Of a stretch of DNA of 64,000 nt, positions 1 through 64,000 are shown one piece after another (positions within the stretch are counted from its first letter, which is position 1; each line of letters opens with the position of its first letter). This DNA comes from Trueperaceae bacterium. GTDB lineage: Bacteria > Deinococcota > Deinococci > Deinococcales > Trueperaceae. The position numbers and the translations under genes are program-made. The stretch lies in contig OZ243927.1 of assembly GCA_965213925.1 (NCBI GenBank), positions 224,001 to 288,000 on the forward strand, in the 5' to 3' direction. The notes below the pieces were generated by a model, which did no database searches, was not told the origin of the DNA, and saw nothing but the letters and a program-made list of their open reading frames with translations.

Positions 1-13
1 GGGCGCGAATGAC

Positions 14-316
14 ATGGTTGACGACTTCGACCGCTTCCGCTATCCACAGTGGTTTCGCGTGGTGACGGGCGCAGTTGAGGTGGGGGGTGCGCTCGGACTT
101 CTTCTGGGCTTTGCCCGTCCTGCGCTTACACCGCTTGCAGGTGCGCTGCTTGGCGCAACCATGATAGGTGCAGTGGCGACTCATGCGAGGGTCGAGGACC
201 CTGCTAGAGAGGTAGCGACGCCTGCGTTTTTACTCGGGCTCTTGGCGTTCGTTGGCATTATGCGCCAGCGCGAACTCGCGAACGGCTCAGAGCGAAAGCG
301 CGCGTCGCGGCCGTAA
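14..316 (+). CDS. DoxX-family membrane protein (possibly 5'-truncated by the window edge)
   Basis: F..FRYPQWFRVVTGAVEVGGALGLL and GAVATH motifs; hydrophobic. Confidence 0.75.
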   Translation: MVDDFDRFRYPQWFRVVTGAVEVGGALGLLLGFARPALTPLAGALLGATMIGAVATHARVEDPAREVATPAFLLGLLAFVGIMRQRELANGSERKRASRP

Positions 317-342
317 ACTCACTTTTGTTAGACTTGGATACG

Positions 343-963
343 ATGGCGATTGAAACCACGAGCTACGCAGCAAAAGCGCCCCAGGCCGATACCCCGCAGT
401 CCGACACCGCGCAGCGCATCTCAACATTGGCGCTGCGGCGCTTTCTCACCGAGGGCTATAGCAACGTCCCGGTGGACGCACTGAGCCGCGAGCTTCGCAT
501 CAGTAAAAAGACGCTCTACGAGCACTTCAGCAGTAAAGAGGCGCTTTTCCAATACGCGCTAGAGCAGTATCTGGAGAGCTTTCAGACGGACATCGAGCGG
601 ACTGTTCAGGGTGAGAGAGCATTTCACAGCAAGTTAGAGAGGTTCTTGCAAGATGTGCACGCGCGCTTGGGGTGGCTCGAGGCGTCGGCTTTAGAGGACG
701 TCAGCCGCAACGCGCCGCGGGTGTGGGACTACCTCGTGACGTTCCGGCGTGACACAGTGGGGCGTACGCTCGAAGTGCTTTTGGAGGAGGGCAAGCAGGA
801 AGGTGTGCTGCGCCCGGACTTAGCAGCACCTTTAACCGTTGAACTGTTACTCGCGTCGCTCGAGGCGCTCACACGCCCCGAGCTGCTCCAGGCTCATGCG
901 AAAAGCGCCCCGGAGATGGTGGCGTTCACAGTGCGTACGGTGATCGACGGCTGTACGAAGTGA
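343..963 (+). CDS. TetR/AcrR family transcriptional regulator
   Basis: N-terminal HTH 'F..EGYSNVPVDALSRELRISKKTLYEHFSSKEALF'; ATG at 343 chosen over TTG at 325. Confidence 0.85.
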   Translation: MAIETTSYAAKAPQADTPQSDTAQRISTLALRRFLTEGYSNVPVDALSRELRISKKTLYEHFSSKEALFQYALEQYLESFQTDIERTVQGERAFHSKLERFLQDVHARLGWLEASALEDVSRNAPRVWDYLVTFRRDTVGRTLEVLLEEGKQEGVLRPDLAAPLTVELLLASLEALTRPELLQAHAKSAPEMVAFTVRTVIDGCTK

Positions 964-1409
964 AGGCTGATAAGCCGCCGCACCTCCACGGCGGCGCTAC
1001 AATACGGCTTTGACACTCAAGTGGTTATTTTGTGTTGTGCGCCAGACACGCGCAACCGCCGCAGAAAATTTTCTGCGAGGTAGTCTTTAAGCAGAGCACG
1101 TTTGGGTAAGCGTAGAACACCTTTTCGGCTACTCAATTAGGGCGTACGTATGCACGCCAATTCTTTGGAAGAAGTCGCTGTGAACCTTTCGAAACGAAAA
1201 CAGAGTCCGCTCGAAGAGGGTATAAAGCCGAATTCTGTCCCTTGAAAAGCTGTATATCGAATGCGAATAGGACGTCACAAATCTACATGCGTAAGCCATC
1301 ACCTTGAAGGTGATGGACCAGCACCTGGTGCTTGTGGTAGCATAACAATAAGCATAGGTTATAACACAACTCTAAAAACAGCAGTTTGTTAAAATCAACT
1401 CTAAACACA

Positions 1410-2399
1410 ATGAACACGATCAGACAGAACATCCAGGGTCTCCACCACATCACCGTTATAGCGAGCGATCCGCAGCGTAACATCGACTTCTACGCGCGGG
1501 TGCTAGGACAACGCTTGGTCAAAACGACGGTGAATTTCGACGACCCCGGCACCTATCACCTCTACTACGGCGACGAGGTCGGCACGCCTGGCACGGTCAT
1601 GACCTTTTTCCCCTGGTTGCACGCCGTAAGGGGCGAGGTGGGCAACGGGGAGACGGCGGCGGTGGCTTACGGGGTTCCGGCGGGTTCGCTCGAGTACTGG
1701 CGAGGCAGACTCCGTGAGCACGAGATTGACTTCAGCAGGATCACGCGCTTCGGCCAGGACGGGCTCAGCTTTGACGACCCAGACGGGCTGAGGCTCGAGC
1801 TAGTCGCGCGCGAGGGCGCGGAGGTGCCGCAGTTTTGGTCGAACGGTCCTATTCCGAAAGAGCACGCCCTACGCGGCTTTCACAGCGTGACACTTTGGTT
1901 AGGGAAAAAAGACGCCACCGAAGACTTGCTCAATCAGCTCGGTTTTAGCAAGGTCGGTGAAGAGGCTGATGAGGAGGGAACGCGCACCCGTTACAAAGGT
2001 GGCGCAGACAGTGATTCAGGCGGCGTCGGGCTCTTCGTGGACATCGTGGAGCGTCCCGGTAAGTTTCCCGGACGCTCTGGCGCGGGCACGGTCCACCACA
2101 TCGCGCTTCGGACTAAAAACGATGCGGAGCAAAGAGCCTATTTGGATTATCTGCGCGAAAGAGGACAACGCGTGACGCCCGTGCAGGACAGGCAGTACTT
2201 CCGCTCCATCTACTTCCGCGAGCCGGGCGGCGTGCTGTTCGAAATCGCCACGGACGCGCCCGGCTTTCCTGACGATGAGCCGGTAGAACGGCTAGGTAGC
2301 CAGCTCAAACTACCGGCGGGGCTCGAGCCTCACCGCGCCCAGATCGAAGCCAAGCTGCCGGAGATTCGGAACCCCGAGTACGGCGAGGTGACGCCGTGA
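1410..2399 (+). CDS. Ring-cleaving dioxygenase, glyoxalase/VOC family (MhqO/MhqA-like)
   Basis: GLHHIT, KTTVNFDDPGTYHLYYGD, VHHIA and DRQYFRSIYFREPGGVLFEIATD motifs. Confidence 0.9.
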   Translation: MNTIRQNIQGLHHITVIASDPQRNIDFYARVLGQRLVKTTVNFDDPGTYHLYYGDEVGTPGTVMTFFPWLHAVRGEVGNGETAAVAYGVPAGSLEYWRGRLREHEIDFSRITRFGQDGLSFDDPDGLRLELVAREGAEVPQFWSNGPIPKEHALRGFHSVTLWLGKKDATEDLLNQLGFSKVGEEADEEGTRTRYKGGADSDSGGVGLFVDIVERPGKFPGRSGAGTVHHIALRTKNDAEQRAYLDYLRERGQRVTPVQDRQYFRSIYFREPGGVLFEIATDAPGFPDDEPVERLGSQLKLPAGLEPHRAQIEAKLPEIRNPEYGEVTP

Positions 2400-3040
2400 G
2401 TCAGATTCATGAAAACCAGGAGGTCGTGACGGCGGGCAAGTCTTTGGAAGACGCGGACGCCGCGCTCATCCTCATTCATGGACGCGGCGCAACTGCGCGG
2501 AGCATGATTCCGCTGGCGGGAGCCTTAAACGCCGAAACTTTAGCGATTCTCGCGCCGCAAGCGGCGAACTACGCGTGGTATCCGCAACGCTTTACCGCGC
2601 CCAAAGCGCAGAACGAACCTCACCTTAGTTCGGCGCTCATCATGCTCACGCAGCTCGTTCAAGAGGTCGAGGACGCAGGCATCTTAAAAGACCGCCTCAT
2701 CCTCTCCGGTTTTTCACAGGGCGCGTGTCTGACAAGCGAATTCGCGGCGCAAAACCCGGCACGGTACGGCGGGCTGCTCATCTTTAGCGGCGGGCTTATT
2801 GGCGGCGAGATGGAGGTGTCCACGGAGATGTATTCGCCCTCGCTAGAAAACACGCCCGTCTTCATCGGTTGCAGCGACCGCGACCCGCATATCCCGCTCT
2901 CGCGCGTGCAGGAGACGACGCAGATTCTGACCTCTTTGGGCGCAGAGGTGACAGAAAAAATCTATCCAAATATGGCGCATACGATCAACGAGGATGAGTT
3001 GGTGCAGGCTAGGGAAGTCGTCGAGCGGTTAGTGGTGTAG
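2396..3040 (+). CDS. Phospholipase/carboxylesterase (alpha/beta hydrolase)
   Basis: HGRGA, GFSQG nucleophile motif, D..IP and H triad; 4-bp overlap with the dioxygenase, a common pairing. Confidence 0.88.
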   Translation: MSQIHENQEVVTAGKSLEDADAALILIHGRGATARSMIPLAGALNAETLAILAPQAANYAWYPQRFTAPKAQNEPHLSSALIMLTQLVQEVEDAGILKDRLILSGFSQGACLTSEFAAQNPARYGGLLIFSGGLIGGEMEVSTEMYSPSLENTPVFIGCSDRDPHIPLSRVQETTQILTSLGAEVTEKIYPNMAHTINEDELVQAREVVERLVV

Positions 3041-3065
3041 AGAGATTTTTAATATGGTTTTCGGG

Positions 3066-3107
3066 TAATACGGTTTCCGGGTAGTTCCTACGGGAATGAC
3101 CCCGAAC
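3066..3107. repeat. Short copy of ATACGG(A/T)TTCCG-type intergenic repeat
   Basis: taatacggtttccgggtagttcctacgggaatgaccccga is similar to the ends of the 36781-36908 and 58270-58600 elements. Confidence 0.65.
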
Positions 3108-3136
3108 AAGGAGCCCTCAGCGAAAGGTGCTACCTT

Positions 3137-3820
3137 TCAATACTGAATTTTTCGCAGCGGTAGGCGCTCGCCTTGCGCTATCTCAGCCGTCATTGCTAGG
3201 AAAAGTTCAGCCGTAGCGAGCGCGTCAGCGAGCGCGTCGTGGCTTCTATAACGAGGTAGTTGGTGCTGCTCTCTAAGCGTGTAGAGCCGCAACGCCTCAG
3301 GGGTGAAAGGTTGAGCGCGCTGCTCTAAGCGGCGGCGCGCCAGCGCCAGGGTGTCGACCGCGTGGGCGAGGAAGGGCAGCCCGTAAAGGTGGCGGCACGC
3401 CGCGTTCAAAAAGCCCAGCTCGATGGGGGCGTGGTGCACGAGCAGCACTCGCCCGGTGAGCGCGTCGAGAACGGCGTCCAGGGCGGCTTTAGGCTCGAGC
3501 CCCTCGGCGAGCACGTCGTCAAAGAGCCCGTGAATCGTCGCGCTCTTTTCAACCGCTCGGGGCGTTTTGACGAGACCGTAGTTCGCCTCGCTGAGCCGAA
3601 TACGCGCGCCCTCCACGGGCAGATAGCCGAACGATAAAATCGCGTCGCGCTTAGGGCTGAGCCCTGTCGTCTCGAAGTCGAGCGCCAAGAAGCGCGCCTC
3701 GCGGTAGTCGAGGCGGGGCGAGGGGAAAGGTGTTTCTAGGTAGCGTTTCAGCGCACCCTCGGGCGCTTTGGCTAACAAGGTGCGGCGGCGCAGGTCGGTC
3801 CACCACGCTGTCATTCCCAC
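3137..3820 (-). CDS. DEDDh 3'-5' exonuclease (DNA polymerase III epsilon-like)
   Basis: ALDFETTG, HHAPIE, DTL and HDALADALATAEL motifs. Confidence 0.88.
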   Translation of the reverse strand: MGMTAWWTDLRRRTLLAKAPEGALKRYLETPFPSPRLDYREARFLALDFETTGLSPKRDAILSFGYLPVEGARIRLSEANYGLVKTPRAVEKSATIHGLFDDVLAEGLEPKAALDAVLDALTGRVLLVHHAPIELGFLNAACRHLYGLPFLAHAVDTLALARRRLEQRAQPFTPEALRLYTLREQHQLPRYRSHDALADALATAELFLAMTAEIAQGERLPLRKIQY

Positions 3821-3843
3821 GCAGACCGCCGCGGAGCGAGCAT

Positions 3844-5655
3844 CTAAGCGAGTCGTCCCGCGCCGTAGCGCTCCGAAAGTGCCGCTTGCATCGTGCTTAC
3901 GATGTGAAAAGCGTCTTTGAGGTGACGGCGTTCGAAAGGGGAGAGGGTGTCGGGCGAGACGGCGTTGTCGGGTGCAGCGCCTGAACGTACCTGCTTAGCC
4001 TGGTGACGCAGCCGCACGTGACTGATGAACTCGAGCGCGCCCTTGAGATTCGAGGCACCTTCGCGGCTCAACGCTCCGTATTCAGCTGCGAGCGCTAAAC
4101 GCGCTTGCGTGTTCGCCTCCGCCACACCCGCCCCGAGCGCGTAAACCCGCGCTAGGTCGGTCACGGGCACGACGCCCCTGAATTTGAGGTTAAAGGTGCG
4201 CGTATGCTCACCGCTCGTCTCTAAGACGAACTGGCGAAAGAAGCCGAGCGGGGGCGCGTGCTCGAGTGCGTTTTTCGCCATATAGGCGAGAAATAAACTG
4301 TTCCTCTGGGTTTGCTCTAGCACCCCTCGCTGCAACGTCTCGGCGAGCACACCGTCGCCGCAAACGTGGCGCATGTCAAAGAAGATGCTGGCGTTTAAGA
4401 GCGCCTCGGGTTCCGGGTGGTCTAGCCACCTGCCGAAGTGTCGCTGCCAGGTGCTGAGCGGCGCGCGCCAGCGCGGGTTGGTCGCCATCACGTCACCGGG
4501 GCAGTAGGGGTAGCCGCAACGCGCCAAACCGTCCGACACGAAGCGGGCGAGCGCACCGAAGTAAGCCTCGTGTTCTTCCTCAACCTCATCGGAGAGGACG
4601 AGCGCGTGGTCCTGGTCGGAGTGGGCGCTCGCCTCCTGCCGCGCTTGTGAGCCTAAAACGAGCCAACTGTAAGGAACGGGCGGCGGACCCAACTCGCGCT
4701 CGGCGAGGTCTAAAAGTCTTACCGTAACGGCGTCTTTAACGCTCGAGAGCATCTTCATCACGTCTTCGGCGGCGACGCCCGCGCCCTCCAGCGTGACGAG
4801 AAGCTGCGGCGTGCGCCCGCTTATTCGTCCCAGCCCCGCCACATCCTCCTGCTTAAAAACGTCGCCGACGAGATAGACGGGGCTCGAGGCTTGCAGCCGC
4901 AGTAGGTCGGTCGAGGTGACCATGCCGATGAGCTTGCCCTTTTCGGTCACGGGTAGGTGGTGGATATTGCGCCGCGTCATAGTGAGGAGCGCGTCTAAAG
5001 CGTGCGCCTCGCCGGGGAGGGTGGCGGGACCTGGCGTCATTACCTCCCCTACGGGCGTACCGAAAGAGAGGCCTTGCGCTACGACCCGGCTCCGCAAATC
5101 GCGGTCGGTCAAGATGCCCACCAAACGCTCGCCTTCGGTAATAAGCAGCGATGAGACCCTTACCTGATTCATCTGCGCGGCAGCTTCGCGCAGCGTCATC
5201 GTCCGCGTGCCCGTGATGGGCGCTCGAGCCGTGAGGTCTTTTAAGCGCGTCGTTAAGACGGCGTCACTTTGGATATTACCGAGCGCGAGTTGAACCCGTT
5301 CGTCTGGCGCACCGAAAAAGTGCTCGAAGCCAGGTTCGCTGCTAATTTTTTGAAAGAGAGGTTCGGGAACGAGGTAGAGCAGCGTGTCTTCGGCGGCGAG
5401 CGCACGCCGCGAGGTCGCGCCGACGAAGCTCTCTCCCTCACCGTAACGCTCTAAAAATGCGCCTCGCTCGTCCCTCACTTCGACTGCGCCTGAACGCACG
5501 ACGAAGAGGGGAACGTCCTCCTCTAAAACCGTACCCCGCCGCGCGTAGGTGATTTCTAATCCCCTTACGACCTCCTTGAGAAGAGGGGCGGGCAGAGCGT
5601 CAAAAGGTGCGTGTGCGGTGAGAAAGTCGCGCACTTCGGTAAGTTCAACACTCAT
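3844..5655 (-). CDS. cNMP-binding/CBS/DUF294 putative nucleotidyltransferase
   Basis: CBS pair (GILTDRDLR, IHHLPV), LGSQARQE..SDQD, CPGDVMATNPRW and IFFDMR. Confidence 0.88.
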   Translation of the reverse strand: MSVELTEVRDFLTAHAPFDALPAPLLKEVVRGLEITYARRGTVLEEDVPLFVVRSGAVEVRDERGAFLERYGEGESFVGATSRRALAAEDTLLYLVPEPLFQKISSEPGFEHFFGAPDERVQLALGNIQSDAVLTTRLKDLTARAPITGTRTMTLREAAAQMNQVRVSSLLITEGERLVGILTDRDLRSRVVAQGLSFGTPVGEVMTPGPATLPGEAHALDALLTMTRRNIHHLPVTEKGKLIGMVTSTDLLRLQASSPVYLVGDVFKQEDVAGLGRISGRTPQLLVTLEGAGVAAEDVMKMLSSVKDAVTVRLLDLAERELGPPPVPYSWLVLGSQARQEASAHSDQDHALVLSDEVEEEHEAYFGALARFVSDGLARCGYPYCPGDVMATNPRWRAPLSTWQRHFGRWLDHPEPEALLNASIFFDMRHVCGDGVLAETLQRGVLEQTQRNSLFLAYMAKNALEHAPPLGFFRQFVLETSGEHTRTFNLKFRGVVPVTDLARVYALGAGVAEANTQARLALAAEYGALSREGASNLKGALEFISHVRLRHQAKQVRSGAAPDNAVSPDTLSPFERRHLKDAFHIVSTMQAALSERYGAGRLA

Positions 5656-5688
5656 GATGCTTCTATCATGCCATAGAGGGAAAACTCG

Positions 5689-6189
5689 TCACCCTGACAA
5701 GAGCTGCAAAAACTGCGCCTGAAAGAACATGACCGTGATTCCGTAGACGGTGTGCCCGATGACGAACGACAAGACGAGCGTAAAGGCGTCGCGGTATTCG
5801 GGTACGGGGTGAAAGTCGGTGACGATAAAGCTGGTTATGAGCGAGACGAAGATGCCGTGCCCCATGCCGCCCACTAAGCCTGCCAACGGAAAGAAGAGGT
5901 TGATGGGCACAGCCGAGCGCCGAAAGATAGTGTAGTCCGGTGCGCTAAACGCGCCCTCGGTCAGCATGAGGACGAAAAACCCGTAGAAGAAGGCGAAGAG
6001 AATCCCGCCCGTGAAGAGCAAAATCGCCCCGATGAGCTGCGCGCGCCGGTCTATACGCTGAGTAAAGATGCCGCCCAAGCCGCCTAACGTGTCGTAGTAG
6101 AGCCCGTTCCATAAAGTCGGCAAGTAGAGAAACATGATCATGACCGTGGTGCCGATAAGCCCCGAAGCGACGCTGGATAAAAAAAGCAT
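5689..6189 (-). CDS. Four-helix membrane protein following cbaA (possible CbaX-like oxidase accessory factor)
   Basis: Hydrophobic with two His in TM segments (GMGHG, GHTVYG); 9 bp downstream of subunit I; function inferred from position only. Confidence 0.5.
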   Translation of the reverse strand: MLFLSSVASGLIGTTVMIMFLYLPTLWNGLYYDTLGGLGGIFTQRIDRRAQLIGAILLFTGGILFAFFYGFFVLMLTEGAFSAPDYTIFRRSAVPINLFFPLAGLVGGMGHGIFVSLITSFIVTDFHPVPEYRDAFTLVLSFVIGHTVYGITVMFFQAQFLQLLSG

Positions 6190-6198
6190 ACGCCCTCC

Positions 6199-7878
6199 TC
6201 ACCAAACCCTTGCGCCGGGGATAGGTACGTTGTCTATCATCATGTCCACAAGCGTCGGCCCGTAGGCGATAAGCACCAAAAGCACCGCCACCAAAAACCA
6301 CGCCCAGAGCGTGTCCAAAAGCCGCAGCATCCCCTGCGAGCGGAGTTCGACGGCTTCGACGAAGGGGATCGGTGGCACGTCACGCTCGGCGAGTGTCTTG
6401 CGGCGGAAGATCGTCACGAACAGCACCGTAAAGTAGAGGATCACCGCGACGAGCAAGATCACACCGCTGATGCCCGTGATGAGGCGCGGGACTGCGGCGC
6501 TGCTATATACACCCTCCAAGTTCGGTAAGAGGTTCGAGACCTGTGCCCGCCTCGGTACACCTAGGAGCCCTTGCCAGTGCATCCCCAGCGCGAAGACCAT
6601 CATGCCCACAAACCAGGTCCAACTCGCCCAGAGCGCCAGCCGGTTCGAGAATAAGGGCTTTTTGACGAGGTGCGGGACGAGCCAGAAGGTGATGCCGAAG
6701 AAGGTCAGCGTGGTGGCTGTCCCGACTGTGATGTGAAAGTGCCCCGGCACCCAGGTTGTGTTATGGATGAGCGCGTTCATGTTGAAGCTCGCATTGACGA
6801 TGCCGCCCGCGCCGCCGAAGATAAAAGAGATCATGGCTAAGACCTGCGCGGTAAACGCCGCTTTGCCCCAGGGCAGCTTTTTGATCCAGCCGAGTGCCCC
6901 TGTACCCCCGTTCGCTCGCGCCCCCATCTCCATCGAGGCGGCAACCGTAAAGGCGGTGAGCATACTCGGGATGCCCACGAACATCGTCAAGAGCGAGTGC
7001 ACCATCTTCCAGGCCGCCGGGATGCCAGGGTCGGTGAACTGGTGGTGGAAGCCGACGGGCGTCGAAAAGAGCAAAAAGAGCAAGAAGGCGAGCCGCGCCA
7101 ACGAGTCCGACAGGAGCTTGCCGCCCGCCTGTTTGGGGATGAGCGCGTACCAGGAGATGTAGGCAGGTAAGAGCCAGAAGTAGACAATCGGATGTCCGGT
7201 GTACCAGAAGAGCGTGCGGGCTAAAAGGGGGTCCACCCCTTCGCGGAGCCCGAGCGACCAGGGGATGAGGAGCACGACGACTTCGACCACGATACCCACC
7301 GAAGCGAGCAGCCACATGCTCCAGGTGATGACGCTCATGTAGGTGACTAAGGGCGTGACCTCGCCCGGGTTCTCGCGCTTCCAACGCTGCCGCAAGCGGA
7401 TGACCTCGCTGCCGATCATGAGGCTACCTACCACCACGAGCGCCAAACCGGTATAGAAGCCCCAGTGCCCTTGAAGGGGTGGGTAAAACGTGTACAAAAC
7501 GGACGAAGTGTTCGCGATGATCGCCGCGCCCGCCATAACGAGCCCGACCATCATGATCCCGTACGCACCCCAGACCCAGGTCATGTTGGGGCGCAGGTCG
7601 AGTTCTCTCGCGGGCAGGTAGAGGAGCAAGCCACAGTTGAAAAAGGTCGTGAAGACGAGCGCGTTCAAGACGCCGTGCAGCGTCAGCCCTTGGTAGTACG
7701 AGGCGAGAAAGGGCAGGCGGTCGTAAAGGTTGATGCCGGCGTAGTTAAGGGCTTGCAGCGGTCCGATGAGCGCCCCAACTAAAAGCGCGATGAGACCCGT
7801 TAAAAGAAAGGCGAAGGTGACGCGCTTCAAGGGGTCAGCGAGCGCGACTCGAGCAATCGGTGAGGTAGCAACAGCCAT
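6199..7878 (-). CDS. cbaA: ba3-type (family B) cytochrome c oxidase subunit I
   Basis: YYQGLTLHGVLNA, LFWYTGHPIVYFWLLPAY, GFHHQF and PGHFH motifs as in Thermus ba3. Confidence 0.93.
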   Translation of the reverse strand: MAVATSPIARVALADPLKRVTFAFLLTGLIALLVGALIGPLQALNYAGINLYDRLPFLASYYQGLTLHGVLNALVFTTFFNCGLLLYLPARELDLRPNMTWVWGAYGIMMVGLVMAGAAIIANTSSVLYTFYPPLQGHWGFYTGLALVVVGSLMIGSEVIRLRQRWKRENPGEVTPLVTYMSVITWSMWLLASVGIVVEVVVLLIPWSLGLREGVDPLLARTLFWYTGHPIVYFWLLPAYISWYALIPKQAGGKLLSDSLARLAFLLFLLFSTPVGFHHQFTDPGIPAAWKMVHSLLTMFVGIPSMLTAFTVAASMEMGARANGGTGALGWIKKLPWGKAAFTAQVLAMISFIFGGAGGIVNASFNMNALIHNTTWVPGHFHITVGTATTLTFFGITFWLVPHLVKKPLFSNRLALWASWTWFVGMMVFALGMHWQGLLGVPRRAQVSNLLPNLEGVYSSAAVPRLITGISGVILLVAVILYFTVLFVTIFRRKTLAERDVPPIPFVEAVELRSQGMLRLLDTLWAWFLVAVLLVLIAYGPTLVDMMIDNVPIPGARVW

Positions 7879-7917
7879 ACAGTGTAGTCTCCAGTCTCTA
7901 GCGATGTTTACTGGTAT

Positions 7918-8916
7918 TTATTGAGGAAGCTCGAGCCCCTGACGCAGTTCGTACATTTCATCCGGTGCGAGCCCTTGGTCGCGCAGCGGGGCGACATCCT
8001 CTTCGGTGTAGGGGGTAAAGTCTTCTAACAGCGCTTCGTTGTCCCACGCGGTTACGATGTAATTCAAAACTTCGGCGATCTCGTCGTTGCCGAGCTGCCT
8101 CCAGGCGGGCATCTGGCCGTTGTAGGACTCGCCTAAGGCGTCAATCTGTCCTTGCAAGCCGTAGAGCAAGAGGTTCGGTAAATAGTCCCTATCCGCGTTG
8201 TAGAGCCTTGCGGCGTGCTCGACCATCGGTGGCCAGACGCCCGCCATGCCCGAGCCGTCAGGTTGATGGCACGAGGCGCAGTTCACGCTGTAGACCCCTT
8301 CGCCGCTGCTGGTCGTGTCCATGCCGACTTCTACACCACCGCCCTGATTCGCGAGCGCCTCGCTCGTCGCGGCGGCGTACGCAGGTGGCTGTAATACCCG
8401 TACGGTCGCCATCATGTTCTGGTGCCCGACGCCGCAATACTGGTTGCACAAAAACCTGTACTCGCCCGGCTCCTCAAAGGTGTAAGAGAAGCTCGAGACT
8501 TCGCCCGGCACCACCTCGACGTTGATGTTGGTATCCAAGACCTGAAAGCCGTGGATGACGTCGCGGCTCGTCAGAAAGAAGTCCACGTCTGCGCCGACCG
8601 GCAAGATGATCTCTGAGGGCTGAAAGCTGTAGGTGTAAGCGATTACCGACACCTGATACTTGCCGAGCGCCAGCGCGCGCACGCCGGGCTGTTCGAAAAG
8701 CGGACTGCTGGTAATCACCTCGGGTTGCGCGCGGGAACTGCGCTGGGCAATATGTGTGCCCTCCACCCAAAGCGAATAGGCGATGAGCATCACAAACATC
8801 AGGGACAAAAACCCTGAAACGGCCAGCCAGCGGCGCTCCCAACGTTCGACGCGCGCGTGCACGGCGTGCTCATCTAGGGGGGATTGTTCGGTAGGCGTAG
8901 GGTCCGCCACGCTCAA
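7918..8916 (-). CDS. cbaB: ba3 oxidase subunit II (CuA) with C-terminal cytochrome c552-like domain
   Basis: DVIHGF and CNQYCGVGHQNM CuA ligands, then CASCH heme c motif and LLYGLQGQI...MPAW. Confidence 0.88.
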   Translation of the reverse strand: MSVADPTPTEQSPLDEHAVHARVERWERRWLAVSGFLSLMFVMLIAYSLWVEGTHIAQRSSRAQPEVITSSPLFEQPGVRALALGKYQVSVIAYTYSFQPSEIILPVGADVDFFLTSRDVIHGFQVLDTNINVEVVPGEVSSFSYTFEEPGEYRFLCNQYCGVGHQNMMATVRVLQPPAYAAATSEALANQGGGVEVGMDTTSSGEGVYSVNCASCHQPDGSGMAGVWPPMVEHAARLYNADRDYLPNLLLYGLQGQIDALGESYNGQMPAWRQLGNDEIAEVLNYIVTAWDNEALLEDFTPYTEEDVAPLRDQGLAPDEMYELRQGLELPQ

Positions 8917-9065
8917 CCCCGCGCGAAGTTCAAGAAGTACATCCCGAACCAGGTCACTAAGATCACCGCCGCGAGAAAGGTGGTTACCAAGATAGCCCCG
9001 ACGGGGCGCGGCGCGCGCTCCTCTCGACGTTCTTTTGGCTTAGTTTCGGCTTGCTCGTCGTTCAT
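8913..9065 (-). CDS. cbaD: ba3 oxidase subunit IIa (50 aa, not in the ORF track)
   Basis: Translated by hand: MNDEQAETKPKERREERAPRPVGAILVTTFLAAVILVTWFGMYFLNFARG; P.GA...W.G.Y..F.ARG resembles Thermus CbaD; AAGGAG RBS; stop overlaps the cbaB start. Confidence 0.85.
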   Translation of the reverse strand: MNDEQAETKPKERREERAPRPVGAILVTTFLAAVILVTWFGMYFLNFARG

Positions 9066-9340
9066 ATTCTTCTCCTTTACGCTCATTCAGTAGAGTGTCG
9101 CCATGCGGCGGAAGGGGACCTACCACTGCGGCTCACTTTCTGAACTCAAGCTGCCGCCCAGCATATGAGGTTTCGCGTCCAGGACGTGTCCGAACTGCTC
9201 TGACACGGTGTGGGAAAAAGTCCTACAAACTGGGATTGGGATTATGTCAGCGGGTAGAGTCCTAGGGCAAAAAGAACGAGGTGCGTAGGAGACCCCCGCA
9301 CCTCTTTTTCTACATTGAGCCATCATCTCATAGACGGCAC

Positions 9341-9973
9341 TTAACTCAACATGTTCTGCTCCAGCGCCCACCTGACTAGCTCCGCCCGCGTCTTGAGCCC
9401 GAGCTTCTCCGCCGCCCGCTCGCGGTAGGTCGCCACCGTCTTCTCGCTGATGCCGATAACGTGGGCGATCTCCTTATAGGTGCGCCCGTGCGCGATATGC
9501 TCGACGACTTCTAGCTCTCTATGGGTGAGCTTCACGTTGCGGTAGGGGTCGGGTTCCGCCATCTCTTTAGCGAGTTCAGACAGGAGTTTAGCAGGTGCAT
9601 AGTATTCACCCCGCGATACGGCGGCAATCGCGTCTAAAAGCTGCGTCTCGACCGCGCTTTTAGGCACGTAGCCTGACCCGCCCGCTTCTAAAAAGCCCTG
9701 GACGTACTCGGGCTCTTCGTGCATGGAAAGCGCGATAAAGCGCGTTGCGGGAACCTGTGGGCGCAGGGCTCGAGTCGTCTCGATACCGGAAAGCCCCGGC
9801 AAGGTCAAGTCACACACGACGATATCGGGTGCGATCTGTGGCACCTTCTCCAACGCTTCCTCGCCGCTCTCCGCCTCACCGACGACCTCGATATTCTTGG
9901 ACTCCAAGAGCATCCGAATGCCGGAGCGCACCACAGCGTGATCGTCGATTAAGAAGACTTTTAAGTGTTGCAT
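9341..9973 (-). CDS. NarL/LuxR family response regulator (no adjacent kinase)
   Basis: DDHAVVRSG receiver, DLTLPG, LTHRELEV...ISEKTVATYR LuxR HTH. Confidence 0.9.
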   Translation of the reverse strand: MQHLKVFLIDDHAVVRSGIRMLLESKNIEVVGEAESGEEALEKVPQIAPDIVVCDLTLPGLSGIETTRALRPQVPATRFIALSMHEEPEYVQGFLEAGGSGYVPKSAVETQLLDAIAAVSRGEYYAPAKLLSELAKEMAEPDPYRNVKLTHRELEVVEHIAHGRTYKEIAHVIGISEKTVATYRERAAEKLGLKTRAELVRWALEQNMLS

Positions 9974-10251
9974 ATTAGGGAACTCCTCTGTCCTTACTTT
10001 AGGGCAGCATAGCGGATTCACTCGCCGCCTCTGTAGGAGAAAGTCTGACGGGGCGTGTCGGAATGTCGCTGATGATGGCGTCGATGACGCCCTTTCATAA
10101 GCCGTCGTCCTCGGCCAGGGCGAGGTCCCAGGTAAAGCGGCTGCCCAGCTCGAGGCCGTCTAAAATGAGGTCGCCCGGTTTATTTTTGCTTTGGTTCATT
10201 TCTGTTAGGCGAGCGCAAGTTTATACAAGACGGTACGCGTGACTAAATTTT

Positions 10252-10554
10252 ATGCTCGAGACGAATCTGAGACAGAGGAGGATCGCTATCTGCCCCTCCG
10301 AAGGTACCGTGACCCTAGAGCTGACCCCCGGCTTGTCCTTCGCTCGTACGAACCTCTACCTCTCGACAGACGCGAGCGATCCTTTAGCGGCGACGCTCGA
10401 AGCGGTCACGCTCGCCCCCGGCTTAGAGGACATCACGGTAGGTCGCGACGACAACGCCTTCTCCGCCGTCGAGCGCATCTTCGTCTTCACAAACGGTCCG
10501 ACTGGCGGAGACAATCCGCACCGCCAGGGCTTAAATAGCGCGATAGCCGTTTGA
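10252..10554 (+). CDS. Hypothetical protein or gene remnant
   Basis: ORF only; lies among short gene-like fragments downstream of tRNA-Leu. Confidence 0.3.
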   Translation: MLETNLRQRRIAICPSEGTVTLELTPGLSFARTNLYLSTDASDPLAATLEAVTLAPGLEDITVGRDDNAFSAVERIFVFTNGPTGGDNPHRQGLNSAIAV

Positions 10555-10949
10555 TTGAAGAGTTTCAGATTTTAGGCTTCGTCGAGCAGGGCTGGATCAC
10601 GGGTCCGGGCGGCGAGCCTTACGGGTCGGTCGGGATTATCGTGAATCGCCCGATCGTCTTCCGCTTCAAGGCTGTTAGCCATTAACTTTTAGCCACTTCG
10701 CTTGCGCCGCATCTTAAAGTTTCGCCTCTTCAGCACGAATACTAAACTAACGGTTTGAGCCCTCCTTTTCGTCTTCGCTTCTGCTAGACTACTTAAGAGG
10801 GCTCCTTCTGTCAGCGCAATGAAGTTTAGAATTTGTGTCTTGCTCTCTTTAGCATTTGCAGGTTTCCTTGACACACCTGTCAAGGAAACCCAAGCGGATG
10901 CGAGTACCAATAGACCAGTGTGTCAATGACTGATGCAAATGCTGCTTAA

Positions 10950-11034
10950 TGCCGAGAAGGGGACTTGAACCCCTACCTCCTCAACGGAGACTAGCCCCTC
11001 AAGCTAGCGCGTCTACCTATTCCGCCACCTCGGC
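10950..11034 (-). tRNA. tRNA-Leu(GAG)
   Basis: Reverse complement GCCGAGGTGGCGGAATAGGTAGACGCG-CTAGC-TTGAGGG-GCTAG-long variable arm-AGGGGTTCAAGTCCCCT-TCTCGGCA; CCA not encoded. Confidence 0.95.
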
Positions 11035-11327
11035 TTGTTTGCGCACTACAAAGCGCAAAAGCGATAATACTTGCTTTTGCAAGGGCGTGTCAAGCGCGAA
11101 GAGGTCGGATACCCTAAACGTTGCAGGTCTCAAAATCTTTAGAGTCTCAGTCGCTTCTCAAACCTCTTAAAGCGTTCGCTAAAAACGTGGTTTCGACAGA
11201 CGACGCTAAATTGCGACTCAAGACGCTCATGTAATCAGGAATGGTCGCCCGCAGCCGCGATTGAACTCGCCGCAAAAATATGCTAAATTAACGGGCGTCA
11301 CAAAATTCTTGGGAAGGTAACCTTTTT

Positions 11328-12152
11328 ATGACCTCTGTGAGTTATGTAAGGAGCGGTTTGTGGGTCCTTATGGGTACGCTGCTTCTGAGCGGGTGCGGGC
11401 TGCTGCGCCCTTTTGTCGGCAGCCGTTCGGCGTCTTTAGAAATTGCGGGCGACAGCCCGACGCTGGTTGTCGCCCAAGCGAGTGAGAGCGGTTTTGCCGC
11501 GATTGCTGCTTCAGACATCTCGAGCACCTTCGTTGAGAGCATCCCGCAGCCCATTGGCGAGAGCGTTTTTGTCGAGACAGAAAACCGCGACCGGGCCCCC
11601 AGAGGTCTCAAGCCCGTCCGCTTTCAAGAGACGGTCGGTTTCGCGCCCGACGCGACGGTTGCACTTAACCCCGACGCGGTAACGGCGGGCCTGACAACGG
11701 ACGCGCTGCCCGAGCAGCTCATCCTCACCGACGTCACCCTCGTCATCGCTACCTTCGACGGTGCTTACGACGGTCTCGCCTCGCTGCCACCCATCACCGC
11801 ACCTGAAAGTTTCTTTCTGCTTTCGTCCTATAGCAGCGACTTCGAGACGCCGCTCACCCTCGAGAAAGGCACCTGCGAGGACGCGACCTGTACGTACAGC
11901 TTTAGCGACCCTGAGGCGGCGGCTCGCGCGGTCGAGGTGCGTGTAGATAACACTGAACGTGAGGTCGAGGTGGAGGGCGAAACCCTCGTCATCGAGCCCT
12001 TTAATAGCCTTTACGAAATCCGTACGGGCGGTGACGAGACGAATACCAGTAACGTTAACGTGGTGATAAGCGGAGCTGGGCTTGGTGAAGCGTTGGTGGG
12101 CGCAGCCGTCACTTTTGAATTCGTCACGAGCGACGGTAAGACGGTGTTGTAG
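11328..12152 (+). CDS. Putative lipoprotein
   Basis: Lipobox LLLSGC after a hydrophobic leader; acidic mature part. Confidence 0.7.
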   Translation: MTSVSYVRSGLWVLMGTLLLSGCGLLRPFVGSRSASLEIAGDSPTLVVAQASESGFAAIAASDISSTFVESIPQPIGESVFVETENRDRAPRGLKPVRFQETVGFAPDATVALNPDAVTAGLTTDALPEQLILTDVTLVIATFDGAYDGLASLPPITAPESFFLLSSYSSDFETPLTLEKGTCEDATCTYSFSDPEAAARAVEVRVDNTEREVEVEGETLVIEPFNSLYEIRTGGDETNTSNVNVVISGAGLGEALVGAAVTFEFVTSDGKTVL

Positions 12153-12170
12153 TTAAGCGTCACTAGAGGT

Positions 12171-12213
12171 AAAGCAGCTCGAGGCTTTATAGACGGGTCT
12201 CGAGCTGCTTTTT
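12171..12213. terminator. Bidirectional intrinsic terminator
   Basis: aaagcagctcgag ... ctcgagctgctttt between convergent genes. Confidence 0.75.
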
Positions 12214-12232
12214 CACGCCTCGGCTTACAGTA

Positions 12233-13621
12233 CTATTCCACGCCCGCTTTTTCCAACTCCTCGCGCGTCTCGTCGAACTCCTCGCGACCCATCAGCGCGT
12301 AGGTGTACTTTTTGCCAAGTTCGACGCCGGGCTGGTTGTAGGTGTTGACGAAGGTGAGTTCGCCCATCAAGGCCGTTTGCCACTCCAAAAACTGCAGGAG
12401 CATCCCTAGGTGATGCGCGTCGAGCTTGTCTAGCGTGAGCGTGTAGTTGGGCCGTCCGTGGTCCAAAATCGCGTGGGCGGTGGCGGCTTGCTCCGCGTTG
12501 ATAAGTTTGTTGAAGGTCTTCTCCGCTAGGTAGGCTAGCTCGTCGAGCTCGGGCTCCGCGTCGGGGATCGTCTCGGTCTGGTCGAAGGTTCCGACGCGCA
12601 CGAACGTGAAGAGCTTGTTGTTTGGACCCTCGTTAAAAAGCTGAACCTGCGAGTGCTGGTCGGTCGCCCCTAGCGCCGCTAGGGGCGTGCTGCCCTCATG
12701 AACCAAGCTGCCGTTGCGGTCCTCGGACTTGCCCAAAGACTCCGCCCAGAGCTGCACGAACCAGTCTGAGAGGTAGCGTAAGCGGGTGCTGTAGGGCATC
12801 AAGACGCTGATGGGCTTGCCGCGGCGATACGCCAAGTATTGGATGATAGCGGCTTGCTTGATAGGGTTGTCGGCAATCGGCTTCGACACCATCTCGTTCG
12901 CTTCAGCGGCACCTTGTAAAAGTCCGCGCACGTCGAGACCGGCTAGCGCAATGGGTAAAAGCCCTACCGCTGAAAGGACGCTAAAGCGTCCACCAACCGA
13001 GGGAGGTACGACGAACGTCGTGTAGCCTTCACGTTCGGCGAGAGGGCGCAAGATGCCTGTCTCGGGGTCAGTGGTGGCGATGATCTGATTTTTGTAGGCG
13101 TCACCCACGCCCTCTTTGAGCCACGCCTTAAACGCCAAATACGCCGCCATCGTCTCCGCGGTTGTGCCCGACTTGCTGATGACGTTGACGAGTGTGGTTA
13201 CAGGGTTTAAGACCTCTAAGAGCCCATGCACCGCGTCCGGGTCTACGTTGTCGACAAAGTGGACGCGCAGCCCGTCGCCGTTCTCCTGCATGTTCCGGTA
13301 AGGATGCTGGAGCGCGTTGATCACCGTGATGCCGCCCAAGCTCGAGCCTCCGATCCCCAACACCGCCAGGTCCGTATACTTCGTATCGACGTTCTCGGCG
13401 TACTCTAAAATCCGCTCGACTTCTCCGGAGGTCGATTCAGGGCCGCCACTGGGCAGGTCGATCCAGCCGAGCATCTCGTCCGGGTTGTCCTTTTTGCCCA
13501 CGAGATTGTTGACGAAATTATCTACTGTCTCGCTCCACGCGCCGAATTCGCGCTCTAAGTCCAAGCCGTGCGTGTCCCCTAAGCGTTCGCTGCTTACGTT
13601 TTTGGTGTCTATTTTTATCAT
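12233..13621 (-). CDS. pgi: Glucose-6-phosphate isomerase
   Basis: GIGGSSLG, SKSGTTAET, GGRFSVLS, QLWAESLGK, TDQHS and NQPGVELGK. Confidence 0.95.
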   Translation of the reverse strand: MIKIDTKNVSSERLGDTHGLDLEREFGAWSETVDNFVNNLVGKKDNPDEMLGWIDLPSGGPESTSGEVERILEYAENVDTKYTDLAVLGIGGSSLGGITVINALQHPYRNMQENGDGLRVHFVDNVDPDAVHGLLEVLNPVTTLVNVISKSGTTAETMAAYLAFKAWLKEGVGDAYKNQIIATTDPETGILRPLAEREGYTTFVVPPSVGGRFSVLSAVGLLPIALAGLDVRGLLQGAAEANEMVSKPIADNPIKQAAIIQYLAYRRGKPISVLMPYSTRLRYLSDWFVQLWAESLGKSEDRNGSLVHEGSTPLAALGATDQHSQVQLFNEGPNNKLFTFVRVGTFDQTETIPDAEPELDELAYLAEKTFNKLINAEQAATAHAILDHGRPNYTLTLDKLDAHHLGMLLQFLEWQTALMGELTFVNTYNQPGVELGKKYTYALMGREEFDETREELEKAGVE

Positions 13622-14125
13622 GAAGGCACTCTACTACAAACCCTTCGAGGGGGTGTTGTCTCGAGTTTGACGAACCGCCAAGCTCAAAGCTGTGTGCCTC
13701 GTAGCTGTTGGGCGAATATCCCCAATCCCACTCATTGAAAATTACCTCCCCAATTTCGTCAGGCGACCGGCGCATGACATCTTTGGTTTCGAATTCGTTT
13801 AACGCTGTTAGAAGCTCCGAAGTGGGTTCTTTCATAAACGCTTGATTGAGATAAGCTGCTGAGAGAGGTTGAAGCTCGGTGATCTGCGCAGACTGCTCTG
13901 CTAACTGCGGCACATCAACTTCCAGACCGACCTCGTTAAGACGAGCCCCTACGTCGCCCGGCGTGTCCGCGCGTGCCTGTCGGCGGCCCTCACCCAAACG
14001 GTGCAGTGGCGGCTCTTAGCTCACCCTCTATACGCGCTTCTACGCTCTGGCGCTCGGCTGTGGGCTGCGCCGCGTTGAGCGAGCCATAACCCATTAGACC
14101 ACACCTAGTAATGGAAAGCCCAATA

Positions 14126-14162
14126 GATAGAGACCCCACTCAAAAGTGAGTGGGGTCTCTAT
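14126..14162. terminator. Strong hairpin downstream of the tRNA-Arg fragment
   Basis: atagagaccccactca-aaag-tgagtggggtctctat, 16-bp stem. Confidence 0.65.
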
Positions 14163-14189
14163 GGACCGTCTCTGACGTTCTTTTCGTAA

Positions 14190-14231
14190 TGCGCCCGAGA
14201 AGATTCGAACTCCTGGCCTTCTGATCCGTAG
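14190..14231 (-). mobile_element. Displaced 3' half of tRNA-Arg(ACG); att site of an integrative element
   Basis: Reverse complement CTACGGA-TCAGA-AGGCC-AGGAGTTCGAATCTTCT-CGGGCGC-A; similarity stops at the 5' edge of the anticodon loop and no D arm or 5' acceptor strand follows. Confidence 0.85.
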
Positions 14232-14504
14232 TTACTCGCAGGCTGTGATTAGGTTCAGTAAGGGCTTTGAAATTTGCGTCCGAGAGGCATGTCCTGTCCG
14301 TGCGCCTCTTAAAGTCTCCACAAGTTTACCAAGCTTGCGGGGGGAGCGCGGGGGGAAACTGATCGCCGGCTGCCCGACGCTAGCCGTGTACCGGCAGACC
14401 TGCCGGGCTGAGCGACCGTGCTCCCAAAGTGCGGCCGACTTCTCACCAAACGCATACCTCCCGCAGGACGGCATTGAGCGGCCACACCTGGCCGCCGTGC
14501 CCCG

Positions 14505-15230
14505 TTAGGCGAAATGCCTGCCCTCGAGCCTGTAGCGGGGGTGGGCGGCGATGCTCCTGTGGTCCGCCTCCCCGAAGGCCAGCGCGTCCCCGCCCGGGTC
14601 CCCGGCCGTCACCCGCCGCCGGTGCTCGCTGAGCGCGACGTATGCCCGGAGGCCGCGCAGGATTTCGCGCCTGACTCCCTTCTCTTTGAGAGTGAGCGCC
14701 CCGCCCTGCGGCCGCTTGTAGTTGCGGCGCGGCAGTGCCAGCCGGTCGAGCGTCGTGGCGGGGCAGGCCTCGACCACCACGCGCGACGCCGTGGGCAGGC
14801 ACCGATATCGGAAGGGCAGGACGGCGGTGCCCGGCGTCCGCAGGAGCGGGGCCAGCACGTCGCGCATGCCGAAGAAGGTCTGGTAGATGACCCGGTAGTG
14901 GTAGGGGTCGTGGGGCGCCCTGTGCTCCAGGTCGGTCAGCCGCCGCAGGTGCTTGCGCCCGAAGCCCTCCTCGGACCTGCGCACCAGCTCGAGCCCCAAA
15001 CCGTAGGCGTCGTCGCCCCACCCTTCTACCAGCTCGAGCTGCTCGCCCCACGCCCCGGCGACCTCCAGCGGGAAGCCGAAGGGGAAGCCCAGCCCCCAGA
15101 GGCAGCCGCCGGAGAAGGCGATCATGCCGGTGAGGTACCCGAGGGCCGGGGCGCGCTCCGCCGAGCCGCACAGCCTCCGGAGCGGCCTCAACATCGTCAA
15201 GGCGAATGGCGGCCCTCCCCCCGAGGAGGG
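14505..15230 (-). pseudogene. DUF429-like protein fragment
   Basis: WGLGFPFGFP, RRLTD and VVVEACPA motifs; lacks a normal N-terminus and is joined in frame to a serine hydrolase remnant. Confidence 0.5.
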
Positions 15231-15234
15231 CTCG

Positions 15235-15965
15235 AGCCTAGACGTGCGCAGCGCCCGCGCGAGCGACCAGAGCCCAGCAGCAGCGGGTACATCTTCGTCG
15301 TTGACGATAACCGCGATGTAAACGTCGTCTTCGACTAGATACGCGACGACTGCATTGAATCCGACGATGCCACCACTATGCTCGAGCATGAGCCCCGGAC
15401 CTGCCTCTTCGCCGGGCGTGTCGGTCAGTTGAACGCCGCGTCCATAGTACGTCTGGGTGCCGAGCGGGGCTGGAATCAGCGGCTGCATTGGGTACATCTG
15501 CGCGAACGCGGCGTGGACGACATCTACAGGCAGCACCTCACCCGCGAGGAGCGCGTGCCAAAAGGTGACGAGGTCTTCGGCTGTCGAGGCGAGCGCCCCG
15601 GCAGTGTAGGGGGTTGCGTAATCGAGAGGTGTGTCGAGCAGCGTGTCACTAGGTACGCCGCTAGCGTGTCCCGTCACGACGGTGGGCAGTTCAATGCCTG
15701 GCTCCCGCATACGGGTGTGTTCCAACGCGAGCGGGCCCAAGATGCGTTCGGCAAGCACCTCGCGAAAGGGCTCTGCCCCTCGACACGCTCCACGATGCGC
15801 CCAAGCATGACGTAGCCGGTGTTGGAGTACGACCAGTAGGTGCCGGGACAGAAGAGGGGCGCGTAGTCAGCAGCGGTATATATGAGCGCTTCAGGTGTAC
15901 GGTAGCCTAAGCCGAGGCTGCGCCCGTCCGGAAGTGCATTGAAGCTGACCAGACCGCTCGTGTGC
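15235..15965 (-). pseudogene. Serine hydrolase (beta-lactamase/AmpC-like) C-terminal fragment, frameshifted
   Basis: HTSG, PGTYWSYSNTGY, AGALASTAEDL and HSGGIVGF split over two frames; SxxK N-terminus missing. Confidence 0.7.
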
Positions 15966-16442
15966 TCGACTCCGCGTCCGAATACTCCACCGGACGCTGT
16001 CCAAAGGACGCGCCGCTGCCCCGCGCGTCCACTAGCACGAGCGCGTATTCCTGGTTGTTCCAGAAAGAAGCTTCGCTCAGGTTGGGAACCGTCTCTTTGT
16101 CTAAAGCGGTGAGCAAACGCTGGAGCGGACCTAGCGCATGAGCACGCCAATAGCGGGTCGTTTTGATGAGCGCAGGTATTCGCTCATCAGCTTGCAAGTC
16201 GGCGGGCAGCCACACGTCGGCGGCGAGCCGCGTTCCGCCCCACACCGTGAGATAGTGCGAGCTGTTGCGCGTGTAACCAGCGGGAACGCGCTCGCTGCCC
16301 CGCAACGGTCGGGTCGTCAAATAGAGGGCGGCGAGCGCCGCGCCGAGGACGCCTACCCCGCACATCCCCAAACCGATGAGGCGCACGCGCTTTCGCCTCG
16401 AGCCCGAGTCACGTCTTGACTTGATATTTCGAATCACCTTCA
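15965..16442 (-). pseudogene. CocE/NonD family hydrolase, N-terminal fragment
   Basis: GTRLAADVWLP, PALIKTTRY and YALVLVDARGSGASFG, then abrupt junction to the serine hydrolase. Confidence 0.7.
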
Positions 16443-16487
16443 TCCTTTCGTCTGCCCCTAATAAGCATTCGGGTAGAGTAAGGTGAG

Positions 16488-17148
16488 ATGCAAGCGCCTC
16501 CCTCACCCGAGCACGTTCATGTCGTCGCGGACGAAGCTGCTGCGCAGGTCCTTCTCGGTGCCGAAGCGCGGCGCTGGTTCGCCCCTTTTTTAGCGCGAAC
16601 CTCTTCGGTGAGCGCCGCCGCCAAGCTGTTAGGGGAGAAGCCGAACTCGGTGCTCTACCGCGTTAAGCGGTGGCGCGAACTCGGTCTACTCGAGGTGCAG
16701 CGTGAAGAAGCGCGTAGAGGGCGCACGCTCAAGCTCTACCGCTCAGTCGCGGACGCCTTTTTCGTTCCTCACGGGGTAAGTTCAAGTGAGACCTTGGTCG
16801 AACTACTGCACCACACCAACGCGCCTTATCTCGACACGCTTTACCGCGGTCTCGTGAGCGCTGCGCGCACGTTGTCGCCCGACTGGGGCGTTCAGGTGTT
16901 TCGCTCGGGCACAGAGGTGAAGATAGGTGCAGCTTTCAGCGCCAGGCAAAGTTTACGACCCGTGGGACAGCCGGAGTCCCGCTGCGCTCGAGCAGTTCAC
17001 TCACCTTCAGCTCGACTTCGAGGACGCAAAAGCGTTTCAGCTCGAGCTTCTCGCTCTTTTGGAGAAGTATGGACAAAAGCGAGGTGCTCAGCGCTATTTA
17101 AGCTACTTAGCGCTGGCACCGCTGGAGCGATCAAATGAGGCGGTATAG
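16488..17148 (+). pseudogene. ArsR-like winged-helix regulator, frameshifted near 16945
   Basis: SVSAAAKLLG...YRVKRWRELGLL...KLYRSVADAFFVP; C-terminus LQLDFEDAKAFQLELLALLEKY is in another frame. Confidence 0.6.
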
Positions 17149-17296
17149 GTGTGCTGTTTGGCTGTTGGTGTGATTCGCTTCTGCGTGAGACGCACGCGTC
17201 TGGGGCACAGTGGCTCCTCGTCGCGCGACGACCGCCCGCAATAGGGCTGCGCGTGTGCCTCCGCCTCACTCTTCTCGCGGTGTCCGAAGCTGGCGG

Positions 17297-18448
17297 CTAG
17301 TTCGACCTTCTTACAAGACTTCCGCTCGGGGTCCGCAGGAGCGCCTCGCCCACCTCCTCGCAGCAACCGCTCTTACCGCTCACCTTAGCTCGGTACATCG
17401 CCCGGTCCGCTTTGACTAGCAGACCCTCGGCGCTTGTCCCGTCCTGTGGGTAGAGGCTCACGCCGACGCTCGCCGTGACGCTCGCGACGACCCCAGGAAG
17501 TTCGAAGGGATCGGTGAGCGCCTTTAAGATCTCCCGGGCTACCTCCCCCGCGTCCTCTTTGTGCCTCAAACCGGGCAGCACCACCGCGAACTCGTCACCG
17601 CCCAAACGCGCGAGCGTGTCCTCCCGTCTCACGCAGTTCTTTAGACGCGCCGCCACCGCCACCAAGAGTGCGTCGCCCGCGTGGTGCCCCCAGCGGTCGT
17701 TGATCGCCTTGAAGTCGTTCAGGTCGATGAACAACACGCCTATGGGACCGCTCGAGTGCCCCAGGGCGCGCTCGAGCGTCTCGTTCAGGTGCCGACGGTT
17801 GGGCAGCTCGGTCAGCGCGTCTATATAGGCGTAGCGCGCCAGGGACTCCGCCCGGAGCCGCTCCTCAGCCTGCCGCTCGAGAAAGGTGGCGAAGGCGTAG
17901 AGCCCGGCGAGGTAGGCGAGGCTAGCGAGGTAGAAGTCGCCTAACAGATAGCGCCCGCCGAAGAGCGCGTCCTCAGGTGGGTAGAGGAGAAAGTACGGGA
18001 GGCTCAGGAGCAGGGTGCTCAGGTAGAACGCAAACGAGGCGGCGAGACCGCGGCGCTTGCCCAGCGCCAGGAATGACCAGAGGTAGATGAGCGGTCCCCA
18101 AAGTCTGAAGATGTTTATGAACTCCTCTCTTACCCCCACTTCACCTGACACGTAGAGCGTGTGCGTTAGGATAAGCGCGTAACCGAGCGTTATGGCGAGG
18201 GTGACGCCGCGCTCGACCGTCCTGAGGCTAGGGGGGTGATACCAGAGCCGCGCCGTGAAGCCCGCTAGGGTGAGGAGCAGGAGCGGTGACAGCACCCGGT
18301 CGAAGAAGTAACCCTCGGTAAAGAGCAGGAGGCTCGTAAGCCCCGCGAGCACGAGCACGCTGAGCAGAACCAGATAGAAGCGGCACTTGAGAAGCTCGCC
18401 CGGGGAGAGAGAAGTGCCTGCGGGGACACGGAGGGAAGGAAAAGCCAT
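17297..18448 (-). CDS. Membrane-bound diguanylate cyclase (GGDEF)
   Basis: TM helices then DALTELPNRR, DLNDFKAIND, ARLGGDEF and ADRAMYRAK. Confidence 0.9.
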   Translation of the reverse strand: MAFPSLRVPAGTSLSPGELLKCRFYLVLLSVLVLAGLTSLLLFTEGYFFDRVLSPLLLLTLAGFTARLWYHPPSLRTVERGVTLAITLGYALILTHTLYVSGEVGVREEFINIFRLWGPLIYLWSFLALGKRRGLAASFAFYLSTLLLSLPYFLLYPPEDALFGGRYLLGDFYLASLAYLAGLYAFATFLERQAEERLRAESLARYAYIDALTELPNRRHLNETLERALGHSSGPIGVLFIDLNDFKAINDRWGHHAGDALLVAVAARLKNCVRREDTLARLGGDEFAVVLPGLRHKEDAGEVAREILKALTDPFELPGVVASVTASVGVSLYPQDGTSAEGLLVKADRAMYRAKVSGKSGCCEEVGEALLRTPSGSLVRRSN

Positions 18449-18868
18449 GCATCAGCCTAGACGACGCGCTATGACAAGACTCTTACACCGGGTTCGGCTT
18501 AGCACGACGCTCTAAGTCGGGGAGCCCAGCATACGTACCGGGCGCGTCGGATGGAGAACAGGCGCTGAGATCGAAGCGAGCGGACTCTCTACGAACCGCG
18601 TTCTACCGTACGGATACACGTCAAGTGGATGTGTGCTGTGCGACAAACGCATGCTGTTAGTTGCAGAAGGGTGTGCACTTTATGGTCTATCCATAAGTTC
18701 GGATGTCAGCCAAGGCTGAAGTGCGACGCTACCGCACATGGCGCTCCCCCGCGGGCCTGACTACGCTCGAGGCGAAGACGTGAGGGCGGCTGAGTAGGCT
18801 CAGCTGTCAGTCGAACGTGTGTTTGTGCGGAAAGGTTATCTGAGTCACCGAAGGACTAGGATAGGCCT

Positions 18869-20686
18869 ATGAAAAGACCATCCGCAGACGTATGGCGAGA
18901 AGCGAAGGACCTCCTATGGCGCTACCGGCGAGGCCTAGGTATCGGCTTCGCCCTGATGATCGTGAACCGTCTGGCAGGCTTCGTCCTGCCCGGCAGTTCA
19001 AAGTTCCTGATCGACAACGTGATCGGCCAGGGGCAGGCGGGGCTTCTTCTGCCTCTGGTGCTCGCAGTAGGTGCGGCGACCGTGATCCAAGCGGTGACGA
19101 CCTTCTCGCTCTCACAGGTGGTGAGCGTGGCGGCGCAGGGCGCAATCATGGAGATGCGCCGCCGCGTACAGGAGCAGGTTACCCGGCTGCCCGTCCGCTT
19201 CTTCGACGACACTCCGTCGGGCGTTCTCATCTCGCGCATCATGACGGACGCCGAGGGGGTCCGCAACCTCATCGGCACGGGTATCATCCAGCTCGTGGGG
19301 GGCGTTCTAACCGCAACCCTGGCGCTCGGCGTGCTCTTCTATCTCAACTGGCTCCTCACCGCGGCCATCCTCGTCTTCTTGCTGCTCTTCGGTGGAGCGA
19401 TGGCACTGGCTTTCTCGCGTCTGCGCCCCATTTTCCGCGAGCGCGGGCAGATCAATGCGGAGGTCACAGGTAGGCTAGCTGAGACCCTGGGCGGCATCCG
19501 CGTGGTCAAGGCCTACCGGATGGAGGCGCGCGAGCAGCGGGTCTTCGGCGAGGGGGTGGCGCGGCTCTTCGCCAACGTCAAACGCTCGATCACCGGCACC
19601 TCGGCCGTCACCGCCTTCGCGACCGTGATCGTCGGCGCGGTCGGCGTGCTGATGATCCTCTTCGGCGGGCGGGCCATCCTCTCAGGCGCGATGACGCTGG
19701 GTGACCTGGTGATGTACGCAGCCTTCGTCGGCATCCTGGCCGCGCCCGTCGTCCAGATCGCCGCCATCGGCACCCAGGTGAGCGAGGCGTTCGCGGGGCT
19801 CGACCGCATCCGCGAGCTTATGAGCATGAGCACCGAGGAGGACGAGGACGAGGGGCGTGAGCCGCTGCCTCGGGTGGAGGGGGAGGTAGTCTTCGAGGAC
19901 GTCCGCTTCGCCTACGACCCGGGCGTGCCCGTCCTCAAAGGGGTCTCGTTGCGCGCGCCCGCCGGAACGACCACCGCGCTGGTGGGCTCCTCGGGCTCAG
20001 GCAAGAGCACCCTGGTGAGCCTCATCATGGCCTTTAACCGCCCCGACGAGGGGCGTGTCACCGTGGACGGGCGCGACCTCGCCCGCGTCAAGCTGGGTGA
20101 CTACCGCACGCAGCTGGGCGTGGTGCTGCAAGAAAATTTCCTCTTCGGCGGCACGGTGGCCGACAACATCCGCTTCGCCCGCCCCGACGCGACCCCGGAG
20201 GAGGTCGAGACGGCGAGCCGCCTCGCCAACGCCGACGTGTTCATCCGTGCCTTTCCGGACGGTTACGACACGGTCGTCGGCGAGCGCGGCGTGAAGCTCT
20301 CGGGCGGGCAGCGGCAGCGCGTCGCCATCGCCCGGGCGCTCCTGGCCGACCCACGAATCCTGATCCTGGACGAGGCGACGAGCAGCTTAGACAGCGAGAG
20401 CGAGGCGCTCATCCAAGAGGGGCTGCAGCAGCTCAAGCAGGGCCGCACCTCGTTTGTAATCGCGCATAGGCTCTCCACGATCCGCAGCGCCGACCAGATC
20501 CTGGTATTGGAAGCCGGCGAGGTCATCGAGCGGGGCACCCATGCGGAACTTTACGCCAAGAACGGGCGCTACCGCGAGCTACACGAGCGGCAGAACGCCT
20601 GGGAGGGGAACGCCTTCGTCAACCCCGGCGAGGACTACTTGCCAGCAGTCGGAACCCGAGCTAAACCTTCTAGCTCGCCGCGCTGA
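18869..20686 (+). CDS. ABC exporter, fused permease/ATPase (MsbA-like)
   Basis: TMD plus GSSGSGKST, LSGGQRQR, ILDEATS and IAHRLST. Confidence 0.92.
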   Translation: MKRPSADVWREAKDLLWRYRRGLGIGFALMIVNRLAGFVLPGSSKFLIDNVIGQGQAGLLLPLVLAVGAATVIQAVTTFSLSQVVSVAAQGAIMEMRRRVQEQVTRLPVRFFDDTPSGVLISRIMTDAEGVRNLIGTGIIQLVGGVLTATLALGVLFYLNWLLTAAILVFLLLFGGAMALAFSRLRPIFRERGQINAEVTGRLAETLGGIRVVKAYRMEAREQRVFGEGVARLFANVKRSITGTSAVTAFATVIVGAVGVLMILFGGRAILSGAMTLGDLVMYAAFVGILAAPVVQIAAIGTQVSEAFAGLDRIRELMSMSTEEDEDEGREPLPRVEGEVVFEDVRFAYDPGVPVLKGVSLRAPAGTTTALVGSSGSGKSTLVSLIMAFNRPDEGRVTVDGRDLARVKLGDYRTQLGVVLQENFLFGGTVADNIRFARPDATPEEVETASRLANADVFIRAFPDGYDTVVGERGVKLSGGQRQRVAIARALLADPRILILDEATSSLDSESEALIQEGLQQLKQGRTSFVIAHRLSTIRSADQILVLEAGEVIERGTHAELYAKNGRYRELHERQNAWEGNAFVNPGEDYLPAVGTRAKPSSSPR

Positions 20687-20892
20687 GGCGGTTGTGGTTT
20701 GCGTAAGCAAGACGACCTTTATGCAACTAACGCGTGCGTCTCGCGCAGAAGCCCTCACACATCTGCCACTTGGTCAGCTGTAGGACAGCGAGGCGAGCAA
20801 AGTAGCATTGAATAAGCGCGCAGTGCTACATTGCGGTATTAGAATTGCACACGTTCTAACTCTGGGTCGATAGCCTCATAAGGGAGCGCATC

Positions 20893-21465
20893 ATGACAAC
20901 CCCCGAGCCCCAGTCCAAAGCTGACATCGTCGCTGCCCTCGACCTCCTGCGTACCGAAGGTTTATCCTTCTGGGCGTCGCTACCGCCCGAGCGCTTCGTC
21001 ACCCCCTTCGGGGAGTCCTGGTCTTCGGCTGACAACTTGCGCCACCTGATTCGGTCCACGATCCCCCTAGCGCAAGCGTTCGCGCTGCCGGGGGTGATGC
21101 TCGAAGCCCGCTTCGGCACTCCACAACGTCCGTCGCGTTCCTTCGGAGCGCTACGCGATGACTACCTCGAGCGGCTCGGGGTCGGGGTCGACGCGGGCGA
21201 CTACGCCCCGCCGAAAGTAGCACCACCTGCCGACCCAGCTACCTATCAACGTGATCTACTCGTCCGCTCCGGCAAGGTGCTTGCAGACCTAACGGCGGCG
21301 GTGACCAGATGGGACGAAGCCAAGCTCGATACCTACCAACTACCCCATCCGCTGCTGGGCGACTTGACGCTGCGCGAGATGCTCTTTTTTACGCTCTACC
21401 ACTACGCGCATCACCAGCAGAATGTCGCCCGGCGGCTGGCTGCTGTGGGCGGACCAACGAGCTAG
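20893..21465 (+). CDS. DinB family protein
   Basis: WSSADNLRHL and HPLLGDLTLREMLFFTLYHYAHH. Confidence 0.8.
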   Translation: MTTPEPQSKADIVAALDLLRTEGLSFWASLPPERFVTPFGESWSSADNLRHLIRSTIPLAQAFALPGVMLEARFGTPQRPSRSFGALRDDYLERLGVGVDAGDYAPPKVAPPADPATYQRDLLVRSGKVLADLTAAVTRWDEAKLDTYQLPHPLLGDLTLREMLFFTLYHYAHHQQNVARRLAAVGGPTS

Positions 21466-21753
21466 CGGGCGCAGCAGGCGCGTAGGTAAAGGTATCTTCG
21501 TCTACCGTTAGCGTCATCTGCGGCTAAAGTAGTTTCCCGTAGAGTGAGTTGCAAGGTTACTCGTGAGGTAGTCGCCAAAGCTTATCGGTGAGGTGGCGGG
21601 GCGCGGTGCATTTGTGCGCCAGTTGCGCGCGTTCGCCGTAAAAGCTAACCGAGTTGCTTGCAACTAAGCCTAACTCACCTGTTCCTCGCTCAGCCACCCT
21701 CTCCTTTGACCGGCGCAATGACCAGTGGAGGCGAGTATAGCAGTTCACATAAG

Positions 21754-21850
21754 CACTGAGCTTGAATCACGTAAGTGTCATTTCCAAACGTGCGCGCTAG
21801 ACTGCGTTCCCTCTTCTCGGATTGGCTCAAACCAAATGATATTTGCTATA
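21754..21850 (+). repeat. Copy of the CACGTAAGTATCAT...ACCAGATGATACCTGCT element
   Basis: cactgagcttgaatcacgtaagtgtcatttccaaacgtg ... accaaatgatatttgcta. Confidence 0.7.
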
Positions 21851-21967
21851 GAGATCAGATTAGAGCGAAAAGAGCTGCCACCAAAACGCCCACGGCATAA
21901 ACAGCCCCACGCCACCTAGTAATAGGACAAGCCAGGCGCGCTCAGCTCTCTGTACCAACTGCCGCTT

Positions 21968-22660
21968 TCAGTACCAGGCAGCGGTAAGTAGAAACGCTGT
22001 AAATAGAAATGCTGACGCGAGGAGCTGAAGGAGGAGCCAGCCAACCGGACGTCCGGCGATAACCGTGGTGATGATTATGGTCACGCCTTCGCCGGATGTC
22101 GCAGCGACATACCCCGTATAGGCGTACATACTCCAAGGGGTGACCAGACCGAGTACGGCTAGGCACCGGGCACTCCACCCGCCCGGCATCCGCTGCGGCT
22201 CGGCGCGGCGAAGATACCCGACACCCGCCGCGACGAGGTATCCGCCAAAGACAAGGTGAAACGAGACGAAGAAGGCGAGCTGCACCTCCCACTGGGCGAA
22301 GCCCCGCACAGCTGTTACCGAAGGTCTAGGCGGGTGCTCATTCGCGGGCAGTGCGTCGATATGTGGTCCTGGCGGATTGTTAGCGGTGACGCCCCGAATC
22401 CACGAGGTCATCATCTCGATGTAGCCCGGGGCGAGCGCGCCGGTCACCTGATCTCCTACGACTACATGCACATCGTGGTTAGCGTCCGCAATAAAGTGTA
22501 AGGCGTAGTGCCGGTTGCCTCCCCGCGCTAACGCTCGCTGCATAGCTCGGGCGCTTGCGGCGGTAGGCATGATGCGGTCCAGCGAACCCCAGATCGCGAG
22601 CACGGGTTGACGGAGCTGCTCGAGGACGGGCACCGGGTCATACGTCCCTTCGGCGAAGCG
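21968..22660 (-). pseudogene. Alpha/beta hydrolase C-terminal fragment with TM tail
   Basis: YDPVPVLEQLRQPVLAIWGSLD...ADANH; N-terminal half absent. Confidence 0.6.
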
Positions 22661-22726
22661 CCGCCCCTCGTTCGTATAGTGAAGGTAGTCGGCGATAGCG
22701 GCGTGTTCTACCTCGGCGAAAGCAAA

Positions 22727-23497
22727 CTAACCCTCTAGCATTTTTGCTTCTAAACCACCTAGGCGAACGCCCGTGCACCTGTGGCGTCGCGCTCGGCGCA
22801 GAAGGTTGCAGAGTTCAGATGCCGCTGCCTCATAGGAAAGACCCGCAGGGCGGACGTTCGAGATACAGTTGCGCTCGGCGTCGGTGCGACCGACCTTGGG
22901 TGTATACGTGACATAAATCCCTAAGCTGTCGGGGGCGCTCAAACCGGGACGTTCGCCGATAAGTACGATGGCGAACTTAGCCTGCAAGACCTCGCCAATT
23001 TCGTCGCCGATGGCGACGCGGCCGCCTTCGACTATGGTGAACGGCGCGAGCCGCCACTCGCTTAGCTGAGGGAGCGTCGCGGCTGAAAGAGGTGTGGCGT
23101 GGGCTTGCACTGCGGTCGCTGACAAGCCGTCAGCGACGACGAACACAGCGTCAAAGCCCCCTTCGCGCTTCGTTTCGGCGAGCGCGCGCCGTGAGCGCAC
23201 GTCCAGCCTCCGCCCCAAGTTAGGGCGCATAATGTAGGTTTCTCGGTCGGTTGCAGCGCTACGCACGCGCACGGTCTCGCGGTCCAAAGCGTTGAGTCCT
23301 TGCTCGAGCCTATCCAAATCGAGTTCAGCCTTCACCGCGTCCCGAGCGCGGGCGTGGGCGAGTTGAAACTCGAGGCTGGCATTCGTCGGCACACTGCCTC
23401 CAGCGCGGCCCAGGGCGACGCGAGCGGGCGTATAGGCTTTGAGCGCGGTCCAGGGTGTCGGCGTCACGATATTTCTTGGATCGGCGTCACGCTTCAC
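22727..23497 (-). CDS. eutC: Ethanolamine ammonia-lyase small subunit
   Basis: TPARVALGRAG, HARARDAV, ADGLSA, LIGERPGLS and ERNCISNV. Confidence 0.9.
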   Translation of the reverse strand: MKRDADPRNIVTPTPWTALKAYTPARVALGRAGGSVPTNASLEFQLAHARARDAVKAELDLDRLEQGLNALDRETVRVRSAATDRETYIMRPNLGRRLDVRSRRALAETKREGGFDAVFVVADGLSATAVQAHATPLSAATLPQLSEWRLAPFTIVEGGRVAIGDEIGEVLQAKFAIVLIGERPGLSAPDSLGIYVTYTPKVGRTDAERNCISNVRPAGLSYEAAASELCNLLRRARRHRCTGVRLGGLEAKMLEG

Positions 23498-24220
23498 GGT
23501 AGATTCTCCAAGAGCGCGTGTCCTTCGTTCGTGGGCAAGGGGCGGTTGTGCGTATCAAATACACCCATCTCGGTGAGCCAAGCTTCGAACTCGGGCGCGG
23601 GGCGCAGCCCGAGCAGCTCGCGCAAGTAGAGCGCGTCATGAAACGAGGTGCTCTGATACCCAAGCATCACATCGTCCGCGCCAGGCACGCCCATGACGTA
23701 CGTCACACCCGCCGCGCCGAGCAGGGTGAGGAGCGTGTCGGTGTCATCGCTGTCGGCTTCAGCGTGGTTGGTGTAACACACGTCCACGCCCATCGGCAGC
23801 CCGAGTAGCTTGCCGCAAAAGTGATCCTCCAGCCCTGCACGGATGATTTGCTTACCATCGAAGAGGTACTCTGGACCGATAAAGCCGACGAGCGTATTAA
23901 CGAGGAGCGGCCGGTAACGCCGCGCTACAGCGTAGGCTCGAGCCTCGAGCGTTTGCTGGTCCACGCCGTGATGCGCGTTCGCCGAGAGACCGCTACCCTG
24001 ACCCGTCTCGAAATACATTACGTTATTTCCCAGCGTGCCCCTGTTAAGACCCAAAGTAGCGCTATGCGCCTCGTCTAGCAGGGCTAAATCGACGCCGAAG
24101 CTCCGGTTCGTGCCCTCGCTGCCGCCGATGGACTGGAACATGAGGTCAAGGGGTGCGCCGCGTTCGAGCGCCGCAAGCTGCGTTGTGACATGCCCGAGTA
24201 CGCACGCTTGCGTGGGGAAG
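23494..24220 (-). pseudogene. eutB: Ethanolamine ammonia-lyase large subunit, 3' half only
   Basis: PTQACVLGHVTTQ, MYFETGQGS, GFIGPEYL and GLEDHFCGKLLG; N-terminal half replaced by unrelated DNA. Confidence 0.85.
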
Positions 24221-24224
24221 ATGG

Positions 24225-25547
24225 TGCCTGAGTAATTCGCACCGAACGGAACGAGAAGACTACCAAACTCGGGGCTCATCATCTCTTGAACGGAACTGTA
24301 GCTATCGCTAGTAACTGATATTTCAGCTATAGCTGAGTCACTACCCGAAGTATTGCTTACCATCAGGGTTACAAAAAAGACTCTTCCCTCTTCAGTAAAG
24401 GTTTAACCTTCTTCCCTTTTGCCGTGGTCCCATCACCAAAGTCCCATTCGTACTTGAGTCCTTTGCCCACAGACTCACTCGCGTCAAAAGTCACCTCTAA
24501 AGGGGCGATGCCGAAAGGAACATCGTAGCTGAATTTCGCTTCAACGTCTTTCGTATCCTCTTCAGTTTGCAAACTCACCTCACTCAACCTCACCTGAGCA
24601 CTCTGAGCATCAAGCGACATTCCTAGCTGAGTAGGGTTACTGAGAAGTAGCGCGGTGGTTGCCACGAGTTGCCAGCTCAATCCATCTTCAGATTCATAGG
24701 CATAAACACGGTCCTCCTTTCTTTCTAACTTGAGCCAGACCGGTCCTTGCAAGCTGCCCGCTTCACGTGTGAGGGTGCCGTCTTCTCCTTTCACTTCGAA
24801 GGTGATGCCCGCAGGCGTCAGCGCAAGCAGGGCGTAAGGTGCGTCTGGCGCTAAGCTGCCGCGCAGCATCAGCCCTGCTTTGCCGTTCTGGTCAATGGTT
24901 TCTAGGTCGGTCACACGTGCCACTAGACTACCGTTGCCCTCTAAGGACTGGTAGACGAAATGGTTACTTTGGTTGCCTTCAACGTTCAAGGTGAAGGCTT
25001 GGTTAGGAGCGTCGAAGGTAGCGTTACCGGTGCCTTCGCCCAGCGTCTCTTGTTGCCAAGGTGCGGGCAGGCTTGACGGGTCGTCGTGAGCTGCGACGGT
25101 AAAGCTCGAGTCAAAAGGCTCGAGAGTTTGTTCCTGATTGTTCTTCGCGGCGTCAGTGATTTGGAGGGCGTAGGTACCGGGCTCGAGCGCAGCATTCGGC
25201 GCAAAGCTCACCGTTTGGTCATCTTGCCAGGTGAAGCTGCCCTCGACAGGCGTGCTGCTTCCACACGCACTCGGGTTACTCGCCTTCACTTGCTGCTGCT
25301 CGCCGTCCACGAAAAGGCGAGCCGTCTGGCTACCACCTTGGGTGTAGAAGAACACATCGCTGTTCGCAGGCACAATGCCTGCACCTTTTTCCTCTTGTCC
25401 AGCGATGTCCCAGGTAAAACGGATGGCTTCGTCGTTCGGGTTACGCACCCGCCAGCGCCCTTCGCACATCGAGGTCAGCTTGAGCGGCTCGAAAGCAGCA
25501 GGGTTGGTGAAGCTCGCGTCGTCGGGTGAGGGTGGGGCGACTGTCAA
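24225..25547 (-). pseudogene. Internal fragment of a large secreted Ig-like/beta-sandwich/PKD protein
   Basis: F.PNAALEPGTY, GKAGLMLRGSL..PVWLKLER and APLEVTFDAS..YEWDFGDG; no signal peptide; frameshift near 24400; runs into the eutB remnant. Confidence 0.6.
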
Positions 25548-25553
25548 GGGACA

Positions 25554-27697
25554 TTAATCATCCTCCACGAGCGCGTCGAGCGCCGACGAAACACTGTCGT
25601 CAAACAGGGGGAGGTTCGGCTTTGTCGGCGGCGTGGGAGGCGGGGAAGCCGCGTCCGCAAGTACCTCGCGGCGCTCGCCGAGCTTCTCCGCCTGCCGGTT
25701 CTCGGTGATGCCGCGTACCCGCGCCGCGTTCGACTCGGTGTTCGGCACGGACGCTACGCGGTCCTTAGCCTCCTGGACGATCTGCTCGACCTGCACGTCC
25801 GTGTGGATACGCGCCTGCCGCTTGGTCCCTTCCTCGCGGCGGCGGTGAAACTCCTCCAGGGTCTGCTCCAACTGCAGCTCGGCCCAGGGGACGCCGCCCG
25901 ACGCGCCCGCGCCGGGTATCTCATCTCCTCGCAGCGGATGAGGTCCTTGTGGTCTCTGAGGTGCAGCCATACGTGCCCGCTCGTCCACGGGTCGTAGGCC
26001 ATGCGCCAGGTGCCGCTTTGACGCGCCTTAGCACGCCACTTCCGCTCCTCGATGTAGGCGCAGGTGTAGTACTGACCGCCGTAGCGGAGGCCGCGCGGGG
26101 TCATGGTTGCCTTCGCGCTCGGCAGCATCTTGCGCCGCACCACCTCGGGGGCAAAGTATCTGAGCGTGCCGCTGCGGTGCTCAATGCCCCAGTGCCACAG
26201 CTCCAGCGGGTTAGCCCGCACCCGCGACCGCACCATATCGGGGTCTTTGGGGTAGCCCTTGATGAGCGCGTACTGGTTGTGTTCGATGAAGCAGAGGGCG
26301 AGGATTTTGCGCAAATCGCCGAGGGTGAGGGCACTCTCCAGGCGGTAGTCCTTGTCGCCGCGCACGGTCCGGCGCACCGCCGCAGGGAGCCAATGGAGAA
26401 CGCGCTTGTTCGTCAGCCCGAAGTGCCGCTCGACGATCGCCTTCCAGTCCGCGCGGTAGGGCGGCGTGTTCGCGGCGTTGACCCTGAACCCTTGTACCAA
26501 GGCGTCCGAGTAGGTGCTCTTCAGCTCGCCGCCGTCGCCCAGCACGGACTCCGGGAAGTGCTCCACCGGCCAGACATCAGGGGTGATGGCGATGTCGAGC
26601 GAACGGCAGAAGGCGACCTTGTCCGTCGCGACGTTCTCGAAGGCGAGCACGGCGCTCATCCAGCTCGGACCCTCGAGCCCCGCGGTGAAGCCGACGACGA
26701 GGCGGCTGAACTGGTCGATGACGACGTAGATGACGGGCCGCCCGATGATGAGGCGCGGGTCGCGCGAGGACACCAGGTAGACGTCGCCGATGGTCGCGTC
26801 GACCTGGTAGACAGCCCCCGGTCGGTCGGCGGTGGCGGAGGAGTCGCTACGCATAGGGCGGTGCTTGAGGTTGTAGGCACGCTCGCCCTCGCGCTTGCGG
26901 AGGGCGCGGTCGGGGTCTTTGGCTTTGCCGTACCAGTACCTGAACTGAGCCAAGGTGGGGAGCTGGTCGTCGGGCAGGAGGACGGGGACGCGCACGCCGT
27001 TGGGCAAAACGTCGTAGCCGTCACGGAAGTATTTGCTGAGCCCCCGCCGGAACGCTTCTTCCTCAGTGATCCTCTCTTCGTCTTCGTAGAACTCTTCGCC
27101 GATCTTCACGAGCAACTCGCGAACGCGCTCATCGACATTGATACCTGTGATCTGCCCGGTCACTTCTTTAATAAGTGTCGGGCGACCGCGCCGCTTGCTG
27201 TGGTCAACGTCCTTCGTGCGGTCCTGGCTGTAACCGCCGGACTTCTCGTAGCGCGGGATCAGCGCGTGGAGGGTCTGCCCGCCCTTCCAGTAGCGGTAGA
27301 GGAGGGTGTAGACAGTTTCTTTCACTGCGAGTCCGCTCTCGACCACTTGCGCGATGAGCTGACCTCGAGCCTTGCGGTCGTACATGTCCGTCCCGGCTTG
27401 GATGATGGGCTCGAGTATATTCCAGGCGCGGTCCCGCCCTTCGCGCTCTGCCTGGGTCAATTCTCCCTCATCGCGCGGCAGGGCGAGCCAAGGGTCGTGT
27501 CTGAGTACGCGGATATTTCCACCCTCGAGTTCGGCCCGGAGGCTGGACAGCTCGAGCCGCGCGGGTTGGGCGCGACCCTTGTCTTTGATCTCAATAACGA
27601 CGATGGAGTCGGCTTCGCTACTCATATAAAGCACGCGCTCAGTGCGCGCCGCGCCGTCGTCGAGGGTTTCGATAAGGACGTTATTGGTGAGGTACAC
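25554..27697 (-). pseudogene. tnsB: Tn7-like TnsB (Mu-type DDE transposase), frameshifted near 25920
   Basis: YQVDATIGD, IGRPVIYVVIDQFSR, LGDGGE and PYRADWKAIVERHF; GGAGG RBS before GTG 27697; C-terminus continues in ORF 25554-25988. Confidence 0.85.
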
Positions 27698-27705
27698 GCA
27701 GCCTC

Positions 27706-28498
27706 CTAACCCTGCTGTAGCGCGAGCGGCTGGGCGGGGTTGATGCGCTGGGACATGTCCACCTGCCACTGCCGGGTCGCGAGCAGATGACGCGCGAGGG
27801 CGAGGAAGCTCCCAACCGGCAGGCTGAAGTCGTCGTCGCAGCGGCGGGCAACGCGGGCTAGGGCGTCGGCGCTGGCTCGGACCTCGCCGGTGAGGTAGCG
27901 AACGAGAGCGGGTAGGTCTTCCATGTTGAAGTCGAAGCCCTCGAGTGTGAAGTGCGGGTGCAACCACTGGATGTTAGCGACCAAGTCCAGCGGAATATCT
28001 CCGGCGATGACGATACCCCAGTCCACACCCCGTTCGAGCCAGTACACGCGCTCGATCTCAAGCTTCTGCAAGACCCGCTCGTCGCCCAGTTCGCTCGCCT
28101 CTTTGATCGTGCGCACGACCCAGCGCCTATCGTCAAGGACGATGAGGAAATCGGATGTCATGATCATGTAGTCGCCGCCCGGCGGGGCGGGGTGCTTGAA
28201 ACCGAGTTCGGCGGCGATGCGCTGAGTCTCCTCCAAAGGCCACAGCGGATACTGCTCGCGGATATCGACGACTTGCGTCGATATCCGCGAGCAAGTAGAA
28301 GTAGCGCAATTCGTTCAGACTCAGGAGGTGATGAATCCGTTTCGTCTTCCAACCCAAGGGACGGTTGGACTGGCCCCGCGAAGGGACGTCGCGAACGGTG
28401 AGCCAAGGTTAGTAGAATTCGCCTTCGCCCTGACCTCGTCCCTCTTTCCAACGTCTTTGGATAGCTTGCTTGGTGAGACCTCGGTTACGTCTTGCCAT
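27706..28498 (-). pseudogene. tnsA: Tn7-like TnsA endonuclease, inactivated
   Basis: Reconstructed MARR...KEGRGQGEGEFY*PWLTVRDVPSRG..GWKTKRIHHLLS.NE..DIREQYPL..MTSDFL..KLEIERVYW; two frameshifts and an in-frame TAA. Confidence 0.88.
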
Positions 28499-28628
28499 AC
28501 GACCCAACTCCTACAACAAAGAACTGAGCGAGCTTAGGCTCGCTCAGTTTGCTTCGGAGTCGATGTCAGAGATGTCGCTACTACCACGAGTAGCTGCTCT
28601 AGACTATTGTAGGAGACTTAAGGGTAAA

Positions 28629-28695
28629 AGTCCAGAACTTTCCCACCAAAGTCTAGGACTTTTTTATTAGTCCAGAACTTTTTTATTTCTCTACA
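28629..28695 (-). mobile_element. Tn7-like right end with three TnsB-binding repeats at attTn7
   Basis: Minus strand TGTAGAGA-AATAAAAAAGTTCTGGACT-AATAAAAAAGTCCTAGACT-..AAAGTTCTGGACT, starting 26 bp after the glmS stop. Confidence 0.85.
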
Positions 28696-28721
28696 ACAGC
28701 GGTAATATTTTTCTTGCACAC

Positions 28722-30551
28722 TTACTCAACTGTCACGCTCTTGGCAAGGTTTCTTGGTTGATCAACATCGCAACCTAGACGCGCCGCCGTTTCGTACGCG
28801 AGCAGCTGCATAGCGACGACGTTCACCAGAGGCGAAACAAGCTCATGCGTTTGTGGGGCTCGCATCACAACGTCGGCGTGCTCCTCAATCTGGGTGTCAC
28901 CGTAGTTGGCAAGGGCGATAACGATGCCGTCTCTAGCTTTGACCTCTTGCAAATTGGAGACCGTTTTATCGTAAAGCCTAGAAGCCGTTGCGACGGCGAC
29001 GACAGGCATCTGGTCGTCGATGAGCGCAATTGGACCGTGCTTCATCTCGCCTGTGGCGTAGGCTTCGGCGTGAATGTAAGAGATTTCTTTGAGCTTGAGA
29101 GCCCCCTCTAACGCGGTAGGAAAGTTGATGCTGCGACCTAAGAAGAGGTAGTCGCTGTAATCTTTGAAACGTTCCGCCACCTGAGCGATGTGTTCGCGTT
29201 CTTTGAGGGCGTCCTCAAGTAATCCCGGCGTTTGCCGCAGCGCGTGAATAAGGTTTGCCGCGTCCGCATCATTGAGGGTACCGCGTGCGCGTCCGAGCCA
29301 GATGGCGACGAGTTCAAACGCGGCGACCATCGCGGTGTACGCTTTGGTACTTGCGACGCCGATTTCTGGTCCGGCGTGAATGTAGAGCGTGTCGTCAGCC
29401 TCGCGGCTAATGGAAGACCCTTTGACGTTAAGGATGGCTAAAGACTTTGCGCCTTGACGCTGCGCTTCGCGGAGCGCTTCTAACGTGTCAATTGTTTCGC
29501 CCGACTGCGAAACGACGATGCAGAGCGTACGCTCATCTAATACAGGCTCGCGGTAGCGAAATTCGCTGGCGATTTCAACGTCCACAGGTAAGCGGGCGAG
29601 CTTCTCAATCAGGTATTCGCCGACCATGCCCGAGTAGTACGCGGTGCCCGCCGCCGTCACGATAACGCGGTCGAACGCGAGCGGGTCGAGGTTGAGGTCA
29701 AGCTGCACGTCCATACCGTTCGCGGCGAAGCGGCTCCCAAACGTATTTTGCAGCACGGCGGGCTGCTCGTAGATTTCTTTAAGCATATAGTGTTCGAAAC
29801 CCGCTTTTTCGGCAGCTTCCGCGTCCCAATCTACGGTAGACACCTCGCGCTCTAAGGTCTGCCCTGTAAAGTCGGTGACGGTGAAGCTGTCTTCGCTGAT
29901 GAGCGCCATGTCGCCGTCGTGTAAGAAGACGACTTCTCTGGTATAGGGCAAGAGCGCGGGCACATCGCTCGCCACGAAGTTTTCACCGTCGCCGAGCCCT
30001 AAAACCATCGGGCTCGTCGCCCTCGCCGCCACGATGAGGTCGTGCTCGGCGTGCGAGACGACGAGCGCGTAAGCGCCCGTCACCTGGCTTAACGCCGTGC
30101 GCACAGCAGCGACGAGGTCGCCCTCGTAATGCTCCTCGATAAGGTGCACCATGACTTCGGTGTCTGTCTCCGAGACGAAGGTGTGCCCCTCTTGAATGAG
30201 CTGCTCTCTTAGCGGCACGTAGTTCTCGATAATGCCGTTATGAATCACGGCGAGCTTGCCGTCTTCGGAGAGGTGGGGGTGCGCATTTGTATCGTTAGGT
30301 CTGCCGTGCGTCGCCCAACGGGTATGACCCAAACCCAGCGTTCCTTTGAGCGGGCGTGTCTCTAGCGCCTCCTCTAAATTTCTGAGCTTACCTGCCTTTT
30401 TCACCACGTTGAGATGCGCGAGCGAAGCGTCGCCCCGTGGCGAAATCACGACCCCAGCAGAATCGTAGCCGCGGTACTCGAGCCTCCTAAGCCCGTCCAT
30501 AATCACATCCGTTGCTTGACGGTGTCCAACGTAACCCACAATGCCGCACAT
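28722..30551 (-). CDS. glmS: Glutamine--fructose-6-phosphate transaminase
   Basis: MCGIVG, LEYRGYDSAG, GHTRWATHG, SQSGET and QPRNLAKSVTVE. Confidence 0.97.
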   Translation of the reverse strand: MCGIVGYVGHRQATDVIMDGLRRLEYRGYDSAGVVISPRGDASLAHLNVVKKAGKLRNLEEALETRPLKGTLGLGHTRWATHGRPNDTNAHPHLSEDGKLAVIHNGIIENYVPLREQLIQEGHTFVSETDTEVMVHLIEEHYEGDLVAAVRTALSQVTGAYALVVSHAEHDLIVAARATSPMVLGLGDGENFVASDVPALLPYTREVVFLHDGDMALISEDSFTVTDFTGQTLEREVSTVDWDAEAAEKAGFEHYMLKEIYEQPAVLQNTFGSRFAANGMDVQLDLNLDPLAFDRVIVTAAGTAYYSGMVGEYLIEKLARLPVDVEIASEFRYREPVLDERTLCIVVSQSGETIDTLEALREAQRQGAKSLAILNVKGSSISREADDTLYIHAGPEIGVASTKAYTAMVAAFELVAIWLGRARGTLNDADAANLIHALRQTPGLLEDALKEREHIAQVAERFKDYSDYLFLGRSINFPTALEGALKLKEISYIHAEAYATGEMKHGPIALIDDQMPVVAVATASRLYDKTVSNLQEVKARDGIVIALANYGDTQIEEHADVVMRAPQTHELVSPLVNVVAMQLLAYETAARLGCDVDQPRNLAKSVTVE

Positions 30552-30769
30552 AGAAACTCCTTAATGGTTAGGTATCATCTAATTCGAGCCGGTCTCAGAG
30601 GTTGCAGCGTGTCGCACCCTACGGGGTGATGATACCTAGATAACTCAACCCTTTAGCTCTAAATTGCCTAATTGACCGTCGCTAACCATAGACAAACCTA
30701 TGCCTAGAGTGTAGACCCAACAGCCAGCAACGCTCCGTGACGCCTAACCTTTCAGCGCCAACGTCTCTT

Positions 30770-31097
30770 TCTTTGTTTTGTAGAACTCTATTTTGGGGTG
30801 AACCCTACGACCTCGAGTGAGGGGTTCGTCTCAGGAGGGGCCCGCAGACTTAATCTCGCGTTTTACAGCAGTACAGCAGGTATCATCTGGTCAGAGACGT
30901 TCTCAGTTAATGAAGTACCACTCTTAACATTCACGTTTAGAGATGATACTTACGTGATTCGTTTCTCAACCATCGTGATTGTCACCGCGTATCTGCGTCT
31001 ATCTCTAGCATCACGTTAATCTCAAAAACTGATAACGAAATCTAGAGCCCTCCACCTCGTCACCTAAGCGAGCTTGCCTCGACTTAGGGCTTGCGCT
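30770..31097 (-). ncRNA. glmS ribozyme (GlcN6P-responsive) with large internal insertion; 3' boundary approximate
   Basis: AGCGCAAG-P1(CCUAAG/CUUAGG)-UGACGAGGUGGAGGG ... UCUGCGGGCCCCUCC ... ACAAAAC upstream of glmS. Confidence 0.75.
30874..30960 (-). repeat. Copy of the CACGTAAGTATCAT...ACCAGATGATACCTGCT element inside the glmS ribozyme
   Basis: Aligns by eye over ~80 bp with 39055-39133. Confidence 0.75.
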
Positions 31098-31118
31098 TCC
31101 TCGAGTGTGACGCGCCAA

Positions 31119-31643
31119 CTAACCTCGCTCCCAGGGAGGACGCGCGACTAAAAGTCCGTGCAGACCGCGCAGCACCGCCCGCCGCTCCGGTGAAATGAGA
31201 CCTTCGCGGTCTAAGAGCGGATATAAGAGAATATCACGTCCTAAGCCAACGAGGTGTGAGCGTTGCAAGGTGGCGCTTAGCGGCACGTTTCTGGGCGGAT
31301 AGATAATCGCGTCGTTGATGTCGCGTGCGAGCGGCAGCGCGGTCGTCGCGGCGAGGACGAGGGCGCAGCCGAGCACGAAGCCGCCGACGCCGCCCGCGAG
31401 CGTGCGCAGGGGCGCGCGCAGCTTCGTTTGCGGCGGCAAGTAGCGGCTGCTAAAGCCCAGCGCTAAGCCAAACGCGAGCGCGAGAACGAGCCCGACGAAA
31501 GGGCTGAGTTGCGCGACGAGCAGCAGCGGCTTGAGCAGGAAAACCCCGCCTAAACCGACGAGCAAGCCGACGAGTTTGCGCTGCGCTGCGCAAACCGTCG
31601 TGGCGGCGACGACGAGAACGAGCGTGAGGTCAAGAGGGTTCAT
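31119..31643 (-). CDS. Membrane protein (weak CvpA-like)
   Basis: MNPLDL start, several TM helices and GGVGGFVLG motif. Confidence 0.55.
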   Translation of the reverse strand: MNPLDLTLVLVVAATTVCAAQRKLVGLLVGLGGVFLLKPLLLVAQLSPFVGLVLALAFGLALGFSSRYLPPQTKLRAPLRTLAGGVGGFVLGCALVLAATTALPLARDINDAIIYPPRNVPLSATLQRSHLVGLGRDILLYPLLDREGLISPERRAVLRGLHGLLVARPPWERG

Positions 31644-31776
31644 AGAAGGTCCGACGGGTTGATTCGCGCGAACCAACCCGTCCGAGCGTAGCGAGTGGGA
31701 CAAGAGGGGCGGATGGAGCGACGTGAGCGATTACCGAAGCTTGTTCTCGGTAGTCGGGAATAGAGCGGAATCCGTG

Positions 31777-35174
<3,398 letters not shown>

Positions 35175-35224
35175 TCAGCCTGCCTTTTGAAGTGCACCTT
35201 TTACCCGTGCGCCTTGCCGAAACC

Positions 35225-35356
35225 AAAAAAAACACCACCCAACTGGGGCAGCGTCAAGGTCGCGCAGATATAGAAATCCGCGCTATTTTGTAAAAGGCGA
35301 AGCTAAGTAGCCTCTCATATCACCAAAGTTTAGCGCGGCAGCGAAGGCGATGTCAA
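35225..35356 (-). promoter_or_regulatory. pheST promoter and attenuator-like leader
   Basis: TTGACA-18 bp-TAAACT, 11-codon ORF (35283-35318), hairpin, then CGCTGCCC/GGGTGGTG stem with a T8 tract. Confidence 0.55.
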
Positions 35357-35695
35357 TCTCGAGCCGCGCTAGGGAGGGTTAGGACGGCTCTAGGGACAAG
35401 AACCGCAAGGGGTTCGCCTGCGGCACCTAGCCTCTACATCCGCTTTCATTAAAAATATATGTGAGTTAGATAAAGCTAATTTTTCAAAATACTGATTCGA
35501 GTTACAATTTGCTGTCGAAGCATTTTGCAAATCGACTTGTAGGTTCCGCACAAATCAAGCGGCAAGAGTCGAAAGTGGCGTACTACACAGACGTCGGCTA
35601 TTTTACTCCCGCCACACCTCGCGTGTTGTATAGTGTAGAATAATTAAGGGAAGATTAAGACGTCAAGTTAAGGGGCAGTGAGAAGAGAGGGAGTT

Positions 35696-36619
35696 ATGCT
35701 CATCAACGCAGCGCCGCCAGTCAACCATTCACCGCCACCGAACCGTTTGGCGTGCGTGATTGATGAACCGCTGCTGGCGTGGCGCAGGCTCGAGACGACA
35801 CCCCTTAACGCCGCCTATTACCTCCTTCTAGCGGACGGACGAGAACAGGTTTTGTGGATCAACCAGCGCGACCAGGAGCCCAGGGTCGAGCGCTACGTCG
35901 CCGCAATCGACCTCTTGCCCAACCTCACGCCGCCTTTAGTTCGCGCGGACACGAGTGGCGAGCGGCTCGAGTACCCCTACCTCATCACCGAATACCTGCC
36001 CGAACCCACCTTAAAAGAGGCGTGGTCAAACCTAGATGCCGCGCAGAAGGAGCAAGCCGCACGTTCTTGGGGACACGCGCTTCGCCTCATCCACCGCGTC
36101 CGCTTCGAGTGGGCAGGCGATCTGGCGTACCCGGAAGCGCAGGGGCAACGTTTGGGTGACTATTTAGAGGCTTCGTGGCGGAACCTCTTGCCGAGTGTGT
36201 TAGATGATGGCGCAGTGGACGCCGCAGCCTTGATAGAGGTGCTGCAGCGCACACGCGCGCTGCTCGAGGACGCACCCGTCACCCTCTGCCACGGCAACGC
36301 CGCCGCTAAAAACGTTCTTTGGTCGGCGGAGCGCTCGCGCATCGTCGCCTCTGTAGACTTCAAGCGGGCTCAGCGCAGCGACCCGATGACCGACCTCGCC
36401 GCGCTCTGGGACGAGGTGCACACGCTTGGCTACGAAGACGCCTTTTTGAGAGGCTACGGCGCGCTCTCCCACTGGGAGAAGAGGCGCTTAGAGGTTTATA
36501 AGCTCCACCACGCCCTAGCGAGTTACGCGGACGCGCTCGCTTCGGACCCACGCCAAGTTGCGCGGTGGCGGCAGCGCCTAGCGGAAACGGTACAAGAGAC
36601 TGCGCTTCTCTCCTACTAA
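35696..36619 (+). CDS. Aminoglycoside phosphotransferase-like (APH/choline kinase fold) protein
   Basis: PYLITEYLP, LCHGN...KNVL and VDF...SDPMTDLA; the catalytic HGD appears as HGN. Confidence 0.7.
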   Translation: MLINAAPPVNHSPPPNRLACVIDEPLLAWRRLETTPLNAAYYLLLADGREQVLWINQRDQEPRVERYVAAIDLLPNLTPPLVRADTSGERLEYPYLITEYLPEPTLKEAWSNLDAAQKEQAARSWGHALRLIHRVRFEWAGDLAYPEAQGQRLGDYLEASWRNLLPSVLDDGAVDAAALIEVLQRTRALLEDAPVTLCHGNAAAKNVLWSAERSRIVASVDFKRAQRSDPMTDLAALWDEVHTLGYEDAFLRGYGALSHWEKRRLEVYKLHHALASYADALASDPRQVARWRQRLAETVQETALLSY

Positions 36620-36780
36620 CCGATCGATGAAGAATCTCGTTTAGCTACTGCCAAAACTCTGTGTGCGTCTCCCGCCTTTGGCAGAAGCCTTTCCGGGAAA
36701 CCATATGAGCTTGGCTTCGCTGAGACGGAAACTTCGTTAGCTTTTCACGTAAGGACCTGCGAAGCAGGCGCGCAGGTCCT

Positions 36781-36908
36781 TATACGGATTCCGGGTGAAT
36801 CCATTACAAAATGCATCCGCATTTTTCCGTTACTCACCGGAATCCGTAGCTGTTTCTACTCGCTACGCTCGGGTTAATTCTTTTAGGAATTAACCGGAAA
36901 GGGTATTA
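36781..36908. repeat. Deinococcus-style ATACGGATTCCG intergenic repeat element
   Basis: tacggattccgg...ccggaatccgta hairpin, ttctactcgctacgctcgggttaattc...gaattaaccggaaagggtat. Confidence 0.7.
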
Positions 36909-36971
36909 CTTCGTAGAGCTTCGCGCACCTCAGGGAGAACGTTCACTCTCAATCAGGCGAGAAGGCGGATA

Positions 36972-37078
36972 CAGAGATCCTTCACTTCACGGAGCCTGTC
37001 CTGTTCACGAAGTCGCTAGCGGGACGCGCCACGCGGACGCGTAGCCTTGCTTGCCGAAGAGTTCCGTTCAGAATGACA
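36972..37078. repeat. AGAT(C/T)CTT...CAGAATGACA-type REP-like element
   Basis: Shares agat.ctt..c.cacggagcctg.cctg...gttccg.tcagaatgaca with 51503-51559. Confidence 0.65.
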
Positions 37079-37143
37079 ACAGTGTTTGTATGTAACCGAA
37101 TAGAATAGGCAACTATCACCTCTCTGCATGATAGCGTGACCTC

Positions 37144-38232
37144 ATGATTCATCCCCTGCACGAAAAATACGCCAAACTTTTAGTCGAATACTGCACCAGC
37201 GTCCAAGAAGGCGAGAACGTCTCTGTCAACGTAGACACGCCCGCCGAGCCGATGGCGCGGGCTGTCGTCCGTGAAGTTTTACGCGCAGGCGGCAACCCCG
37301 TGCTGCACATGAACTACCCGGAGTTGACGGAGGACGTGCTCGAGCTTGCCCCCGACTCTTACTACGACGCCGAGCCGACCCTGGCGCTCAGTGAAATTAA
37401 ACAAATCGACGCCTTTATCCGCGTGGGCGCACCCATGAATAGCCGCGCTTTGCAAAACGCCGACAAAAGTAAGGTTTCCCGCCTGCAGAAGAAAAACCGC
37501 CCCGTCCAAAACATCCGCGTGCGCGAGACCAAGTGGTGCGGCACGCTCTACCCGACGCCTTCGGGCGCACAGGACGCGGGCATGAGCGTGTCCGAGTATG
37601 AAAACTTCGTCTACGGCGCGATGTTCTTATTCGACGACGACCCCGTCGCTAAGTGGAAGGAGATTCACGATTTCCAAGCGCACCTCATCGAGCATTTGAG
37701 CCGTGCCAAAGAGGTCCATATTAAAGCGGAAGGAACCGACCTCAAACTGAACGTGGGCGGACGCACTTGGATCAACAGCGATGGACACAAGAACATGCCC
37801 TCAGGCGAGGTCTTCACAGGTCCGATTGAGGACAGCGCGGACGGGCACATCACCTACACGGTCCCTAGCGCGGTGCGCGGCGTCGAAGTCGAGAATATCC
37901 GCGTGACCTTTGAAAACGGTAAAGCCGTGAAAGCCGAAGCGGAGAAGGGCGACGACCTCTTGCAGTCGCAGTTAGATACCGACGAAGGCGCACGCTTCTT
38001 GGGCGAACTCGGCATCGGCACGAACTACAACATCCAAATTCCGACCAAGAGCATCCTCTATGACGAGAAAATCGGTGGGACGGTGCACCTGGCGCTCGGG
38101 CAGTCGTATCAGGAGACGGGCGGGACGAACGAGTCGGCGATTCACTGGGATATGATTTGTGACCTTAGAAAAGGTGGGGTGATTTATTTGGATGGGGAGT
38201 TGTTTCAGGAGGATGGGGAGTTTAAGGTTTAG
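37144..38232 (+). CDS. Aminopeptidase, peptidase M29 (AmpT/AmpS-like)
   Basis: NMPSGEVFTGP, LGELGIG, LYDEKIGGTVHLALG and SAIHWDM. Confidence 0.92.
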   Translation: MIHPLHEKYAKLLVEYCTSVQEGENVSVNVDTPAEPMARAVVREVLRAGGNPVLHMNYPELTEDVLELAPDSYYDAEPTLALSEIKQIDAFIRVGAPMNSRALQNADKSKVSRLQKKNRPVQNIRVRETKWCGTLYPTPSGAQDAGMSVSEYENFVYGAMFLFDDDPVAKWKEIHDFQAHLIEHLSRAKEVHIKAEGTDLKLNVGGRTWINSDGHKNMPSGEVFTGPIEDSADGHITYTVPSAVRGVEVENIRVTFENGKAVKAEAEKGDDLLQSQLDTDEGARFLGELGIGTNYNIQIPTKSILYDEKIGGTVHLALGQSYQETGGTNESAIHWDMICDLRKGGVIYLDGELFQEDGEFKV

Positions 38233-38274
38233 GGTTTAGGAACTTGTTAGGAGGATAGGCGTTTGAGCAAGTGC

Positions 38275-38934
38275 ATGAAGCACCCTGTCATCACTAATCA
38301 GAAAATTGTGGATAAAGTTGTTTCGCGGCGCGGCAGGCTCCACGCTTTTGAAACTATTCGTCCGCGAAGCACGGCTTTAGTAGTTATTGACATGATGCGT
38401 GCTTCTACCGAGAACGATGCTTGGTGCCAAGCGATGATTCCTGGTATCAATCAGTTAGCACAAAGACTTCGCGATAAAGGGGGCGCGGTGGCGTGGGTGA
38501 CCGTTAGAAGCGATCAGGTTTGGAACAACCATGCTGCAGTCTTCGGTGAAGAGATAGCGCGAACCTTTCACGAAAGGGCGCAAGCCGACGACCCGCGTTC
38601 ACAGCTTCCCGAATCGCTTACTGTGTGCGACACAGATATCCATTCGGCCAAGCTAGGTTTTAGCGCTTTCTTTCCAGGGCGTTCAGATTTGCATGAACAG
38701 CTTGTAGAACGAGAGGTTGATACCGTACTCATCTGCGGCACAGTAACTAACATTTGTTGCGAATCATCTGCGCGTGATGCGGTGGAACTTGGCTACCGCG
38801 TCATCATGATCTCGGATTTGAACATAGGTCATGGACACGGTTTGCACGAAGCAGCGCTGACAACGTTTTATAGGACGTTTGGCGATGTGCGTCCCTCGCA
38901 AGAGGTCAGTCAGTTGCTCGAAAATGAGAGTTGA
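38275..38934 (+). CDS. Cysteine hydrolase (isochorismatase family)
   Basis: TALVVIDM, K..FSAFF and GTVTNICCESSARDA. Confidence 0.88.
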   Translation: MKHPVITNQKIVDKVVSRRGRLHAFETIRPRSTALVVIDMMRASTENDAWCQAMIPGINQLAQRLRDKGGAVAWVTVRSDQVWNNHAAVFGEEIARTFHERAQADDPRSQLPESLTVCDTDIHSAKLGFSAFFPGRSDLHEQLVEREVDTVLICGTVTNICCESSARDAVELGYRVIMISDLNIGHGHGLHEAALTTFYRTFGDVRPSQEVSQLLENES

Positions 38935-38937
38935 TAG

Positions 38938-38977
38938 TTAGGCTCGAGCCCCAACCCGCAACTCAGAAGCTCGAGCC
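38938..38977 (+). repeat. 40-bp cassette-boundary direct repeat, copy 1
   Basis: ttaggctcgagccccaacccgcaactcagaagctcgagcc. Confidence 0.7.
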
Positions 38978-39054
38978 CCATGCTAAACTAGACATCTGTA
39001 GAAGGTCCACCATCTACTGAGATAGGTGAGCGCAGATTTCACAGCTTTGCTGTA

Positions 39055-39133
39055 ACGGAACTTCATCTCTAAACGTGAGTGTCGGTTGGTGCTTCATGCG
39101 GTGAGAGTGTTCGCGACCAGATGATACCTGCTA
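39055..39133 (+). repeat. Copy of the ...TCATCTCTAAACGTG...ACCAGATGATACCTGCT element
   Basis: aacggaacttcatctctaaacgtgagtg...gtgcttcat...tgagagtgttcgcgaccagatgatacctgcta. Confidence 0.75.
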
Positions 39134-39152
39134 TACATGGAGGTCTAGCAAG

Positions 39153-39404
39153 ATGGCTTCAGAACAGCGAAAAGTTACCGTGACGCTGCCCGAGAGGTTG
39201 CTCGAGCGCCTCAACAACACCGTCCCCAACCGTCAGCGTAGCCTTTTTATTAGCGAAGCGATTGAGGAGCACCTTGACCTCATGGAGCAAGCGGCGGCGT
39301 TGGAGGAGTCAGCAGGCGCGTGGTCTTTGGAGAATCACCCGACAATGGAAGATGGCGAGGGGATAGACGCTTGGCTTAAAGCGTCTCGGCAAGGCTGGGG
39401 TTAG
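39153..39404 (+). CDS. Ribbon-helix-helix (CopG-like) antitoxin
   Basis: KVTVTLPERLLERL...RSLFISEAIEE; directly upstream of a PIN gene. Confidence 0.75.
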   Translation: MASEQRKVTVTLPERLLERLNNTVPNRQRSLFISEAIEEHLDLMEQAAALEESAGAWSLENHPTMEDGEGIDAWLKASRQGWG

Positions 39405-39407
39405 GCT

Positions 39408-39794
39408 TTGCGCCTACTACTCGACACGGGCTTACTCATCCGTCATCTGCGCGGGCAGAAAAGTACGGTGCAGCTTTTAAGAGGTTTGGCAAAAACGAAC
39501 CGCCTCTGTATCTCTACTGTGACGAGGCTCGAGGTAAGGGCAAGTGCGCGTCCAGATGAGCAAGCTGTTACACAAAGACTCCTTTCTCGCTTTGTGAACT
39601 TAGAGCTGGGCGCTTCGGTTGCCGATAGAGCGGGCGAACTTATCGCTCAAGGCAAGAGGTCAGATAAACCCATCCTTGTTCCTGACGCGATTATTGCGGC
39701 AACAGCGTTGGTTCACAACATTACGCTGGTTACGTTCAACGTTCAAGATTTTGAATACGTTGCGAACTTGAGTTTGCATCCACTCTCGAGTTGA
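39408..39794 (+). CDS. VapC-like PIN domain toxin
   Basis: LLDT, STVTRLEV, PDAIIAATAL and LVTFN..DF. Confidence 0.85.
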   Translation: MRLLLDTGLLIRHLRGQKSTVQLLRGLAKTNRLCISTVTRLEVRASARPDEQAVTQRLLSRFVNLELGASVADRAGELIAQGKRSDKPILVPDAIIAATALVHNITLVTFNVQDFEYVANLSLHPLSS

Positions 39795-39827
39795 GGTCCC
39801 CGCACACCGCTCTGCTAAACTACCTTT

Positions 39828-40064
39828 ATGAGCGAAGCCGAACTTCTCCAGCGCATCACCTTAGACCCCGATATATGTCACGGCAAACCTTGTATCAGGG
39901 GGCTCAGGTATCCGGTGGAGACAGTGCTCGAGCTGCTCTCGAGTGGGATGACCTTCGAAGAGGTTTTAGAGGACTACGAAGACCTAGAGCCTGAGGATTT
40001 GCAAGCCGCTTTAGCCTACGCAACGAGACTCAGCCGCATCAAGCGCATTCTTAGCGCCATTTGA
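39828..40064 (+). CDS. DUF433 antitoxin-like protein
   Basis: RITLDPDICHGKPCIRGLRYPV..LL..G....EVLEDY.DL..EDL.AAL.YA. Confidence 0.88.
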   Translation: MSEAELLQRITLDPDICHGKPCIRGLRYPVETVLELLSSGMTFEEVLEDYEDLEPEDLQAALAYATRLSRIKRILSAI

Positions 40065-40417
40065 CCCGCTACCTCATTGACGCTCAGTTGCCTCGGCGTC
40101 TAGCGAGGGTGCTTCAAGCTGCGGGCTGCGACGCTCTGCATACGCTCGATTTACCAAAAGGTAACGCGACGAAAGATACCGAGATTAACCGACTGTCCTT
40201 AGAAGGTCGGCGCGTTGTGGTGACGAAAGATGCAGACTTCACGCAGTCTTTTCTATTGCAAGGGCGTCCTTACAAACTTCTGCTTGTCAGTACGGGGAAC
40301 ATCAGTAATAAAGCGTTGATTGCGCTCTTCGAGCGGCGGCTGACACAGTTCGATACGCTATTCGCTGAGAGTGACTTTGTAGAGATAACGAGGGAGTTTC
40401 TCGTTGTGCATGGTTAG
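40061..40417 (+). CDS. DUF5615/Mut7-C PIN-like (VapC45-like) toxin
   Basis: LIDAQLPRRLA, D.EI and VVTKDADF; overlaps the DUF433 gene. Confidence 0.85.
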   Translation: MTRYLIDAQLPRRLARVLQAAGCDALHTLDLPKGNATKDTEINRLSLEGRRVVVTKDADFTQSFLLQGRPYKLLLVSTGNISNKALIALFERRLTQFDTLFAESDFVEITREFLVVHG

Positions 40418-40419
40418 CT

Positions 40420-40459
40420 TTAACTTAGAGTCCCAACCCGCAGCTTAGGAGCCCCTGCC
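40420..40459 (+). repeat. 40-bp cassette-boundary direct repeat, copy 2 (diverged)
   Basis: ttaacttagagtcccaacccgcagcttaggagcccctgcc. Confidence 0.55.
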
Positions 40460-40493
40460 TCAACAAATCCTCTATGCTGCTATACTTTTAACT

Positions 40494-40841
40494 ATGGCAG
40501 ACCCCCGCTTCGTCACCAACGCGCAGGGCGAGCGTGTCGGCGTCCTCTTGGACTTAGAAACTTATGAGCAGATGCTTACAGGCAAGGATAAGCTAGAAGA
40601 TGACCCGGAGGTCTTGGCGGGCGTAAGCGAGGTTGAGCTTACGGCTTTAGCCGAGAGTGAACTCGCGCCGAGTGCGCAGCGGCAGGTGCAGAGTTTGACG
40701 GAGAAAAGTAGTGAGCAGACTCTCTCTGCGGATGAAGCGGAGCATTTGGAGCGCCTCCTCGAGCAGATTGACTACCTCAACATCCTCAAGGCAAGGGCAC
40801 GCTATACCCTGCAAACTAAAGTACACACAGCACGTGAATGA
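40494..40841 (+). CDS. Small acidic protein, putative partner/antitoxin of the HNH nuclease
   Basis: FVTNAQGERVGVLLD...Y N-terminus; LSADE...LE.L...NILKARA C-terminus. Confidence 0.6.
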   Translation: MADPRFVTNAQGERVGVLLDLETYEQMLTGKDKLEDDPEVLAGVSEVELTALAESELAPSAQRQVQSLTEKSSEQTLSADEAEHLERLLEQIDYLNILKARARYTLQTKVHTARE

Positions 40842-40852
40842 GCACCCGTTGA

Positions 40853-41290
40853 ATGAGCGCCTACGTTCCGGCAGCCCTTCGCCGCCAAGTTCGCGAGCAC
40901 TTCAATAACTGCTGCGCGTACTGCCTTAGCGCTGAGCGTTTAACGGTTGTCACCTTTGAGATTGAGCACATCACGCCGCAAGTTGCTGGGGGCGAAACGC
41001 GCTTTGAAAATCTTTGTTTAGCGTGTCCGAGTTGTAACCGCCATAAGGGAGCGCGGCAGCAGGCGGTTGATCCGAAGACAAAACAAGAGGTCGCCCTCTA
41101 TCATCCGCACCGTGATGTTTGGAGTGCGCACTTCTCTTGGCTCAAGGATAACACGGTGCTAAAAGGGCTGACACCAAGAGGTCGCGCGACGATTCAGGCG
41201 CTCGAGATGAACCGCGCTCAATCGGTACGTGTAAGGCGGTTGTGGGTTAAGCTAGATGAGCATCCGCCTGACCTGCCAGAACGAAGCTGA
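40853..41290 (+). CDS. HNH endonuclease
   Basis: CAYC, EIEHITP..GGET..ENLCLACPSCNRHKG. Confidence 0.88.
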   Translation: MSAYVPAALRRQVREHFNNCCAYCLSAERLTVVTFEIEHITPQVAGGETRFENLCLACPSCNRHKGARQQAVDPKTKQEVALYHPHRDVWSAHFSWLKDNTVLKGLTPRGRATIQALEMNRAQSVRVRRLWVKLDEHPPDLPERS

Positions 41291-41313
41291 AACTCCTGAC
41301 TGATTCTAATGTT

Positions 41314-41353
41314 TTAGCCTCGAGCCCCACCCCTCAACTCAGGAACTCGAGCC
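41314..41353 (+). repeat. 40-bp cassette-boundary direct repeat, copy 3
   Basis: ttagcctcgagccccacccctcaactcaggaactcgagcc. Confidence 0.7.
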
Positions 41354-41386
41354 TTACACTAACCTCTTGACGCTCGAGCTAAAAGC

Positions 41387-41614
41387 TCAGCGTAGCTTCT
41401 CATCGCCAAAAAAAGCGCGCATCGCCTCCTCTGCTTCCTCGTCGCTCAGTCTAGCTTTGTGAAGTCCGAGGGGGCGCGTTTCCGTGCCCGTGGTGGCGGG
41501 CTCGAGCCTCACCAGCGCCTTGCCGTCTTTAGTCAGCACCACCTCATCACCTGCTAACGCTTGTTCGACAAGGTTGTCGAGGTTCGTTTTCGCTTCGCGA
41601 ATGTCAATCTTCAT
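41387..41614 (-). CDS. Phd/YefM family antitoxin, orphan
   Basis: IREAKTNL..LVEQA.AGDEVVLTKDGK..VRL; no toxin gene follows. Confidence 0.8.
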   Translation of the reverse strand: MKIDIREAKTNLDNLVEQALAGDEVVLTKDGKALVRLEPATTGTETRPLGLHKARLSDEEAEEAMRAFFGDEKLR

Positions 41615-41723
41615 TTTTCCTCCTTAGCTAGGTTCGGTGCAGACCACCCGAAGAGGTGGCTCGTCCGTAAAATTTAATACTTCCGCCCCAAGCTCACCTC
41701 TTGAAGCAGGTACACTAACCCAC

Positions 41724-42974
41724 GTGACTGTTATCCAAGCTGCCGCCGTACTTATAACCCTAACCGCCGTATTGGGCTACGTCAACGAACGCTTCATCAA
41801 GCTCCCCACCCCCATCGGCGTGATGCTAACCGCTTTAGCCCTCTCGCTCGGGCTGCTCATCTTCGGTACGCAAGAGGTCAGCCAGTGGGCGCAGACGTTT
41901 CTGGACAACCTCAACTTCAACAGCTTAGTAATGGACGGGCTGCTGAGCTTCCTGCTCTTCGCAGGGGCACTGACGGTGAATCTGGATGACCTTAATGAGC
42001 AAAAGTGGCCCGTCCTGACACTCGCGACGGTGGGCATCTTGGTATCAACTTTTTTAGTCGGCACGCTCACCTACTACGCGCTGATGCTCTTCGGTCTGAA
42101 CCTCCCGTACATCTACGCCCTCCTCTTCGGCGCACTCATCTCACCGACAGACCCGATTGCGGTTTTGGGCATCTTGAAAAAGCTGAGCGTGCCCAAACGA
42201 ATTGAGACGCTCATCACGGGTGAGTCGCTTTTTAATGACGGCGTGGGCGTCGTCGTTTTTAGCGTGCTGCTGAGCTTTGTTGAAGAGGGTCAAGCGCAAC
42301 CTAGCGTGGGCGGCGTCGCGCTGCTTTTTGCAGAAGAGGCGATAGGCGGCATCCTCTTTGGACTGGTGCTCGGCTATATCACCTACAAACTCTTGAAGAG
42401 AGTCAATAACTACAGCGTCGAGGTGCTCCTCACTTTAGCGGCGGTGATGGGCGGCTATACCTTAGCACAAGTGATTCATACCTCAGGACCATTAGCAATG
42501 GTCGTGGTTGGACTCTTTATCGGCAACCGGGGGCGGCTCTTTGCGATGTCGGAGACGACTCGAGAACACCTCGATACCTTTTGGGAGATGGTGGATGAGG
42601 TCTTGAACGCGGTGCTCTTTGCGCTCATCGGGTTGGAGCTTTTAGCGGTGCGTTTTAGCGGACTCAACCTCGCGGCGGCGCTCGTCGCGGTGCCTATCGC
42701 GCTGCTGTCGCGCACCGTCAGCGTCGGCGGACCGATGAACCTCTTTCGGCTGCGGCAAAACTACTCCTCTTACACGATTCGGATGATGGTCTGGGGCGGG
42801 CTCAAAGGGGGGATTTCGATTGCGCTCGCCCTCTCGTTACCTGAGGGAGACGAGCGCAGTCTGATTGAGGTGATGACTTACGGCGTTGTCGTTTTCACGA
42901 TTTTGGTGCAAGGCTTAACAGTAGAACGAGTGGCGAAACGGATGATTGAGAAAGCAGAGGAGGCGGACGCTTAG
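41724..42974 (+). CDS. CPA1 family Na+/H+ antiporter (NhaP-like)
   Basis: LISPTDPIAV, GESLFNDG and WGGLKGGISIALAL; GTG start estimated. Confidence 0.9.
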   Translation: MTVIQAAAVLITLTAVLGYVNERFIKLPTPIGVMLTALALSLGLLIFGTQEVSQWAQTFLDNLNFNSLVMDGLLSFLLFAGALTVNLDDLNEQKWPVLTLATVGILVSTFLVGTLTYYALMLFGLNLPYIYALLFGALISPTDPIAVLGILKKLSVPKRIETLITGESLFNDGVGVVVFSVLLSFVEEGQAQPSVGGVALLFAEEAIGGILFGLVLGYITYKLLKRVNNYSVEVLLTLAAVMGGYTLAQVIHTSGPLAMVVVGLFIGNRGRLFAMSETTREHLDTFWEMVDEVLNAVLFALIGLELLAVRFSGLNLAAALVAVPIALLSRTVSVGGPMNLFRLRQNYSSYTIRMMVWGGLKGGISIALALSLPEGDERSLIEVMTYGVVVFTILVQGLTVERVAKRMIEKAEEADA

Positions 42975-44422
42975 ACGCCACCCGTAAAAATCGACTTCGT
43001 CTCCATGTATTCAAAAATCCCCTCAGACCCCGTTTCGCGTCCGAAGCCGCTGCCCTTGATGCCGCCGAAGGGCGCTTCGGGTGTCGCTGGCAGCCAATCG
43101 TTGATGCAGACCATGCCGTACTCGAGCCCCTCCGACATGCGAATGGAGGTATTGAGGTCATTCGTCAGGACGAAGGCGGCAAGCCCATACTCGGTGTCAT
43201 TCGCAAGCTGCAAGACCTCTTCCCTATCGCTGAACTCGACAACCGGCATGACGGGACCGAAAATCTCTTCGTCGTAGACGGGAACGCCTGGTTTTGCGCC
43301 CGTGACGACGGTAGGTTCGAAGAAGTACCCTCTTCCGTCTCGAGCCTTGCCTCCCGTCAAGACTTCTGCGCCGCTGGATAGGCTCGAGTCCACCAACGCC
43401 GCTACCCGCTCGCGCTGTTTGGCGTTGATGAGCGGACCGACCTCCGTACCTCTTTCCAAACCATGACCCACCGTGAGCGCCTTCGCCGCCTCCGCTGCAC
43501 CCTCCACAAACTCGTCATAGATGGTCTCATGGACAAAAAAGCGTTGCGGCGACACGCAGACCTGCCCGCAGTTGCGCGTCTTCCACGTGACCGCGAGCTT
43601 CGCCGTTCGCGCTACGTCCACATCCGGAAAGACGAGCACAGGCGCGTTGCCGCCGAGTTCTAAGGAGAGCCGCGTCATCGTCTGCGAGGCTCCGTCCATT
43701 AAGAGTTTGCCGACGCGGGGGGAGCCCGTGAACTGAATCTTGCGAACTCTGGCATCTTGCAGCAAAACCTCGCCCATCCCCTCCGGCTCTCCGTTGATGA
43801 GGTTCATCACCCCGGCGGGTGCGCCCCCCTCGTGCAAGGCTTGCGCCAAGAGCATCCCCGTGCGCGGCGTGAACTCGCTCGGACGCCCGACGACGGTGTT
43901 GCCTGCCGCGAGCGCCGCTGCCCACACCCGCACGTTGTTGTAAACGGGAAAGTTCCACGCGGTGATGCTACCGACCACGCCCATCGGCCGATGAATCACC
44001 TGGATGCGGCGGTTGCTGACCCGTGCGGGGACGGTGCGCCCATACGCGCGGACGCCCTCGCCTGCGAACCACTCAAGATACCCCACCGCGCTCGCCCACT
44101 CCGCTTTGGCTTCACCGAGAGGTTTGCCCGACTCCTCTGTTGTGACCCTCGCCAAATCCTCAACGCGCTCCGAAATCCACGCGCCCGCTTTGCGTAAGAC
44201 CTCGGCACGTTTGTATGGATTCGTTTGTGACCAAGCGGGGAAGGCTTCAGCAGCGGCGTCAACGGCTGCCTGTGCATCCTCACGATTTCCAAAAGGAACC
44301 TGCTGAATGACCTCTTCAGTCGCGGGGTCTACGAGGTTCCAGGTGTTGCGGTTGCCCGCGTCCGTCCACTCGCCGCCGATGAGTTGTTTGAAAAAGTAGG
44401 CTTCTTTGGTTTGGACTGCCAT
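42971..44422 (-). CDS. NAD(P)-dependent succinate-semialdehyde dehydrogenase-like aldehyde dehydrogenase
   Basis: WNFP, FTGS, LELGGNAP, GQVCV, EEIFGPV and APFGGIK.SG.GRE. Confidence 0.88.
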   Translation of the reverse strand: MAVQTKEAYFFKQLIGGEWTDAGNRNTWNLVDPATEEVIQQVPFGNREDAQAAVDAAAEAFPAWSQTNPYKRAEVLRKAGAWISERVEDLARVTTEESGKPLGEAKAEWASAVGYLEWFAGEGVRAYGRTVPARVSNRRIQVIHRPMGVVGSITAWNFPVYNNVRVWAAALAAGNTVVGRPSEFTPRTGMLLAQALHEGGAPAGVMNLINGEPEGMGEVLLQDARVRKIQFTGSPRVGKLLMDGASQTMTRLSLELGGNAPVLVFPDVDVARTAKLAVTWKTRNCGQVCVSPQRFFVHETIYDEFVEGAAEAAKALTVGHGLERGTEVGPLINAKQRERVAALVDSSLSSGAEVLTGGKARDGRGYFFEPTVVTGAKPGVPVYDEEIFGPVMPVVEFSDREEVLQLANDTEYGLAAFVLTNDLNTSIRMSEGLEYGMVCINDWLPATPEAPFGGIKGSGFGRETGSEGIFEYMETKSIFTGGV

Positions 44423-44446
44423 GTTATCTCCCTAGTATGAAATCCT

Positions 44447-44860
44447 CTATGCTTGTATAGCGCCGAGTAACTTTTTAGTCCGGTCACTCACGCGGTACCA
44501 GTGAAACATGATGATACAAAGCTCTTTAGTTGCCTCTCCCATAAGTGGAGCAAACACAGGAAGATAAGCAACTTCGTTCGTAATGAGCGCGGGACAAATG
44601 CCTGTAGCAACTGCGTTTCGAGCCTCTTTACCCGTTTCAGTTGCTAAATACTCAAACCAACCAAAAAGTTCTGATAAACGTTGGTGCGCCTCAGCTGTGT
44701 TGTCTTCGGCTAGACGAATGAGAAGCGGAATAACTAAATCTTCAAGGAGAATAATAGCGCCATAATTTGATCTTAGGGACCCATTCATTGTGCCTTGATA
44801 GTTTAGACGTATTTCAGGAATGTGATCGATAATTGCCTTTTCCAATTCTGTGTAAGTCAT
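44447..44860 (-). CDS. Hypothetical protein (AT-richer insert)
   Basis: 137-aa ORF with codon usage unlike the flanking operon genes. Confidence 0.55.
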   Translation of the reverse strand: MTYTELEKAIIDHIPEIRLNYQGTMNGSLRSNYGAIILLEDLVIPLLIRLAEDNTAEAHQRLSELFGWFEYLATETGKEARNAVATGICPALITNEVAYLPVFAPLMGEATKELCIIMFHWYRVSDRTKKLLGAIQA

Positions 44861-44899
44861 AACAACTCAAACTTTACATGCCAATTTCGAAAACTTCGA

Positions 44900-46252
44900 T
44901 TATCCGGTCACAGGCTCTTTCAGCGCCGAGCGCACCGCCTCCCCTAGCACCCCCATCCCCTCATCAATCTCTTCATCCGAGAGATTCAAGGGTGGCAACA
45001 AGCGGATGCAGTTGCTGTAGAGCCCCGCTCGCAAGATAATCAGCCCGCGCTTCAAGGCTTCGGCAGTGATGTCTACCACCTCTTGCGCGGTGAGCGGCTT
45101 CTTCCCCGCTCTATCCCGCACAAATTCCACCGCCAACATCGGACCTAAGCCGCGCACATCACCGACGGATTCATGCTCATTTTGGAGTCCCCGCAGATGC
45201 TCCCGAAAACGTTCCCCGACTTGATTCGCCCTCTCTAAAAACTCCGGCGTATTGATGGTTTTAACCGCTTCAATCGCCGCCGCGCATGTGATGGGATTCC
45301 CGCTGTACGTTCCGCCTAGCCCACCCGGATGCGGCGCGTCCATCAGTTCGGCTCTGCCGATGACCGCTGAAATCGGCATTCCTGCCCCTAGAGACTTCGC
45401 CGTCGTCAAGAGGTCAGGCGTCACGCCGTAGTGCTCCACCGTAAAGAGCTTGCCTGTGCGCCCCATCCCGCACTGAATCTCGTCGGCAACCATCACCATG
45501 CCGTGCTCGGTGCATAACTCGCGGATACGCCTCAAGAACTTGGGCGGCGTCGGCAAAAAGCCGCCTTCGCCCTGGACGGGTTCGATGACCACAGCGGCGA
45601 CGGCGCCCGGGTCCACCTGGGCGATAAAGGCGTGCTCGAGCTGCTCAACCATAAAATCTACATACTGCTCATCCGTCATGCTCTCCGGGCGGCGGTAGAG
45701 GTTCGGGAAAGGTAAACGGTAGACTTCGGGCGCGAAGGGCGCGAAGCCCTTTTTGAAGAGCGCGTACTTGCTCGTCATCGTCAAGGTCAGGTTCGTGCGC
45801 CCGTGATACGCGCCCTCGAAGACGACGATGCCGGGGCGTCCCGTGTACGAGCGGGCGATATTGACCGCCGTCTCCACCGCTTCCGCGCCGCTGCTCATAA
45901 AGGTCGCTTTGGCGTTCCCTTCGATAGGCGAGATAGAGGTTAAAAGCTCAGCAAGTTCGACCATTGGCTCGGAGGTGGCGACGATGCCGCAGGGATGGAT
46001 GACCTTGTTGGCTTGAGCTTTGATCGCGGTGACGACGCTCTCAGGCGTATGCCCAACCGCCAACATGCCGATGCCGCCCGCGAAATCCAAAAGGGTATTG
46101 CCGTCTGCGTCGGTGACGGCTGCGCCGTGGGCACGTTCGACGGCGATAGAGGTAAGTTTGGCTGCACCTCTCGGTGTTACCGCTTCTCTACGGGCGACAA
46201 TCTCACGGCTCTTCGGTCCGGGAATCTCGGTGATGAGGTTGATGGTGGGCAT
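44900..46252 (-). CDS. gabT: 4-aminobutyrate aminotransferase (class III)
   Basis: LDFAGGIG, SGAEAVE, YHGRT, EPVQGEGG, ADEIQCG, TAKSL and GGTYSGNP. Confidence 0.85.
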   Translation of the reverse strand: MPTINLITEIPGPKSREIVARREAVTPRGAAKLTSIAVERAHGAAVTDADGNTLLDFAGGIGMLAVGHTPESVVTAIKAQANKVIHPCGIVATSEPMVELAELLTSISPIEGNAKATFMSSGAEAVETAVNIARSYTGRPGIVVFEGAYHGRTNLTLTMTSKYALFKKGFAPFAPEVYRLPFPNLYRRPESMTDEQYVDFMVEQLEHAFIAQVDPGAVAAVVIEPVQGEGGFLPTPPKFLRRIRELCTEHGMVMVADEIQCGMGRTGKLFTVEHYGVTPDLLTTAKSLGAGMPISAVIGRAELMDAPHPGGLGGTYSGNPITCAAAIEAVKTINTPEFLERANQVGERFREHLRGLQNEHESVGDVRGLGPMLAVEFVRDRAGKKPLTAQEVVDITAEALKRGLIILRAGLYSNCIRLLPPLNLSDEEIDEGMGVLGEAVRSALKEPVTG

Positions 46253-46614
46253 CAGATGCGCCCCGGTTCTTTCACAGTCCGCTCGTTCTCCGTGTTACCT
46301 GTGTTGAGCGTCGTTTTCGGCTCAATCAACATGACCTCGACCTCTTCCTCGGCATAAGGTTGATGCTCCAACCCTCTCGGGATAACGACGAATTCGCCTT
46401 CATGCACCCGCACCTCTTCGCTGCGCAGCCGCATCGTAAAGCTACCTTTGACGACAAAAAAGAGTTCGTCCTCGCGCTCATGGTGATGCCACACGAACGC
46501 ACCTTGAAACTTGACGAGCTTAACCGCAACGTCGTTGACCTCGCCGACGAGTTTAGGATTCCAGTATTCGTTAAAGGAAGCGAACTTTTCACCGAGGTTG
46601 ACCTTTTGAATCAT
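46252..46614 (-). CDS. Cupin domain protein
   Basis: FVWHHHEREDELF..GEFVVIPRGLEHQP. Confidence 0.85.
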   Translation of the reverse strand: MIQKVNLGEKFASFNEYWNPKLVGEVNDVAVKLVKFQGAFVWHHHEREDELFFVVKGSFTMRLRSEEVRVHEGEFVVIPRGLEHQPYAEEEVEVMLIEPKTTLNTGNTENERTVKEPGRI

Positions 46615-46628
46615 AACTCTCCTAACCT

Positions 46629-47900
46629 CTAAGCCGAGACGGGCGCAGCTTGCTTTAACGCCTCTGCAAAAACCTCTAATGCCGCGTTAATCTGCTCAGC
46701 GTTCACCACGAGCGGCGGAATCCAGCGGATGATGTTGCCATACGTCCCGCAAGTTAGCAGCAAGAGGTTTCGCTCGAGGCACGCTTGATGAACGCGCTTG
46801 CACGTCTCGGCATCGGGTTGTCCATTCGAAGAGGTAAACTCCGTCCCGACCATGAGCCCGCGTCCGCGCACGTCGCCCAAAACGGGATGGTCGCGTTGCA
46901 ACTCGAGCAAGCCCCTCATCAACCGCTCGCCCATCTCGGCGGCGTTCTCAGGTAGCTTCTCTTCGACCATCACCTCTACGGTTGCTTTCGCCGCCGCAAG
47001 CGGGATGGCGCTGCCGCCGCCGTAGGTGCCGCCGTGTGTGCCCGTTTGCCACCTGCTCATGAGGTCGCGGCTTGCAGCAATCCCCGAAATCGGCAGTCCG
47101 CTCCCCAACCCTTTCGCCATCACGACGATGTCAGGGCGCACGTCCGCGTGCTCGAAACAAAACATCTTCCCCGTCCGCCCAAACCCGGTCTGCACCTCAT
47201 CCATCACCAGCATAATGCCGTACTCGTCGCACACGCGGCGCAGTTCGTGAAGGAAGGGGAGCGGCGCGGGCACGTAGCCCCCTTCGCCCAAAATCGGCTC
47301 GATCATGATCGCGGCGGTCTCATCGGGTGCGGTTTGGGATTTCAAGAGGTGCTCCAGCTGCCGTACACAAAACTCTACTGTCGCCTCGTCGTCCCAGCCA
47401 TAGAAGTAGGAGTAAGGATACGGCGCGACGAAGACGCCGCCCGGCAGAGGTTGATACTGATGGCGGTAAACCGTCTTCGAGGTCGTCATCGCCATCGCCT
47501 GCGCGGTGCGCCCGTGAAAGCTGCCCTGAAAGACGATGACATTGGTACGCCCTGTCGCGTGCCGCGCCAGTTTGAGTGCGCCCTCGGTGGCTTCCGCGCC
47601 GCTGTTCGAGAAGAAGAAGGAGTCGATGCCCGTGGGCATGAGCGGTGCGAGGGCGTCGGTGAGTTCCAGCGCAGCAGGCGACACGACGATGTTCATCTGT
47701 CCGAAGAGGAGCTTTTCGGCTTGGTCTTGAATCGCTTTGACGACTTTTGGATGACAGTGACCTGTATTTGTCACGCCGATGCCCGAGGTGAAGTCGGTGT
47801 AGCGGGTGCCGTTTTGTTCGTAGAGGTAGATGCCTTCGGCGCGGGTAGGCTGGATATAGGTGAGGTGGGTCCAGACGGGTGAGAGGTGGTTGAGTGCCAT
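46629..47900 (-). CDS. Class III PLP aminotransferase (GabT/putrescine aminotransferase-like)
   Basis: DFTSGIGV, NSGAEA, FHGRT, EPILGEGG, DEVQTGFGRTG and MAKGL. Confidence 0.88.
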   Translation of the reverse strand: MALNHLSPVWTHLTYIQPTRAEGIYLYEQNGTRYTDFTSGIGVTNTGHCHPKVVKAIQDQAEKLLFGQMNIVVSPAALELTDALAPLMPTGIDSFFFSNSGAEATEGALKLARHATGRTNVIVFQGSFHGRTAQAMAMTTSKTVYRHQYQPLPGGVFVAPYPYSYFYGWDDEATVEFCVRQLEHLLKSQTAPDETAAIMIEPILGEGGYVPAPLPFLHELRRVCDEYGIMLVMDEVQTGFGRTGKMFCFEHADVRPDIVVMAKGLGSGLPISGIAASRDLMSRWQTGTHGGTYGGGSAIPLAAAKATVEVMVEEKLPENAAEMGERLMRGLLELQRDHPVLGDVRGRGLMVGTEFTSSNGQPDAETCKRVHQACLERNLLLLTCGTYGNIIRWIPPLVVNAEQINAALEVFAEALKQAAPVSA

Positions 47901-47935
47901 GCTGACCTTCTTTCGCTGAAATAACGACTATTTCT

Positions 47936-48667
47936 CTACATACTACGCTCTAAATAGACGGTGTCTCCAACCTTGACGTTCCCCAACTTCAAAACCGAGC
48001 CGTAAACGCCAGCACACGCTTGCATCGTCCTGGCAACCTCTTTCAAAATTTTTGGGTTGTTTTCGCCGCTTTCAGGCTCGAGCCCAATCATTACACAACG
48101 CTTCGTTCGGTGACTGACGTTGATTGTCGCGGGGTCTGAACGGTTGCCGAAGGTAAGGGAAGCGTTTAGCCACCCTGTTTCGGGTTCTTCGTCTATATCC
48201 TCAGTTTGAACGATGAGGTTTGCGCGGAAGCGGCGGGGGTCTAAGGGTTCGTCTAAAGTGCGCTGGAGGGTCTCGAGTGTCTCAGTTGTCATCAGCGACA
48301 CAGGCATAGCGTCGTAAGTGCCCCGGTTCAGATGAAGAAGAGAAATATCTCCGCCGTAGTCAGTGGCTAAGGCTTGTTTTAGCTCGGGGGACTCAAGAGG
48401 TAGCGTTTGTCCAGAAGGCGTGTAAACGCAAATATCCGACTTCATGGGTTCATCTGGAGAAGCAAAATGAGGTTCGTACTGTAACAGTTGAGGCAGCTCG
48501 CGCCCCGTTAGCCAGGGGAAGCTCGAGTTCGTGTCTGTTCTTACGAAGGCACACTTTCTGTCACCATTTAAGCCGTACCAATAAAGCGTCGCTTCGGAGA
48601 CAGAAACACCCTGCATAGATTTCACGGGGTAGAGGTTGACCTCTTTGACGATGCCGATAGGTTTCAT
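47936..48667 (-). CDS. MOSC domain protein
   Basis: LYPVKSMQG, GDR, RRFRANL and RCVM. Confidence 0.85.
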   Translation of the reverse strand: MKPIGIVKEVNLYPVKSMQGVSVSEATLYWYGLNGDRKCAFVRTDTNSSFPWLTGRELPQLLQYEPHFASPDEPMKSDICVYTPSGQTLPLESPELKQALATDYGGDISLLHLNRGTYDAMPVSLMTTETLETLQRTLDEPLDPRRFRANLIVQTEDIDEEPETGWLNASLTFGNRSDPATINVSHRTKRCVMIGLEPESGENNPKILKEVARTMQACAGVYGSVLKLGNVKVGDTVYLERSM

Positions 48668-48676
48668 ATGCCTACT

Positions 48677-50038
48677 TTACGCCTCTAAATCCCGTTTCTC
48701 CTTCAACACGGCTTGCTTGCGCTTTTCCACTGACCTCTCTCGAGGCGCGTCCACCTCCGCCGCAATGGGCGCAACCACATCCCCCTCATAGCTCAGCAGC
48801 TCGGCGGCGGCGCGTCTGCCGCTCAGCAGTGCGCCGTGGACAGTCGCCGCGCGGTGCTCGGGTTCGGTGGCTTCGCCCGCCCAGTAGAGCGGCGGTGTGG
48901 GCGTCGCGAGGCGCTGACGCGCACCTTCGTGACCGGGGAGGACGTAGCTGTAACCCCCTCTCACAAAGGGGTCAGCGCACCAGTTGACGAGTTGCGCGGT
49001 CTCTGCTACGAGGTCGGGTCGCTCCAGTTCCTCGCGCAAAGAGGTCAGCGCGTATTCAAGCGCTCCCTCTTCACCCATCGCGAGCAGCTCCGAGGCTTTG
49101 TCACCGGAGACGAACGCGGTCCAGATGTTCTCGTCTGTGTCCTGACCGAACGAGGGCGACCACCACATGGGCGGGTTGAGGCGGCTGTAGATCGCCATGA
49201 CCTCTTCTGAAACGATGGGCTCGCTGAATTTGTAGATGAGCTTAATGACCGGACCCATGCGCAAGCCTGCGAGGGCGGAGCGCTTGAAGTCGGGCAAGCC
49301 TGGGCTAAAGGTGAGGTGTCCTTGTAAGACACCTAGAGGTACAGCGATGACGGCGTTGTCCGCGTGGTACCGGCGTCCTGTCGTGGTTTTAACTTCAACG
49401 TTACCGCTCGCTGACCAGATGACCTCTTGGACAGGCGTCTCGAGGTGAATCTCCGTTCCCTCCGCCAAGCCTTGAACGAGTTCACCGTAGCCACCCAAAA
49501 GCCGGTAGTCTCCTAAGCCGCTCTCTTGCCCTTTATCGCGCAGCATGTCTAAAATCGCCTTCGCGCTCACCATGCGCATCGACTCGCCGCAGGCGTTCGA
49601 AAACGAACGCGCCACGTAGCGCAGTTGCTCTCTGGAGAAGCCGATGCGCGTCAGATAGTCATGCCAGCATTCGAAGGGTAGAGGCTCCTCTTCGGGCAGC
49701 GCCCACGTCCGGGTCTGGTTGAAGTCGGGATACGTGCTCTTGGCTTCTGCCATCGTCAGCCACGCGCCGTCTTCTAACCTCACCAATGAGTCTTCCGTCT
49801 TGCGCCAGTGGAGCGTCTCTAGGTTCAGTTCTCGGATGAGGTCCCACGTCGCCGCGCGGTCGCCGTGGATGAATTCCGCGCCGAGTTCGACGGGAACGTC
49901 CGCAAAATCATAAGAGGTGTGCGTGCGTCCGCCGACGCGGTCCTTAGCCTCTAAGACCACCACCTCTTCCCCCGCTTGCATGAGAGCGCGCGCCGCCGCC
50001 AACCCTGCCACCCCTGCGCTGATGACGAGCGTGCTCAT
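48677..50038 (-). CDS. Flavin-containing amine oxidase (polyamine/monoamine oxidase family)
   Basis: AG.AGL.AA, LEAKDRVGGR, ELGAEFIHG, GGYS, AGEAT and TVHGALLSGRRAA. Confidence 0.88.
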   Translation of the reverse strand: MSTLVISAGVAGLAAARALMQAGEEVVVLEAKDRVGGRTHTSYDFADVPVELGAEFIHGDRAATWDLIRELNLETLHWRKTEDSLVRLEDGAWLTMAEAKSTYPDFNQTRTWALPEEEPLPFECWHDYLTRIGFSREQLRYVARSFSNACGESMRMVSAKAILDMLRDKGQESGLGDYRLLGGYGELVQGLAEGTEIHLETPVQEVIWSASGNVEVKTTTGRRYHADNAVIAVPLGVLQGHLTFSPGLPDFKRSALAGLRMGPVIKLIYKFSEPIVSEEVMAIYSRLNPPMWWSPSFGQDTDENIWTAFVSGDKASELLAMGEEGALEYALTSLREELERPDLVAETAQLVNWCADPFVRGGYSYVLPGHEGARQRLATPTPPLYWAGEATEPEHRAATVHGALLSGRRAAAELLSYEGDVVAPIAAEVDAPRERSVEKRKQAVLKEKRDLEA

Positions 50039-50772
50039 AAATGCGCGGGTCGAACGCTAGACTTGGCTGCTGGTCTCACTTTCTTATGCTTGGGTGCTTC
50101 CCAGACGATGAGCATCCCGGTGTGCGACGCTTGCGCGTCCCAGGCGTAGTTTTCGATGATTCTCACGGGCTTAAAGCCTTTGCGCATCTGCACGCTCACG
50201 GTGGGATCGAAGAGTTCGCCGCGCATGACTTTATCCGCATATTCGCGCACCGACATTTCACGTTTATAGTGTTGATACCCCTTGAGCATCCCGCCTGCGT
50301 AGATGCCGCAGAGCCGCAAACGCTTGACTAAATCGAACTGCGCCTTGTAGAGCGCCGAGCCGATGCCTATGCCCTGAAAGTCGGGGTGGACCGCCTTTTC
50401 GACGCCGTAGAGCCAGCAGCCGCTATCATCGTGGTTGGCGAGCGTAAGGTCGCCGATGACCTCGTCCCAGGGAAGAGGTTTTCCAGTCGGGTCGTAGCTG
50501 GTGCGCAGCGACAGCGCGACGCCGATGACTTTTTCTTGCCCGTCTACATCCGCCACCGCGATGAGCTGACCCTCAGCGAAGCGCGTCAAGAGACCCCGCC
50601 AATCTTTGAGCCCGAAGACGCCGGAGATATTCATCGCAGGGTCGAAGAGGTTGGCGAAGCAGATGACCTCGTAGACGCCGCGCCCGTGCTTGGGCTCAGC
50701 TTGGATAATGCGGTAGTTCGCTTTAGGTTTTTTAGTAGTAACTAGATTCGTAAGACTCGAGGCTTGTTCCAT
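50035..50772 (-). CDS. GNAT family N-acetyltransferase
   Basis: F.EGQ, WLYGVE.AVHPDFQGIGIGSALY and FDPTVSVQMRKGF. Confidence 0.8.
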   Translation of the reverse strand: MEQASSLTNLVTTKKPKANYRIIQAEPKHGRGVYEVICFANLFDPAMNISGVFGLKDWRGLLTRFAEGQLIAVADVDGQEKVIGVALSLRTSYDPTGKPLPWDEVIGDLTLANHDDSGCWLYGVEKAVHPDFQGIGIGSALYKAQFDLVKRLRLCGIYAGGMLKGYQHYKREMSVREYADKVMRGELFDPTVSVQMRKGFKPVRIIENYAWDAQASHTGMLIVWEAPKHKKVRPAAKSSVRPAHL

Positions 50773-50801
50773 AACGTCTGTTTAAGACAACTGGAACGTT
50801 G

Positions 50802-50915
50802 TAGCAGGTATCAAAGTCTGTCTCACTCCGTTCGGAGCTGGTCACGAGCGCACTCACTTTGTAGAACATCACCTAGCACATACGCTAAATGATACTTACG
50901 TGATACAAGCTCAGT
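50802..50915 (-). repeat. Copy of the CACGTAAGTATCAT...GATACCTGCT element with an internal extra hairpin
   Basis: Minus strand cactgagcttgtatcacgtaagtatcatt ... gtgaccag[ctccgaacggag...]tgatacctgcta. Confidence 0.7.
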
Positions 50916-51372
50916 GACTTCGAAAAGATACAACTACCTCGGTGCGTAATACAGACGTGCAACGCACCGAAACGCTCATCGTAATGAGTTCGTTACAAAT
51001 TGGGAAAAACGAAAAGACGATAGGGTGAGTTTGTTGTCCTCAGCTCACACGAAGATAGGCCGGAACACTGCTCGAGTAATTCTCGGTATCTCTTCTCCTG
51101 ATCGGTTTCTGCTTCTCCACAACCTTCACGCGAGAGGTTTCCTCCCGAAACACAAACGGTTTCATTTGGCTAACTCACACTGCAGGGTTGTCTTGAAACT
51201 TTCACGCTCCCTTTAACTCGTCTTAGGTGAGTATAGCACGGGGTTTGCAGTTCTGTGAAGGGGGAGAGCACAGCGGAGCGTTTTAGAGTGAAAAAGTAGC
51301 CAGAATTCAGTAGTCAGTAGTTTTTTATGCCGACGACTGACTACTACACTGTTAAGCAAGGAACGCGGCACT

Positions 51373-51559
51373 GTTGTCACCCTGTTCACGAAGTAGCCAG
51401 TGGGAACGCAGTGACGCGAAGCTTCGGCGAAGGCGTAAGGGTCTCGGTTGACTACGTCAAAACTTCGTAACTCGCAATCTCTGTTAGAGGAGTCAGCAAG
51501 GTCAGAGATTCTTACGCTCCACGGAGCCTGCCCTGGTGAGGGTTCCGCTCAGAATGACA
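51373..51559. repeat. TGTCA(C/T)CCTG...CAGAATGACA REP-like composite element
   Basis: Terminal tgtcaccctg / cagaatgaca; shares ctgttcacgaagt and cacggagcctg with 36972-37078. Confidence 0.65.
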
Positions 51560-51653
51560 TGGTTCATTTTTTAGTTTACGGTGTACTACCCTCGAGAGAG
51601 CAACCCTAGCGAATGCACCACGCTTACCGCTTGCACGTAATAAGATATCCCCT

Positions 51654-52499
51654 ATGAACGAGCGCAAGGGGTTTCGGTTAGCCTTTCCAGGTATCTTCTG
51701 GCTCACAGTCTTTTTCATGTTGCCGCTGCTTTTCGTGTTGGCGGCGAGTTTCATGTCGAGCGGTCTAAGCGGTTCGCCGCAACTTCCGCTGACGCTAGAA
51801 CATTACGTGCGCACCTTCGACACCTTCGGCGTTATCGTGTGGCGGAGCTTGCGCATCGCCCTCTATACGACGCTCTGGTGCTTGGTGCTCGGCTATCCGC
51901 TCGCCTTTTTCATCGCCACGCGCAAAAACGCGGCGCTGCGCCTTATGCTCCTCTTTCTCATCCTCTTGCCTTTCTGGACGAACTTCTTAGTGCGCACCTA
52001 CGCGCTCAAGTCCATCCTCGGACCCGACGGCATCATCAACACGCTGCTAGCGAACCTCTCACTTGTGACACAGCCCTTAGAGTTACTCTTCACGCCCTTC
52101 GCCGTCATTCTAGGGCTCGTTTACGGCTACCTCCCTTTTATGGTGCTGCCGGTTTATGCGGCGGTGGAGCGCCTGGACTTCCGCTTCGTCGAAGCGGCTT
52201 ATGACCTCGGCGCGAACGACTGGCACGCCTTCTGGCGCGTCGTGTTTCCGCTTACACTGCCCGGCGTAGTCGCGGGCTCGATGCTCGTCTTTATCCCGTC
52301 TATAGGCTCGTTTATCACGCCCGACCTCTTGGGCGGCACGCGCGGGCTGATGATCGGCAACCTTATCGCGCGGCAGTTCGGCGGGCGCAATAACATCACG
52401 CTCGGCTCGGCGATTTCTATCGTGCTCATCGTGTTGGTGCTCATTGGCGTTGTCATCTATATACGTTACGGACAAGAGAGGCAGGGGGAAGGTGGCTGA
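51654..52499 (+). CDS. potB: Spermidine/putrescine ABC permease
   Basis: LPFWTNFLVRTY, YLPFMVLP.Y and EAAYDLGA. Confidence 0.85.
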   Translation: MNERKGFRLAFPGIFWLTVFFMLPLLFVLAASFMSSGLSGSPQLPLTLEHYVRTFDTFGVIVWRSLRIALYTTLWCLVLGYPLAFFIATRKNAALRLMLLFLILLPFWTNFLVRTYALKSILGPDGIINTLLANLSLVTQPLELLFTPFAVILGLVYGYLPFMVLPVYAAVERLDFRFVEAAYDLGANDWHAFWRVVFPLTLPGVVAGSMLVFIPSIGSFITPDLLGGTRGLMIGNLIARQFGGRNNITLGSAISIVLIVLVLIGVVIYIRYGQERQGEGG

Positions 52500-53418
52500 C
52501 ACTCCACGCGACACCTCTTTAAGCGCGCAGCAATCCGCTGACATGCGCATTGACCAAAGCAAGCTGCGCCGCGACCTCTTCGTGCGCAAGCTCGGCAAAG
52601 TCGGGCTTTTCGTCACGCCCCTCGCCGCTTACTTTTTTCTGTGGGCTCCTATCGTCGTCTTAATCGTCTTTTCGTTTAACGACGCGCCCTCGGTCTCGGT
52701 CTGGCGCGGTTTCACGCTCAGGTGGTACGAGAATATCTTCGCGGCGGGCTCGGGCGAGGCGAGTTTTACGACGACGAAACTTCTGTCCTCGCTCGGCAAC
52801 TCGCTCATCGTGGCGTTTAGTGCGTCCCTTATCGCGACCGTCATCGGGACGATGCTGGCACTCGCCATTCACCGCGGCAACTTTCCAGGTAAGAACATTA
52901 TCGACGCGCTGCTCTACGTCCCCGTGGTCATCCCTGAAATTACACAGGGCGTGTCGCTCGCCATCTTCTTTAGCATCTTGTTCGACTATTTGCAAAATCT
53001 GACAGGCGGGGAGCGGCTCTCGCTCGGCTTTGGCACGATTATTATCGCGCACGTGGCGTTCAATATCTCGTACGTCGTTATCGTGGTGCGGGCGCGGCTA
53101 GCGACGATGAGTAGCAACTTGGAAGAAGCCGCCAATGACCTCGGTGCGAACAACGTTCAGACGTTCTGGCGTATCACCTTTCCGCTCCTTTTGCCCGGCA
53201 TCATGGCGGGTGCGCTGCTCGCGCTGACGCTCTCGCTAGACGACTACGTGGTGACCTTCTTTACCAAAGGCATCGGCGACGATACGCTGCCGATTTTCGT
53301 TTACGGGCTCCTCAAGCAACGCGTGTCGCCAGAAATCAACGCGATTTCGACCTTAATGATTTTGGTTTCGACGGTGCTGATTGGGATCTCTTTGGCGTTG
53401 CAGCGGGGGAACCAGTAG
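52492..53418 (+). CDS. potC: Spermidine/putrescine ABC permease
   Basis: FSFN, GFTLRWY, IPEI, LEEAANDLGA, SLDDYVVTFF and PEINA; start estimated. Confidence 0.85.
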   Translation: MADTPRDTSLSAQQSADMRIDQSKLRRDLFVRKLGKVGLFVTPLAAYFFLWAPIVVLIVFSFNDAPSVSVWRGFTLRWYENIFAAGSGEASFTTTKLLSSLGNSLIVAFSASLIATVIGTMLALAIHRGNFPGKNIIDALLYVPVVIPEITQGVSLAIFFSILFDYLQNLTGGERLSLGFGTIIIAHVAFNISYVVIVVRARLATMSSNLEEAANDLGANNVQTFWRITFPLLLPGIMAGALLALTLSLDDYVVTFFTKGIGDDTLPIFVYGLLKQRVSPEINAISTLMILVSTVLIGISLALQRGNQ

Positions 53419-53447
53419 CGTAAAGCGATTCATGAATCGCTTTACGC
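53418..53447. repeat. 30-bp perfect palindrome (REP-like or terminator)
   Basis: gcgtaaagcgattca|tgaatcgctttacgc directly after potC. Confidence 0.6.
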
Positions 53448-53602
53448 AGCAGTTCTGCATGTGAATCAACATAAGAGGGCGCTGACGCAGGAGCAAGTTT
53501 GATACCCAATCTTCGCTGCATCAGGTCTGCTCGCTATTCACCACGAAATTGACCCTAGGCCTTCAGCGTGAAAAAAGATACGTTTTCCCTTAAACTGTCT
53601 CC

Positions 53603-54805
53603 ATGCGTAAATGGTGGCAACCTCCAACCCTGAGTAGAACAGACAGCGAGCGGCGGGCGGGCTGGCTCGAGCTGTTCTACGACCTCGTCTATATCGCAGC
53701 CGTCATCGAGTTGGGCTCGTATTTTCATGGCGAACTCACCCCACTCGGCACGCTGCGCTACGTTTTCCTCTTTCTCATCGTCTGGTGGTCGTGGTCGGGG
53801 ACAACGTACTTCGAGAACCGCTTTATCGCCGACGACGCCCTGCACCGCATCCTCATCTTTTTACAGATTTTCTTCGTCGGCAGTTTGGCGTCGAATATCC
53901 CACGCGCGTTCGGCGAGGGCGCGGCGATTTTTGCCTTTTCCTACGCGGCGCTCCGCATCATTCTCATCCTCATGTACGCGCGGGCGTACCGCGCCGTGCC
54001 GGACAGCCGGACGCTCATCCGCAACTACACCGCTGGCTTCTCGCTCGGGATTTTATGCTTCATCGTCTCGATGTTTGTGCCCGCGCCCTGGAACTACGCG
54101 CTTTGGGGTTTGGGCATCGGCGCGGAGGTTGTGGTGCACATGCTCTTCGGAACGCAGCGGCTCGAGCGCCACTTCCCCTTCAACCTCGCCCACCTGAGCG
54201 AACGCTACGCGCTCTTCATCATCATCGTCTTGGGCGACTCGTTCATTAAAGCCATCGGGCGCACCGCCGAAGAGGGCATCAGTCCCAACACGTATATTTT
54301 CGGCGCACTAGGCGTACTAATGACAGTGAGCTTGTGGTGGACGTACTTTGACGACGTGGCAGAAGCCGCCCTCCGTCAAGGTTACGCCTCGCTGACCTCT
54401 TGGGTCTACGCGCACTTCCCGCTCTCAGTCGCCATCGTCGGCTTCGGTGTGGCGGTGGAGGACGTGACGCAGCTCCAAGTCGGCGTACCGATGGAGCTAC
54501 CCCTCTTCTGGCTCCTCTACCTCTCGGTGGGCGGCTACCTCTTGGCGACCTCTTGGGTGGACGTCCTGACCGAGACGAGTACGCCGCAGCTCGGCTTGGA
54601 GCGCGTTTACATGCGCGTCTTTTCCGGTCTCGCGCTGGTCACCTTTGCGGTTCTCTACGCTTATTTAGGTTGGGAACTCTCCGCGCTCTGGACGGTTGGG
54701 CTGGTATCAGGTGTCTGCGCCGCGCAGATTATCTATGACCTCTCGCATAGCCGTGAAAAGAGCGAGGTGCACGCCGAGGTGCACGAGGCGCGAACAGGAG
54801 ATTGA
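53603..54805 (+). CDS. Low temperature requirement protein A (LtrA family)
   Basis: WLELFYDLV, HLSERYALF.IIVLG and LWWTYFD. Confidence 0.85.
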   Translation: MRKWWQPPTLSRTDSERRAGWLELFYDLVYIAAVIELGSYFHGELTPLGTLRYVFLFLIVWWSWSGTTYFENRFIADDALHRILIFLQIFFVGSLASNIPRAFGEGAAIFAFSYAALRIILILMYARAYRAVPDSRTLIRNYTAGFSLGILCFIVSMFVPAPWNYALWGLGIGAEVVVHMLFGTQRLERHFPFNLAHLSERYALFIIIVLGDSFIKAIGRTAEEGISPNTYIFGALGVLMTVSLWWTYFDDVAEAALRQGYASLTSWVYAHFPLSVAIVGFGVAVEDVTQLQVGVPMELPLFWLLYLSVGGYLLATSWVDVLTETSTPQLGLERVYMRVFSGLALVTFAVLYAYLGWELSALWTVGLVSGVCAAQIIYDLSHSREKSEVHAEVHEARTGD

Positions 54806-54818
54806 CCTTACACAAAGA

Positions 54819-54848
54819 GAAAGGCGCGGCAAGGACCGCGCCTTTTTT
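54819..54848. terminator. Intrinsic terminator
   Basis: aaaggcgcgg-caagga-ccgcgcctttttt. Confidence 0.75.
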
Positions 54849-54867
54849 CGGTAAAGAGGTCAGCGCT

Positions 54868-55359
54868 TTACGCCCGCGCCTCCTGATTGATGGAGGTTTC
54901 CGCAAGCTGCGAGAGTTTGTTGTCCGTTGACTCCTCTTGCTGTTCGATTTCTTCCAAGATGCTCTGCACCTCGTCTAGGTTGAGTTGGCGTGCGTACGTC
55001 ACCGAGGAACCGTAGCCCGCCATGCCGTAGTGCTGCATCCGCTGGACGGCGGCGACGATGGTGGCGTCTAAGGCTGCGCCTTGCTCGTGCTCGCTGACGT
55101 GCTCCTTGCCCTCTTTGATGAGCCCTTCCATGCCGTGGCAGAACTCACCCTCCAAGGAAAAGTCCATAATTTGGCTTATACGCTCCAACTTCTCTAACTG
55201 CTGCTTCGTCTCCTCCACGTGCTGATTCAAAGCGTCTTGAAGCTGCGGCGACTCGCTCGCGTTGGCAAGCTCGGGTAGCGCGTTCACTGCCTGGTTGCCT
55301 GCGCTATAAAGGTCCTTGAGTTGATGTTTGAGTACGTCTTCTAAGGTTTGTAGTGCCAT
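54868..55359 (-). CDS. DUF892/YciF ferritin-like protein
   Basis: LKDLYSA, H.EET..Q, C.GMEGLIKEG and LD..I.AA.Q...HY.MAGYG. Confidence 0.85.
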   Translation of the reverse strand: MALQTLEDVLKHQLKDLYSAGNQAVNALPELANASESPQLQDALNQHVEETKQQLEKLERISQIMDFSLEGEFCHGMEGLIKEGKEHVSEHEQGAALDATIVAAVQRMQHYGMAGYGSSVTYARQLNLDEVQSILEEIEQQEESTDNKLSQLAETSINQEARA

Positions 55360-55434
55360 GTTTTGCCCCTTTCGTTGATCCTTTTGAAGCATAAAACAGA
55401 GGCGCAAACAAGACCGTAGACTATGCCAAAATTC

Positions 55435-56325
55435 TTACGCTTTGCTCCAGAGAGGGGCGTTGTCTTGCATCTCGAGCCTCACCCTCCCGAGGTTCCTTAA
55501 ATGCGACAGATACGCCATTACCGTGCAGAGGTTGAGGTAGTAGCGCGGCAAGTCAGTCATCGTGATGTGAAGTTCTTTACATGTGCGTTTGAGGACGGTG
55601 GCGGTACCTACGCCCGTACAGACCTCTTCAATAACATCCGCCGCCCTTTGAAACGTTTCTACATTCTTCTGAACGAGTTCGTCGACCTCTTCGGTGGGTT
55701 CGCCATGACCGGGCAGGATAACCCGAGCACCTAACGTCGCCATCTTTTCGGCGCTCGCAATCTGCCTCACGATGTCTTGACCAAAAGGGAGCGGATATTT
55801 CTCTAACGCCTTTTCGCCGAACACCGCGTCCGCCGCGAAGAGCACGTCATCTACCTTGACGGCGTAATGTGTATGCGCGTGACCGGAGGATTCGATAACG
55901 TCTAAGGTGAGCCCGGCAAGCTCTAATCTCCCCGGTTCCAAGAGGTGATTGACGGGTGAAGGCTTCGCCAACAACCACTTCGAGGTGAGTTCTCTAGGTG
56001 GTTTCGCCCCGCCAAAGAGGTAGACGGGCTCTAAGTAGGGGCTCTGCATGATGCTCGCCTCGAAAGGTGGGGCGTAAACGGGCAAATTCAGATTTCTGAC
56101 GAGATAGTCGTTACCGCCGTAGTGGTCGGCGTGCGAGTGCGTGTTGACGATGGCGATAGGCGTAATATTCAGCGAATCACACGCCTTGCGGATGCGCCGC
56201 CCGGCGTCCTTATCGCCGCCTGTATCTACAAGAACGGCTCTCTTATCCTCCCCGACGAGAATCGCGGAGTTGACACCACCGGGGAGGTAGAAGACGCTCT
56301 CGCTGAGTTGGATGGGGTTGGACAT
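55435..56325 (-). CDS. MBL-fold metallo-hydrolase
   Basis: VDTG, THSHADHYGG, GH, AD and PGHG. Confidence 0.88.
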   Translation of the reverse strand: MSNPIQLSESVFYLPGGVNSAILVGEDKRAVLVDTGGDKDAGRRIRKACDSLNITPIAIVNTHSHADHYGGNDYLVRNLNLPVYAPPFEASIMQSPYLEPVYLFGGAKPPRELTSKWLLAKPSPVNHLLEPGRLELAGLTLDVIESSGHAHTHYAVKVDDVLFAADAVFGEKALEKYPLPFGQDIVRQIASAEKMATLGARVILPGHGEPTEEVDELVQKNVETFQRAADVIEEVCTGVGTATVLKRTCKELHITMTDLPRYYLNLCTVMAYLSHLRNLGRVRLEMQDNAPLWSKA

Positions 56326-56513
56326 GCTCTCAATATACAAGCAGGGCGGCTAGCGGCTAGCGGGAACGCGCCACGCGTGACAGCGCGCGCTTTTCCGCGC
56401 GACTTCACGCCGTTATCGGCACGCTGGCTCTATGACCAGATATAGTCGCGTGGTCCCGCTAGACCTGCTGAAGGCTTCCTAAAGAACAGACTTCATTGCT
56501 TCTAAGTTGATCA

Positions 56514-56663
56514 GCTCCGGCTTGTGCCGGGCGTGCCCACACTAAAGCAGGCGGGCTCTTACAAAATTCTGACACCTTTCTTCGTTCAGGGTACCTAATG
56601 AACTGAGAAAGACCGTACGTCGAGAGCTGACTTTGTAGGCATATCCGTATGAACTTCCGGAGT
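56514..56663 (-). ncRNA. Candidate 6S RNA
   Basis: ~150-nt irregular rod (CUCCGG/CCGGAG closing stem, apical CUUUCU..GUUCA/UGAAC..AGAAAG); GUUC near the 5' end and CCCGCCUGC..GUGGG..CGGCAC near the 3' end resemble Bacillus-type 6S. Confidence 0.5.
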
Positions 56664-56701
56664 CCCCTCAAGGCACCAGGGTTGACGTGATAGCCTAATT
56701 T

Positions 56702-58246
56702 GTGCCGCAAACCTTTCCCTTCAAAACCTACCGCCGGGGTCAGCGCGAGGCGATTGCGCAGGCTAAGGACGCTTTCGGGCGCGGCAAACGCTTTGTCGTG
56801 ATCGAAGCGCCGACGGGCTCGGGTAAGTCCGCCATTGCCGTAACGCTCGCCCGTGAAGCGCAAAGCGCCTACGTTCTCACCGCGCAAAAACTTTTGCAAG
56901 AGCAGTACGTCCGCGACTTTCCCGATATGGCGCTCATGAAAGGGCGCAGCAACTACCCGTGTTTGGTCGCCCCGACCCACGCCGCCGCTGCGCCGTGCAT
57001 CGCTGGGCGCAAATTTCCCGAGTGCGACGACTGCCCCTACTTCGCGGCGAAAGACGTGGCGATTGCCGCGGATAACGCCATCATGAACTATGCGTATTAC
57101 CTAGCAGAACTCAACTACTCCGGCGGCTTCGGACCTCGCGATCTGCTCGTTTTAGACGAGGCTCATAACGCCGAAGCTGCCCTGATGGGCTTTATTCAGG
57201 TGACGCTCTCGGACGTGGCTTTGCGGCGCGTCGGCATCGCCGAAACGATCCCGAGCGCCTTTGACGACTTGGAGTTTTTCGACTTCGCCGAAGACGTGAT
57301 GCCCCTCTTAAAAGGTCGGAGCAAAACCCTGGACTCAGAACTCAAAAAGAATCAGCTACCCGCGGACGTTGCTTTAGAGCAGATGCAGCATAAGCAGTGG
57401 CTGGACAATCAGTTGGGGCGGCTGCGGCTCCTGACGGACTCGCGCGCCGACAACGATGTGGAGTGGGTCGTCGAACAGAAACGCGGCAGCGAAGGGCAGA
57501 GCGTCACCTTTAAGCCCGTGAAAGTCTCCGCGTTTGCCGAGCCCCTGCTCTTCGGCTTCGGCGAGCGCATCTTGATGCTCTCCGCCACCATCCTCGACCC
57601 GCCTACCTACTTGCGCAGCTTAGGTATCGCCCCGGAAGAGGCAGAAGTGATCGCGGTCAAGTCCGACTTTCCTCCCCAGAACCGCCCGATCTACCCTAAA
57701 CCCGTCGCCAAGCTGACGCGGCATCATTTGGAGCGCGACCTGCCCAAGCTCGTCGCTGAGATCGCCGACCTCCTAGAGTCTCATCCTTACGATAAGGGCG
57801 TCATCCACGCGCACACCTACAAGATTGCCGCCACCATCGCCCGCAGCCTGCCCAAACGCCACCAGAAACGCCTCGTCACCCACTACGGCGCGGACGGGCG
57901 CGACGCGGCGTTAGAGCAGCACCTGCGCAGCCGCGAGCCCACCGTCCTCCTGACGCCTAGCATGACCGAAGGCATCGACCTAGCGGGCGACCTCTCTCGC
58001 TGGCAAGTCATCTGCAAGCTGCCCTATCCGTACCTGGGCGACCCGCAGATCGCGCGGCGCAAGGCGCTGGACGCGGCTTGGTACGAGTGGCGCACCTGCT
58101 TGACCGTCGTGCAAGCCTACGGGCGGAGCGTGCGGAGCGCCGACGACTTTGCGGTGACGTACGTTTTAGACGCTGACTTCCCTAGTTTTGTAAAGCGGCA
58201 GAGGAAGAGGTTGCCGGGGTGGTTTTTGGAGGCGGTGCAAGATTAG
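56702..58246 (+). CDS. DinG/XPD-like SF2 helicase
   Basis: EAPTGSGKS, KGRSNYPC, C..CPY (Fe-S), LDEAHN, MLSATI, EGID, KLPYP and QAYGRSVR. Confidence 0.88.
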   Translation: MPQTFPFKTYRRGQREAIAQAKDAFGRGKRFVVIEAPTGSGKSAIAVTLAREAQSAYVLTAQKLLQEQYVRDFPDMALMKGRSNYPCLVAPTHAAAAPCIAGRKFPECDDCPYFAAKDVAIAADNAIMNYAYYLAELNYSGGFGPRDLLVLDEAHNAEAALMGFIQVTLSDVALRRVGIAETIPSAFDDLEFFDFAEDVMPLLKGRSKTLDSELKKNQLPADVALEQMQHKQWLDNQLGRLRLLTDSRADNDVEWVVEQKRGSEGQSVTFKPVKVSAFAEPLLFGFGERILMLSATILDPPTYLRSLGIAPEEAEVIAVKSDFPPQNRPIYPKPVAKLTRHHLERDLPKLVAEIADLLESHPYDKGVIHAHTYKIAATIARSLPKRHQKRLVTHYGADGRDAALEQHLRSREPTVLLTPSMTEGIDLAGDLSRWQVICKLPYPYLGDPQIARRKALDAAWYEWRTCLTVVQAYGRSVRSADDFAVTYVLDADFPSFVKRQRKRLPGWFLEAVQD

Positions 58247-58269
58247 AGGGCGTCCGCTCGAGACATCTC

Positions 58270-58600
58270 TAATACGAATTCCGATTGATTGCTGCATAAA
58301 CTCCGTTATGAAATTTTGCTTTCAGCAAACGCTTCGTGCTTCGCTATCGTCGGAGTTTCTTCCGTCTCCTTCGGAGGTACTTCGTGAAGCTCATCGGAGT
58401 CCGTATCTTTTTCTACTCACTGAAGAGTCTTCAACCGGAGGTAGCGTTATGGGCAGGCCGCCCTGCCGTTGCATCTTCAGATAAACGCTACGGGTGTTGA
58501 CAACGGCATGATACGCCCGGTTGAAGACTCTTTACTCGGGGTAATTCCCATAGGAATTACCCGGAAACGGTATCATTCCTGTAGGAATGACCCCGAACCC
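58270..58600. repeat. Composite ATACG(G/A)ATTCCG-type element with nested inverted-repeat insert
   Basis: atacgaattccgat...atcggagtccgtat; nested aagagtcttcaaccgg/ccggttgaagactctt; ggggtaattcc..ggaattacccggaaacggtat. Confidence 0.7.
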
Positions 58601-58670
58601 GTACAAGAGGGTTGTAAAGGGGATTGTCAAGGTAGCTGAGCGATGAAACTGCTTTCCTGGTCGTCGTCTC

Positions 58671-61600
58671 TCAAACACGTCGGCTTGTGTCCTTTACGTC
58701 TTCACTTAGCGCGTAAGCGACAGCCCCTTCTAGCCCAAGCTGCAGACCTTCTTTCCAGATCGCAGGGAAGGCGTCACCGAGTTTGTGGCGCGCGTGCTCG
58801 ATGGTGCGTTGAACGTCGTCTTTTCGGTAGGGCTCGAGCGGCGCACCGACAGATTCACGGATGGTGCGAGCGGCGGCAAAGAGCCTAACACTGCGCGTAA
58901 ACATCGTTTCTAAAGCCAACAGGGTCGCGTATTCTTCTAGCGTCTCTGCAATTCCGCGTCTATCTTGTATGTCGAGAGATAGCGCTAAGCATTCGTGGAA
59001 GAACGTCCGGGCTTTAGCATAGTCACCTTCCTTCGTTGCGCTAAAGCCCAGGTTGTGAAGTGAATCAGCCATCCCACCCTTGTCTCCGATTTCTCGGTGG
59101 AGCGACAAGCATCGGGTGAATGTTTCTAAGGCGTGAGTGTAGCGACCCTGATGCGCGGCAATCAACCCCAGGTTGTGAAGTGAGCCGGTGATCCCAGCTC
59201 TGTCCCCGACTTCACGCCGCAACGTCAAACTCTCTTCATAAAATGTACGCGCTTCTCCGTCGTCGCCCTGATAAAGCGCAGTATTGCCCAGACTGTTGAG
59301 TAGGGCTGCGACCCCGCGCTTATCGCCGATATCTCGTCGCAGCGTCAAACTTTCGTGAAAAAACGTTTGGGCTTCAAAGTAATCGCCTTGGGCGGCGGAG
59401 ACGTCACCGAGATAAGAGAGCGCACTCGCGACCCCGCGCCTATCGCCCATCTTGCGTAGCAGTGACAAGCATTCTCCCAGCAACGTTCGCGCTCTGGGAT
59501 AGTCCCCACGGGCGTACGCAAGGTTGCTCAAGCTGAGGAGCGGATACGCCATCGCGGCCTCGTCACCCACCTCTCGCTTCAAAGCGACACTCTCGGTAAA
59601 GAAGCGATGCGCCTCGGAATGACGCGCCTGTTCATGCGCGATAAGACCCAGATTGTTGAGTGAGTCAGCCATCCCACTTTTATCACCGACGGCTCGCCTG
59701 AGTGCCAAACTCTCGTTGTGGAACTCCAGTGCTTTGGGATATTCACCCTGGTTGTAGGCAACCAGACCCATATTGTTGAGTGAAAGCGCCATCCCCGTCT
59801 TGTCACCCAATTTTCTGTGGAGCACGAGGCTTTCTTCAAGGTCGACCTGGGCTTCAGAGACGTCACCTTGAAGGTCTGCTAGACGACCCTTTCTGCTCAG
59901 GATTTTCGCTCTCAGATGGAGATGTCCAGCATGAGGATGGCTGAGTAGTTTTTCGTACCAAGCTCGCCCCAACTGATAATGACTCCGAATCTCCCAGAAT
60001 ACGCCCAACGATGCGGCTAACTTTAAGCCTAATTCGGCGTCGTGCTCGAGCGACCACGCGAGCGCGTTCTGAAGGTTCGCGTGTTCCTCTTCCAGGCGTG
60101 CCAACCACGACGCTTGCTCGCCACGTTCTACGTAGGGCTCAGCTTCTTCCGCAAGCTCGAGATAATAGTTGGCGTAACGTACCCTCGTGCCCGCGTAGTC
60201 TTCCCGCAAAGCTATAAATTTCTCGTGGGTGAACTGATGGAGTAGGTCGTGCCGGTCATAGCGTCCATTAGGACGTACACGCAAGAGCGATTTGTCCGCT
60301 AAAGAAGCCAAGATAGGTAGGGTTGCTCCTGCCACACTCTGCGCAGCCTCACGCCTAAAGCCGCCGCGAAAGACGGCCAACTTAGCGAGCGCCCTTCTCT
60401 CCCTATCTGAAAGCAGCCGCCACGAATGTTCGAACGTCGCCCGTAGACTTTGGTGCCGTCCAGTCGCGTTCCGAGCCGACGACGCTAAGAAGTCGAGGTT
60501 TCGCGCCACCTCCGAGCGGATGTCGGCAAGCGGCATAAGGCGCACCCACGCTGCAGCGAGTTCAATCCCTAGCGGCGACCCTTCTAGCAGCTTGCAGAGT
60601 TTAAGCGCCTCGGGTAGCTCGGGCTCTAGGTGGAAATCCAGCCGCGCTTTCTTGGCGCGTTGCGCCAGAAGCTGCACGGCGTCGCTGGCTAGAGCGTCTT
60701 CATCGCCCGCGCTCTCATCCGGTGAGGATAACCCCTCGAGTGTGAGGACATGCTCCTCGGTGAGGTTGAGGCGCTCGCGGGAGGTGACCAAAATTTTCGC
60801 GTCGGAACAAGCGCGGCAGAGTTCTGAGACGAGCGTCGCCCCCTCCAAGAGCTGCTCGAAATTGTCGAGGACTAACAAGACGCGCTTGTCACCGAGATAC
60901 GACCCAATCTGCTCCAAGGCGTCACGCTTCCCCTCGAGCGTTAGCTCGAGCGTCGCAGCGATGCTTACAGGTATCTGTTCTGAAGAGGTCAGCGTGTCTA
61001 GCGGGACGAAGAACACCCCCTCTCGAAAGGAACCGACCTGCATCTGGTCCCAGGCGATTTGAATCGCCAAGCGAGATTTTCCCACCCCACCGGGACCGTG
61101 AAGGGTAAGGATGCGGCAGTGCGGCTCGCGCAGCAGCTTAGCGACCTCGCCGCGCTCATGGTCGCGCCCTACGAACGAACTAGCCTGGGCAGGGAGCGTA
61201 TAGACGGGCGAGGTTTCCCGGGGTCGCTGAACCGGACCCGCCCGCGTTTCAGGCGCTTCGACCTGAATCCCGTACCCTTCCGCCTCCGCTTTGACCGCAG
61301 CAGCTTTCGGACTTTTACCGCGCTTGAGCAATGCGTAGATGCGCGGATAGTCCTCGAGCGCCAACTCCGGCGCACCCGCTAAACTTAGTGCTCGTTCAGC
61401 CTGCCGCGCTGCGCAGGGCGCGTCTCCTTGGGCTAGCCGACGCTCACTCAGCGCGAGGTGAGCCTCTCTCACCCGCGCCGCTAAGTATTCGCGAACCGTG
61501 AAAACCCATCCCTCTAGTTCTTCACCCAAAATCAGGTCGAGACCCTCTAAGAACGGTCCTCGGTAGCGCAGCAAGACAGCTTCTGGCGGCTCGCTCTCGA

Positions 61601-61868
61601 GAACGCGCAACAGTTCATTCGTGTCACAAGCGACGCGGGCGGCAATTTTATCTCCGCTGACAATCACGACATTTTCCAGCCGCCTAAGTCGCCTGAGGGT
61701 TGTAGACAGGGCGTCTCGCGGGTCCTGCGCGTCTGCGAAAAAAAGCTCTGCTAATACCCGCCTGGACTGCGCACCTTCGACGGCGAGGTAGCAAAGCAGC
61801 AGGAGAGGTTTGGACCGGGCAAAATCGCTCCCTTCCAAGTGTAGTCCTCCCAACGTTACGAGCCGCAC
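58671..61868 (-). CDS. AfsR-like regulator: BTAD-like N-terminus, STAND/NB-ARC-like ATPase and TPR repeats
   Basis: SFVGR..E, GPGGVGKSRLA, LLVLDNFE, G.PLGIELAA; ~40-aa repeats GDK.G.A.SL.NLG; start estimated. Confidence 0.85.
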   Translation of the reverse strand: MRLVTLGGLHLEGSDFARSKPLLLLCYLAVEGAQSRRVLAELFFADAQDPRDALSTTLRRLRRLENVVIVSGDKIAARVACDTNELLRVLESEPPEAVLLRYRGPFLEGLDLILGEELEGWVFTVREYLAARVREAHLALSERRLAQGDAPCAARQAERALSLAGAPELALEDYPRIYALLKRGKSPKAAAVKAEAEGYGIQVEAPETRAGPVQRPRETSPVYTLPAQASSFVGRDHERGEVAKLLREPHCRILTLHGPGGVGKSRLAIQIAWDQMQVGSFREGVFFVPLDTLTSSEQIPVSIAATLELTLEGKRDALEQIGSYLGDKRVLLVLDNFEQLLEGATLVSELCRACSDAKILVTSRERLNLTEEHVLTLEGLSSPDESAGDEDALASDAVQLLAQRAKKARLDFHLEPELPEALKLCKLLEGSPLGIELAAAWVRLMPLADIRSEVARNLDFLASSARNATGRHQSLRATFEHSWRLLSDRERRALAKLAVFRGGFRREAAQSVAGATLPILASLADKSLLRVRPNGRYDRHDLLHQFTHEKFIALREDYAGTRVRYANYYLELAEEAEPYVERGEQASWLARLEEEHANLQNALAWSLEHDAELGLKLAASLGVFWEIRSHYQLGRAWYEKLLSHPHAGHLHLRAKILSRKGRLADLQGDVSEAQVDLEESLVLHRKLGDKTGMALSLNNMGLVAYNQGEYPKALEFHNESLALRRAVGDKSGMADSLNNLGLIAHEQARHSEAHRFFTESVALKREVGDEAAMAYPLLSLSNLAYARGDYPRARTLLGECLSLLRKMGDRRGVASALSYLGDVSAAQGDYFEAQTFFHESLTLRRDIGDKRGVAALLNSLGNTALYQGDDGEARTFYEESLTLRREVGDRAGITGSLHNLGLIAAHQGRYTHALETFTRCLSLHREIGDKGGMADSLHNLGFSATKEGDYAKARTFFHECLALSLDIQDRRGIAETLEEYATLLALETMFTRSVRLFAAARTIRESVGAPLEPYRKDDVQRTIEHARHKLGDAFPAIWKEGLQLGLEGAVAYALSEDVKDTSRRV

Positions 61869-62341
61869 CGCTCTATTGTAGAGCATCCCTACACATCTCT
61901 CATCCACCTTCGGTTTCGTCACGCAGTCTTAGACGTGTCTTGGACGGACGGCGGACGGATACGCTGTTGCATTCTAGGCGTAGCGTCGTAGTTCACCAAA
62001 GGATGGAGAGATACATCATGAGCGCGTAGCCCACGGACAGAGGCTCGAGGTTAGAGCGAATAACCGAATTCGTACAGGTTGGCAAAGTCAGATCAAGGAG
62101 CGCCGTTTTCGCTAACCGACTAGGCTCGGTCAGACACTGTTCAGGCTCGCTTTCCTATATTTGGAAGAGGTCAACCGCCCGCCCACGAAAAAGGACACAA
62201 CAGTCACTCGGTCTAAACCATTCCTTCTGTGAGGAGAAGGCAGTATGCAGTGACGTTTTGGCATTGTGTAGCGCGTGTTCGCAGCTGGCATGAACTTAAA
62301 AGATTGCTCTCACAAGAGCTTTATCCTGAAAGGAGCAGATC

Positions 62342-62806
62342 GTGAAACAGGTTTTCAAGTCCCTCATTGGTTTCACACTCGTACTTAGCGTGCTAGGTCT
62401 CTTCGCACAAGCACAGGAGCCTATCTTCACTCTTTCGAGCGACGTCGTTTGGGGTGAGTGTCCCCCCTCGCTACCTGCGGGCTGTCAGTTTGTAGTCATC
62501 GCAGGCGACCCGAGTGAAGGACCCTTTGTCTTCCGGCTCAAAGTTCCGAGCGGATGGGAGTCTCCGGCTCACACGCATCCGGTGACAGCTAACGTTACTG
62601 TCATTTCCGGAACGTTCAACATGGGATTAGGAGAGATTTTAGACCGCGCTCAAGCAACAGCTTTGTCAGCCGGGAACTATCACTTGCTGCCTGTAGGCAC
62701 ACCCCACTTCGCATGGGCAAGCGAGGAAACAGTGGTTCAAGTTCATAGTGACGGTGCTTGGGGTATCGCTTACGTTGATCCGGCTGAAGACCCGAGGAAT
62801 CAGTAA
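62342..62806 (+). CDS. Secreted cupin domain protein
   Basis: Signal peptide; GDP..GPFVFRLK.P, PAHTHP, VTVISG and PHFAW. Confidence 0.8.
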   Translation: MKQVFKSLIGFTLVLSVLGLFAQAQEPIFTLSSDVVWGECPPSLPAGCQFVVIAGDPSEGPFVFRLKVPSGWESPAHTHPVTANVTVISGTFNMGLGEILDRAQATALSAGNYHLLPVGTPHFAWASEETVVQVHSDGAWGIAYVDPAEDPRNQ

Positions 62807-62992
62807 TACGGATTCCGTTTAATTCCCTATCATCGAGAAAAGCGCTCGATGATAGTCCATACACTCCATCCGTATGATTGTTCCTTCTCGCATCCGCTCG
62901 CACGTTTCATTGCTACAGCAATGAAACGTGGAAATGCTACTTCATTGGGAAGGCTAGCCAAGCCTCTCAGTTTCACCAGAAAGGAACCGAAC

Positions 62993-63220
62993 GTGAACTT
63001 CGAACCCCCAGCAGAACAACAACGCTACCTCTGTCCAGACGAGCACGGGACGTGGTTTGTTCAGCAGGACGCGCTGACGCTCGAGTGGCTGTTGGGGCAG
63101 AACCCTCGCCACACCTCTTTCAGAATCGCCGCGCCCGTTCCCATCTGCGCCTTATGTGGCAGCACCTTAGTCGAGGTAGCCACGCTCGAGGCTTGGCTAG
63201 ACGGGAAGATGACGGCTTGA
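62993..63220 (+). CDS. Hypothetical small Cys-containing protein
   Basis: AAGGA RBS before GTG; CP..H and CALCG motifs. Confidence 0.35.
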   Translation: MNFEPPAEQQRYLCPDEHGTWFVQQDALTLEWLLGQNPRHTSFRIAAPVPICALCGSTLVEVATLEAWLDGKMTA

Positions 63221-63471
63221 GGACAGACCTTGACGATGACGCATCGCAGAACGGCGATGTGGCAACAGAATAACATCATTTTCAGGGTCGCAGACCTAGA
63301 CGATGTTTTCGCCGCGGTGAGGGCGGTGCTGGAAGCTGAAGACGGTACCTGACAGCCGTTTCGCGAAGTCGGGCAAAAAGGACGCTTACCTATCCAGACT
63401 GTGCCTTGCGAGACTATTTGTGCTATAACTGTAAGTCACAACTCAATCCACTCTGAAGGGAAGTGAGGCTC

Positions 63472-64000
63472 ATGGACAAGCAGAGTCAGTGGCAAAAGGT
63501 CTACGGCTACGTCATGGGGAACCAGGCGACTTGGCTGACCAACATCGGTTTGAGGACGGGTTTGTTCAAGGCAGTTCGCGAAGCAGAAGATGGAATTCAT
63601 GAGACCGAGCTGGCAGAAAAATTAGGCTTCAAAGAACGCTACGTCCAGGTATGGTGTCGAGGGGCTTACGCCTTTGAGCTGCTCGAGTGGGACGAGGCGA
63701 CAGGCTACACGCTTGCGCCCCATCTGGACGCTTTACTTTTAGACCCGACGGACCCACAGTTTTTAGGGGGACGTGTCCAGTTCTTCGCAGCGCTTTACGA
63801 GGACTACTTAGCGTTTCCGAAGTATCTCGAGACAGGCGAGATTTGGCCTCGCAGTGAACACGACCCCTTTTTAATTGAAGCCTTAAAGAGGTTGACTTTA
63901 GCAGATTGCCATATGATTACCGACCACGTTTTGCCGCAAGCAGAAGCAACCTTAGCCAAATTAGAGGAAGGTGGCACGATTCTGGATATCGGCGCGGGTG
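63472..64000 (+). CDS. Class I SAM-dependent methyltransferase with N-terminal wHTH (partial, runs off the window)
   Basis: Translated by hand: IGLRTGLF..ELAEKLGFKERYVQVW ... ILDIGAG. Confidence 0.8.
   Translation, partial: MDKQSQWQKVYGYVMGNQATWLTNIGLRTGLFKAVREAEDGIHETELAEKLGFKERYVQVWCRGAYAFELLEWDEATGYTLAPHLDALLLDPTDPQFLGGRVQFFAALYEDYLAFPKYLETGEIWPRSEHDPFLIEALKRLTLADCHMITDHVLPQAEATLAKLEEGGTILDIGAG

Follow-up and report, generated by a model that had tools for sequence, protein, structure and literature searches.

A predicted glmS ribozyme variant of the Trueperaceae with an extra P2-loop domain, a leader helix, and, in one genus, a dispersed repeat

Upstream of the glmS gene of this Trueperaceae genome, the minus strand at 31105-30800 very likely encodes a glmS ribozyme-riboswitch of a Trueperaceae-like family design that carries a repeat in the tip of one peripheral hairpin (hairpin 2) and for which comparative sequence evidence predicts GlcN6P-dependent cleavage. 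Coordinates refer to the window, i.e., the whole 64,000-nt stretch of DNA analyzed, and features of the ribozyme and its leader lie on the minus strand. In the proposed architecture, the RNA would keep the A↓GCGC cleavage site (arrow, scissile bond), P1, the GACGAGG strand, P2, the P2.2 pseudoknot, and P3 with its P3.1 pseudoknot. Three departures from the canonical form are proposed: an extra domain in the P2 loop, on its 5′ side and preceding a conserved GCGA strand; absence of the P4/P4.1 domain; and a helix that we call P0, formed between the leader upstream of the cleavage site and the strand that links P3 to P3.1. In this genus, a ~120-nt repeat resembling miniature inverted-repeat elements (MITE-like) would, in addition, have landed in the tip of hairpin 2 and folded back on itself, leaving the core untouched.

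The downstream gene encodes a 609-aa GlmS (28722-30551, minus strand, with the start at 30551) with Pfam GATase_6/7 and two SIS stretches, and GlmS orthologues were found in 41 of 41 related genomes. The ribozyme element lies 249 to 554 nt upstream of glmS, and wherever the element was read in relatives it likewise lies upstream of glmS. On the minus strand, AAGCGCAAG, a hairpin, GACGAGG, and GGAGGG follow one another at 31097-31048; 208 nt of lower-GC sequence come next, and then UCUGCGGGCCCCUCC at 30848-30834. A first-pass annotation of the window had recognized the two halves of a glmS ribozyme here, a 5′ half at 31097-31048 (A↓GCGCAAG, P1, GACGAGG, and GGAGGG) and a 3′ half at 30846-30834 (UGCGG-GC-CCCUCC), and all of these parts are present. 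It had also placed the halves ~185 nt apart; the long separation is real, but the figure needs correction, as the two P2 strands are 208 nt apart (31047-30840).

Catalytic core and leader helix

The core was evaluated in an alignment of 29 distinct sequences made with MAFFT (A1), from which we left out L153 (aberrant in its 5′ part and P3 region), L017 (diverged), L022 (without the 5′ part), and the duplicate loci L019, L035, L037, and L039. The alignment has 44 invariant columns, and the window sequence has all 44. Over the 38 proposed base pairs, 90.7% of cells pair, compared with 79.3% after shuffling; none of 500 shuffles scored as high, and slid controls gave 34 to 52%.

The predicted cleavage site, between A-1 (31097) and G+1 (31096), was placed by the Rfam alignment of AAGCGC, the columns of which are invariant in the 29 sequences. 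The P1 hairpin (31063-31088) was likewise assigned from the Rfam alignment, and five of its six outer pairs change on both sides. The GACGAGG core strand (J1/2; 31055-31061) is invariant in the 29 sequences and matches the Rfam consensus. P2 is formed by GGAGGG (31048-31053) and CCCUCC (30834-30839), with 100% of cells pairing and no variation within A1; variants seen by eye include AGAGGG/CCCUCU in L017 and other pairs in other families of the order. P2.2 joins CGCA (31092-31095) to UGCG (30843-30846), with 98.3% of cells pairing and three of four pairs never varying. The CGCA/UGCG pairing had been singled out as a variant of the usual sequence at this locus; the pairing is indeed present, but it is not special to the locus, being the same in 27 of the 29 family sequences and occurring in Deinococcus-like relatives as well. 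Because P2, P2.2, and the core strands show next to no variation within the family, covariation neither supports nor opposes them. The candidate P2.1 strands are all invariant, and the data define no P2.1 pairing.

Directly after P2 comes the P3 hairpin (30818-30833), in which UGAG and CUCA (30830-30833 with 30818-30821) enclose an 8-nt loop; 97.4% of cells pair, and three of four pairs change on both sides (CGAG/CUCG, UAAG/CUUA, AGAG/CUCU, and CGUG/CACG). The P3 loop contains the 5′ strand of P3.1, GAACCC (30822-30827), which pairs with GGGUUC (30800-30805). With a custom anchored script, a P3.1 helix of 5 to 8 bp was recovered in 29 of 29 sequences and in many sequence types (mean of 5.9, versus 4.0 with shuffled partners); on the MAFFT alignment 62.5% of cells pair, a value lowered by misalignment. 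An ACAAAAC motif that had been counted as a later part of the 3′ half does occur but is not conserved in relatives. No P4/P4.1 domain was found between P3 and the 3′ strand of P3.1, where the ten rows read by eye have 12 to 15 nt.

The element thus resembles the canonical glmS ribozyme (RF00234; Bacillus and Thermoanaerobacter type) in its position upstream of glmS, in having A↓GCGC, P1, GACGAGG, P2, and P2.2, in the placement of P3 directly after P2, and in the downstream pairing of the P3 loop as P3.1. Whereas the canonical ribozyme has P4/P4.1 between P3 and the 3′ strand of P3.1, the family variant is without it and pairs the 12 to 15 nt found there with the leader. In this P0 helix, CUCGAG at 31100-31105, 3 nt upstream of A-1, pairs with CUCGAG at 30812-30817, which occupies the canonical place of P4/P4.1. 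For P0 alone, 89.1% of cells pair versus 77.8% after shuffling; none of 500 shuffles, which ignore kinship among the 29 sequences, reached the observed value, and slid controls gave 18 to 49%. Four of the six P0 pairs change on both sides, with variants such as CACGAG/CUCGUG, CGCGAG/CUCGCG, and CCGAG/CUCGG, as well as UUGGG/CCCAA in L009, and across the family the leader strand lies 3 to 9 nt upstream of the cleavage site.

The element starts ~14 nt past the stop codon of an upstream open reading frame of 194 aa (31119-31703), for which no Pfam match was found. Since no promoter-like site was found in the gap between this reading frame and the ribozyme, the ribozyme may be part of a longer RNA, as would suit a helix that draws on upstream sequence.

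Extra domain and dispersed repeat in the P2 loop

Within the genus, the P2 loops of the three species measure 208, 218, and 243 nt, as against 78 to 159 nt in 26 relatives from outside it; the overall range of 78 to 243 nt, with two or three extra hairpins, compares with 24 nt in the Rfam consensus. In the relatives the loop follows a common plan of hairpin 1, GAUAG, hairpin 2, GAAAAYGCGA, and often a hairpin 3. In the window, hairpin 1 (31003-31047) is closed by CUCUAG/CUAGAG, the six closing pairs of which all covary, and it is present in the minimum-energy fold. An AUAG linker (30999-31002; GAUA conserved at ≥90%) leads to hairpin 2 (30865-30998), which folds as a 134-nt irregular rod on the base ACGCAG/CUGCUGU. 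It is followed by AAAACGCGAG (30855-30864), an A-rich strand with the conserved GCGA core strand, corresponding to the block GAAAR-YGCGA conserved in relatives. Folding of 30834-31053 gave hairpin 1 and the long hairpin 2 rod at -69.1 kcal/mol (z of -3.54; 1 of 200 shuffles as good). Hairpin 2 is short in relatives, at 9 to 49 nt in the cleanly parsed rows (the automatic parse failed in 4 of 29 and mis-set the linker in many). Many relatives have a variable hairpin 3 between GCGA and AAGUCUGCGG; this genus lacks it.

In L001 (1480-1720, minus strand), a relative that passes the Rfam cut-off with 49.4 bits, a hairpin separates AUCGAAAA from UCUGCGG. Hairpin 3 of the Trueperaceae-type variant occupies the same site, which thus varies across the whole order.

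The additional length of hairpin 2 in this genus coincides with a dispersed repeat. A repeat copy with inverted ends, defined by genome matches, occupies 30872-30992 (ends approximate) within hairpin 2. A BLAST search with a 135-nt piece of hairpin 2 gave 43 matches in the genome, itself included, and within the whole leader only ~30871-30963 is repeated, in up to 33 copies. The 34 long copies align to a unit of ~113 nt that has inverted ends (by eye, TATAGCrG... and ...CCTGCTATA); the end motif recurs inside the unit, where it pairs with the right end. A nested extra module is found in some copies. Around the copy in the ribozyme, no target-site duplication could be established; CUGCUGUA stands twice in tandem at the right end only, and it stands once in G001. 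Genome-wide, there are 104 repeat core sites. Counts of the exact 16-nt core came to 74 in this genome (G000), 231 in G001, and 90 in G002, the three species of the genus, with a reversed control of 0; elsewhere, there were 12 in a second genus (G005) and 0 in a further one (G006).

The site of the repeat is common to all three species, and in G001 the left end of the repeat can be seen immediately beyond the base of hairpin 2, which points to one repeat insertion before the three species diverged. Judging from these comparisons, about half of the reported "insertion" would be normal for the family, and the remainder would be a small dispersed repeat in one side arm. Because the repeat folds on itself within the hairpin 2 rod, it is predicted to lengthen that arm and to leave the core unbroken. 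The three species keep every core block, together with P1 pairing by different sequences, despite the repeat, a pattern that argues for continued selection on the ribozyme after the insertion.

With its ~113-nt unit, inverted ends, and tens to hundreds of copies, the repeat is similar to MITE-like small dispersed repeats of bacteria, such as the small noncoding repeats of Deinococcus radiodurans. Further points of likeness are the mosaic variants with nested modules and the restriction to a genus (compare the 12 core matches in G005). It differs from such repeats generally in that this copy lies inside a predicted functional RNA and is conserved in site in three species. A second, diverged copy, not picked up by BLAST, lies just upstream of the ribosome-binding site of glmS (30570-30637), with ends assigned by eye (AGGUAUCAUC...GAUGAUACCUA). 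A further copy in the window is found at 39029-39136 on the plus strand.

Distribution and detection among relatives

Leaders upstream of glmS were read in 19 genomes of the family; the same split-looking element was seen in 15, a partial one in 1 (L022), and none in 3. In these last three (L016, L021, and L031, from G020, G009, and G013), the 620 nt preceding glmS showed no ribozyme. The element has therefore apparently been lost, or was never gained, in some lineages of the family and, as far as these leaders tell, is dispensable there. In L016, glmS begins a few bases after the upstream reading frame. In L022 (G019), the 3′ two-thirds of the variant ribozyme are intact from GACGAGG onward, and tandem units of ~14 nt (..UCGAGAyGACGAU..) stand in place of the cleavage site, the 5′ strand of P2.2, and P1; the ribozyme of L022 may be decaying or have been remodelled.

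A 16-nt ribozyme signature was found in 93 of 128 family genomes, in 63 of the 79 high-quality ones, and in 31 of 36 genera, nearly always once per genome (the tally includes one match in the unpublished genome G110), and its reversed control gave 1 match in total. A scan of species genomes with the same signature gave at least 118 loci; among the matches listed, 16 are real ribozymes, and the rest are chance matches in GC-rich genomes. The real ribozymes among the matches listed come from metagenome-assembled genomes of Trueperaceae, Deinococcales, and Deinococcaceae or from genomes labeled "uncultured bacterium."

Thermaceae-like leaders from two other families of the order (L025 to L027, L030, L032 to L034, and L036) show hairpin 1, AUAA, hairpin 2, and GAAAG in the P2 loop and, by eye, a P4-like domain and a 3′-tail P3.1; their ACGAGG is preceded by U or C and not by G. 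The Rfam glmS model matched 0 of these 8 leaders at an E value of ≤0.001. Given that the Thermaceae-like relatives have the domain and the P4-like element together, the extra P2-loop domain probably predates the loss of P4.

At the gathering threshold (37 bits for RF00234), Rfam gave no glmS match in the window. In E-value mode, the model reached 13.8 bits (E of 1.3) and aligned the 5′ half only (the AAGCGC motif, P1, and GACGAGG), and the 3′ half searched alone gave no glmS match; the earlier expectation that covariance models might miss the element was borne out. The difficulty extends to the family as a whole. The glmS model matched 9 of the 41 related genomes at an E value of ≤0.001 (this genome is among the 41, without a match) and 1 of 24 within the family, and its cut-off was reached in none of 25 family genomes, this one included. 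Two short-insert relatives scored 25.6 and 24.9 bits, both below the cut-off, and in their Rfam alignments P3 is wrongly assigned to hairpin 1, and P4/P4.1 to hairpin 2 together with its purine-rich flanks. A profile hidden Markov model built from the 26 relatives outside the genus and run with nhmmer against both strands of the 9.49-Mb genome gave a single match, at 31106-30799 in the window (95.7 bits; E of 3.4e-27), in one alignment that bridges the repeat insert. As the public model finds no family member above its threshold, annotation pipelines will call the ribozyme absent.

Probable function, alternatives, and surroundings of the element

In Bacillus, RNase J degrades the cleaved glmS fragment, and an RNase J orthologue is encoded in this genome (543 bits; cut-off of 400). 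The RNA described here would bind GlcN6P and cleave between 31097 and 31096, and the glmS fragment with its 5′-OH end would then be degraded, probably by RNase J. Ligand binding, self-cleavage, and degradation of the downstream fragment are the general glmS scheme according to PMC5473149. PMC11602151 reports that P4 is dispensable for cleavage in vitro and that purines of the P4 internal loop stack in the minor groove of P2.1, buttressing it, with P3/P3.1 pinning that interface. We infer that the module of GAUAG, hairpin 2, and GAAAA, together with P0, may replace the P4/P4.1 buttress. It is possible, and we suggest it tentatively, that this amounts to a natural and so far undescribed swap of peripheral domains, in which P0, connecting the P3/P3.1 junction with the RNA immediately 5′ of the scissile bond, replaces P4/P4.1 and the purine-flanked hairpin domain of the P2 loop supports the minor groove of the core. 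If so, the ribozyme, unlike the canonical one, would need sequence 5′ of the cleavage site and would hold its 5′ product by base pairing.

The first-pass annotation had read the locus differently, as a canonical glmS ribozyme with a single, locus-specific insertion of ~185 nt in a normally short hairpin, closed by an AGAUUU/AAGUCU helix. The distance between the halves and the Rfam consensus loop of only 24 nt speak for that picture, but we find it scarcely credible in view of the comparative data. The proposed closing helix pairs at chance level (48.8% of cells in the 29 sequences versus 48.3% after shuffling, with 194 of 500 shuffles as high): AAGUCU is the conserved single-stranded lead-in to UGCGG in all relatives, and AGAUUU falls within hairpin 1. 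The loops of the 26 relatives outside the genus are themselves long, with conserved hairpins and linkers, and the genus-specific part is only ~120 nt and consists of the dispersed repeat. As the leader comparison shows relatives to have long structured loops routinely, much of the novelty claimed for the loop at this locus is also gone.

Two further explanations accept the ribozyme ancestry of the leader and deny its activity. The ribozyme of this genus might be a relic, inactivated by the repeat insertion or by misfolding between repeat copies, with glmS regulated otherwise. The insert is large, and the ~120-nt insert and the second repeat copy 230 nt downstream, the ends of which are complementary, could favor misfolding; loss is, moreover, tolerated elsewhere, with the element missing in 3 of 19 family genomes and truncated in 1. 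We nevertheless consider a relic unlikely, as all three species keep every invariant core column, P1 pairs though its sequence differs, and the repeat, placed as it is in the tip of a peripheral hairpin, folds back on itself. Less probable still is a loss of ribozyme chemistry in the family variant as a whole, which would make the leader a different structured element, for example, a protein-binding or purely conformational switch. The missing P4/P4.1, the locking of the nucleotides just upstream of the cleavage site in P0, and the failure of all 25 family genomes to pass the Rfam cut-off would fit such a change, but the cleavage-site motif, GACGAGG, and GCGA are invariant in the 29 sequences, and the P2.2 strands are nearly so, which is hard to explain without a catalytic core. 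The in vitro dispensability of P4, as reported in PMC11602151, also argues against it. We therefore retain the active, family-type glmS ribozyme as the preferred reading.

Deinococcus-Thermus variants of the glmS ribozyme with additional core stems and altered core-supporting substructures were reportedly presented by McCown, Roth, and Breaker in RNA in 2011. The Thermaceae-like relatives, with hairpin 1, AUAA, hairpin 2, and GAAAG at the same place, resemble those variants and keep a P4-like domain; the Trueperaceae-like type is set apart by its loss of P4 and gain of P0. The extra stems are thus probably already known, at least for Thermaceae, and the P4-less, P0-paired architecture may already have been drawn in 2011. 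We found no description of the Truepera-type glmS variant in the literature searched, which covers few subscription papers and provides no proof of novelty. What appears to be new, though modest, is the insertion of the repeat, along with the survey of the family.

Apart from glmS ribozymes, no riboswitch is known to employ its ligand as a catalytic cofactor, and the glmS architecture is regarded as very uniform. Most of a bacterial family, going by the 93 of 128 genomes with the signature, uses a version that lacks P4/P4.1 and has an extra domain and a helix with the leader. This family design can serve as a natural experiment on the exchange of peripheral domains around a fixed catalytic core, and the repeat insertion of this genus offers a natural test of how much extra RNA load a side arm tolerates; the understanding of glmS chemistry is unchanged by these findings.

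Between the ribozyme and the second repeat copy, the leader at ~30640-30795 is partly conserved with G001 (L012), for example, in the block GACGnnGGCGCUGAAAGGUUArGCGUCACGGAGCG, and is absent from G002 (L011); no Rfam family matched this part of the leader. Weak matches to CRISPR-DR64 (13.7 bits) and RAGATH-25 (12.6 bits; E of 0.85 to 5.1; cut-off of 49) at 30766-30797 on the minus strand, with E values of 0.85 to 6.2 overall and scores far below the cut-offs, are probably due to chance; they fall in the A-rich stretch after P3.1. The sole Rfam match in the window at the gathering threshold was an 85-nt tRNA with a long variable arm at 10950-11034 on the minus strand (52.8 bits).
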